NCBI GenBank assembly: GCA_050084985.1
Contig: JBITNC010000001.1
Span: forward strand, 19,034,001 to 19,098,000
Reading direction: 5' to 3'
DNA: 64,000 nucleotides
Source of the DNA: Nageia nagi
Taxonomy: Eukaryota; Plantae; Pinophyta
In this document: positions 1-64,000 of the stretch, piece after piece
Layout: each line of letters begins with the position of its first letter
How positions within the stretch are numbered: the first letter of the stretch is position 1
The notes under the pieces: model-generated
Databases searched by the model: none
What the model saw: the letters and a program-made list of their open reading frames with translations, nothing else
What the model was told of the DNA's origin: nothing
Made by a program: the position numbers and the translations under genes

Positions 1-1645
1 AACTATTACAAAAGTAAGGGTTTGCTATTACAGTGCAGATTATAGCTTAAGTGAAGATATAATCTTATTGTAATGCATCCAAATGATGTGTGAAGCATGA
101 TGAAAAAATCAAGGAGGAGGTCAAACCGCAAACCTCCAAAGGAATGGGTGAATGTTGTCATGTGAGAAAAGCCAAAGATTACAGAGTAAATAGAGATTGA
201 TCTAATGCCTACTATCTTTAAAAATAAAATTTGAATCAAGGTCCTTAAGAATATCATTACCCAAGAAGAAGATCAACAAAAGTTTACTTTTTTTGGATGA
301 TTTATAGTAATAATACCTAGTTTGTATGTGATCAAAATATGGATGATTGAGATATGGTGTATGAAAGATACTGTGAAGCTAGTGGCCCTTCCAAAAGAAT
401 TTTTACCTTTCAAATTCAAAAGTGAGGAAGATATGTAGAAAGTCCTAGAATTAGGCCCTTGGTTCCTTAGTAGAAAGGGATTAGTTTTGAAACATTGGTA
501 TAAAGGATTTCTCCTAGAGAAGGAAATTTTTTACCTAATCCCCACTTGGGTTTCACTCTTGCATCTCCCAACAAAATTTTGGAATGTGAATATCTTAGCA
601 AGTATTGTTAAATGAATAAGATTGTTTGTTTCAATTGAGAGAGCAACAAGGATGCAATCAAGAATGATAGAGGAAAGATTTCGTGTAAATATTAATATTA
701 GTAAGAAACTAAACAATACAATGCTTATTGAGGAAGAAGATGGAGGTATATGGGAGAAAAATATTATCAACAAAAACTTATTGATTAGATGTGGGATTTG
801 CAAGTAGTTTGATCATTTTGCAAAAATATGTCCAAAAAAAAGGAGAATAAGTTAAATTAACAAGGCTGAAAAATATTCTAACGATATAATGATAAGAAGA
901 AGGAACAAATTCATAGTAGGAGTCCCCCACAATCATAACATAAATAACCTAGCCCACAAAAAAGTTTGAAAAGTGGGAACCCCTATGCAACACTCAATGC
1001 TATTGAAGATAATAATAATGATTATAGTTTAGATGAGGAGGCCATTGATGTGGAAGGAATGACATATGATAAGTAAGGATAATTAAATAACCAAACAAAA
1101 TGAGCTTGAAATGAATATAGTCATGCTTCAAAAATGCAACAAGAAAGTAGGGAAGGCAAGAAGGAAATCCCACTAAGGAAAATAACATGTTATAGGAAAA
1201 ATCCAAATATAGGTAAAGCACACATTGGGTGTCTATACCAAAATGAAGTTAGAGAGAAAATGATAGATAAAGGTCTTATAAATGGTTTTCAACTCACTCT
1301 AGATCTAGTCACTATAACTTAGCCCATCTTTGGGTTGAGTAAAGGATTTCTAAATTAAAATGTCCAAGTTATGAAGATGCAATTGGGTCCTAATGAAGTT
1401 GTAACCCAAACGCAACTTGGCTATGATCATGACATATTAAATAGATAGAGTATGCTACATTGTGGCTATATATAGTTAGCATTTGAATTTGATTAGCTAT
1501 GTTTGGCTATTTTTTCAACTACTTTTAGCTACTTATAGGTATAGCTAGGTAGCTGGTTTTAGTTAAGACCACTTTTTGATTGGTTTTGGGATCCAATTAA
1601 AAATCATCATTTTTTTGTTAATATAATTTACCTATCAAAAAAAAA
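1..1645 (+). mobile_element. ORF1-only L1-clade (HAL1-like) non-LTR retroelement, copy 1; 5' end lies just upstream of the window
   Basis: Decayed L1 ORF1, then ~320 bp of 3' UTR ending TAATATAATTTACCTATC-A9 (poly(A) 1637-1645). Colinear with the copy at 35198-37035 from the 5' UTR to the tail. No ORF2 sequence between ORF1 and the poly(A). Confidence 0.75.
98..1322 (+). pseudogene. L1 ORF1 protein remnant (DUF4283 + zf-CCHC_4 zinc knuckle)
   Basis: Manual translation gives FKFKSEEDM*KVLELGPWFLSRKGLVLKHW...IPTWVSLLHLPTKFW, then RCGICK*FDHFAKICP (CX2CX4HX4C). Multiple stops and frameshifts. Confidence 0.8.
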
Positions 1646-1685
1646 TATTTAACATAATAATTTTTTTATTTATGTGGTATTATAG

Positions 1686-4600
1686 GTTTTCAAAAGAAAA
1701 GATTCTTCCAAGTGATAATGTCATCCTTCTTTCGTGCATAAAGACATATGAAATTTTGAAGGATATAGGGGTAGAGTATAATTCATACCATGCTTGTATT
1801 AATGATTGCATATTGTATAAAGGAAAAGAATATGATATAATCAATCCATTTCCAAAGTGTGGTGCAAATAGATACCATTTAGGATTGAAAGGGAATAATA
1901 TTGCTCAAAAGGTTGTTCACCATATGCCAATCATTGCTAAGTTGATGTGAATATTTTGATGTAAGTCACTTGCATAATTTATGGATTGATATGTAAGAAA
2001 TAGAAGTGAATATGGTATATTACACATTCCAACATGTATTATAGCAATGAAAAATATAGAGGATAAGTAACTGATAAATTAAAAAATTGAACCTAGGAGT
2101 GTTAGATTAGGTTTAGCATATAATGGTGTCAATCCACTTTTCATGCAAATATATAATTATCCATGTTGTCTTATTGTTATAATCAATTATAACATACCTC
2201 AATGAATGTATATAAAAAAATAATATTTGATGTTGACTCTATAATCCTTGAAAACTATCAAGTGAAAAAAATGGATGTTTACGTTGAACCATTAATTGAC
2301 TAACTGATGCTCTTGTAGGAATGAATTCATATAATTGATATAAGTATACCTGTACATTAGAAGTCATTCAAATTATATGGTATATTATGTTGGACTATAC
2401 ATGACTATCCAGGTCTTACTATTTATATAAGTATGTATATATCTAATATTTATTATATTACATATATATAAAATTAATATATTGTAAATATTATTTGATT
2501 TTCTTTTACTAAATGATTATGCATTCTATAATTAAAATTATTATATATCTTCATACAAAAGCTTATCATTCTTTTCCTTGATGTTCAAAAAATATCACAT
2601 CGAGATATTTGCATCATTTGAAAATGGAATACCTTGGCCATCAAAGATATTTTCCAATAGATCATAATTTTCAAATAAACAAATCCTATGGTTATAAAGA
2701 TAAAAACCCCATTCCTTGTTATGAAACTCCTATGGATTGGAGGATAAAGTATAATCAAAGTGTGGAAGTAGTTAGGAAAAGAGCTTGTAAGGAAGGTAAT
2801 GTTGTAGGGCTGGATGATGAGATTATTGTTAGTGAAGGTGACTTACCCAAAGGTAAAATATTTAATAGTATAATATATTAGTATATTTATTTATTTGAAA
2901 AATGAATATTTATAATAATTCAATTTCATTATTTTACCAATCAAATGATTAATTTTATACATGTTTTTAGGCATGAACAAACTATTAATATTTTATGAAC
3001 TTCCATACTAGAAGTACTTGTTAATGGCATATTTATTAGATCCTATACCATTGTAAAGAATGTTGCATATTATTTGTATCAATTTATAATAAGAAAATAA
3101 TTAAATGGTTTTCATGTGAGAAATGAATTAAAATAAATCAATACAAAGTATGCCTTATGGATAGCTCAAAATGAATATGGAATGAAAAATATACTTACGA
3201 TCATATGGATTATGAAAAAAGAAGAAGTGGACAAGTTACAAAATGTTGTTTGAACCATTAGAACACCAATTAAGAATGGATCATGTCTAATAAAAGAATT
3301 AAGTAATGATGGTAAAATAATAGGATTCAATTATCATGATTACCATAACTTATTGAAGGTATTGATGTCATGTTATATGTATATAGAAATCCCTATAATA
3401 TTCATATTAATATATATTTTATGTAAAATATAGTGATTAATATCACTTACAAAAATACATGTATTTATTTACAACATATTTTTCCAATTGCAATTCATGG
3501 ATGTGTGAGTTTACCATCTGATCTAAGACATGTAATTTATCAAATATCATTATTTATAAGGTATTCCATGTTATATTACCTCTATGAAAATAATAACATG
3601 TGTTTATGGTTTTTTTTTATGCATTTTGATATATTATATTTTGATGATATTATATTTCATAAATAGATGGTTATATTCAAAGGAGATATGCATGGTCCAA
3701 ATAAATAGATGGTGCACATAAATTGTTGAAATTGTCTATAAATTTAAAAAAAGAAATACTTATTGCTTATATAGACATACAAGTGCACCTATTAGTCCAC
3801 CTAGTAGATGATATTTGTATAACAAGTGTTATGAGTGCTAGAAACATGTTTTAGTAGAGAGAATTTTAAAATTACTAAAGATATTTATTAGAAAAAAAAA
3901 TATGATCAAAAGGATCTATGCGTGAGGTGTACAATGTACAATAATCATGCATTGTGAATTTAAAAATTATAACATGCATGAATCTATAAATCAATTTGTC
4001 ATAATGTGTTTTGAATGTTGAGAAAAGTGGATGGAATTGTATAAAACAAAAAGAAGAGAAATAAGACAAGACTATGCTTTGTTTTGGAAATAAAATCCAA
4101 TAGGAACATCTCTACTTGAAAATCTAAGAAATGAAAGATAGCTAGAAGAGTATCCAAGGTCTTGGATGCAAAATGAAATTAAAATGAAATAAGTTATCGA
4201 AGAAAATATGGATGAAGATGCATTAAATATAGGTATTGGTTGTAATAAAATGGTAATTATTATTTTATTCATATGTATTTAATTTTTAGTATTTTTATAA
4301 GATAATTGCATCTTATAGACATATAATGATTGCACTCATAATATTTTCATGCCAATGTATGTAGGCATGGTATTTCCCTTCAATTCAAGCATATGATCAA
4401 CACTTCAAGATTGAAAATAATGATCAGAACATAATGATATTTTATTATAAAGTGATGGTTGCTTTTTACCAAGAAAGTAATGCAAGTATAAGAGATACAA
4501 ACTTGAGACAAGGAACATTACAATATATTAAAAAATCCAATAAATTATTCAATTGGATTATAGGTCATTCTAGTGTGTAATATTTAAATATAAATGGTTT

Positions 4601-4852
4601 GACACACTTGATAGAAGAACAAATTTGCATGATAAACCTAGTGAATATTTTGCAATCAAATACATAAAATATTTATCTAAAGATAAAGATCCTTATATTT
4701 TACCACAATATTACAATCAAATATTTTGCATCCTAGATGTCGTAGATGAGAAAATGTATTTTGTGATTAATTGTAATCATAAAGAAAAATATATTATTTG
4801 TCTTATTGATGAAGATAATAATGACATTTTAATGATTAATAAAGTGAAATGA
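1686..4852 (+). pseudogene. CACTA (En/Spm) TnpD-type transposase pseudogene (Transposase_21 / DUF4218 / DUF4216 region), intron-containing
   Basis: Motifs YNSYHACINDCILY..KCGANRY, EPRSVRLGLA, DVYVEPLID, TIHDYPG, YLGHQRYFPIDH, FYELPY*K, HDYHNLLK, QVHLLVHLV, DPYILPQYYNQIF. AT-rich GT..AG-type introns at about 2431-2544, 2853-2970, 3359-3474, 3561-3666 and 4253-4364. Confidence 0.9.
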
Positions 4853-5129
4853 AGCATTGAGTATTTTGATTTATACTTTTATGAATGTTATGACATATTT
4901 GATTGCATTAATGGATATTATGATTTATTTGAATATTAATATGTTCTGATTTATCAATGTTATGACATATTTTAATGGAAATAATTATTATATGGATTCA
5001 AAAAAAAAAGGATCTAACAGGATGTATGTAGAGGCTCATTAATTAAATTGATTGATCATGAATGATAAATTCCTCATCTTAATCATCAATGATTTATTAT
5101 ATAAGTCATACATGGTAAGATTCTTTATT

Positions 5130-5530
5130 AAACTAGGCCTTCACTTCAAATACCATCAAATTCATATAAGAAAATTAGATATCATTAAAATAGATTTTCC
5201 TTATAATAAATAATTAAAAATTCCTTATAACCAATAAATTTCTTGTTAATATATAATCTATGAATTTTTTTTGGGCATTTCCACTACTAGAGTAAAAGGG
5301 CAAGCTATATCTCTTCATTTCTCTTTTCCATTACTTTTGAAGATTTGAACAAGAAAATGGGCATCCAAAAAATACTCGAGGATATGAATATCTTGAGATT
5401 TGATTGAATGATATGATACAAGGTTTTCCCATTCATATTTCAAAAATGTAGAATGACCATATTACTATAATAGAATATCCCATAAACTATCACTTAAACT
5501 CTTTATAATTGCATGTCTAAACCAATAAAA
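5130..5530 (+). pseudogene. Highly decayed LINE reverse-transcriptase fragment
   Basis: KLDIIK (cf. KLDxxKAYD) near 5172 and a frameshifted segment near 5280-5360 resembling RGxRQGxPxSPFLFxIxxExL. Confidence 0.4.
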
Positions 5531-5539
5531 ATAATCCCT

Positions 5540-5615
5540 TATACCTAATCCCTAATCCCTAATCTCTAATCTCTAATATATAGTATCTAATACATAATAT
5601 CTAATAAATAAATAA
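5540..5615. repeat. Degenerate heptamer tandem repeat (CCCTAAT/CTCTAAT), telomere-like variant
   Basis: cctaatccctaatccctaatctctaatctctaat followed by decayed copies. Confidence 0.7.
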
Positions 5616-5949
5616 TATAATGCAAATTAATAAAAATAATCATATCCCCAAATATTTCCTAAAAAATTAGCACCAAATATAGCCCCCTAAATTAATTAAT
5701 TTTTTTTTCAAAGTATTTCTGACATAATTATTACATCAACAATTGATTTGGATATAACATCATATGGATATACCCTTTGAGTTAGCAATTATGTTAAATT
5801 ACATCATTTATTAAGTCTGATATTGAGTCAATAATTACATCAAATTAATTCATTTTTATATTTAAGTATAGACTCAACATTAGAGTCAAAATTTGCATCA
5901 GAATATCCCTAAAAATTATGAAAATTGATATTTGACATACTTTGATACA

Positions 5950-6500
5950 TTTTGATATTGTTTACATTACGATGAACTTAAAAAAATCCTTGACATATAC
6001 CCTAACTCAAATTATCCTTTTACTAGTAGTGGTTATCTATTTTTCATCAATGTTTATCCTTATTTGTTATCATGTTTTTTTAAATATTGTAACAAATTTA
6101 TCAATTCTTTCCATTGGACCTTGCTTTAGGGTATACAAATTAGTTATTTGTAACTCTTACTTTACATTATGCTTGTATTGAATAACAAATAAAATGCAAA
6201 GCTCCCAAAATGATGAAATAAAAATTTTGAGTAGAGAATAGAATTATTCATGAGCATCTCCTTCCAAGTTATGAAGGAAGAATTTGTAAGCACCCTTTGA
6301 TCCATCCCTATTTTTTAATGCACATTCTTCATGAAATTTTTGAATATGCTTTTTCATATCACCTTCATTGTTGATTTTATATTTTTTTTTTATTCTTTAA
6401 GTTATCATGTGGGAACGCATTACAAATCTCTTCACAAATTGGGCTACTAATCTCACCAAAGTTTGGATTTTATGTTTCCTTAGCACATTCAACTTGAGAA
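5950..6500 (-). pseudogene. Decayed LINE reverse-transcriptase fragment
   Basis: The minus strand reads MKVDM/xKAYSKIS..GWIKGCLQ across a frameshift (cf. KLDMxKAYDxVxW..WIxxC). Confidence 0.5.
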
Positions 6501-7689
6501 AGTCAACATACCAACTCTTGAATGGAGGGTGTAGAATGTGCATTATCACTTATTTATCCTTGACCACTACCTCCATTTCTAAAAGTAGTATAGTTGCTAA
6601 GAGGAATACCTTGTGAAGAAAGGAATTCAATAAGAAAATGATCATCTACCACTTCTACAAAACAAAATTACTCTTATCTAAAACCTTATGGATTTTGGTA
6701 CAACTAGATGAAAAAGAATCGACTTCACAAATTTGTGGATATATAAAAAGTAGGAATTATAATAAAATAATAGTAAATAATACTCCCAATATCTTCTTGG
6801 ATTAAATACATTTAATGGTCAAATGATAAGCTTTAAATAAATAAATATAATAAATGTATTCAATGGATAACATAATTAGGGCCTACCAAGATGGGGATTC
6901 AAATACTTGCTTTACTTATCTAAGAATGATGATCATGGATGAAACATAACTCAATAAAAGTATTTTTGAGATCTTAAAGCTTAGAAAAAAAAGAAGAGGA
7001 TCATTGACAATCTTCCCTCTATAGGAAATGGACTATTATCGGTCCAAAAATGGGTTTTTGGTGGTATACATTTGGTGGATCTAGGTTCCCAACAAAGGAT
7101 CATTGATCATTCAAACTATAATGATGTTAGTTCATGTGCATATGATAGCTCATAAAAGATAATAAATGTATCCAAATCCCAATCTTGGTAAGCAATATTG
7201 AATAAAATTTAAAAGGTATATAGCGCTATCAAGTCTTAGAATATATTTTACTAAATATTTCCTAATAGTGTGCTTATGTGGATCTCCATTATATAGGTAG
7301 CTTTATGTTTATCACCCACTCCTTGGTCCATGCACTACCTACAAACAAGATATACATTAGTTCACTATATTGATAATTGGGATGATAACATAAATAATTA
7401 AAATTATTTTGATAATATTAGTAATTATATTTAAAATATATATATATAACCAAATGAATTTATATAAATAAATAGAATACTAAGTGGTTTATATCCAATT
7501 TAAAACTAAATATTAGAAGTAATATAGATAAGATTAACCCTTCATATACTGATGCACTCCAAGCAATAGTTGAGATTGAATCTGAACTCTATCAATTTGA
7601 AGGATTAAATTTTGATTTTATTGATCAAATTGAAAATATTATAAGTTAAATAATTAATTTATCCTACCAAAAAACATTAAAGTATCCAC

Positions 7690-8020
7690 TGATAAGTAAA
7701 TATATTTGATTCCATTTACATATTAGAGAAGGGTACATCACCGCTGAGTGCCCTACTTTGAAGAAACTTATGGAGAAATACTATCAAATCTAACAAATCA
7801 AGGGAAAACATATAACAAGATATATTACAATATTTGAGATGAAAAGAAGATTCATTCCAATACCTAACTATTAAATATTTGGTTCCTAGAACTACTAGAC
7901 ATATCACTATCAAGGTAAAGAGTTTCTTAATGATATTGGTCATATATATTGTATGTTATATAGCCATACTAATCATCAATATATATTCTAATTGAAGAAA
8001 TAGATCCTATCCCATTCATT
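7690..8020 (+). pseudogene. Ty3/gypsy gag zinc-knuckle-like remnant
   Basis: LHIREGYITAECPTLKKL resembles the CxxHxxxGHxTxxCxxL gag motif. Heavily decayed. Confidence 0.35.
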
Positions 8021-11000
8021 TATACATTAAGTATAACCTATATCTCAACGATGGCATTAATTTGTATAGGCCCAACTCAATCATAACAACTTAAATGAAA
8101 ATAACAAATTTAACCTTAAAAGATATAACAACAATCCAAAAAATGGAAGGTGTAGAAGAGGAAATAACGAAGGTTTCAAAAATAAATAATAAGTATAATT
8201 TTGAATGGGTCAAAATTCTTACTCCTAAAACACTCACAACATTCATGAGTACCTCCAAGAATATTGATTCATTCAAATATAATTTTTCTATGATATGTAT
8301 TGGCCAGAATGACATGGTAGTATTTAGAAAATATCCTTTATACCTCAATGATGCAATGTGATGTCTAGACATGAAAGGAAAATATAAAGATTAATGGAGA
8401 ATTCAATTCATAAGTCCTTTAGACCTTATGATTTTCCAAGTGAGGTAAAACCTAAAAAATATCACAATGCCTATGATGCAAATATGATTTATACACATAG
8501 ACTATGGACAAATGCCTCTACAAGACAAGTAGACAAAGTTAAATGAAAATAATATGAAAATGTTATGATAAAGATTGATAAATACTATGTATGCTTAAAG
8601 ATCTAGCCAAATGATCAAATATGAAAATAATGACCATGAATTTAAATTTGGAAATAATATACATAATACTAAGAATGCAATTGAGAAAATAAAGAATGTT
8701 CAAACCCTAGGGTTTATACATTAGAGGTAAAACCCTAGTTTGAAACCCTAAGTATGAAATAACCTAAATTATGTCTGTATGAAAAATAATTATCAATGTA
8801 TAATTTACTCAAGGATACAAATCTTCAATTGAATGTGCCAAGAGTTTCAAATCTGAAAATACTCATGAAATTCACCATTAATAGCATAAGAGACCTCAAA
8901 TGACTAAAAGAGACCTTAATCCATATGTCATGGAGAAGTGTTCCCAAGGTGTGAAGAGGTGAGCTCAAGGTTTGATAAGGTCCTTTGAAAAATTGATGTC
9001 ATAGGTATGAATGCATTTAGTATATTGTATAAGTCATAGAACTCATTAAAAGTACATAAATGCAAGAAGAGTCTCAAAATGTGAGCCTTGATTAACTTTT
9101 ATGGACCTTATTCAGAATTGTTTGGGTGATGATGTGACCTGCAAGATCATTCAAGTGACTAGCAAGTCATATGATCCAATGGAAATAATGTGTTAGGAAT
9201 AACTTAAAGGATGAAATAGATTCAATCAATTTGGTTGAAGATGTTACAAACACACGTTAGCCAAACATGATAGTATAATAACACTATCAACAAAGCAAAA
9301 TGCAATTTTAGGGTGTTTATAATAAGGAATATAATCCTAATATTTTAATTATGATGATAAACCACTCATTTTCACTTTGAGTGTCCTCACTCTAAGGTAT
9401 TCATCAAATATTAATATTGGTAATAGATGAATAATCATAGGTACATAGAGTGCCTAAAGTTGTTAAATGATATATTAAACAAATAAGTACTAAAGAATGA
9501 CATAGGCACTAATCAATTGAAGGAACCTAAATAAAGAGAATAAATTGTTGGCAAAAAAAGAAAAATAACTATATTTCTAGGTATAAAAAAATTATGTCAA
9601 TTTCCTATGTAGTGATAAGATCTAGTACCAAGAAAGTAGAGAATAATATCCCTAACCTCCAATAAGTCATCCCAGAAAATAAATACCTTGACTTAGATAA
9701 ATACAAAGCAACATCAAGGAAAAGTAAATTTTTAAGGAGTTCACACATATCTTAAAAGAAGATAAACTGTAGATAAAATTGAAGTGCCAAATAGCCAAAT
9801 ACTAGAATAGATTAACAAACCTACCAAGAACACTTGTTCTGCCAAAAATTAGAGAGCTTGGTAAAAATATACAACCATCATCCATGCCATAATAAATTTA
9901 ATATTGACTAATATTATAATGGTGGTACTATGATAAAATATAAATTATGCACATTTCAAAACTTGGTGATAACTTAGGTATCTACTATTACAATTAATAT
10001 AATACAATATATCTCTTATCGATCAATCCAATATGTGAACAAAATGCATACTTAAAAATTTTAGTATATTATATTTAAGAATATATTCTTAAGTTGTTTT
10101 CAATTACATCAACATGATGAATACCAACATCATGTCATACATATCCCTATTAGTTATAGATTGGTTTGTAATTAATAATGGTATTTTGATTAGTAAAACA
10201 TAAGATGTGGTAGTATCTAATAAGGATTATGAAGGTCCTATTCCCTTGAATAGAGGTATGGATCACACATATACTCACTTTATAAATTTTAGTAGTGATA
10301 AAAATAATTTTATGAAAGATACTCCTATAAAAATTTATGATTTATATACACTCACATCTTAAAAAGTGTCTAATGGTTTTTGTGACCATATTAATCCTAC
10401 AATTGATGACTAGATAAGATTCCATAGAGGTGAATTCAATGAGGAGTCAAAATTGATTGAATTTATATGGAATATACATGATCATTAAGTGAAAAATATA
10501 AGAGCTTATTATGAATCTTGAAAGGAGAATAAAGAAGATTACTTAAGGTATATCTCATATAATATAGTAATATATGATGGGTCAACTTCACTACATAACT
10601 TCTTATAACAAATAATTTTTTTTTTTTTGATGATTTAATAAAATAGAATCTCTTGATGATAATTTGGTCACCACACTAACAAGAATATGGAGCACTCAAA
10701 AGGATAGTTTCCAACCATAGGATCAAATTAAGAAACATATAAAGTTAAGGTTTGAATCACAATAATCCTTTGAAGAGTCCATTTCATCATATTTTAGTAA
10801 TTCGAGACCATTTATACATATCCAAAAGTGTGAACAAACATGGAGATAAAAGGGAACTCCATAACCATTATTTGGGTCTACATATTCTACTAGATATTAT
10901 ATACCATTCTTAGACCATAGTATAATAAACAACAGTTGAGGAGAGGAGCTAACAATAGGGATGAACTCTAAAACAAGTTCATCAAAACTTTTATAATTTT

Positions 11001-11288
11001 TATTATCACCTAAATATTCTATAGGGCTTGCTAAAAATTTGAGAATTATTATTTTTTCCCCTAAAAAAAGCTATAAATCAATTACTAGATCTCCTCAAGT
11101 TAGTATTGTCCTCTTCTTCTAGAATTGCTAAGAAATTAGAACCTAAAAAACCTTATGAAAGAAAAGAAAAAAATATTGTAATGACCATGAAGAAAAATAT
11201 ATATAAACTATAAGAGAGAGAAAGAGAGGTCATATATGTGAAAATTAAACCCACACAATATCGCTTAGAGATCAAAATTAGGAAAATT

Positions 11289-13600
11289 TATTGGAAATGT
11301 TTGAGCATTCTTAATTAATGCATTGTTTTACTACAGTTAAATAGGAAAAATATATGATAATAATATACCAACAACTTTGACTAAGTTGTTAAAAAAAATT
11401 AAATATATCATTTAAAATATTGTGTATCCACTAAATAAGACATGTAGCTTATCTATTTCTAAATCTAAAACCTAATAATAATATATTTATCTAATGACTA
11501 ATCAGCCTATAATATTTCTTACACCCCCTCTTAAAGATGAATCCCGACATTAATTTTTACATATATTAGTTTTTCTCAGTGGCATTTTCCATCTTATTAT
11601 GTGTGTTATTGTTTGAGAATCTACCATCACAACTAAACTACAAAGGTGATTGGGGAGACATGCATCCAATCATGAACATCCATCAAATATGGTTGGAGAC
11701 CAACACATCCACCTAGGATTTTAAAAGCCTTATTACAATCTTAATTAAGCTTTTGGAAGCCTAAAAAACTTTACAATTTAGTTTTTGGAATCCTACAATA
11801 CATGTATGAATGGGGAAAAACACATCTATTTGTTCACTCTGTCAAATGCATTCGAAGAAATGTTCCATGAAAAATGAATTTCACTTGATCTTCCATTTAG
11901 TAGTCTTGTAAGGTCATAACATTTTGTGGATTAGGTATCAAGGTTGCCTTAGGATTGTTTCATAGCCTCTAGGTTTCCTTTCCTTTTGTAATAGGTTAGA
12001 TTCATTAGGTTATCTTTTTCTCTTTAGTCAATTATTGTAACATATATTAAAACATTACAATTTCTCCACTCCCTCTCTCTTTCTCTTTCTTTAAATAAAC
12101 AAAAAATTTAAAAATACACCTTATCACTCCATAAAATTTAACCTCAAAATATACCAATTATAACAATTGAAAAGAACTTCCCCTAATTTATTCTTAATAG
12201 TAAATGAAATTTACTTGACTTATTTAATATCTACCTAAACAAAATGGAACACCTAATAATAGGTATGCTAATTATATACTATATAAACAAGTTGAATGAT
12301 AAGAAATATTTCCATGTGATAAACATTGGTTAGTTTGACCTCTCTCAGATATGAAAAATCAAATGCCAACATCGATGTGTATCTCAAGTAGCCATTGTTG
12401 GATATTCATGAGATATACATTGTACATTATGCCTACCAAATAAGTTTTCCTTTATTATCTGTTGACCATTCAAAATGCTCTTATGGGTAGTGTTATTTTC
12501 CATGGATTTAATGCTTCCATTGGCTAGTTCTACCTAATAAGTTTCCAATGTTAGGCTCTACACCATGATTTTGCTATAGTCTAGGAGTTTGATGTCTTCC
12601 TCATAAGTCTTTGCATAATTTTTTTTTATAGCAATGCTCTCATGAAACTATAGTGTTCATAATAACACCACAAAATTGTATAATGAGAAGGGTCTCAATT
12701 TTTTAGATAAATAAGTCTTACAAACTAGTAGCTCAAACAAATCAGATCTACATGCAATGAGAAAATATAAAGGGAATTGGATGTTCCTCTTGATTGCTAG
12801 AATTCACGGGACTCCTAATTTTTCACTGAATAATTCTTGTATGTAATTATTATGGGAGGATTTATTTGTATTATCATCATCCAATTCTCTCTCCACCATT
12901 TTTCATTTATATAATCCCTTTAAATATTGTATACATGAGCATGTTTGAAATATCTAATGGTCACATGGGCACTTATGCATGTGATTAAGAACACTCTTTA
13001 TATATCTATAACTCTCAAATCAATTAGTTGTAGTCATGCATAGAATATATCCAAGATATATGAAACATCATCATTAGCACATATAAAACCTACAAATCTA
13101 ATATCTTTATTCCTTAATGAATGCCAATTTTTCAAGTATACGTAATCACAACTCTTACAACCACTCCAAGCTCTCACAATATGCATATCATGCCTTTCAT
13201 AGATCTTCTCAACACAATAGAATATAACACTATAATTATTACTAAACCTATTTTTTTATATATAATTATATTAGAAGACTAAAATAATAAATTCTTCACA
13301 TAATTGGGTGGGAGGGTAACCTCACTAGCACATATTTCTCCTCACAACCCACTCTTCTACCATACTGTAAATTTTCAAGCACTCTTAATTAACTCATTGT
13401 AATACTACACTTAAATCAGAAAAATACATGATAATAATAGACCAACAACTTTGACTAATTTTTCATAAAAAACACCAAAATATATCATCTAACATCTTAC
13501 ATATCCACTAATCAAGGCATGTAACTTATCTACTAATAAATCTAACATCTAACACTAATAGATTTATTTAACATGTAATCAACCTATAATATTTCTAACA
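11289..13600 (-). mobile_element. Non-autonomous LTR element (short ~235-bp LTRs, ~1.8 kb internal region) inserted in the gypsy relic
   Basis: Direct repeats at 11289-11523 and 13363-13600. Minus-strand PPT (plus strand ccccctcttaaag, 11524-11536). Decayed Met-PBS (actcttctacca, 13351-13362). TSD AAATT/AAATC. Confidence 0.8.
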
Positions 13601-14543
13601 AAATCAATAATGGTAGTGAGTTAGAACCCAATATGGAGATACTTGATCAATATTATACAAAAGAATAAATTAAAAAAAAAAAATTGAACTTGTCATATGA
13701 TATCAAGATTTATTCCCCAAAAATATGACTAAATTGAAGGAAATGAAAGATCAAGTGGGAGTTATTTAGCATATTTGTTTAAATATAGAATGTAAAATAA
13801 GGAAAAAAAAGTAATAATATATGAATCAATGTCAAAACCAATTTAAAACAAGCTAGTGACAACATGCTAGATACAATAATTATTTCACAAGTAGATAATA
13901 CATGCTAGATCAACCCTATTGTTGTGCAACATAAGAAAATTAATGAAGTTAGAATTTGTATAGATTTCAAAAAAAAAAAAAAGGGCATGTGAATATGATA
14001 TCTTTCCTACTTCCTTTATTTAAAAAATTCTAGAGAATTTTATAGGACAAAAGGTATACTCCTTCATTTGTTATTTGGTATTCATTTGGTACCTCAAGTT
14101 AAAATTATAAATCATCAAAGATATATTTACAACAAAATGAGGATCTACATGTACAAGATAATACCATTAAGATTAAATAATATTCCTATAGTATTCTTAA
14201 GCATTATGGTTAATGCATTTAAATAATTCATACACAAATTTCTTTAAGTTTATCTTAATGATTGGATTGTATTTTGGAATATTTAAAAATCATATTCATA
14301 CATTGAGGTTGATATAAATAATTATGAATTGCATTAAATTTAAGAAAATATCTATTTCCATATTATATGGAGTACTCTTGGATCACATTATCTATAAGGA
14401 AGGTTTGATGGTTGTTCTAATGAAAATGGAAATTTTACTCAATACCCACCACCCAAGATAGTCAAGGAGATAAAATGGTTCGTAGGATTGATAAGATATT
14501 ATAGAAAATTCATTGAGAATTATGTGACTCTTGCAAACCCTAT
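13601..14543 (+). pseudogene. Ty3/gypsy pol: reverse transcriptase domain (decayed)
   Basis: INPIVVQHKKINEVRICIDFK..ACEYDIFPTSFI, VYLNDWIVF (YLDD motif), FVGLIRYYRKFIENY. Confidence 0.9.
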
Positions 14544-17500
14544 TGATGATAGGATGAATAATATGACCTCAAAATAATGATTTCAAGCTCTCTTCAGATA
14601 AAAATGGAGACCTAGAATGTTTTATTAGAAACGAAGGCATATTTTTGAAATGTGGCCACATTTTCCAAACATAAAGCATGTTCCCTAGATATGAAGCATA
14701 TTTTCCAAACATGATCATATTTACTAAATGCAAGTGTGTTTCCCAAATGTAAGTATCTTTCCCAAATATGAGTGTGTTTCTTTAGTATTTTTTTTTATGA
14801 GTTTTTAGTGTATTTTGGTATTTTTCAAAGTCTAGTGTGACTTGTTAGGGTTGTTAACATCATGTATTTGATGGTTGATCAAAAGATTAATGTATTATTT
14901 ATTCCTATATTATTTTTTAGTGAAATCATAGAGTCTATATAATATTGAACAATGTATTGCAAGATATCAATCATGTAGTATGAGTGTGTGAGAGATGTAG
15001 CTCTATGAGAGCAATAAGATATCATAAGTGCATAATATTGTATTATATTAGAACATATACATTTATATGTTATAATTTATAGTGTGTGATTCATTTCAAT
15101 ATTAATATAATAGTGTGTGTGTGTGTGTGTGTGTGTGTGATTTAGCTCCAAAATTGTTCATTGGTTCTTCCTTGTTACTTGGGTAATGACAAGTTAAGAT
15201 CTTGGGTATATTTTTTAGCTTTGAATATATATATGTTTTATACTTTTGCTATTTTATATGAAAATTATTTAATCTCATCAAGATTATTGATATAAGATAT
15301 AGTTGAGCATTGATAATATGAATTATTATGTATGTAGTAAATTTTTTTAGATTCTAAATGAGGTATCTGAACTAATTTTTCCAATGAGTGTGGTTTTTAA
15401 GATTTTATTCTAGAGTCTATTTCTTGTAGAGACTTATTAAATCTTTATAAAAGAAGATTATTTATTTGTATTGGTATAATTACCAACACCATGTATGCAA
15501 ATTTGAAAATCCCAAAGTTTGATGGGGAAGAGTTTAATTTTTGGAACATAAAAATTAGGATATTTTTATTTTGTAAAGGGATTTGGGATATTGTTGTTGA
15601 TGGGTATTTAACACCTGAAGATTGGCGTATTTGAGGAGAAAAAAAAATGAAGAAGGAGTAGTAACACAAAAATTACTTTCTCTCATGGATATTAAAAAAG
15701 GTATAAAAAAATGTTTCTCCATTTATTGTTAGTTGTATAACAACTGCAAAAACTTGGAAAATATTACAAAATGTTTGGAATGATTTTATTTGTGAGACTT
15801 AAGAATGTATGAGAAAGGGGTATTCTTGTAGTTTTGAAAAATATTATTCTTATGAAAAAATTTATGTTGATTTTTTTCAAGAGCATTTTAATTATGATTA
15901 TGAATTATTTCTTGTGGAGGAAGATATTGTACAGAGTGTGATTGTTACTAAATTTGTTTCTACTGAAAAGAAAGAAGAAATTATGGGTGTGTATTGTTTA
16001 CAAGGCATGCACATTGTACCTAATTTTATTGATGAAGATCACTCACTTGGAGTGATAAAAATGAAGAATATAAGTTATTTTGTAAAGATGATATTTTGTT
16101 AAGAAACATGAAGGAGGATAACTCTTGCTAAAGAGTTAATGGTTGCTTCAAAAGCAAACTTCAAAATCAACACCAAATTTCCAATTGTATTGCTTCATGG
16201 GATGCACAAAAGACATCAAAGAAGGAATATGGAAATATGCTCATAAAAGCATCATTGGAGGTGATGAATTCTTGCTATTTGATTTATTTACTAATAATTT
16301 TATAAGTAGATGCTTTATGGATAATTTTAATATTGTTGTTATGAATGAGAAGGATGTAGAATATCTTACCAAGGCATCATTTGAGAAAAAAGCAAATTTG
16401 AAGATTGTATTATGAAAATAATATTGAAGAAGTGTCTTATTAGAGTGAATATAATGGTGGGTAACTTGGGTCACATGAACTCAATTGAAGACAATTATGA
16501 TTGCTTGCATGATATGTTCAAAATTACTTGGAAGAAGAAAGCTTGTACAATCATTGTAAGGAGTGATGATTTGTACAAGGAATATTATTTCCTAGTTGCA
16601 TTTATAATTAGTCATTTCATGGTTATGTTTTTTCTAATAATACATATAGAGATTGTTGAGAAATTTATATGGTATAATCATCTTTGTAAGATGATTAATC
16701 TCAGTAAATACTCCACTTTGGGAGTATGATATGAAGATGTAAATGATGATCATGTGTAAGATTGGTTATTGAGAACCAATAACTTTGGCATTATTAGAAT
16801 GTAAATAGAAGAGTTTTTTTATGAAGGGGGAGCAAAACATCAAAAGGAACTTAGTATATATTTTTCAAGAAGATGAAAATTGATGTAGGATAACCCATAT
16901 GGAGAGTGTAAGAAGTGCCAAATTTAAAACATTTTTATGTTATTAAATTTCTTAACTAAAATCTATAAGGAATGAAATAAGACATCAATTGACCAATTTA
17001 TGATGCTCTAGAACTTAAAAAATGATTCCTTTCAGAATCAAGAGGGATAATGTTAGAATATGGACTTGATTAGAATTGAAATATGACCTCGAATTAGTGA
17101 TTTCAAGCTCTCTAGCCACTAACATGAAGACTTAGAGTGTTTCATAAAAATATAGATGCATTTTTGAAACATAACTACATTTCCCAAACACATAGCACGT
17201 TTCCCAAATATGATTGTGTTTACCAAATACAAGCATGTCTCTTCAATATTTTATCTTTCATGAGCTTTTGGTATTTTTCAAAGTTTAGTGTAATTTGTTA
17301 AGGTTGTTAACTTTGTGTATTTGATGGCTAATTGTAAGATCAATGCATTATTAATTACAATATTATTTTATAGTGATCCCATAGAGTCTATATAAGATTG
17401 GATAATGTATGCAAGATCTCAATCATGTAGTTTGAATATGTGAGAGAAATGTAGTGAGAGCAATAGTATAGCATAGGTGTGTAGTATGGTATTCTATCAA

Positions 17501-17785
17501 AATACATACATTTAGATGTTATAATTTGTAGTGTGTGATTTATTTCAATATCAATATAATAGTGTGTGTGATTTAGATTCAAAATTATTTATTGGTTCTT
17601 CCTTGTTATTGGTTAATGCCAAGTTAAGTTCTTGGGTATATTATTCAGCTCTTGAATATGTGTTTTATATTTTCTTTAGTTTATATTAAATTTATTTAAT
17701 CTTATCAATATTATTGATACAAGATAGAGTTGAACATTGAAAATATGAGTTATTATGAATTTATTAAATTTGTTTAGATTCTACA
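14544..17785 (+). mobile_element. Non-autonomous Ty1/copia-derived LTR element (gag remnant, no recognisable RT) inserted between gypsy RT and RNase H
   Basis: LTRs at ~14544-15358 and 17051-17785 (3' LTR TGTTAG...CTACA). Decayed PBS aggtatctgaac at 15361-15372. PPT aagagggataa before 17051. Gag N-terminus IPKFDGEEFNFWNIKIRIFLFCKGIWDIVVDGY near 15510. The 5' boundary is approximate and the TSD is not resolved. Confidence 0.8.
15113..15139. repeat. (GT)n microsatellite inside the 5' LTR
   Basis: About 13 GT units. The matching site in the 3' LTR (~17562) has only about 4. Confidence 0.95.
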
Positions 17786-19530
17786 ACCAAAACATCAAGT
17801 GAAATTTGAATTGTTAAAGGTGAAATTATCAAAAACCCTAATCCTTATCTTTTTAGATTAGATAGAAGTATTTCATATACAGGTTGATACTAATGGAGTT
17901 ACAATAGATATAGTACTAGCTTTACTTGGTGATGGTAATATTGACCATCCCATTTTCTTCACTAGTTAAAAGATGGTATCTATTGAGAAAAAATATAATA
18001 TAACAAAATAAGAGGCACTATCCATGATCTATTCCTTAAGAAGTTTTTTGACTATCACTTGGCTTCACATTTTATTTTCTTTACTAATTACAAAGCCTTA
18101 AGATACTTATTAAAAAAACTAGTGATAAAAGGATTAATATGCCATTTGATCATATTATTCCAAGAGTACTAATTTAAGATCACTATTAAATAATATAACC
18201 TTAGTAATATTCTTGATATGATATTAAGAATAGAAAATGGGAAATCACTAAAGTTTGTCAATATTATCCCTAGAGCACATATATTTTGTATTGAAGCTAC
18301 CCCTTATGATTTGTAAAATATTACAAATTTTATGACATTCAAGAAATTTCTTGAGAGGTTAAAAATAAAAGATAATAAATTTAGTTATAAAATTAATGCT
18401 ATATAGGATCATTTCTAGAAAACTATACAAAATTGATATACATTAAGTGATTCAACATGTGCCTTTGAAACATGAGTACAAATAAATTCTTCATGAGGAT
18501 AATTAAAGAATAATGGTTTTCCATTTCAATAGGGAGTTAATGAGTAAAAAGGTTATGCAAATTGTCATATGGTGGTCTTCCCTCCATTAGGATACTCATA
18601 AGTTTGCCAAAAATTGCAATGTTTCTCAAAGGATTAGGAAACCCTCAAATGATGATGAACTCCCTTTATAGCTAATCCTATCAATTCTTCCATTTTAGAA
18701 ATATGTTATTAATTTTATTGGACCCATTTCACCCTACATGGTAAACATGTACTAAAATATCATCACACAAATGGAATATTTTATATATTAGGCATAAGTA
18801 GTAGCCACAAAATATTGCATAACACAAACTGAGAATATCATTACCATATTTGGTTGCCATAAGAAAATCATTAGAGATCAAGGGAATTATTTCATAAACA
18901 ACACAATTAAAATATTATTTGCAAAATTCATGATCCAACATAAAGGAAGCTCACCATATCACCCTCAATCAAATAAAGTAGTTTAAGTTGTAATTATTTT
19001 TTAAGAAATAACATTGACAAATATCATTAGCGTGGGATGAAAAAATGGAATGATAAGATACCAATAATAATATGGGTATATCAGACCACATATATGATAT
19101 TAATTAAGAGAATACCCTTCAAAATGATACATGGTTTGGAGGTCACACTACCTATTGAATTCTAAGTACCATATTTATATATCACTATAGAGATCAAACT
19201 TGGCAACAAAGCTTACTTTGAGACAATATTATTTGCCATTAACCAACTTAACAAGAAATGAAGATTGTAATTTACAACCAATTGTAAAAAAATAATCACC
19301 ATAAGGCTTGGAACAATCACCACATTAAGCACCAAACCTTCCAAGTTGGTGACCAAGTCATTTTGCATGATAGTCATTACAAGCACAAACTTATAAAGCT
19401 TAAATAAGATGAAAGTACCAAAGAATAAGGGATTGAAAAATTATCAACTTTATGGGACCAATATTGATGATATTACATTGAGGTATAGGGAAAATGGTGA
19501 TCTTTTTAGCCTCATATGACCTAAACCTTA
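17786..19530 (+). pseudogene. Ty3/gypsy pol: RNase H and integrase (decayed), continuing 13601-14543
   Basis: FHIQVDTNGVTIDIVLAL..DHPIFFTS..YNITK*EALSMIYSL; integrase CNVSQRIRKP, NFIGPISP, DQGNYFIN, SSPYHPQSN, TFQVGDQVILHDS. Confidence 0.9.
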
Positions 19531-20749
19531 CCCTAAGAGCTCCTTTCATTATCTTAATATTGATTTTGAAATTAGTTTTTTTAAAGTTTCTCTCTATTAT
19601 TAGAATTCGACCTAAACTTAATTTCTTACTTCCTTTCTATTTGTCATGACTAAAATTTACCTTTTTAAACCTAAAATTTGATATATTTAATAACTTAACA
19701 TCCTTGGAGGCATCTTGAAAATAATTTTATATAATAAAATAATTAATATCCATGTTTCATGACTCTACTATGCATGTTACACTATGAAAGTTATTTTTGA
19801 TATGGTCAACTTATTATTCTTAGTTTCTTTGTAGATATTATTTTTGCATTATGTATCATCATTCCTATAACATGGCTATTTTCTCTACATGATAATAACT
19901 CATGATCTATATCTAGTTGATTGTTAAGTTGATGAGTGCTCCTTTACCTCACAATTATGGTTATTATATACTATGATAATCCTAGGACTATGGAAACATG
20001 AATGATTTGGTTACATGACTAATGTTCTCTTTATCCTTCCAAACATATTTGTATATATGGTTTTCTAATGTAGTTTATATCTTCTACATACTTTTTGATA
20101 AATGCTTATTCTTCCCTTGGACATGATTTTGTGACCCTTTAAATCTAACATAAGACATTGTTGGTATGATTTTTATTAGATTCATGGCCCATCTTTTATG
20201 AACTAGGAATTATCTAGATACTTCATAATAGTTATATTTTAGCCATGTGTACATCATGTATCTTAGGATGTTTGTATACATTTAACAAATCATAACAATT
20301 ATTAGTCTCTCTTGGTGGTGGATAGAATTTATTCTTTCTCTTCATTTGGTGCATCTTGTAGAACATCTTCTACTTTTTTTATCACTTGAGATAATTCATA
20401 AAAATATTTGGAGCTAAATGTCATTCTATTTGGAACTTAACATCCAAATATGTTGAATCCACCCTTTTTGGTGCATTTCCTAGCCTATAGATATCTTATG
20501 GCTCCTCCTCTACAAATACGCATCTAGTATGGCCTTCATTCCTCATGCCCCTCTCATGCAAGGTAAATTTTAATACCCCTTATCCTAAGGTTTTTTATAG
20601 AACATAAGGTGAATCCCATTTCACCATTTAGTGATTTTCATATAAAGGTGTTTCAAAATGAATGGGAATTATATTCCAAAAAAATGTAGATTTTTTTGCC
20701 AAAATTTTTCTACAAATTTTATTCTCATGAAAATAGATAAGTTTATGTA

Positions 20750-21060
20750 ATTGAATGGTTGCAAAATGAAACTTTTTGGTTATATAATGCAACCATCCAA
20801 TATGTTATAATAGTTTGATTACATGATACAACCATTTGATTGCATGTTACATTTTTTAGTTATAAGTTGTAACTATAACCAAATGGTTGCATGATGTAAC
20901 CAAGAAGTTGTAGTTCCAACTTAGAGCTATGAAGTTACATGGTACAACAATGTGACTAGGTGATTGTATGATGTAACTGAGAATTTGTAGTTACAACTTA
21001 GAGCTAGAAAGTTACATGGTGTAGCAATGCGATTGGATGATTGCATGTTGCAATGAAATG
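20750..21060. repeat. Array 1 of the 21-bp palindromic motif GGTTGCATGATGCAACC-ATTT, including an ~80-bp tandem duplication
   Basis: TTGCATGATGTAACCA at 20887-20902; ACATGATACAACCATTTG at 20821-20838. Confidence 0.8.
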
Positions 21061-22320
21061 TATATGTAATTAATGCCACAAGTGATATAATTTATAAATA
21101 GATGTGTTTGGTAATTTGTAACTCATTTTTTCTTGAGAATCACTTTAAGACATGTTAATTTGCTCCATTTCCTAGTCACTTTAATCCATAGTACCTATTC
21201 ATTCCAAGCCCTTTAAGGATACATCATATCTTATTTTTCCTCTAGATAAAAAATTACTTTCAAAACTTTTGTTCACCCTGGTATTTTGGTGGATCTTTCA
21301 CAACTAGATGTGCTCACAGATTATATAGTTAAGTTAGGACTTTGCATACTAATTTACATATCACAATTCGATATAGAAATAAGTATTTTGTACCTATTGC
21401 TATCTAGATATGACCAGTAGAAGGGCGTATTCACCATCAAAGTTTCATCCAATACTTTGGTCTATGAGATATATCCTACAAATATCAAGTGCCTCATTGG
21501 TATCCCAAACAACAAAGGAGGCAATGCAACCATTACACACAAATCTCTATTTGGTGACATGGAAAAGAAGTACCTTAAATCCTATTATGGTGTTTATTTG
21601 GATGTGCTTGGTAAATTTCTAAAATTACATTTTTAATGATTAATTCAATTGTATTATGATTCTAAATTATTTTTTATGTACTATTTTTAAAATTATATTC
21701 TAATGGGGGATTTATACTAGGGGGGTTATGTATAACAACATCAACAATAATTATTTAAAGTCAATCATGGAGTTTTTTTCTTAAATAATTATTTTGTAGG
21801 GAAAACTCAAAGAGTTACCATAGTGGGCATGTACTTATCTTGTCCATGTCCTTAATAGTACAAAATTTGATTTTTGTAGTTTTATTTTAAAAAGAATCTT
21901 AGTGATGCCATATCAAATATAACCAATTTTATTTTTTCCATGAATTTTATTATTGGATTTTATTACAAGGATTTTTATGATTTATTAAATGCACCTACTT
22001 TGACTTGCCTTTCCCTAATAATATGGAAAATTTTGTTGATAGTGAACTAGATACAAGTTGGTTCTTCCTTTATATTTTATTATTTTAATGAAAAGTTTGA
22101 TGTATAAGTTATTAATAATTTATTATTTTCATACATATAGAACAAACCTTTAGCAAGTGCAAAATGTGAGAGGTATCACTGAAGGGGTATTAATCTCTCA
22201 AAAGAGCATCAAATCTTAATGCAAAAGTTAATGATGCACAACCATTGTATAAAACCATAGATCCAAGAAGATGAGAAATTCACTCATACCACCACTTGTA
22301 TAAATAGTTAAAACTTGTAT

Positions 22321-25300
22321 TGTATATAACTAAAAATGAATTATTATTTATTAAATAATTCATTTTATAGCATCAAATAATATTTATTGTAAAAAGGGGT
22401 AAAATGTACCCAAGGCAAAGTAATCAATGTAATGGACTATTATATGATGTAAAGAGTGTAAAATATCAATAAAGACACCATAAACAATGTAATATGTAAT
22501 GATCCAAAGAATTAAAATATTATTATAAAATAATATCAAATGAAACACAATCGATAATGGGTGAGATAAGTGGAGAGCCAGAGGGAAGGATTAGAACATC
22601 ATTTCACCCAACCAACAAAGGTGTTTCATAACACCACCTATACTAGATTCGTTACACTCTTTATCTTACTTCATGCATTTCAATTTTTACTCATGGATCT
22701 ACATATTTTAGGTTGTTAACTATGTTTGTTATGTGTGGGATGTTATCATGTTTTATGCTTGATATATAATACTCTTTATCTTGTTCCACATACTTCAATT
22801 CATGCACATGAATCTACTTAATTCACATAGCCAACATTGTTCATTTCTTATAATATCATGGATTAGTAATTCAACTACTTATAGGTCATTAATGATTAGA
22901 AGGTAGGCATGTGATAGCTCATTTTGTATGTACTCAAAAAGATCTATTCATTTATGAGGTTTGTACATCAATTATGGATCACATATGGATTGTATTACTT
23001 CAAAAATATTATATTATATATCATATTAATGAATTATTTATTTAATTCATTATTTATAGAATACATTTTGGTGAACACAACTATTTCAATTAATCTTACC
23101 CTACTAGTGAGATCTCATGAGATTTATGTGAAGCATTAACATTGTTAGCAATGTGAAAAATGGATCAAACCCTAATGCAACTAGCCAAATTCATAAGTGA
23201 TCTATAGAAGTAGATAGATGCATTGCAAAGTTCAAATAACATCCATAATTATTCCCCACCACCTGATCAAGAGGCCTCCAAATTTGAGATGTTTAATAGC
23301 CATCATCCAAAGTTTATTTTGAGAGATTTCATTAAGAAGGGTTTATTACAACCATTAGATATAAGAGTAAAACATGATAGTGTTTCAATGGGAAATTCTA
23401 ATGCTTATTGTGTTTATCATCAAAGAAGGCATCATTCTACAAATTTGTTTAAGGCTTTGGAGGTTGCAATTTTGGATCTCATTGCACAAGAAAAATATGA
23501 GATTCATTAGCATGCTTTAGATTCAAAGATTCCAAAGAAAGGAATGGAAATATGTAGAATTGAGAAATTTTTGAATGAATATGATGAGAAATCATGCATT
23601 CAATGACATGCAATATTGCTTGTATGCAAACAATGGTGTGAAAATAATAATGAAGATGATGGTTCTTTCTTTGCATCATCATTCTCATCAAATCCAATTC
23701 CTTTAGTTAAGGAAACAGTAATGGAAAATCTATTTTCATATTCCTTTATGCAATAATACATGATTAATAGTTGTATAAGTGTTGAAAAATGTTTATAAAT
23801 ATCATATTTTCCTATTTATGATGATATTGATGATGAATCATGGTATAATGATGCTATTTCACTTAAGTTTGGTTGCTTTAATTTTGATGATATATTGGAG
23901 TACATGGGGTCATTATCTGAATTTCCTAACTCAAATGAGGAAGATGAGAAAGTAAATGAGATTTTAAGTTTGAATGGATCACTAGTTCTATTACAGAAAG
24001 ATGATGAATTGGTTTATTCAATTGAAAAATTGATTGAAGTTGAAGCTACTCTTCTAACACCATAGGAAACAAGGTACACAAACAAGTTTATTTAGAGTCA
24101 TAGTAATTTTGCAAGGTCTTATATCAATATGCTTAGTTTAGAACCTTATTTTTTCATCCATTATTCAGAATGGATGGTTCATATTAATAAGCTTATTGGA
24201 GGGATAAGAATTGATATTTTATCTCCAAATATTTATATTATTTTGGATAGTATTACTTTTTCTCTCATGGATGGATATAGTCAAACTATATTTCTAATGG
24301 ATTTTGAAAAAGAAGCATATCTTTATATATTAACACATTATATGCCTTAGGGGCAGTATTATTTTAGAAAGATGATGAAAGAGGGTACTCAATTATAGAT
24401 ATAATAGCAACAATCATTCATAATGATGGTAAAATAGTGCATAAAGAATTTTCATATGCATATGATGAGGAAACACATTTTTAATTATGTGCATTACTAT
24501 TTGCATGGTGTTAGGAGCATGTAAATAGCAACAAAAAAATAGCAAAAAAAAAAAGATAAAATATAAAAAGAATAGTATAATGTTTGTATACCATGGAAAT
24601 ATAAACATTACATCATAAATGGCCATCAATACGACTAGTGAGAGTTCACTCACTTAAAATATAAATCAACAATGCAATCATAAGTAGATTGCTAACATTG
24701 ACTCATCATCAATGGATGACACAAGTCACTATGTATCCAAAAAAAAATTGTTTATGGTATATCTAACATTTTTTATAGGTATTTACATCAAAATAAGAAT
24801 AATAACTAAATCAAAATTCATGCTATAAATTGTGTATGATACTTTTCATACACTATAAGTGGCATTCACATCAACAAACCTAGAGTTGAGATTAAAGGTT
24901 CTCTTCTGTATCAAGGCATGGATGTAAGAGCATTAGACTATTTAGTATTAGAAATGAAAGAATGGCTAGATACATGGTTGAACAATGTTAAGAGGAAAAA
25001 TAATCTCTTCTATTTTGAATATTGGATGTGGGACTATAAGACTATTTTGTAGCAGATTTCCTTCCATGGAAGAAATATAACAAGGGGAAAAAAGATACAA
25101 GTGTTTAGGTTTTTTCTTGGCTACACCACTCAAGGAGCTTTCCTAGGGAAACCAAGTAAAAATGGGGTAGAAAAGGACCCTCATCATCACATGATAGTGC
25201 TAGATGAAGAGTTCAAGGATTTTCAAAAAAATCCTTCTATACTTCTTCTTTGGATATGTAATTTCATTACTTCAATCACACCTCCAAACAAGGGCAAAAT

Positions 25301-26055
25301 GTAGATTCCTAAAAATAAATTATTATTTATTAAATAATTCATTATATAGCATCAAGGAATATTTATTGTAAAAAGGGGTAAAATGTACCTTAGGTGATGT
25401 AATAAATGTAATGGACCATTATATTATGTAAAGAGTGTCGAATATCAAGAAAGACACCACAAACAATGTAATATGCAATGATCCCAAGAATCAAACAAGA
25501 TCAAAATGTTGTTATAAAATAATATCAAAGGCAAAAAATTTGACAATGTGCAAGATTAGTAGAGAGCCAAAGGGAAGGATGAGAACATGTTTTCACCTAA
25601 CCAACAAAGGTGTTTTGTAACACCACATATCCTATATTTGTTACACCCTTAGTCTTACTTCATGCATTTCAATTTCTACTCATGGATCTACATATTTTAG
25701 GTTGTTATCAAAATTAATTATGCATGGAGATGTTATTTTATTTGAAGTTTGATTTGTAATACTCTTCATATTGTTCCACATACTTAAATTCATATATGTG
25801 AATCTACTTAATTCAAATAGCCATTGGTGTTTGTTTCTTATAATTTGATGGAGTGTTAATTCTATATCCTATACCTCATTGATGATCAAAAGGTAGGCAT
25901 GTGACCACTCATTTTGCATGTACATGAAAAGATCTATTCATTTATGAGGTTTGTTCATTAGTTATAGATCACATATGGCATGTATTACTTCAAACATATT
26001 ATATTGTATATCATATTAATAAATTATTTATTTAATTCATTATTTATAGTCTACA
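22321..26055 (+). mobile_element. Non-autonomous Tat/Ogre-like Ty3/gypsy LTR element (gag remnant only)
   Basis: LTRs at 22321-23065 and 25300-26055 (TGTA...TACA). PBS-like ttttggtgaacac after the 5' LTR. PPT aaacaagggcaaaa before 25300. Gag motif YCVYHQRRHHSTNLFKALEVAILDLI in ORF 23223-23510. TSD degenerate (TGTAT/TCTAC). Confidence 0.85.
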
Positions 26056-26294
26056 TCTACTTTCACAAGTATTTAATTATAAATATGTTTTTCATTCCTA
26101 ATGACATGGCATAGTAATAATAGTAGGGTATAAAAAAATTATGTTTTGATAGGAAGGGAATCAAGGGATAGAGAATTATATACAACTATTAGTTATGGTG
26201 ATGTTGGAAATAAGGAGATACAATAAGCCAAAGCCCCCTAGAAATAACAAACATAGCTAGAAGTGGAAGATACAAATTTCTTTTTTGGTGCAAC

Positions 26295-26550
26295 ATATTA
26301 GTTTTATCATGCTACCTATCAATTACATCATCTAGTAGTATCATACAACCAATTAGTTTCATCATGAAATTGACCAATTGCATCATGCAACTAGTTAGTT
26401 ACATCATACAACCAGTTGTTTGCATGAGGCAACTAACAAGTTGCATGATTCAATTGATTAGTTGCATGATGTAACCAAATAATTGCATGATGAAATTGAT
26501 TAGTTGTATATATATTGATTGCATAATGTTAATAATCAGTTGCATTGTAA
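26295..26550. repeat. Array 2 of the 21-bp palindromic motif (intron-like region of the PMD-like gene)
   Basis: About 11 decayed units; TTGCATGATGTAACCA at 26462-26477. Unit polarity switches near 26420. Confidence 0.8.
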
Positions 26551-26706
26551 AAAAACACATATTTGAATTACTAAATTTATTGGTAATAAATTATATCTTC
26601 TTATAGTTTCTCTTACAAATTCTTCTCTTGGATCTTGAAGAAGATCACCCATGGGTCCATTGATAATCCCATCCACAAGAATATTTCATAGAAAGAGCAA
26701 AGAGAT

Positions 26707-29700
26707 TATAGAGTTTCACAAAGTTACCAAACCTTAATTATACTCAAAATCTCAAATTCTAAGCTTACTATTTTATCTTTCATGTCTACTCTGAGAATTG
26801 TTTTCCTATAGATTGGCTATGTAACCGACCAATCAATTAGTCCTTCAATAAATCAACCTACTAGTTGGTATTAAATACTATATTTTATTGAAATTTGTTA
26901 TCTCTTCATTTCTTTCCCTCATTTTTCTTAGATTAGAATATGAAGTGAATAGTATAGGTTTCCCATGGCCTATAGAATGTATTTAGATCTTATTTAAACA
27001 TTTTGGTGTTGTTGGAGTGTGTTATCAATAATCAAATGCAAGTTTATGGTATTGTGTGAACTATGAACATCCATTGATGAATGAATCCTACCTTTGAGTT
27101 ACAGAACCATTTTGAGCTTTGAATTACTTATGTAAATAAATTTATTATTTGTATTAAATAAATTCATTTGGTATCAGAGCTTTGTTGGATCATATTGGAT
27201 TTAAGAATTTATCCAAGAAGAGAAGATAAGGCATGGCAAGCAACTCAAAAGTAATCCCCATTCTAGATTTTGATGAGAGTGACTATGAGTACTGGAGCAT
27301 TCAAATGAAGATTATCCTAAAGGGAAGAGGCTATTGGGATATTATATAGGTTGGATACAATGATCTAACTAATTGGAGTGCCTTAAGTACATATGTAAAG
27401 AAGGATGCAAAGGAGAAAGAGAAGTAGAAATCCATGGCTCTCTCCTTAATCCAAGAAGCTATGGACAAGAGCATTTTTCCCAAAATTTCTACTTGTATAT
27501 TAGCCCAATAAGCATGGGAAACATTGAGAGAAGGCTAACAAGGGAGCCTTAAGGTGAAAGAGGTGAAACTATAAACATTGAGAAGAGAGTTTGAGAAATT
27601 GAAGTAGAAAGAGAAGGATACTGTTGGAGATTATTATGTAAGAGTGAAAGCCATAGTTATTATAATGGCCACTATTGGGGAGAAGATAAAGGAGGTTTTC
27701 ATCAATAAGGTTTTAAGAACCTTAATTTAGAGGTATGATCATCCTAAACTTATTATTGAAGAAACAAATGATTTCTCAACCATGGAAATTGACCATTTAG
27801 TTGGCTCTCTTACATCACATGAAGAGAGAGTTTTGAAGAGAATAAAAATAGTAAAAAGCATTAGTGATGGGAAATCATTCTCCATCAAAGAGAATGAAGG
27901 ACAAGGTAGATGTTCAACAGGAAGAGTCAGATCCAAAAGAGGTGGAAGGAGAGGCTCATTTGGAATAGGAAGATAATAGAGTGCATAAAATGAATTACCA
28001 TATGCATCAAGGAGGAGACACTCTGGAAGAGGAGGTAGAGGTAAAGATAAGAGGAATTTGCAATATTTTTATTACAATAAATTTATCCATCTTGAGTATA
28101 AATGCAAGATGAAATAAGCACATGAAGGTAAATCATCCCACTATGGAGAAGAAGAGCATGGATATGGTGAAGAATAGTTATTTCTTCCAATTGCAGTCCC
28201 TCAAAAGCTTGAAGATGAAACTTGGATCTTGGATAGCAGGTGCACAAATCACATGATCTATGAACAATCTTTACTCAACTCTATTTATTACTCCTCTAGT
28301 TCAAGTGTGAGGTTGGGATATGAGAAGAGCTTGAAGATTATTGGAAAATAAGATATGCAAGTTCCAAAAAATAAGGGAACTATGAAGGTGAAAGACATTT
28401 ATTATGCTCCATATCTAAAATAAATTTTATCAAGTATTAACCAAATACTAGAAAAGAACTATAAAATGGTGTTTGAGGATAAGATATGTAAAATTTGTGA
28501 TAAAAACCATGTTGAAAGGCTTGTTACTACTATTCATGTGATTGTAAATAAACTCTTTCTAGTAAAATTTCTTAAAAAGGATGGAGGCTTTTTATTTGTG
28601 GAAATTGAAGATAAAAATGCACTTTAGCATATGAGGCTTGGACACTTGAATTTTCATAGTTTAAAAACTCTTCCATCAATGGCAAGAGAGTTTCCACAAG
28701 TAGAAGATTGTAAAGATATGTGTGAAGGATGTGCACTTTGAAAATAAGAAAGGAGAAAATTTCCAAAGGAAGAAGCATGGAGAGCCAAACACCCTCTCTA
28801 ATTGGTCCATAAAAAGATTTGTGGGCCTATAAAAACTCAAATTTTTGGTAAATCTTCTTACTTTAGCACTTTAATTGATGATTTCACTAAAATGTGTTGG
28901 GCTTATTTCATCAAGAGAAAGGATGAAGCATTTGAATGTTTTAAGGAGTTTTAAACTTTTGTTGAAAAGAAAAGTGGGTGTAATGTGAAGTGTTTGAGAA
29001 GTGATAAAGGATTATAATATTGTAAGAATGAATTTTTTTAGTTTTGTAAAGAGAATGGCATTAAAAGATACCTTAACTCTTCCTACACCCATAACAAAAT
29101 GGTGTAGTAGAAAGAAAAAATAATAAATTGGTTGAGATGGCTATAAGTGTGATGCAAAGTAAGAAATTGTACAATATTTATTGGGTTGAAGTAGTAAGAA
29201 TAATTATGTACCTTTTGAATAGGTCTCCTACAATAATCTTGGATAAAATTACCCCTATGAAGCTAGGTTTGAAAGAAAAGCAAATTTGCAACACTTGAGA
29301 CTATTTGGTTTCCTTGCATATGTACATGTAAATGATGAAAATAGGAGGAAGTTGGATGCAAAATTTGAATCTTATTATTTTATGGGATATTATGAGCATT
29401 CAAAGGCTTATAAATTCTATAATTCTAAGACACAATATAATTATGTCTTGAGATGCCATTTTTTATGAAGGGGGAGAGTATTGTAATAAAAAACTTATAG
29501 TAAAAAGTGGTTGTAGATGAGATTTTGAAGGAGATAACATCATAAATAGTGCATCCCAACCATGCTATGACTTAGAAAAATAAATAACAACCATCAAGTA
29601 TGAGTGTTCCAAGCTCACTAAGACCCTCTAGCTCCACCACAACACTAACAAGTATGAGTGCACCAAGCTCACCCAATGCAAGGATGAAGAATTAAGGTAA

Positions 29701-31874
29701 TAAAGGTAAGATATGGTTGAAGGATCACCCATAAATTAAAATCATAAATGGTAATAGTATGAGGATAATTATAAGGATCCAAAACCAAGAAGTGCAAAAT
29801 CTACTCACAAGGCTAGAGAACATTCAGTTTTATGGAGATGAAGATAGTGGAGAGACCAAAGAAGAAATGGCAACTATTATTGATATATATTGTTATAAGA
29901 AGCTTGTTCTAATGTTGTTTGGATCCAAGCTATGAAAAAGGAGAATTATGCTATTAAGAGAAATGATACTTAGGAACTTTGTGAGTTACCCAAAGGTAAA
30001 AAGGTTATTGGTTCCAAGTGGTGTGTAAAACAAAATGTAAGAGTGATGGGAGAATTGAAAAGTACAAAGAAAGGCTAGTGGTAAAAGGATTCACATAGTA
30101 TTATGGTGTGGATTTTGAGGATAAATTTGCACCTATTGAAATACAATAAATAATAAGATTATTTCTCTCTTTGGTTGCAAGCAAAAGTTTGATAATACAA
30201 CACATGGATGTAAAGAGTGCCTTTCTCAATGGGTACATGTATGAAGAGGTGTATGTAGCACAATCTCAAGGATTTTATATTAAAGGAAGATAATACCATG
30301 TGTACAAAATCAAGAAGGAATTATATGTGCTAAAGCAAGCTATAAGAGCTTGGTACATAAGAATTGATAGATACTTCAAAAGTGTGGGCTTTAAAAGAAG
30401 TGTAAGTGATCCTACCTTATATTTTAAGAAAGATGGATTTGATATTTTGATTATTTATTTGTATGTAGATGATTTGATATTCATGGGAAGTAATAGCAAT
30501 ATGAATGATGATTTCAAAACTCAAATGATGGTTGAGTTTGAAATGAAGATCTTGGTCTGATGAGCTACTTCCTTGGCTTAGAGGTCAATCAAACAAAGAA
30601 GAGATACTTGTGTCACAATCCAAATATACACATGATATGCTAAATAAGTTCAAAATGGAGAATTGCACACCTATTTCAACACCTATAGCACATGGGTAAC
30701 ATATTTTCAAAGAATATAGAGCACCAAAAGTGAATAAGAAAGAGAATAGGAGCACTACTAGAAGCCTCATATTTTTAACAAACCAAATGCCAAATTTACA
30801 ATTCAATGTTTCATTAGTTGCAAGATACATGAGTGATCCATAAACTATCCATGTCAAGGAAATGAAAAGAATCCTTAGATATATTAAGGGAATAATCAAT
30901 TTTGGAATAAATTATACATGTTATTCCAAGTTCAAACTCATAGGTATTAGTGATAGTTATTAGGGAAATGATTTGGATGATAGAAAGAGAATAAGTGGGA
31001 ATTGATTCTCTCTTCAATTAGGTTTGATATCATGGACCTCAAGAAAATAATCCATTATATCTCTTTCAAGTACTAAGGCTAACTATGTAATTGTGACAAG
31101 TGATTCAACACAAGCTTTATGGTTGAGGAAGGTTTGAAGGATATTGGAGAGGAAAAAAAATATGAAATTACCATTTTTTATTACAACCAAGGTGCCATTA
31201 AGATAGCATAAAACCCTTTCCATCATTCTAGAAAAGAGGATTTAATTTTTAAGACTAATTTCATCCAATATTTTATGGACAAGGTTATAGTAAAATTAAA
31301 GTATTGTCCAACACAAGATCAAGTGGCTAATATAGTCACTAGATTTATGGCAAAATCTCAATTTGTATTACTAATAGACTTAATTGTTAGTCCTCTTATC
31401 AAAAAGGGGAGTATATAGAGTTTCATGAAGTTACCAAACCTTAATTTTACTCAAAACCTCAAATTGTAAGCTTAATATTTTATCTTTCATATCCACTTTG
31501 AGAATTGGTATCCTGTAGATCAGTTGTGTAATCAACCAACTAGTTAGTCCTTCATTCAATTGGCATGTTGGTTGGCACTGAATACTACATTTTATTAAAA
31601 TTTGTTGTCTCTTCATTTCTTTTACTCATTTTTTGCTTAGAGTAGAATATGAAGTGAATAGTCTAGTTCTCCCATGACTTGTAGAATGTATTTAGATCTT
31701 ATTTCAAGGTTTTGGTGTTGTTGGAGTGTGATATCAATATCAAATGTAATTTTATGGGGTTTTGTAAACTATAAGAATCCATTGATGAATGGATTCTATC
31801 TTTGAGTTATAGAACCATTTTGAGCTTTGAATAACTTGTGTAATTTATTTTATTATTTGTATTAAATAACTTCA
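26707..31874 (+). mobile_element. Full-length, decayed Ty1/copia LTR retrotransposon
   Basis: LTRs at 26707-27166 and 31414-31874. Perfect Met-PBS TGGTATCAGAGC at 27169-27180. PPT AAAAAGGGGAG at 31401-31411. TSD GAGAT/GATAT. Confidence 0.95.
27233..31390 (+). pseudogene. Copia gag-pol (gag, protease, integrase, RT, RNase H) with many stops and frameshifts
   Basis: MASNSKVIPILDFDESDYEYWSIQMK; WILDSRCTNHM; LVHKKICGP; HLRLFGFLAYVHV; [11 protein letters not shown]; LYVDDLIF; YCPTQDQVANIVTR. Confidence 0.95.
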
Positions 31875-33644
31875 GATATTATCCACTCTAGCATAAAAAA
31901 AGTAGGCCAACTTAGACTTTGAACATTTCTTGTTTTGAATTCCCTAGTCTTAATCTTGATAATGTATGCAATGCAAGCATTGAGGTACTAAACCACATAG
32001 ACCTTGATGTAGAATACTTAGGTATTGAGAGCAATCCTACTCCATTTGATAGTTTTCAATAATATGAGGTAATTTAGAGATACTCTATGCAATAGCCTAC
32101 CCAACCATCTCAACATATGGTTCAAACTCTAGCAGTTCTAACATAAAATGCATCCAATGCAAAAAATGAGATGAAAAAATTATTCTTAATCATCTTATTA
32201 GTGATAATTTTCTCCAAAATATTTAAGGAATGTTACTCAATGACATTTAAATATTGAAGGATGAAATCAAAAGTAGATATGATAACTAAATTCCTAGCAT
32301 ATATCATTGTACTCAAAAATTGAAAATTAATTAATGAAGATTCATATTAAGGCTCTTTTCAATCAAATCAAGTCAGGTCTGATTTCTATTTCCAATTAGT
32401 ATAATTATTGTGTTCTTGATGTATGTCTAGATATACTTGAGAATATGAATAGTGAAGCACATTCCTATTTTGACAAATGGACAAATGTAGAGAAGGAGAA
32501 AGCATAGATACCTTTTTAGTTATAACTTTGTTCAAAAAATATAATTTTTTATAATTTTATAATACAATTTAAAAAAATAAATAAATTTTATTTTGTTGTA
32601 AGCAAAATATGAAAAATTGAATAATAATGTCCAAGTCCTTAACCTCCATTTGAAAAAAGCAAAGAAAATTATTTTAGTGCAATTGAGCTTAAATAAGATA
32701 TGGTAAAATTGAATCAAATGAACAACATGTTGAAGCTCATTATTAAAGAACATAGAATAAATATTGATATATTTTGGAATGAAAAAGTTGTAGCATAATT
32801 AGTATTTGTCTCACTAGGTGATGTTGCAAGGGAAGAGAGGGAGACTTATGCAAATCTTAACTTTATCATAGAAGACCTAGTCAATTTAGGGATTTTAGGT
32901 GATAGTATCAATTTAGACTAGAATTTCATTAGGTATAGTTACACTCTTTTTTATCATGTTGGATAATATTTTCATATTTATTTTATGTGGAACAATGTCT
33001 TCAATGGTGAATTAAGTGAATTGATGTGATGTTTGAGTTAATATTTGACAATATTTTGAGTCAATTGATGTGATGTTGAGTTTGAGTGAATTGATGTTTA
33101 ATATCTAGAAGTTATGGATAATATTATTAATAATATTTGTTTAGAAAAATGAATTTATATTTTGATAATATTATTTTTTATTGTAAATTTTGGATAATGT
33201 TATGTTATTTCAAATGTATTGAGCATTTTACATATTTTGTTAGCAAAGTGCAATTAGATGGTTGTAGTATGCAACTATTTACTTATGTAATCCTAGGTTA
33301 AATGGATTTGAAAATATATTTATATAATAAAATTATAAGACTGCAATATCTTTCATGTATAAAAAATATGTTCAAAAATATAAAATATAAAATTTTTCCA
33401 ATCACATTATCACATAATTTCATATATTCAATAATAAAATTTTAAAATACTACCAATCACATTATCACATACCATAAGATATTAAAGAATATAACTATTA
33501 AAAGAACTACCATTTGGGGTATCACATACCATAAAATTACAAATATTATACTTGAATGTGACAAGTTACATTCTATTAAAAATAATTGTAATGAAACATA
33601 GGCATAGGCTAAAATCTAGATAATTGAAATAGTTGCTTGGAACT

Positions 33645-36600
33645 CTAATCATCAGTTATATTGATCATGTTTGGCTCTTCTGTAATAGTACATATATTTA
33701 CATTTGTACCATTAGTTATGGATTTTGTACCTTTTAAACCTCTCCATTCTACTAAATATCTCCATCTAGCCATAGCCTTGTCCATTGGAAAATTATCCAT
33801 AGAATAATATAAAACATTCAGTTGTAAACAAGCATCCAAATTCTTTTCTAATATATTACAAATTTTTTATTTAATAAAGGATTTTGCATTGAATACTCTT
33901 TCATCTTCCACAAATCTAAGAATCATTATCTAAAATAATTCATACAATAAAAAAATACTCATTTTATCTTGTAGCATATTGCTTGGATAAAGTTTGTTTC
34001 ATAGATGAGTAATAGCACCCGCCTCTAATGATTCTGTTAAGTATGCATATTTATCAACCATTGTAATTCTAAAATTATTTGATTATTTCATTAATAAATC
34101 CTTTTATATGATTCCATACATATTGACACTATTTACATTAATAGATTTACTAAAATGTGAGGTCAAAGTTTTCATATACTTGTGAAATAATGAAGTTATA
34201 TATTTTTTGATAAATGATAGGATTCCAAATCGAGGATTGATAATACCCATGGCCTCAAGAAAATCATCTTGTAGGAAATAATCTTGAACCTTTTATGATA
34301 ATTTATTTGAAACCTTTATCAATTTTATTTTTTTCATGATATAAAATAATCAAAGTGAGTTTTACCTACTTTAATCTATTTATATTTTACTCTAACTAAA
34401 TCCAATCTTTTATCATAGACATACAAAGGTATATCTCTATCTTTAACATGGATGCAAATATGATCATGTATATCAAATTTCAAATAGTTTTTAGGATTTT
34501 AAATATCTATCAATATTCACCATTTCTCAAAGTGTGGTTTTCCTATATTTATCCTTTGACACATATAACATATCTAGAGATTGAAAAACTCTTTTTCTCA
34601 TATATATAAAATCAACTATGTATATTGACCTTTGTTAAGCATGTTTCACCAAGTTGTATATATCCTCCAACATTGGAATTAATACACTTAAATTCAATAA
34701 AGTTTATAAATCTATCAAATTTTCTAATATATATTTTGGTTTATCAACTTTTCTTCTATGTTGAAACATAAATTTTATCAAATATTGACACTCATCTAAA
34801 ACTTTGCATGCAAGGTCATACAATGAGACCCATTTTTATTAACATCTTTAATATGCTTTTTTCCATCTATTATTTTAGATACAAAATTTTGAAACTCTTT
34901 ATATCATTTCAAGCTACTAGTTATGTAAACATGCAACTCTCGAATAGGACATATTCCACATTTCTACGTGATCCTCAATACTTAAAATTTTATGTGCACA
35001 ATTGATTTTATTTTTCATGCAATGTATAGGGATAATATATGGAGAAATTATTTATTGTAATCATAAATAAAGATTATTTTGGTTACCTTTAATTACTGAG
35101 GCACCATCACCACCAACACATAAGTTTTTATGTAATTGATGAATCATCCATTTCAAAAATGTTCTTCAAAATTGAAATAACTAACTTATACAAGTTTTAT
35201 ACAACTTTAAGTGGAATTTACATCATTCAAAGGGTTTTCAAGTGAAATGTAACAAAAGTATGCATGTATCATAATAGAAGTGTAATCACAAAGTAATAGA
35301 AGCACGTGCAAATTATTTTAGAAGAGTGACAGGTTATTATTAAGAAAATTATAGCTTAGCAAAGCTACAATATTTCTAAAATGCAATTGAATGATATTCA
35401 AAATGCGATGAATAAATCAAATTATGACCTGATCCAAATCCCCCCAAGGAATGGAATAGCATTTTGATGTAGAAAAAACCATTCATAGATGAGGTGATTG
35501 GGATGGTATTGGAGCCTGAGTATATTGATTCCAAAAAGTATTACAGAGAAGGAAGAGGATGGGCTAAAAGCAGCCCTTGTTGATCTTTTTTTTTTGGTAT
35601 GACCCCCTCTAGATATGATTTGAAGTTGGATGAAAGTAACATGGAGCACAAAAGGGTGGGTATCCCTAGTTGCTCTTCTAAGAGAATTTCTATTATTCAA
35701 ATTCTAGCTTGATGAAGACCTACAAAAAGTGATAGAGATGGTTCTATGGTTCCTTGGAAAGAAAGGATTAGTCATAAAGAGATGGGAGAAAATATTCTCC
35801 TCTGAAAGTGAAAATTTCAACTCATTCCAACATGGATCTCTCTACCCAAAATTCATCCATTCGGTTGGCATCCATGTGTAATAGTTGTAATTATGAAAGC
35901 AATTAGATCCCTTATCATAATTGAGCAATCAACAAGATTGAAACTTAAGCTTATAGATGCAAGATTCATGGTTAATTTAGATATTTTCAAACCTCTGATG
36001 AAGGAGACAAAATTAAAAATAGAATATTAGAGAGAATGGATGCAATTATTTGGATATGAAAATCTACCATTACAATGTGGAATTTGTAAGAGTTATGAGC
36101 ATTATGTAAAGGATTTCCAAGAAAAGAAGAGGAGGGATAAAGAAAAGAGAAAAAAAGAAAAAAATGAAAAGGAGTCTCAAGATAAATAGAAATAAAAAGG
36201 GTGAAAATTAATAAAGAAATAAAAAATAGGAAAAAATCAAAATAATATCATCAAAATGCAGACAAAACAAACCATATCATAAAAATAATCAACTTCAAAA
36301 TAAGTTCAACAAAAGAAATCAACCATAGCAAACTTGTATGCAATGTTAGCAATTTTAGGAGTAGAAAGACAAGAAATGAATTATAATATAGATTTTTCAA
36401 AAGAAGAGACCAAAAATATGGAATTTGTGGAAGAGGAAGATGAAGAAAGATTAAGGAGGGTGACAAAAAAGAGAGGAATGCAAGTATTCAAGCAACAACA
36501 ACACAACAACAAGAAGACCAAGATGGAATCCCATCAAGAAATATATTGAACTCTAGAAAAATAGCAAATGTTGGATAAAGACATGTAGGGATATCATCCC

Positions 36601-38300
36601 AAAGAGATAATAGAGAAAAACTCACCAAACTAGATATAGTGAATGAAAAGCAATCAACTCTACATCAAATTAACAAATCTCAATCCACATTTGGGTTGAA
36701 TAAAAGATTTTTTAATTAGAATATTCTAGTAGTAAAGAGGTAGTTGGGTTGTATCTCAGTTGTGATTCATATCTATTTTGAATTCATTTTGATGATTTTA
36801 TATTAATACAATTTGAAAAGTAGGTTTCATTGGGGCTACTCATAGGTTATAGTTGGGTAGCATTTGAACTTATTTTGTTAATAGTTTTTTGCAAATTATA
36901 TTAGCTACCACTAGGTATAGTTGGGTAGTGGTTTCCTATTTTGAAAATAATTTTGTGACCAATTTTTTTATGGTTCAAACAAAAACCATCACCAATTTTT
37001 GATAATATAATTTACTCTCATTATAAAAAAAAAAAAACTTATACAAGTTTCATGCATTGCAATTATTTTTCATTTTATCAAAGATAATAAATGTGATTGT
37101 ATACTATGATTCTCAAAAGTCTATACATGCATACAAAATCATGATGTGTTATCCATTGAAGTAACTTAATCAATAGAGAGTGAAATAAAATATGCTTTTT
37201 GAACTTTTTTTAAAGCTTCTTTTTCAACTTTTGCAAGATAAGTTACAATTTCCCATGCACTAGTCTTAGAGCAATGTGATAGTGGAATGTTATTTACACC
37301 AATGTATTGATATAAATTCATATAACCTATAAAGTATGTTATCAATATTCCATTCTTCAATATGTGTAGTATAGTATAGAACTTGGTAGAAATATACATT
37401 TTTTTCTATCAATTGAGAATCCATTACCTTCACAAGTTGTGTAGATATAGTCCCACCTTTTTGATTGAGTTCTTCTTTTTCTTTGAGAAACTTATCATGT
37501 TTTTCTTTATACTTATTATGATTACACTCTTTATCTATTTTTTATCTCATTAACTCCACTTCTTTCCATCCTTTTCTTTTCCTATATAATAAATTTTTCC
37601 ATATTGTTTGTCTATGGTATCCAATTTTAATTGTATTCAATGTTCTCTACCAAGTTTCTAAGTACATATCATGCACTTACAATCAGTTGGTTTGCTACCA
37701 TATTCTTTGGTAATTAGTTAAATAAAAGGATATTTTACCACACAATCAAACTAAAAATTCCTTCCTAGTGTCCATCTACTTCTGTTCTTATGTTTTGTTT
37801 CTTGAGAGGATAGTTCAATTTTGACTATCTTTTCAGAATTTTTTGGAATACCATATACTGAATTTTGAGAACTATTGACATTTAGAATGATATTTCATTT
37901 ATGATATTTTTTATTTCTTTAGAATATATTTTGATTATCTTAATATCATTTTGAGGAATATATTCTACTGGTGGCATTTCCTCATCAAATTCATCTTCTT
38001 TATATGCCACATTAATACTTTCCAATGATAGAATACTATCATCAAGTCAATATTTTAAAAATAGAAAGAAAAAATATTTTATTTATATTTCTTGAATAAA
38101 ATATAAATATAATATGGATTATGAAATAAATATAATTTTATATTAAATGACAAACTTGTAAGATTAAATACTTGACAATGTTTAAGAAATAACTAACTAG
38201 AAAATTATAATACTTTGTACTTGGAATTGTATTTTCTGATGAGGGTTGAGAAACATTTTATTTTGGTTGGTCAAAATATGATAATATTCCCTTATTTTAT
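33645..38300 (-). pseudogene. hAT transposase pseudogene (ZNF862-like), split by the ORF1-only L1 insertion
   Basis: Minus strand: N-terminal KYPFI..CKCMIC zinc-finger-like region; AWEIVTYLAKVEK..FISLSID*VTSMDN (first catalytic D); LCVGGDGASVIKG (second D); IHCMKNKINCA (CxxH region); DVN/xWVSLY (TRW region); hATC dimerisation segment FVEDERVFNAKSFIK*KICNILEKNLDACLQL..FPMDKAMARW. Confidence 0.85.
35198..37035 (+). mobile_element. ORF1-only L1-clade (HAL1-like) retroelement, copy 2, with both ends present
   Basis: Perfect 15-bp TSD AACTTATACAAGTTT at 35183-35197 and 37036-37050. Poly(A) at 37025-37035. ORF1 remnant with WFLGKKGLVIKRW and YENLPLQCGICKSYEHYVKDF (~35410-36700). No ORF2. Confidence 0.9.
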
Positions 38301-38728
38301 TTTCTATTATCATATTTCTTATTAGATTTATTTGACTCTATTATACCTATTGAAAATAATTCATTTTGCTTTTTTATTTATTTATAAAATTGATAATATT
38401 ACAAAATTGAAAAACATCAATGGTTTGTATGATTCAACTATTTGGGTACATGATAAAACCATTTGGTTTTGCTATGTAATTATTTAGTTGAGAAACATTT
38501 TATTTTGGTTGGTCAAAATATGATAATATTCCCTTATTTTATTTTCTATTATCATATTTCTTCTTAGATTTCTTTAACTCCATTATACCTATTGAAAATA
38601 ATTCATTTTGCTTTTTTATTTATTTATAAAATTTATAATATTACAAAATTGAAAAACATCAATCGGTTGCATGATTCAACAATTTGGGTACATGATACAA
38701 CCATTTGGTTTCATAATGTACTTATTTA
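38245..38728. repeat. 242-bp tandem duplication at the 5' end of the hAT transposase gene
   Basis: Near-identical blocks starting gttgagaaacattttattttgg at 38245 and 38487. Confidence 0.9.
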
Positions 38729-38980
38729 GTTATATGATACAATCATTCAGTTGCATGATGTAATTGAATGGTTTCATGATGCAATCATTTGATTTATGAT
38801 GCAACTATTTGGTTGATCATGCAATCATTTAGTTGATGATGCAACTAAATGATTGCATGATGTAACCATTTGATTCCATCATATAACTAAATAGTTGCAT
38901 GATCGATTGTATTGTGCAACCAAATGATTGCATCATATAACCAAATGGTTGCATTATGCAATAAAATAATTGCACAATAT
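38660..38980. repeat. Array 3 of the 21-bp palindromic motif, upstream of the transposase (a duplicated portion also lies at ~38420-38486)
   Basis: About 15 units; ACATGATACAACCATTTG at 38690-38707; TTGCATGATGTAACCA at 38853-38868. Confidence 0.85.
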
Positions 38981-39537
38981 AAGTATTATTATACTCGAAC
39001 CATATAATAAGTTTATTTGAGATCGAAATGATAAATTCTATAATCTAATTTGTGGTAACTTTCTAAAGTTAAAGGCATATAATTTTTTAGTGAGTCAACC
39101 CTTGTAATTTAAAAAATATAGAAAATTTTGGTGATTTTGCACTCATCTTGTACTCTCAAAAATTGTTAATTCAAAATTTGGAAATCCTAAAATTTACTTA
39201 TAATCAATGATTCATGGCTAAAATTTTTCCTACTCTCATGTCTTTGATAGTCCACCTATACCTCTATTATTATTTTTTAAAAACCCTAAATATTTTAATT
39301 TTTGGTAACTTTCTAAAGTTTTGCAAAATAGCTATTTGTTTATTTTTTAAATTAAATATATCTTTATTTTTTAATATAGGTTGGAGGCCCCAAAATTTTT
39401 AATATTTTTCTTTTTTTGAACTCAACAAATTTTGTTTTATAATGAGTATTAAAGGTCAAATCGATATTTCATTAGCTTCAAAGAGTTCGTCATTCCATCT
39501 CGATTGAAATGAGTAGTGGCATGACCTACTTTGTCTT

Positions 39538-41624
39538 TGTCTTTAGCTAGAAACTGCATTTAGAAGATTTGAAATTATAAAACTTAATTAAATTAACACT
39601 CTTGAATTTAATTTAATTTTCTATAGTTTTGAAGCCTAAGACTTAAAATTTTCCCTCAATTGAATCAATTAGATATCTTGAACATATGAAATTTTTTTTT
39701 TGATTATGGAGAAGACTTCAAGCACATTCTTATGGATTTGGTTTTATTCTTGAATTATAAAGGTATTATCTATGGGGGATATTTCTTTAGGAAGATTATA
39801 TTGATACATTATGGATCCAATAGACTACACTTATAAACTCCTCTTCACACTTATCTAGTTGTATATCCACATATTTTTAGAACTTGTTATTATCCCATTA
39901 TATTTTTAGGTGGAGAATGCATATTTTTGCTTGTGGATTCCCTTCGATTTGGAATATATTTATGATTGTGATGTTTCTTACTCCATCATGTCTTCTTACT
40001 CTCCTTGTGAGATACTTTGGTTTATTCCTTTTATGAATTGTTCATTGTATGTCAACTACATTAGTATCTTTACAAGACACTACATGATAGATATTTGATG
40101 GGAGTTTTTAGCACTTGTTGTTACTCCATGCATTGATAATTATTCAAAACCTACTTGGTAATATACTCTTATTTAGCATGTATGATCCATTAGGATTATT
40201 CCATATCTCTTTGGGAAATTTCTTATTCTCATACTTACATACCTGAGTGGATTCTTTGGTACCCTAGATCATTTGTTATGTGTTCTCCTTTATTGTATAT
40301 ATTATTGGTATGGTTTCTAATGATTTTTTTCACTTGGTAATTTGGATTCACTACCATGCACTTATAAAAACTTTCCTATTCTTTGTGCACAATTTAAGGA
40401 TATATCATTATGTGATGTGGAATATTTAATGCATGAGTATGCTTTAGATAAGGATGATGTTGCCTCTCTAGTTACAAATAATTTATTATAGGACACTAAT
40501 ATAAATTTATATACTTTTATTATCATACTTGATGAGGATATTTTGGATGGATTCTCTTCTCCTTTCATTGATTCACATAATTTTGATGTTATTGACCTTC
40601 ATGAGGAGTTCCTATTCTTATTTTATGTTCCTCCATGTATTTCTCATTCCAAGAATTTTAAGTAATTTACTATGGTGCACCTTCCTTATTTTGATGAGAC
40701 ATATTTTCCTCCTACTCTTTTTTCCTTGAAGCATTCTTTTGCTTCACTTGTCTTGCATCAAGAGTATTGTACAATTCTCTCATATATATCTTTGTTTAAA
40801 ATCTCTTTAGGATATTTTGAAGATTATTTTGAGGCTTATTTAACTCATTTTATTGCTTCTTCCATGTCTATTTTCCTTGCATAATAGGACATTGGACCTT
40901 CTACACTTCTTAGTTTATTGATGACATTTTTACTTCACCATGTTCCATAGCCTTATTCATCATCACAAGTACCGAAATTCATTTTATTCACTCCTTACAC
41001 TTTCTTGGAGTGAAAATATTTTTTATGTATAGCTCATAGTTTCTTTCTTCCTCATTGAATATATTTAGTTCAAAAATAAGGCATATTTATAATTTGGGAA
41101 CATTACATAGATACTTTTCAAGACCTTATTAATGAATTTATCTTGGGGGTGTTGATGAGGACATCTTCCTCTCCATACTCCTTTTTTTCTCTATTGGAAG
41201 ATTTTTTTTCATGTATTTTTCCATCATCTCTCTAGAAAAGTTTATGGATACATTGTACATGAGTACCTTATCAAGACTTATTTCCATGACTCATATTTGT
41301 GTATATGCCATTTATTTTGTTTGTCCACTACCTCCTAGAATCACTTAAGAGGGGGTGTAGAGTATATTTTACTTAAGTTTACTAGGATATTAGGGTTATT
41401 TTATTTCCTTTTATTTTTTCCTAGTTTGTTATGGACTCATAAAAAATTAGTTGTTATGATCCACATACATGTATTATATCCACTAACTTATTTAAGAAAG
41501 AGCCTCTCTATGGAATAATCAAGTAGTTTCATGAGCTTCTTTGGAGTTTTTTGTAATCTTATGCATGTCTATTATTTTTAGATTTGGAATAGTATTTTTC
41601 ACTTTTTCCACCAATCCTTTCACA
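39538..41624 (+). mobile_element. Remnant of a non-coding LTR element: T-rich internal region, PPT and probable 3' LTR
   Basis: PPT taagaggggg followed by TGTAGAG at 41356; candidate LTR end ...CACA at 41624. No partner LTR found. Confidence 0.4.
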
Positions 41625-42263
41625 TGAACTTATAACCTTCTTAAGAATGTGTATTTATCATAACAAGTCTATATCCTAAATGGAGAATAGCCAAGGTGAT
41701 ACTATAATGTTCAAATTTTAGGTTAATGTGTACTAAATTTTTTTCTTTTGATATTGCTCATACCTTTTGACATGGGCATGTCAATATTTTTTTATGGTAA
41801 GCTAGTAGTAATCAATCCTTAATAATTTATGATAAGCTAATTTTGCATAGAAATATCCACAATAAACACCTTCATGTGCTTTCTCTATTATATCTTCTAA
41901 TTCATTTGGACTTTGAATCTTATAATTTCTACTTCAAATGATGTTCTATATAAGATATCATAATTTTAAGGGTATTCATATATGTCATTATATAAAAAAG
42001 AATCACCATAACCTTAAATTTATACATGAAAATCAACATAAAATACTTCCATATTTAATACAAGATTTTATTGCTTACTTAAATTCTTAATTTTTACTAT
42101 TATTTATTTATCTTGAATATAAATAGAAACTAATGAAGCTCTACTATCCATGTAACCTACATATTACAACTACTTCTTAGGATATTCTCAATCCAATACT
42201 CATCAAATTATAAAGAAGACTTGAAATTATTTCTTTATAAGGAATCAACTTTTCATCTTTAAT

Positions 42264-42530
42264 ACTTTCAAGGGGAAAACATGATGGTTAAATGATTTGG
42301 CTCAACTCTAAGAGGTCCTAGGGTTGAATCATAATTGTTGTTCCATTGTGCCATATTGCAGCTATGAGTTAGCTTTAATTCAACTTTAAGTTGGCTATGG
42401 TTTAGTTATAGTTATGATACTACCCACAACCACCAAGTGAATAGTGGAGACTATAAAAACTTTACCCTAACTAGTGGTCATGAGGGTGTTTCTAGAACAA
42501 TTTGCCTCATTTTAATTAAAAAATAAAAAA
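42264..42530 (+). mobile_element. tRNA-derived SINE candidate
   Basis: A-box-like tgatggttaaatg (~42282), B-box-like gggttgaatc (42321-42330), A-rich tail ending at 42530, and TSD TTCATCTTTAAT (42252-42263) / TTCATCTTTTAT (42531-42542). Confidence 0.6.
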
Positions 42531-43645
42531 TTCATCTTTTATGTGATAAACCTCTTGTTGGATATGGCTCATCTTTTGTATAGGAAGTATTATACATTGG
42601 GTCCCTACCTCAATGGGGGTCTAGGGGTAGTGTACTCAGGAAAATATTTTAGGGATCCACCTAAGATTTGCCTATTTTCACATGGTGTTGGTTGGATTTC
42701 CAAGGTTTCATATAAGTGTGAGGATGGATATTTTAGTCCATGGTTTTCTAATATCCCATTATGGTTTAGGGTTGAGCATTTTCCTATATATTCATTATAA
42801 TAAGCTAATTATGGTAGATTGTATTCATTATAAGTAATAATATAGAATGAGGAGAAGCTCTTAACATGTAGAAGTAACTCACATTATGTGAACAAGGGTA
42901 AATCTTATGTGTTCCTTGTGTTTGTGAGATTGTTATAATTAATTATTTTCTACACTATAATTTGAATATAGGTTTAGAAAAGACTCTTTACCTCTTTGAC
43001 TTGGTTTATAATTAGTTAGAAATCTCTAAATATGTTGAATATTTTTATCTTCTATGTTATTGTTGCTTTGAGGCCAAAAATAAGTTCCTCATATTATACT
43101 ATACGATTGGTGGACTCAAAGTTCAATCTAGATATACCATAGGAATTAATCCATTTTTCATACATGATAACATTTACTTTCCCTTGCCCCATAAGTACAC
43201 TAGGAACATTTAATAATAAGATCCATTTGTTATCTTGTTAGGTTTATGAATTCATCCAAATTTCTTCATTTAAGGGATTGTTTTTTATCTTGGGAAGTAT
43301 CCTATTTGAAATCTACTATTATCTACCCTTTTATTGATTTTTTATTAATGAATAAAAGATCATATTATTTAATAAACATTACCCATTTAGCTACCTCTCT
43401 TAAAATATGTGGATTTTATTGAAAATACATTAATGGATCCACTTGTGTTAATATAAGTGGTGTTATTAAGCATATAATATATTAACTTTTACATAGTAAA
43501 AAACTACAACATATAATACCTTCTCAATTGGGGTATACTTTATATTATTACTTATAACTATGTTTAAGAATTCAAATAAGGATTATATTGCTTTCATAAT
43601 TACACCTTTTTGGAAGATAACATGGTAATATTTGTAAATGAGGAA

Positions 43646-46600
43646 TGATAGTGATTCACAAAGAAACCTTTAGGGTTTTTTAAAAGGCTAATTGATTTAG
43701 AGAATAGGTTTTTGAATGAGGATTTTACCAAAGGTCTTCACTCTTGGATCTTGATGTTGTTTTATCTTTATATATAGTGTTTATTTTTTTATTTCTTGAA
43801 TTCCAAGATCTATATCCTAAATTTCAAGAAACCATTATGCTTTTATGATCTTTGCTGGGGTTAGGATGTGTTTATCAAGTATTTTATGTGCATTATTGTG
43901 ATTTCCAAGTGCTTTATCATGTTGTTGGGTGATTTGTGTTTGTTTTTGTGATTTATTAAGTGGTTTGTATTTTTTTTACTATCCAAAAATTTATTTTTTA
44001 TATCTTTTGTTTCCATGATAATAAAGATACATTTCCCTAGTCTAGTAACCTAGCTGTTGATGTCACTATGTAGAAGGTTTGATACTTAATGGAAAAGATT
44101 GTATCTTAGCATTTCCATAATGTAGTAAAACCTTGTGCTAATATCATCACCTTTATGATGTTATATTAAATGTTAAAAGTGCTTACTAGAGTGCAACATC
44201 ATTATTTCTTACATCATCACTTTACTAGCATAATTTTCAATGTTGAAAAGGCTTGTTGGAGTGTAGTAAACTTATTTCTTATATAATCACTTTAATGGTA
44301 TAGAATTCATTATTAAAGATTCTTATCAGAGTGTGGGAAAATTTTTTCTTACATCATCAATTTTAAAATGCAACATTTAGTGTTGAAGAGGTTTATTAGA
44401 GTTTGGGAAACTTGGTGCTTATATCATCAATTTTGCGATGTGGCATTTAGTGTTGAAGATGATTATGAGAGTACATGATACTTGATGCTTATATCATTGT
44501 ATTGAAGGTGAAGCATCATTTTTTTTTATCCAATATTATAATATAAGGCATTATATCACTTGTTACAATGCAACATCATCCAGATAATGCATGATATCAC
44601 TTGTTGCAATGTAACATCATTAATTAAGGTGCAAAATCATTGATTTAGATGACACATCATTAGCTAATGTGTGATATTGTTAATTAAGATGTGAAATAAT
44701 TATTTAAGGTTCTAATACCATTTAATGTTCACCTTAAACTATTTTAATGGCCCTTACACATGTCCAAGGGAAGTTGAGGAGATTTGACACACTATGGAGT
44801 TAGTTTAGGAAGTTGATCACCTATTAGAATTTAAACCATCATCCTTTAATTAGAATATCTTGGATGCTTCATTTAGGATGGTATTAGTTGATGTTATATG
44901 TTTGGATATTTTTTCTAAAGGTTAATATTATTTTAGTTGATTATAGAGTGTTGTAGAGATGTGTGGAATCAGGAGAAGATATTGAGGATGTCATTCAATC
45001 ATGTATCTCATTTATTTTAATATTCCCTTTCAATTAATTGATAATAAGGTTATCAAATTGTATGTACTTCCAAATTAGTAGGAACTAGTATAAATACATA
45101 TGTGAAATTATTTATACATATGTTAATTACTACATATTTTCCTTTTTAGTATTTTGAATGTTATAGGATTTTCATTTGATGGGTATTGATTAATTCATCA
45201 AAACATTAAACCTACATTAAAGTAATAATTTGTATTTAAATATACTTTGAAATATATAAGATTAAGGTGATTACAAATCACATGGTATCAAAGCATTGTT
45301 TGAGGTTTTCAGAGATTATGGATGCATAGTAGAAGATCTAAAAATAGAGAGTTGATTCCTTATAACCCTAATATTGGTAGAAGAGAAATACAAAATACCA
45401 TTTTGGAGAGGAATGAGGAAGAAACCATTCAAATAATATTTGAAATAGATTGGAAGAGAAGTTTTATTGCAATGGAAAAATATATGAATCAACTCATGAA
45501 GATGTGGAAATAAATCAAAATTAGCCCAAGAATGAGGAGACTAGGCAACTAAAACTATAGCTTAGAAATAGTGAGGATATTGGTTCTTCATCTTCTTTAG
45601 CATCCATTCCTTTCAAAGTGGGATATAAGTTCCAAATTCCAAAATTTGTAGGTGATATTAAGGCAACTCAAGGTATATTTCCAAGTCCAAGGTATGTCTA
45701 GTGATGAGCATAAAATTTATGTTACAAGATTGAAAATGGAGGTTCATGCACTTGTTTGGTGCGAAAGCCATATTGAATCCCTTAGGCATGAGAATTAACC
45801 ACCTATCTCTTATTAGGATGAGTTCATTAAGATTATTCTAGATCAGTTCTATATGGTAGGGTATCATAATAAGTAGTTGATTAAATGGAAATATTTCCAA
45901 CAAAAAAAATGATACTCATTCCAAGATTACACCATAAAATTTAGAAGATAAGATCCCTTATTGAGAATTTTTTTTAAAGATCCAAAAAATTTAATGAAAT
46001 ATATTGGAGGGCTATATAATCATTTGATAAGACTTATAATGTTGTTCAATCCATCATGTTTGGATCAAGTGAGTGTTCAAGCATAATACCTTTAGGAATA
46101 TGGTAAGAAGTAAATGGTGAATCCAATAACTCTAATAAAAGTAATCAAAAAAATAGACATGATAAGGGAAATACTCAAGAAAAAGGTAAGGAAAAGAAAT
46201 AGGATAAGAAGGCTACTACCACTACCAAGAAAGATGAAAACAATAAGAATTATTCATATTTTAACAAGGATGGCCATACTAAGAATATGTGTTAGAAGCT
46301 TCACCCTTAGAAGAATCCTCATAGAAAGGAAAAATATGAGAATTTTAAAAAGAAGAATGTTATGGTCATTGTGAGTGAAATTGTAAATGATAACTCAAAA
46401 GTATATGAAGAAATTACTTATGCTACAACTTTAATATTGAAAAGGACATTGAATATAGTAAGAAGAAAGAGGAAGAATGTGAGAAAAAGAAGACACAACT
46501 CTTCCATCTCAAAATTAAAGAAAAGAATACCATAATTGATTCAATATTTGATATTATTTCACAAGTTAACCTCATTGTTGAGCACTTTCTAAACAAGTTG

Positions 46601-47727
46601 GGTTGAATATTTAAAATCATCTCCATCCTTGTCCTTTAGGATGGGTGTACAAAGGTACTAGTTTGCAAGTTACCAAACATTGTAGGTTGAATTTTTATTT
46701 TGCTAAGAATTTCATTGATAAAGTAGTTGTGTATGTAGTGCATCTTGATATTTATGGTGCTTTTATTAAAAATTCATATCTTTGGGAAATTGATGCCATT
46801 TATTTTAGAAAGAAGAACCAATATGTTCTAGTTAAATATGGAAATCCTATTATTTTAATGCCCATAGGAGCCAAAAATAAATGAAATTAGTTACATCAAA
46901 CTAAGTGGAGAAATTAATTAATATTAGTAAGAGGTTTTTGTTGGTTGTTGTTATACCAAGTGTTGAGTGTTCTCCTAGACTAGCATCAACATTAGATATA
47001 CATTATTTATCATTGTCATCATTGACCTCAACATCCTTGCTCATCCCACAATAGTTATAGATGTAAACCTTGTTATATGATTTATCAAAGGTATTTGTTG
47101 ATCCAAAAGTATTACCACCCAAGAGGAGTATTGAACATGAGATTTAATTATTGCTTGATTCTCCACTTCCTAATATTGGGTTGTATAGAAAATTTATCAT
47201 GGAGTGTGAGGAGATTCAATAGTAGATTTAGAAGCTTTTATACTGAGTAATCATACTTAGTACTTATCTATGTGGATCACCTATAGACATGGTGCCAAAG
47301 AAGGATGGGTCATGAAAAATGTATGTTAATTATAGGGAATTCAATAAAATTATGATCAAGTATTATTATCCATTACCTTTTAGTGATGATATTATGGATC
47401 AATTGCAAGGGGTAATGTATTTCTCTAAAATGGATCCCAGGAGTGGGTATGATCAAATAAGAATCAAGGAAGAGGACATTTAGAAGATTGCTTTCAAGTC
47501 CAATAAGGCTTATTTGAGTGGATTGTGTTACCATTTGGCCTTTGAAATGCACCAAATACTTTTATTAGGGTAATGAATAAAATTATCAAATCTTTTATTG
47601 ATTCCTTTTTGTTGTGTACCTAGATGATATTATTATTTATAGTAAATCTTAGGATGAGCACCTTACGCATCATAGATAATTATTTCTAACTCTAAAGAAT
47701 AAAAAGTTTCTTTTAGATTTGAACAAG
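43646..47727 (+). mobile_element. CRM-like chromovirus (Ty3/gypsy): 5' LTR, PBS, gag-protease-RT, cut off by a CACTA insertion
   Basis: Probable LTR TGAT...ATCA at ~43646-45280. PBS TGGTATCAAAGC at 45283-45294. Gag FKVGYKFQIPKF..HALVWCES; post-protease HPCPLGWV..VTKHCRLNF; RT GSPIDMVPKKDG..YFSKMDPRSGYDQIRI..VVYLDDIIIYS. Confidence 0.85.
44060..44720. repeat. Tandem repeats inside the gypsy LTR (~60-bp units grading into ~21-bp units)
   Basis: Recurring cttacatcatcacttt...tgttgaaaaggctt..agagtg units, followed by (g)atgcaacatcatt-type units. Confidence 0.7.
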
Positions 47728-49324
47728 CACTACACCAAAATTAGACTTCAAGTGTGGTTCTAAATCACTATGATATGACTCTAACTTAGGTTTTATGGGT
47801 TTCATATATGAGGACATTATAAAAAATTTAAAAGAAAAGAGGTTGGTTCAAATCCACCACATATAACCACCTTAGTGTATGTATATGAGGGTGGTAATTA
47901 AATGTCATAAAATAGTAAATATAACCATAGTATAAAGGTGACATTTTAATAATAAATTATATGAAAATATATTATATTAAGGAGGTTTAAAACCACCATA
48001 GTATATAATAATATGATGGTTATAAACCATCATATTATAATTTCATTTATAAAAATATATAAATCAAGGAAAAAGATGCATAAATGAGAGGATAATTCAA
48101 ACTTTAGAAACTACATAATATTAATTTTACTTTAAGCTAAGTTGAATCTCTTGACCATGTTGGACATCTAGATGAAGCAAAATACTTTTGGTTGATTAAT
48201 AATTTGTGCAACCCTTCAAGTGTTTTCCCAAAATGCAATGCATTAATACTAGTTTAAGATCATATTAAATAACCTTTTAATGTATTATTACTATATGAGA
48301 AATTTTTTATAGCTTTAAACTATTTAATATTATTGAAATAAATAATTTTATATATTTCTATCAAATATACACTAGAACAAAAATGGGCTTTTGAGGTAGG
48401 TAATTTGAGGGGATTTTTGGGAGGTGATTTTTAACCACCTTAATTTAAGGTTTTAATGGGGTAGTTAAAGATTGCCTCCAAAAAACATAATGTACTAGCT
48501 TAAAATTACCCCTTAATAAAAATAAAAAAAGGCATGTAAAACAAACTAAATGCACACTTGGAATGTTTTTGTTTATTTTGAGTTGTTCAAGTTTATCGAC
48601 TAAGGGGTTAAAGGAGAGCAAGGGGCATTTTGCAAGACAAGAAGAGAGTTGATGAGAGGATTAAACATGAGATTCAAGTACATATTCTTTCACATTCTAT
48701 GACCTTGAATTCTTTTGCATTCTTTATATATTTATATGCCTTATATTTTTCAATATTATTTTAGAAAACCCATTTTGTTTGAGATGAGGTGCAACTAGGT
48801 ATTCTTTCACTATATAATCTTGTATTCTTTCATAGTATATGATCTTGTATTTTTCTACATTCTACATATATGTTCATGCCTTGTATTTTTCTACATTATT
48901 TTAGTTAACCCAATCCTACAATCATTGCAAACCATAAAATTATGTTTTACATCATGCGGCTTGTCAAACAATTCCTAGGTCTTATGTATTCTTCTACATT
49001 TTTCATATATATCTATCAGGATACTCATAACCAAAATATTCAATTTAGAAGCACTAAGTACACACACCCAATTTAGGGTTTATGGTTATTTTTGTAGTGA
49101 AGTTCAAATCTCCCTCAAGATAGACTACATGAGCCATAAAATTTGATTTTGAAGTACAAAGTACACACACCCACACATCTAATTTAGGGTTTATAGGTAT
49201 TTTGGTAGTGGATTTCAAAGATCCCTTAAGATAGCCTACATAAACCATAATATTAAAAGTGTTTATAACCCTCATTCCATTAGACCTACTTGGATACATG
49301 CAAGTAGAATGGTTATAAATGTTA
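47728..49324 (+). mobile_element. One end of a CACTA element (TIR, subterminal repeats, intron-like region)
   Basis: CACTACACCAAAAT at 47728 directly interrupts the gypsy RT frame. Subterminal (A)AACCACCAT repeats in both orientations. An ~103-bp duplication at 49048-49260. The other end is not in the window. Confidence 0.75.
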
Positions 49325-52300
49325 TGTTGTCAAGGTTGGTTCCCAAATGCTTCAACAAATCAAAGAATCTAAGGGCATTCAACAGAAGAATGAATTGATT
49401 CTAACACCTTAGAAGCTAAGAAAATAAGGAAGTGGATTTAAGTACCATATGGTGAGATGATCCAACCAAATACAAATAATTTTGGTGAATGACATACAAA
49501 ATGTAATGACCATCCAAAATACACTAAGTTTGGTGGAGTGGACGAAAGGATGCAAAGGCAATTAAGTTAAGGATCGGTAAGACTAAAGAATGAAAGAAGA
49601 TACCAGTTAGTATAATGAAGACATGCTAGAATGAACTAAGTCTCAAGACATGGATGAAAAGAGCATAATGGATACAAATTAAAGCAATGGTGAAGAAGAG
49701 ATCCAAGTGAGCAAATTTTGATGAATGATGATAGCAAATGATGTTTAAAAATACATTAGATCCAGCACTTTTATCAAAGAATCTTAAAGATAGCAAAGTT
49801 AGGTACTGATGAAGGAGATAGAACAAAATTGTTACTAAAGAGTGACATTAGCTATTAGAAGTCTAGCTAAAAAGCACTAATTTTAGCTACTAAATTGAAA
49901 GGTTGTAGAGGAAAATAAATTAAGTACTAAAACAAGTGAAAAAAGAGAAGAATACTAGTAAGTGACATCATCAAGCAAAAGATTGCCAAAAATACACTAA
50001 GTGTGATAGTTTATTATGAAATTAATATTGGATATTAATTCAAACATTAGCAATATAAATAAATAAAGGAGGATGCTAGCAGGTTATGTAAGCAAGATAA
50101 TACAATTTATTCTTGGTCTAAAACCCTTAATACTAAATAGTCATGTATCAGGAAGGGAGTTCTTGCACTAGATTGAAGATTAAATGCCAAGTTTGATACC
50201 AAAAAGCATGCAATGAACCCATACAATAGCATAAATTGTATATTAAATACCAATAGGTAAGAAATAGTGTTAGGAATAATCAAGAAGATCTAAACTTTAT
50301 GGTGAGGGTACCAAAATTGAGTGTAGTGTATTGAATGTGGTCATAGTTACTCTTAATTATTATCAGCATTTTATTACTATCAAAGGAGTGGATGCATATG
50401 GTATGTGTAATTGAAATCATTATTATCTTACTCAAGTTATGTTGACAAATGGAACTATTGATTAGATGTATCTATAACTACCAAATATGCAAATGTAGGA
50501 TTTACTATTAATAGTAGCAATTACTATTATCAAGCAATTATTATTAGCTTACCAAGGAAAATGAAGAGGTAATTATTATTATAATATGTATGAAAAAATA
50601 AAAATAGTGTAGTAATGAGTAGTTGAAGAAAAACATATTAGAGTAGATGATTGTGGCTTGTTGATGTATGCATGAGTGAGATGCTAGCAAAGAGTAAACT
50701 ATGATATATTGAAAAACATGGCCAAGAATAGGCTATGAAGACTAATAGCAAGACTTAAACAAATATAGTTAGAATAGTGAAGGTTGAACATATAAACAAA
50801 TAAGGGTATTTAGGTTAAGTTTTGAAAATTTATTATCAAAAATATCAAAACTTTTGCTTAGTCAAGTAGGTGCTTAATAAGAGGGATTGGTGTTCCTTCC
50901 AAGTAGTACTGGTAAAGTAAGGGTTAATGCTCCTTTTAGTTGTAGCTAATAAATTTGTGGTTATTTCTCATTTTAGTTGATGATGATAAATTAATTATAA
51001 AGTTGATACTTTGTTATGGCTGTATTTGGACCATGATCTAAGCAATCTGATCGGGTATGTAGCCATATTGGTGAACCTCATTAAATATTGTATTATGTGA
51101 TGTTTTTCTTATGATACTTGCTCTAGTTGGTTTTAAATTTACACTATCTAATTTAAGTGGGAAATATAAAGAGTTAAGTTTTAAATTATCACACTTATTC
51201 ACTCACCCTCTTAGGGTCACTTGGAGTATAATAATTAGTATTAGAGTAGGTCCATGCATTAGGTATAATCGATTGAGTGTGATCCAAGGAGTGATACTAT
51301 AGTAAGTGTTGAAGGCTTATCATCAAATAAAGCCCCTCTTTTTGATTGAATAAATTATACCTTCGAGAAGATACAAATGTAGATGTACCTTTATGCTCTA
51401 GGATTTGACATATGGGCATCATTGAAAAATGGATATACAACACATGCCACTCCTTTGACTCATGCATTTGGAAAGTAGCTATTTGAGAATGACTCCAAAG
51501 GAAACAATGCTATCATGAGTGGTTTGGTAGATAATGAACTCATGAAAATCATGAGTTCAAAGTCAACTAAAGCAATCTAGGATAAGCTAGAAAGTATTTA
51601 AGAAGGATATGGAAAGATCAAGGAAGCAAAGTTGAAAACTTATCAATCAAGGTTTGAAAGTTTGAAAATGAATTATGAAGAAGACATTGTAGCCTATCTC
51701 TTAATAGTACAATAGAATATGTTGTAATTATGAAGAAAGTATTGATATCACTTCCATAAAGATTTGATCCCAAGGTATCTACCAATGAAGAAGCCAAACA
51801 TCTAGACACATTCTCCATGGATGAAATGCATGGTTCATTAACTACCTATGAAATGAGAATAGGTAAGGAAAAATCCTCCAAAAAAGAATGTATTTTCAAA
51901 GCTACCACAAATTTCAAATCCAAACCTGACTATGATGATGAAGGAGAAAAATTAGATCTTGAAGAATTTAACTTTGTTCCAAAGCTAAGAGGGGACAAGA
52001 AAAATACAAAGGTAAGTTACCTTTAAAATGGTTCATTGTAGTGAGGTTTGTCATTTTACTAGTAAATGTCCATATAATGAAAAGAATGGTAATGATGAAT
52101 ATACAATACATATTAGAGTAGTTACAAAAATAAAGATATATTTTCTAGAAAACAAAATCACAATAAAATAATATTTATTTCAAAAGGAAATGAAGATGAA
52201 CCTAATGTCAACTCAAACAATGAATCTAATGATGAGCATAATGAATAATTATTTATGGATTTTGAAGTTAATAATAAGGATGGTAAATTTATTGAATAAT

Positions 52301-53775
52301 TTGATTATGGTGATGAAGAAGCTATTATTGATCTTGAACAAGGGCTTGTGTTTGCATTAGATGATCTAGTTATTGAAAGAAGGAATAAGAAATTGATAAA
52401 AAAACTAGAAGATGCTAATGATGAGATTGAAGGGATGAAAGCTCAATTACAAGAATTCAAGGAAATTGAAGAAGTTTTTGGAGCATCTACAATTATTCTT
52501 TTGCACCCAAATACTTCACACATGACTCCAAGACTCTCATAAACTCAAATATATGGTGTTGGGCCATCCATAAACATGGAAGCAAGTATTTGAGGCATAT
52601 ACATATACTTTGAAATATTTTAACACCATGTATATGTTAATACAAAGAGATATTATCATTTTTTTCAATAAAGTGAGAAGCGTATTGAGTATTTACCAAT
52701 GATGTTAGGCTTGAATGTAGTGTTGGGTGATGAAGATCAATGGTGTTGAGCATGAGGGTTATGAAGTGTGTTAATATCATTATTTATAGAAATATTTATT
52801 TTTACTAATATAATGATGATGATGTGGCCAGAGTATGAATTATGTGGATCTAGGTAGCATTCCTAACCTATATAAGTGTAACAAGGCATTGATAATTTGG
52901 CTAGGTATTCATATGGATGATCGACGTATTTAGCATATGTATTCTTAGATAAATGGAGAAAATAGTGTAAATATGATAGATAACATTAGAAAATAATGGT
53001 GCAATAAAATATACTAAGTCCAATCACTAAGCAAGTAAAAAGTAGCTTTGAGGGATTCTAAGTATTGAAAAAGAAGAATGAATTGATTTCAACTCCTTAG
53101 AAGATGAGATAATGAGGAAGTGGAGTTAAGTACTAGTATGGTGAGGTGATATAATCAAATATAAAGAATTATAGTGAATGATATAAGAAATGTAATGTCA
53201 TCCTAAAATATACTAAGTTAAATGGAATGGATGAAAGAATGCAAAGTTGATCAATTTGAGGATCGGTTAGACTAAAGAATGAAAGAAGATATCGATGAAT
53301 GACAACATTCCGAAGACATACTAAAATGAACTAAGTCTAATGATGTGGATAAGAAAAGTGCAATGGAGACAAGTTAAGGCATCAATTAAGGAGAAATTGA
53401 TGCAAGAAAAGGTTGGTGGATGATGTTAGAAAATAGATGGTGTTCAAAAATACATTAGATCTAACACCCTAGATAAAGAAGCTTGAAGATAACAAAGTTA
53501 GGTACTAATGAAGGAGACAAACCAAAATTGTTACTGATAAGTGACATTAGCTATTATAAGGTTGTCCAAAAAGCACTAATTCTAGAAACTAAGTTTAAAG
53601 TTTATAGAGGTGAAGAAATTATGTACCAGGTCAAGAGAAGAAAGTGAACACTCCCAATAAGTGATGTCATCAATTATAAGACTACCAAAAATACACTAAG
53701 TTTAATGATCTATTCTAAAAGGTATGTTGGAGACCAACTAAAAGATTGATAAGATAAAGGAATCAAGGAGGAGGA
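49325..53775 (+). mobile_element. Truncated Ty1/copia element with a long (~1.9 kb) LTR, a gag remnant and a second diverged LTR copy
   Basis: Starts TGTTG at 49325. U5-like attcactcaccctcttagg motif, then decayed PBS tagtattagagt (51236-51247). Gag EGLSSNKAPLFD..YLYALGFDIW..MDEMHGSLTTYEMRI (51299-52480). Region ~49370-50075 recurs at ~53055-53775. Confidence 0.75.
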
Positions 53776-54749
53776 TGTATGTTGAAATTTATGTTATATA
53801 TGGCCTAACATGCATAAAAAAGTCGAATGCACACACAAACCTCAAATTACACAACTTTGCTTTACTTAATGAACATTAGTCAGAAATCTTGATAAAGGTT
53901 GGTTCAAATCTTTGAATATTAAGCTAAAACTTTACAAGAACATAAACAAACCCTAAATGCATATTAATGGGAAGGGGGATCTCCAAACCTAGGCCCTTTG
54001 AGGTACCTAAGTGAGCATTAAGTGATTCTCCATACTTCAAATGGCATGTGAGCCACTAAGCCCTCAAATCATTGGGAACAAATGAATTATATATGCCTAT
54101 TGTGCAAATACTTATGTCTATATACTCTTTGGACAATTTCTATGGTGAATTTAAACTATAGAAGCAATCGTTACATGTTTTGATGGCTAAAATTGATATC
54201 TAACACATTAAAACCTTGAAAATCTTAAATGTTTGAAATGAGATCTTTAAATATCCTTCAATCAATTAGATTTAAATATACCATGAGATCTAATTAGTGT
54301 TTACAATGTATGCTTAAGCTAGTATGAGATCAAACAATGATTTGAATGGTGGAAATGCAAGATAATTTGATTTTAACCTAAATAATATACTACATACATA
54401 CAATTTTATGGGGGATACAAAAGGTAAGTCTTCCCAAGCTCTTCCATGGTTGTATTGCATTCAAGCCCTACAAAAACCTTGAATACATACATTAATAATT
54501 TAATTCAACCATGGAAACACCATAGAAATGTTACCTCATGAATGTGGAAGCAAGCTTTAAGAGATTTGATGGGCTAGATACCTAATTTTATTCATAATTA
54601 TGTTTTGAGTTACTTTTTGCTATATTTTGAACTTTTGAGTAGTTTGACTTTGCACAATAAACATTAAGAATAAATCAATCAATGAGTTACAATATGTTTA
54701 TATCATAAAAATATATCTACTCAAAAAGTGTTATTTTTTAGTGTCTACA
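53776..54749 (-). repeat. 3' LTR of the Tat/Ogre-like element
   Basis: The minus strand begins TGTAGACACTAAAAA after the PPT (same style as the LTR at 25300) and ends ...TTTCAACATACA. Confidence 0.7.
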
Positions 54750-54824
54750 TTTTTCCCTTGTTGGACTAGATATTTTGCACAAAATACTTAGTTCAACAAG
54801 TGTAGATACCTGGATATTAGTTGA

Positions 54825-55300
54825 GAAAACATTTGTAATTTGAACATTTTGAAATTTGAACATTTGAACAAAATTTAAATAATTTGAAATAATTTAAACT
54901 TTGAACAATTTGAATACTTTGAAAAAATATGTAAAAATAATGCATTCATTGTGGAAAAAAGTATAAAAATTTGGAACAAATATGAATAGGGATTCAAATT
55001 TTGTATTCATCAAATTTGAACCCTAAATAATGTGTTCTTGGAGGTGAAAAAATTATAAAAATTGGAACAAATATGAAGAGGAATTTGAATGTAGTATTCA
55101 TCAAATTCAAATCCTAAACAATGTATTCTTAGAATATTTGGAACAAATATGGATAATAATTTGAATGTACCTTGCCACAATTCAAATTCTAATCAATATG
55201 TTCTTGGGAAATTTGAAACAAATATACGTAGCAATTTGAATGTAGTATTCATCAAATTCAAATGTTATGCAATGTGTTCATGGAGGTAGGAATTTGAAAC
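54825..55300. repeat. Tandem repeats in the element's 3' UTR (short tttgaaca units, then four ~70-95-bp units)
   Basis: Recurring ggaacaaatatg..aatttgaatgtagtattcatcaaattcaaa..aatgtgttctt. Confidence 0.75.
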
Positions 55301-57251
55301 ACTTATATAGTATTTGATGATCAAATGCATAAAACCTATCATATCTCTTTATTTATCATCTTTAAACCATTTTCAACAATTGTATATAGAATAAATTGTA
55401 AACAATACTTGTATATAGAATTATAATTTGTAAATAATATTTTTAAACAATTTTTAATAGTTAATAATAGAGAGATATGAATTATTTTTAATAGTTGTAT
55501 ATCGAATGTAGTATTGCTAAATAATTTAGAAATCTAAACATTTAAACAATTTGTAATTTTGAAAAAATTGAAATTAGATGGAAATTCAATAACTTTTAAC
55601 AACTTTGCAATTTTTGTAATAAAAAACATTTTTCAAGGTAAAAATTTAATTTTTTTCATTTTTGTAAAAAAGAATTTGGAAACATTTAAACAATCAGGTG
55701 GTTCTCCCTCCCCTCAAGTGATATCACATTGATCATAATGATCAATACAAGATCAATTAAAAAAGCAAGAATTGTGTGTGACAATTTGTGAAAAATTGGC
55801 ACATTTAATGTTTTTGTCACTCTTCTTTTTTTGTTACACTAACATAATTTGGAAATAAAGAATGGGGTGAAAAAATATATTTCGAACAAGCTTGGGCCCA
55901 CCCACAGGCTAAAAATTCAAGCTTGGACTTAAAAATAGTCAAAAAATGGGTAAATAAGTAAGAAAATTACCCTTTTTTACTCCATTTGTCACATGTACAA
56001 GGTGGAATTATGGTGGAAAGTGAGTAATCGATCGAGATGGAAGCAAATGATGCACCTCCAGCTCATATAATCATCTATCAATAATGCTTGGGATGCCAGG
56101 TAGGCCTGAAAATATAGATTACCTATTTTTTATGTAATTTTTGAATTTTTTAATGTATTTTAGTTAAAAAAGAATGTAGAAATGTGCATTTTCTTGTTAA
56201 AAATCCAAAATGCCCCAATCTGGTCATATAAACACAAAAATTAAATAATTATATGATAGAAAAAATCCCCTAAAATGGAATTTCCAAAATAAACTAAATC
56301 AAAAGATATTTGAATTCCAAAAAATGCTCAACAAGAGGGTTTAAGAGGGTTTTTTGCTTGTTGTGCACAAACAGTGGGTTAGATTCAAATTACGTTTGAT
56401 ACCCACCTAGTTTGTTACAATGCATGACTTATATATAGAACCATATTCTCAAAAAATTGATCAATTCCATTAAAAATTTGGTTTTTTCCCAAAAAAGACA
56501 TGAAACAAGGGTTTTTTTAATTTGAATTTTAGAAATATGTCCAAATCCAAGCATCAAATTGCAAAATGGATAGGAACCCACATAGTTTTTTTTACCCCAA
56601 TTAAAGGGTTATTTCTCATATTTAATGCTCTGTAAATTGAACTGAATCTCATTTTTTGCAATTTTACCAAATTTTGCAAGTTTGATCAATTTTGTCCAAA
56701 GAATGTAATTTTGATAACTTTTTTGAAAAAATGTCAAGTTGGTTGTTATAAGTTCAAGGAATTAGTTGGTTGGTGTCATAAGACACTAAAAGTTGATTTA
56801 ATGCCAAAAAATGTAGATTTCTTGTTGATTTAATGTAATTGTACAAAATTTAATAATTGCTCATGTTGGATTCAAATTTGCTTTTCTTGTAAAAAGAACT
56901 TCAAATGCAAAATTTCATTTTGTTGTTGCACTCTTTCTTACTAACTAGCATAAATTTTATGAATTTGTTAGGTAAATGTATCATCCAAGCTATTAGTATG
57001 GTTTACCCTAAGGAAATAATTAGTAGTCATGCTTTTGTGTAAATTTTGAAATGTACCTCATATACATTACTGAGAAGTTTGCAACTTTTACCATGTAAGC
57101 AAGTATTTTTAATGCAAGTTTAACAATTTCTACTACCATGATGCTAGGTATAAGATGCCCCAGTGTGAATTGGGACATACCTTGTTTACACATACTATAA
57201 TTTAATTTGGAGTACTCTAAAGAAAAAATGTGTATTAGATAATATTTGGAC

Positions 57252-59190
57252 ATGATGACATACCATTTACTATGGAGACAATATCACAATGATGAAAAAA
57301 ATATTTTTGGAATACTTACAAATGCAAATTTGATTTTGGTGATAAATAGACTAGGTGGTACAAATGGTAACATGAAAAATTGAGTTTACTTTGTTAGTTT
57401 GATAGCTGAATGATACTCTATGCATGTGACACTAGTTTTGTAAGCTCTATGTGTAGATTCAAGGAGAGATGTTAGCACCAAAGTGGATATGATTGCATAG
57501 TGTAGGTCTAGGATACACAAGCATCATACATAAGGTTGTGGTGAATTTTAGGTACATTATAATCTTATGTGAGTGGTGGGACTCTTACACCAACACTTTT
57601 CATCTTCTAGTGAGAGAGTGTACTATGAATTTAGAGGATGTTTGGTAGATTCTCAAGATTTCTATGGAGGGTGCACCTATGATTAGGTTATCAGACAAGG
57701 TGATAGCCATCAAGATAGTTGGTCATTGCTACCATATGCTATAGTGGGGAGGAGTAGGATTCTACTATGAGCATGCATATGATGTTAGGATCATAGATAT
57801 AATGATATGCTTCATGATGATGGTCATCATGTTCTTTATGCTACTAGATGCTTTAAGGTGTAGGTTCCCTTGGAAGTTTTGTTAGGTTTTAAGGAGATGC
57901 AAGAGGATATTTAGGTGTTCACATGGGGACCATTCTTCCTAGGCTAGCTCTACTATGAGTTATGGGAGATGGATATAGAGGTACACATAGGCATGCTTCT
58001 CATTATTTCTACAAGTGTGGGTTTGGGGACATGTCGTAGTGGCACAACCAATAGGTCTACTCTTTGATATACATACTCATGATGCTCTTTGTTTTTAGGA
58101 GCCTAACATAGAGTGTCCCTACATGATGTGTTAGTGACATCACTATGAGCCCCAAACTATATGTATGAGAGGTGGTTAGGTGGCTTATTTCAAAAACATA
58201 TTTAGGAGACTTCAACATAGAGACATGATCTGGAGGCCATACAAAGGTGGACCATTTTTGGATGAGTATATGATATAGCTAGATTGTACTAGGTGAATGA
58301 CATGGGTACTTATCCATAGGGATCATATAAAGTTTTTTTGAGTACCATCGATTGCTCAAGGATTTCAAATAGATACAGGATTTACCTCTCAAGTTAATGG
58401 TGTATCATAGATCAAATGGTAGAGATGGGAACCATGAGCTTATGTACCAAGAGACATACATAAATGTGGACAGTGATGAAGAGTAGGCCAAAGACCAAGA
58501 TGATAAAGGCTATATAAAGTCCTACACTAGATGGAGGATTACTTGATATTCTAACTAGGTCAAGGAGGAGGGTGTGAAGGATGAGGGTTAGCCCTTGTAG
58601 AGATAGGTAAAATGTAGATATAGGTCCCCCCAACATGATGAGGGAGGTCCTACAAGGATATTCAATGTTATATTAGTGATATCAAAGGAGCAGATAGCAT
58701 ACCTAGATCACCAACTAGCAAAGAGAGAGCAAATCATAAAGTAGAGTAGGTAGCATGAGCAGAAGAGTCAGCTCTGAGAGGTTGAGCTCCATCAATAGGT
58801 ATAGGATTTAGAGAAGCACATGTAGGAGCATGAATAGAGGCTAGAGACTAGGTATCCAAATAGCATTAAACCTAGTCAGAGAGAGCTAGATATGTCATAG
58901 ACCATAGTGAGCCTAAGTTATGACTAGATGACCTATGCAAACATCTAAAGAGATAGGATAGGTAGGTTTGCATTTATGAGAAGAAGTTTATATGAAGGAC
59001 CATTCCATTTCTAGGCATTCCTTCTAGGACATACACATAGAGTAGAACCTACAAGACATAAGGGACACACAGTGCCTCCATGAGTACACATGCAACAAGC
59101 TCATCACATATGACCTCCCATCCATATGAAAGGACTATACATACAAGGGGGAGAGTTCTTCCTGATAGCTTTGAGGATGGATGATCATGA
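57252..59190 (+). pseudogene. Plant Mobile Domain (PMD) protein pseudogene with coiled-coil-like C-terminus, antisense to the Tat/Ogre gag
   Basis: LHSVGLGYTSIIHKVVVNFRYIIILCEWWDSYTNTFHLLVRECTMNLEDVW*ILKISMEG (57493-57672), FTWGPFFLG*LYYEL and MIWRPY are canonical PMD motifs. Possible short intron at ~57367-57444. Confidence 0.85.
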
Positions 59191-59286
59191 TGAGACACAC
59201 AATTTGACTAGTTAGACTACATAGCCTATATTAGACATAAGATACAAGTGTATGTCATCAGAGTACTCTAGATGGCTTATATCACC

Positions 59287-59399
<113 letters not shown>

Positions 59400-61029
59400 C
59401 CACACACAATGGTTTGCTTACATGTGTTGATTCAAAATCATGATGAATGTATTTATGTTACTTTTTTTTATTACAATGATTATGGTATCTGATGGTTCAA
59501 TTCATGCATGCTTTTATTATTACACATATGAGATGGTTATGATGGATTTATTTTATTTTTGTTTTAGATGAATGGGTTTTAATGTTTAAAAAATGAAAAC
59601 TAAAATATGATGGTATGATATAGGTTTTTTGGTATCAAGTTCCATTTTAATATCTTGAATGAGATCTTTTTCCTCCCATTTTGTGGAATAATGTGAGGAA
59701 ATCCATTCAACGATACCAACCCATAGTGAGAAACATGAGAACATGAATGATTGGCAACTGTGAAATACAATATGTGGATATAATGATCAATGAAAATAGG
59801 TTTAAAACTAACTTCCATCTAAATGTGTAAGATGAACTCAAGCCCTAACCAGACTAGGAAGGATGTGTCATCTAACGATTCCATAACTTTTACAAATTAT
59901 TAAGAAAATACAACTAAAAACTAAGCAAGCACATGAAACTGGAGACAAGACAAGTCATTGATGCTAGGAATGAGTGACTAGTGGTTCTTGTATCCCTAAA
60001 AAAGGTAAGAAATACTAAAAGCAAGAGATCATCCAAGTATCAATTCTAGATGTTAAGATCCAGCTTGATAAAATAAAACTTTAGAAGATAAAATGAGATC
60101 CTTATAGCTACTTAGTATAGCATGCATAGGAATCCTTCTTAGGTAGGCACAAAAACTAAAAAGCAAAGTCAAACAAGATTGACTCTCACTACAGAATGAT
60201 GGCAACAACAAGATGAAAATAAGACATTAATGAATTTATGAGATGATGAAGATAGATATTTTTTAGAATTTTTTATCTTTTTAGGAATATAAGATGCAAG
60301 AGAACTAGAAACAAGATAAAAAAAGTGAAGGACCAAGTCACCCCCAATCAGTAAAATAAAGAATCAAAAGCAAGAGACAAGGATAAAATGATAGAGACAT
60401 CAACCTTGTTGACTTGTTTGAATAGATGAGGAATAGAACAATGAGACATTAGAGAAGAGGGTGCTTCACATATCAAGTCCTCATGAGGGGAGGAAAGTTC
60501 CTCATAGTCTCCCTCATCCTCTATCTCATGAATTTGGGTTATGGCTATTATTTCTCAAGGACCCTTAAAACCAAGGTCTTGTTTGTCTTTATCACCTTAA
60601 GTAGGTAGTTGTGTAACATGAATCATGCCTTTCTCATATCAACCCAAGCCAAAGCCTTGCAACATTATGCATAATAGAGAATAATTGTAAATTAGATAAT
60701 ATAAAGAATTTGTATATTTAAATATTTTGAATATCCAAACATCGAAGATAGCACCATTTAGCCCAACATTTACAAGTATAAAAAAATTAGGCCAACTTGC
60801 CAATATTTTAAATTTAAAAAAAAATTATGAGTGCAAATAGCCACTTATACGTCCTATATTTTTGTAAGAAATCACCTTGAAATTATAAATACTTTACTAA
60901 TTACTAATGCAATCACCAATTATACACTCTATACATACTTTATACAATATGATAAAATATATACCTACATTTTAATTTCTCAACTTATAGAGTAATCAAA
61001 CTGTTTCAATTTGATGATCATTTTACATT

Positions 61030-61295
61030 TCTAAGGAATTGCAAATGCTTGTCACCAAAATATTGCAAACATTCATCATCTAAAGATTGCAATATGCTCA
61101 TCACCTGAATATTTCATATGCTCATTAATTAAGGATTGTAGATGTTCATCACTTAAGGATTATAGGCACTCATCACCTAAGGTATGCAAATGCTCATCAC
61201 CTAAGGGTTGCAAATGCTCATCACCTAAGGATTGCAAATGCTTGTTACCTTAAGATTAAATATACTCATCACCTTAAGATTACATATTCTCATCA
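61030..61295. repeat. 24-bp minisatellite GCAAATGCTCATCACCTAAGGATT, about 11 units
   Basis: Directly visible tandem units with no unique spacers. Confidence 0.9.
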
Positions 61296-61915
61296 ATTTC
61301 TATAGCCCATAACTATTTTACATGTTTAAAATTGATGCAAATGATATACCATTGGATAAATCTCTAAAAGATATTTAAAATGAGTGGTCACATGACCCTT
61401 TTGTGCAAGGAATGAGTCATCAAAGGCCAAAAATGTAGATGATCATGGGGGTAGAAGGAGAGGATACTTAGAGGATAAACCCTTGCAAGCATCTAATCCA
61501 CCTAACTTCTTAATAATATGGGGAAGAAATTCTTTCCCACTATCTTGATCTTTGATTTATAAGGAATAAAGGTTGGGAAGCAGATATTGATGTGATAGGG
61601 TTAAGCTACCTATACCACTTAACAGATCATGATTGGAGTGATGGCAAAGACATTGTGTTGATTTCTCAATTGTACCTTGATTGAATCAGTTGAGCTTGGT
61701 GCCCATTATAATCGCTCTACACATAGGGTGTCTAGGGGCCTAATATACATCTATATTTTATTGCATATGATTGTATGCATTTTTTACCTTTGAAGACTCA
61801 TTCCTTGCTCAAAATAGGTCATGTGATAACTCATTTTAAATTTATTCTAAATATATATCCAATGGTATATCACTTGCATGGATATGATACCTATAAAAAA
61901 TGCTATGGGCTTTAT
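61295..61915. repeat. Long inverted repeat (arms ~61295-61440 and ~61775-61915, ~335-bp spacer)
   Basis: tgatataccattggata..tttaaaatgagt..tcacatgacc..gcaaggaatgagtc.tcaaagg recurs as its reverse complement at 61781-61880. Confidence 0.85.
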
Positions 61916-62217
61916 AAAGTCAATATAATCATTTGTATTAAATTCTAAAGATGTTCATATGCATCTTCACTTGTTGAGATGGTCATCTTTAATTACTTTA
62001 AGATGTATAAATGTATTACTATATGGTAGTCTCTACTTATATTTAGATGTCCATAATAAACTAAATATCAATATAATATCAGCAACACTTTACAACTTAA
62101 AAAAAATATTTATTTCACCACTTACTCTATACGATTTTCATACAATTTTTCCATGACTCTAAGTCTAATTTGTTATATTTTGAAATTTTTTATTTCACCA
62201 TCATTTTTTATGCATAA

Positions 62218-64000
62218 CATTGAAGCCCTACCATTTACACTTGGAAAAGTAGTGATGAATGAAGGAAGGTCTAGATAAATAACCATGTTTACATGAAAAA
62301 GCTTATTTTGATGCGACCTTAAGAACTTTATAAAAGGGAAAATATGGACCTACATAAACAAAGCAAGTTTGGTTATCTAATTGACCAAGTGGTACCAAAG
62401 TACTAATGGCTATGGGAGACTCAGATTGAAGACCTACATCATGAATGGATAAGGTGTTGAATAGAATTTCATCGATGGTATACTCACTGAGACTAACATT
62501 TTTGAATTGGACATCCACTCAAGAGATATGATCATGATCATCTATGGATTCCTCTTTCTTTTATTTTTTAGTTACAACTTAAAGGTCCTCTTTTATTGTA
62601 TTCCCCTCCTCTATTTGAGTAATTATACTTAGTTCACACATAGAGGAGTTGTTTTATTTCAAATTTTTATCTAGGTATGTTATTCATGCTTTCTAAGAGA
62701 TTCCTTCTTGAATTGTAGGGGAAAGTATCATGAGGGTATCTTGCTTATCCTGCCCATAAATGTTTATTGGATTATTATATTTTTGTGTATCTATGGAGAT
62801 TTGTTCAATTTTAGGTGGTACTATCTTATTAATTGATTCAAATTTTACTTATTGATATTTTTCATTAATAATAGCACCAAGAGATAATGGATCTTGGTTA
62901 ATATGGATAATCTCAAGAAATATGTGAGTAGATGGAAGGATAGGACCATTAGGTAGATTAATAAGGTTATAATGGCTGAAAGATTTCTCATCCATATATA
63001 TGTAATGTACAACCCCATCCTTAAGATATTTTATACAACCATGCAATGTGGAAGGGATGCACTCCATCTCTCTAATCCAAGGCCTACCAAGTAGGAAATT
63101 GTACTATTGTTCTCCCTCTATCACTTGAAAGCAAGAATGAATGGTATTGGATCCCACCAAGATAAGCAAAATGATGCTACCCAATGTGTTGCATGATTGA
63201 TTATTGAAATATTGCAGAATAACTATAGGGCCCTTAAGATGTGATAAAGGTATGCTAAGATTTTACAATGCCAATGAAGAGACGATACTGATGGGTGATC
63301 TACCATCTATAAGTAACCTCTTAAAATATTTTCCTTTTATGTGGTAAATAATGTGCAAGGGAGGATCCTTATACTTATGATTTATAATATTTAAAATCTC
63401 ATGCTGAAAGAATGGAATGAATGGCTCTACATTCACTTGCACACTCCTAATAAAGTTGATAAAATCATTGAGATTTAAGGCATCCAACTCTGTATTTCAC
63501 AAAATTTGATCCAAAGCCTCCCTATATTGATGAGAATTCTTTATTAGGTCCCATAGAGAGAATTTGATGGGGCTAAGTCTCAACTACTACTCCAAGTCAC
63601 TCTGTAACTTCTCCTTAATACCTCATTATGCTAGAGAAGTAGGAGGAGGAATATGATTTGGTATATTAATGTCCACTCCCATCTCATCATGACTTCATCA
63701 TTGTCCATTTCCTTTGCCTCTATACTGGTTAGCCCTGGTGGCAATATTAACCATACACATAAAGTGCATTTGTGCTTGTGCCTATTTAGCTTACCTAACT
63801 TGTTATTGTGTTTAATAATTATAAAGTACATTCTAAGTAGGTTGATTTTAATGCCTAGTAGTACCAACTAATATACTTGTAAATTGATGTAAGGATACAA
63901 AAAGGTACCATTAAGAACTAACTTCCTTGAATCTATGAATCTTTGAATGACCTTATGTAGATAGATGTAATGGTAAGTTTAATCTTTATACCATAGTTTG
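62218..64000 (-). pseudogene. Tat/Ogre-type gag C-terminus, aspartic protease and downstream region (decayed)
   Basis: PPLHIIYHIKGKYFKRLLIDGRSPISIVS (protease active-site region) and LLGRPWIREMECIPSTLHGCIKY. Confidence 0.85.

What the first reader, a model, noticed from the sequence alone, without database searches (positions are those of the whole stretch)
20358..39529. Candidate hAT transposon carrying a spliced PMD-like accessory gene plus arrays of its own palindromic motif (VANDAL/VANC-like layout in another superfamily)
Seen: removing three nested retroelements (22321-26060, 26707-31879, 35198-37050) leaves about 8.4 kb. It holds a plus-strand, intron-containing PMD-like gene convergent with a minus-strand hAT transposase. 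Both ends show imperfect inverted similarity and a candidate 8-bp TSD. One 21-bp motif is arrayed in the 5' intron-like region of the PMD gene, in one of its internal introns and upstream of the transposase. Established: hAT elements typically encode only a transposase and make 8-bp TSDs. PMD (PF10536) is described from Mutator-like and Ty3/gypsy elements and from the domesticated silencing factors MAIN/MAIL1. Arabidopsis VANDAL MULEs encode VANC accessory proteins that act on short motifs tandemly arrayed in the element's own non-coding regions. Inference: this may be a hAT family that acquired a PMD accessory gene, with the arrays as cis-targets of a chromatin or anti-silencing function. I do not know of a described hAT-PMD association but cannot search for one. 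This copy is dead.
Basis: partly seen in the sequence, partly recalled or inferred. Interest (0 to 1): 0.85.

Follow-up and report, generated by a model that had tools for sequence, protein, structure and literature searches.

The report
Dead hAT transposon with palindrome arrays
This is a long-dead cut-and-paste (hAT) jumping gene, split by three later retroelement insertions, that carries three arrays of its own 21-bp palindrome and about 4 kb of extra DNA; the claim that this extra DNA encodes a PMD-type second gene could not be confirmed in this copy.

Summary
Confirmed: three nested retroelements, which leave about 7.9-8.4 kb of host element. Confirmed: a single-exon transposase on the minus strand (about 38.1 kb to 33.63 kb). 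It has about 45 in-frame stops and is split by an L1-like insertion. It is homologous (E 2e-53 and 2e-29) to intact 886-915-aa proteins whose predicted fold matches the hAT transposase Hermes (E 2.7e-10). Confirmed: three arrays of one 21-bp palindromic unit (tGGTTGCAT-S-ATGCAACCa), 25 core matches against 0.45 expected, found nowhere else in the 64 kb.

Not confirmed: the proposed ends at 20358/39529. Their TSD matches 5/8 and their inverted similarity is at chance level. A better but still non-significant candidate is 20559/39232, with a perfect 8-bp TSD (CTCTCATG) and CAAGG/TAGGA ends.

Not confirmed: the PMD label. Forty plus-strand pieces gave no PF10536 or PF09331 hit, and two Atlas and two homologue searches were blank. 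These tests have little power on so decayed a copy.

Earlier notes of this scan report the same two-gene hAT layout at many other places in this genome.

Verdict: a real, unusually large hAT element with unusual phased arrays. A second gene is plausible. Its PMD identity is unproven.

The parts
20551..20558 (.). Candidate left target-site duplication, CTCTCATG.
   Evidence: Identical 8-mer at 39233-39240. The 8-mer occurs 5 times in the window against 1.6 expected. The pair's combined score is within the shuffle null, so this is a candidate only.
20559..20575 (+). Candidate left terminal inverted repeat, CAAGGTAAATTTTAATA.
   Evidence: Matches the reverse complement of 39216-39232 at 10/16 positions without gaps, and about 14/19 by eye with gaps. 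It starts with a YARNG-like pentamer. Not significant, and not recurrent in the window.
20745..21054 (.). Array 1 of the 21-bp palindromic unit: about 8 units, partly organised as a 77-bp higher-order repeat (20884-21037).
21250..21633 (+). Longest near-open plus-strand frame (128 codons, one stop). This is the putative first coding block of a second gene and is unverified.
   Evidence: No Pfam, Atlas or homologue hit. The PMD-like pattern is by eye only.
22321..26060 (+). Nested non-autonomous LTR element, including one TSD copy.
   Evidence: LTR pair found; TG..CA-type ends.
26302..26552 (.). Array 2 (internal): 11 units at exact 21-bp spacing.
26707..31879 (+). Nested Copia-type LTR retrotransposon, including one TSD copy.
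   Evidence: LTRs 26707-27166 and 31414-31874 are 84% identical; primer-binding site TGGTATC; TSD GAGAT/GATAT. gag/integrase/RT-like ORF pieces were seen by eye.
31880..33632 (+). Remaining non-transposase DNA between array 2 and the 3' end of the transposase. It contains a second motif resembling PMD by eye (32799-32918) and a 55-bp tandem repeat (33371-33534).
   Evidence: No family hit on either strand.
33633..35197 (-). 3' part of the hAT transposase gene, including the C-terminal ...VEDERVFN... block.
   Evidence: tblastn with the L003/L004 proteins, E 2e-53 and 1.5e-59, one frame, 30-31 stops.
35198..37050 (+). Nested L1-like element (ORF1 only) with poly(A) tail and a 15-bp TSD.
   Evidence: Also noted by the scan as s1-860293.
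37051..38100 (-). 5' part of the hAT transposase gene. It is aligned up to 37825; the N-terminus is not alignable and the start is estimated.
   Evidence: tblastn E 2e-29, 14 stops. The 79-aa piece 37169-37405 hits 5 fragments, best E 1.5e-12.
38245..38731 (.). 242-bp tandem duplication (94% identical) upstream of the transposase, carrying array units.
38425..38985 (.). Array 3: about 17 units, 5' of the transposase and next to the right end.
39216..39240 (-). Candidate right TIR (reverse complement TAGGAAAAATTTTAGCC, 39216-39232) followed by the candidate TSD CTCTCATG (39233-39240).

Best explanation
A decayed autonomous DNA transposon of the hAT superfamily, from a divergent plant lineage whose distant relatives carry DUF4371 and the hAT dimerisation domain. 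After it died it was hit by two LTR retrotransposons and one L1.

Shown: it once encoded a single-exon transposase of about 870 aa with the Hermes-type fold. It also carries three phased arrays of one 19-21-bp palindrome.

Inferred: the arrays are platforms for a dimeric, sequence-specific DNA-binding protein. The exact 21-bp spacing equals two helical turns and puts all sites on one face of the DNA. Two arrays lie 190-250 bp inside the candidate ends. There they most likely work like the subterminal repeats of Ac, Hermes or En/Spm, by collecting the element's own protein so that the two ends are recognised and paired. Each array also lies 5' of a coding or putative coding block, so they may also act as promoter-proximal control or anti-silencing sites. 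My odds for the binder are: the transposase's N-terminal zinc-finger region about 40%, a second element-encoded protein about 35%, a host factor about 25%.

The roughly 4 kb beyond the 3' end of the transposase is cargo that ordinary hAT elements lack. It probably held at least one more gene on the plus strand (about 55%). Its family is not established.
For: Transposase: E 1.5e-12; E 2e-29 and 2e-53 to the L003 ORF; single frames, 44-45 stops. One search finds relatives in ferns, Taxus and Ginkgo, and distant hits carry PF14291 and PF05699. In one search, PF05699 matches 3 of the 16 aligned relatives. One search shows the invariant DE.T, C..H..NL and RW.S blocks; the AF2 model has pLDDT 69.9, and the top 10 Foldseek PDB matches are all Hermes transposase (E 2.7e-10, probability 1.0, TM about 0.6 relative to the target).

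Arrays. There are 36 units, spacing is 21 bp, the consensus is palindromic, and there are none elsewhere in the window.

Nesting.

Size and cargo: coordinates, set against the usual hAT size of 2.5-5 kb (PMC3942097).

Candidate ends: (perfect 8-bp TSD).

Leads only, not checked here: scan notes s1-844033, s1-847865 and s1-855819 describe the same convergent two-gene layout in other copies.
Against: The ends are not proven. The best TSD+TIR pair scores 18, within the shuffle null of 17-20, and the terminal motif does not recur. No second copy was available, so mobility as one unit is inferred.

No tool detects a second gene. A 128-codon frame with one stop is expected about 0.1 times in this region by my rough estimate, which is only weakly significant. 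AT skew at 20-22 kb has the sign seen on the antisense side of the transposase.

The intact relatives L003 and L004 share only the ORF itself, with no second gene or arrays. Typical hAT subterminal repeats are short (5-6 bp) and irregular, not 21-bp palindromes, and an internal array is not needed for end recognition.
Confidence: 0.65

Rival explanations
1. This hAT family acquired a spliced PMD (or DUF1985-like) accessory gene, convergent with the transposase. Its protein binds the element's own palindromic arrays to counteract silencing, as in the VANDAL/VANC system or the PMD-C/motif modules.
For: There is about 4 kb of cargo on the correct side. Arrays lie at internal as well as subterminal places. 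By eye, 21330-21530 and 21690-22010 read in the order of PMD blocks (my reading from memory). PMD-C proteins associate with specific motifs, one of them palindromic, and resemble the DUF1985 domain of VANC (10.1101/2024.09.27.615353). Scan notes report a PMD-like gene in other copies (unchecked).
Against: None of 40 plus-strand pieces gave a PF10536 or PF09331 hit, even at E up to 10. The Atlas and homologue searches were blank. One follow-up of this scan found no relation to PMD/VANC (s1-860654). PMD is described from angiosperms, in MULE fusions and Gypsy elements (PMC5418596), whereas the relatives of this transposase are in ferns and gymnosperms.
Confidence: 0.15
2. Two elements of one family lie side by side or nested. 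One is a short non-autonomous derivative, from the left end to just beyond array 2, with arrays 1 and 2 as its two subterminal arrays. The other is an autonomous element that kept only its right array. On this view the internal array is not internal.
For: Arrays 1 and 2 bracket only about 2.2 kb of host DNA. A terminus would be expected about 200 bp beyond array 2, close to the Copia insertion point.
Against: No terminus-like sequence and no CTCTCATG-type TSD lies near 26550-26706 or 31880-32100. Three arrays rather than four are present. No flank similarity was found next to array 2. Scan notes describe three arrays in single copies of a related family (s1-844033, unchecked).
Confidence: 0.1
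3. There is no second gene. The extra 4 kb is non-coding filler or captured host fragments, the plus-strand ORF pieces are chance, and the arrays are satellite-like expansions of a transposase-binding site.
For: All searches on plus-strand pieces were blank. Minus-strand control pieces gave the same kind of chance hits. Stop density in the proven transposase frame (about 6%) is close to background (about 8%), so frame length carries little information here.
Against: The same blank result is obtained for pieces of the proven transposase, so the tests lack power. Independent notes on other copies report a conserved spliced gene (unchecked).
Confidence: 0.25

Closest known systems
hAT superfamily transposons (Ac, Hermes; DUF4371-bearing lineages)
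   Same: The transposase relative has the Hermes fold, the DE.T / C..H..NL / RW.S / ..ER.FS blocks are present, the transposase is a single ORF, there is a candidate 8-bp TSD and short imperfect TIR, and repeats lie just inside the ends.
   Different: It is about 8 kb instead of 2.5-5 kb. About 4 kb of non-transposase DNA is present. The repeats are 21-bp palindromes in exactly phased tandem arrays. A third array is internal. Pfam does not recognise the transposase or its closest intact relatives.
VANDAL21 MULEs with VANC (DUF1985) and its arrayed target motifs (Arabidopsis)
   Same: Short motifs are arrayed in non-coding parts of the element, including internal ones, and the element has more than one gene-sized block.
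   Different: The superfamily is different (hAT, not Mutator). No DUF1985 or PMD hit was obtained. Binding and hypomethylation are untested.
En/Spm (CACTA) TnpA and its 12-bp subterminal motif arrays
   Same: Dense arrays of one motif lie in both subterminal regions, in both orientations. In En/Spm they are bound by a non-catalytic element protein that pairs the ends and also affects methylation (from my own knowledge).
   Different: The superfamily is different, there is no CACTA terminus, the unit here is a full palindrome, and there is an internal array.
MuDR (mudrA and mudrB, convergent)
   Same: Convergent two-gene layout, if the second gene is real.
   Different: Long TIRs and a 9-bp TSD are absent here, and the transposase has a different fold family.
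[quoted passage not shown]
   Same: The idea of a PMD protein working through a specific, partly palindromic DNA motif (10.1101/2024.09.27.615353).
   Different: Those are host genes acting on host promoters. The motif sequences are not given in the text I could read, so no comparison was made. PMD identity is unproven here.

Membership tests
hAT superfamily | Transposase with an RNase-H-like catalytic core interrupted by an all-alpha insertion domain (Hermes-type fold). | tested here: met
   Tested on the intact relative L003 (33% identical to the window gene, E 2e-53). The AF2 model gives Hermes transposase as the top 10 PDB matches, E 2.7e-10, probability 1.0.
hAT superfamily | C-terminal hAT dimerisation region (PF05699). 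| tested here: inconclusive
   There is no Pfam hit on the window pieces or on L003/L004. PF05699 is found in 3 of the 16 aligned relatives. links L003 to P0020-22, which carry PF05699 in the precomputed annotation, at E 3.6e-10 to 4e-5. The ..VEDER.FS.. block is visible in the window at about 33900.
hAT superfamily | 8-bp target-site duplication. | tested here: inconclusive
The candidate 20551-20558 / 39233-39240 matches 8/8, but the pair is not distinguishable from chance.
hAT superfamily | Short (10-25 bp) terminal inverted repeats. | tested here: inconclusive
   No significant inverted similarity. The candidate CAAGG... / TAGGA... ends match 10/16 ungapped and do not recur in the window.
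hAT superfamily | Multiple genomic copies sharing ends and layout. | not testable with these tools
Only one run held a small share of the words. Only unchecked scan notes report other copies.
PMD (PF10536) | Profile match of the encoded protein to PF10536. | tested here: not met
   Tested exon by exon only. Forty plus-strand pieces of 24 aa or more gave no PF10536 hit at E up to 10. Power is low.
DUF1985 (PF09331) / VANC-like | Profile match to PF09331. | tested here: not met
   The same scans gave no hit.
VANC-like anti-silencing system | The accessory protein binds the arrayed motif and causes local loss of silencing marks. | not testable with these tools
   This needs binding assays and methylomes of a species with live copies.

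The most novel reading that the evidence does not exclude
A hAT lineage, apparently old and with relatives outside the angiosperms, is a true multi-gene transposon. Besides the transposase it carries a DNA-binding accessory protein of the PMD/DUF1985 fold class. That protein recognises the element's own 21-bp palindrome, which is arrayed at both ends and 5' of each gene. This would be a VANC/TnpA-like self-recognition and anti-silencing module that arose independently in a third transposon superfamily.
Probability: 0.15. Interest if true: 0.8.

Novelty: new variant of a known kind. Interest (0 to 1): 0.4.

Why it matters
hAT elements are treated as single-gene transposons of 2.5-5 kb. A hAT lineage with about 4 kb of conserved cargo and phased arrays of a long palindrome at its ends and inside would add hAT to the superfamilies (CACTA, Mutator, PIF) that use a second protein. 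If the cargo is PMD/DUF1985-like, it would give an independent origin of a motif-guided anti-silencing module. That bears on where the plant PMD silencing factors came from. This copy cannot settle the question, because it is too decayed. It does show the layout and the arrays clearly, and the scan has flagged the same layout repeatedly in this genome. The family, rather than this copy, deserves a proper consensus-based study.

Tried and rejected
1. Pfam on 10 transposase pieces, 10 and then 40 plus-strand pieces and 30 minus-strand control pieces gave only chance hits.
2. ESM Atlas on two plus-strand pieces gave no usable hit.
3. The search for homologous proteins on two plus-strand pieces found no candidates. 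Its length window excludes full-length PMD proteins in any case.
6. Flanks of the metagenome relatives L001-L005 were compared with the non-transposase part of the window. Nothing is shared. L003 and L004 share only the ORF.
7. Scans of viral contigs with the transposase and with the palindrome found nothing relevant.
8. A self-comparison of host segments found no internal paralogy apart from the arrays.
9. The codon-position composition test was dropped, because the proven transposase itself shows almost no signal.
10. No PMD reference protein could be obtained, so no tblastn of PMD against the window was possible.
Full report
WHAT IS THERE

The window is extremely AT-rich (about 27-30% G+C) and fully decayed. 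It has no ORF of 110 aa or more anywhere in its 64 kb.

- An LTR pair at about 22321-23066 and 25300-26056 encloses 2.2 kb without recognisable genes.
- A Copia-type element at 26707-31874 has 84% identical LTRs, the primer-binding site TGGTATC and the TSD GAGAT/GATAT.
- An L1-like element at 35198-37050 has a poly(A) tail and a perfect 15-bp TSD. The scan had already noted it as s1-860293.

THE TRANSPOSASE

Pfam found nothing on ten minus-strand pieces. A full HMMER search of 1.84 billion representatives with the 79-aa piece 37169-37405(-) gave five short fragments, best E 1.5e-12.

A metagenome scan with their alignment fetched five loci. Two of them (L003, L004) hold intact single ORFs of 886 and 915 aa. 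tblastn of these ORFs against the window aligns residues 95-342 to 37825..37073 and residues 374-843/887 to 35129..33711/33633. The E-values are 2e-29 and 2e-53 at about 33% identity. Each part lies in one frame, with 14 and 30-31 stops. So the gene is a single exon, killed mostly by point changes, and split at 35197/35198 by the L1.

This Pfam copy does not recognise L003 or L004. Three results nevertheless place the family in hAT.
- Their homologues occur in ferns (Ceratopteris, Adiantum), Taxus and Ginkgo. More distant hits carry DUF4371 and the hAT dimerisation domain.
- The alignment keeps the DE.T, C..H..NL and RW.S blocks.
- An AlphaFold2 model (pLDDT 69.9) has Hermes transposase as its ten best PDB matches (E 2.7e-10, probability 1.0).

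The hAT assignment therefore stands, for a divergent lineage.

L003 and L004 are 85% identical over the ORF only, with dN/dS 0.43 and no shared flanks. They show no arrays and no second gene, and their flanks share nothing with the window.

THE ARRAYS

The 21-bp unit is real and specific. The core TTGCATGATGCAAC has 25 matches (up to 2 mismatches) against 0.45 expected, all of them in three places.

Thirty-six units give the consensus tGGTTGCAT-S-ATGCAACCa. This is a 19-21-bp palindrome with a G/C centre. Spacing is almost always exactly 21 bp.
- Array 1 (20745-21054) is partly organised as a 77-bp higher-order repeat.
- Array 2 (26302-26552) is internal.
- Array 3 (38425-38985) lies upstream of the transposase and overlaps a 242-bp tandem duplication.

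Each unit holds one TGCATG/CATGCA core. Its density is 12.9 per kb in the arrays against 0.9 per kb elsewhere. From memory, this is the RY/Sph element bound by plant B3 factors. I list that only as a lead.

Each array lies 5' of a coding or putative coding block.

THE ENDS

Local alignment of the left flank against the reverse complement of the right flank scores 25, against a shuffle mean of 25.3. The pair 20358/39529 has a TSD of 5/8 and a TIR of 7/16.

A systematic scan for an 8-bp TSD plus TIR gave 20559/39232 as the top pair. It has a perfect TSD, CTCTCATG, and ends CAAGGTAAATTTTAAT and TAGGAAAAATTTTAGC. These begin like hAT ends and place the outer arrays a symmetrical 190-250 bp inside. 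Its score (18) lies within the shuffle null of 17-20. The TSD word occurs five times in the window, and the terminal motif is not enriched. I offer it as the better candidate, at about 55%, not as a result.

THE SECOND GENE

About 4 kb lies beyond the 3' end of the transposase: 20.56-22.32, 26.06-26.71 and 31.88-33.63 kb.

The best plus-strand feature is a 128-codon frame with one stop at 21250-21633. By eye, it and the next pieces read in the order of PMD blocks, and a weaker similar motif lies at 32799-32918. That reading rests on my memory of PMD sequences.

Every tool test was blank:
- Pfam on 10 and then 40 plus-strand pieces, at E up to 10, gave no PF10536 or PF09331 hit.
- Two Atlas look-ups gave no usable hit.
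- Two word-indexed homologue searches found no candidates. These cannot see full-length PMD proteins in any case.

Minus-strand control pieces behaved the same way. Pieces of the proven transposase also gave no Pfam hit. Stop density in the transposase frame (about 6%) is close to background (about 8%), and codon-position composition is nearly flat. These tests therefore have little power on this copy.

The joined step was left out.

OTHER COPIES

I worked beside those places afterwards and sent none of their letters to a search tool.

The scan's own notes list at least 14-17 places in this genome described as hAT elements of about 7.7-8.7 kb with a convergent spliced second gene. Three follow-ups accept a second gene (s1-844033, s1-847865, s1-855819). 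One of these reports three related 26-bp arrays in a sister family. One follow-up (s1-860654) found no relation to PMD/VANC. These are unchecked leads. They do mean that this finding is not new to the scan.

HOW IT MOST LIKELY WORKED

Shown: a Hermes-fold transposase and phased palindromic arrays near both candidate ends.

Inferred: the arrays bound a dimeric, sequence-specific protein on one face of the DNA. At the ends this would collect the element's protein and help pair the ends. From my own knowledge, subterminal repeats do this for Ac and Hermes transposase and for En/Spm TnpA.

The long palindromic unit, the strict phasing and the internal array are unlike ordinary hAT subterminal repeats and closer to the VANDAL or En/Spm situation. 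This keeps an accessory-protein or regulatory role open. My odds for the binder are: transposase zinc-finger region about 40%, a second element protein about 35%, a host factor about 25%.

COMPARISON AND NOVELTY

hAT elements are described as 2.5-5 kb with 10-25-bp TIRs and 8-bp TSDs (PMC3942097). PMD is described from MULE fusions and Gypsy elements in angiosperms, and that paper has no occurrence of hAT (PMC5418596). A survey of active plant TIR elements reports PMD only in MURA-type transposases (PMC12973397). PMD-C proteins act through DNA motifs, one of them palindromic, and resemble the DUF1985 domain of VANC (10.1101/2024.09.27.615353). My two literature searches for a hAT/PMD or hAT/second-ORF association found none.

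The element is best filed as a new variant of a known kind: a hAT element with large cargo and unusual arrays. The PMD part is unproven.

Scores: interest 0.4 for this dead single copy. The family would rate higher if step 2 of the next steps succeeds.

Noticed in passing
window 20745-21054, 26302-26552, 38425-38985: Every 21-bp unit contains one RY/Sph core (TGCATG/CATGCA). Density is 12.9 per kb in the arrays against 0.9 per kb in the rest of the window. From memory, this is the binding site of plant B3-domain factors (ABI3/FUS3/LEC2/VAL), so a host factor could be the binder.
   Followed up: partly
L003:2326-4983 and L004:1088-3832 (metagenome contigs): These are intact 886- and 915-aa hAT-fold ORFs that this Pfam copy does not recognise. 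They are 85% identical at the DNA level over the ORF only, with dN/dS 0.43 and no shared flanks or TIRs. They are either a live lineage with very short ends or a domesticated transposase gene. Relatives occur in ferns, Taxus and Ginkgo.
   Followed up: partly
window 38245-38731: A 242-bp tandem duplication (94% identical) upstream of the transposase copies part of array 3.
   Followed up: no
window 33371-33534: A 55-bp tandem repeat (2.9 copies) lies just beyond the 3' end of the transposase, in the space between the two convergent blocks.
   Followed up: no
window 22321-26060: A 3.7-kb LTR element has LTRs of about 745 bp and a 2.2-kb interior without recognisable gag/pol. It is probably a non-autonomous (LARD/TRIM-like) element. 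Its LTRs are only 78-89% identical, so the insertion is old.
   Followed up: partly
window 1-64000: There is no ORF of 110 aa or more on either strand in the whole window. Stop density in a proven coding frame (about 6%) is close to the background of about 8%. ORF length and codon statistics are therefore nearly useless for gene finding in this genome region.
   Followed up: yes
L001:1547-2438 and L002:655-1546: Two nearly identical AT-rich (30% G+C) metagenome contigs hold a decayed fragment of the same transposase family. It is interrupted by a K/E-rich, LINE-ORF1-like sequence. They probably come from plant DNA of a similarly AT-rich genome within environmental samples.
   Followed up: no
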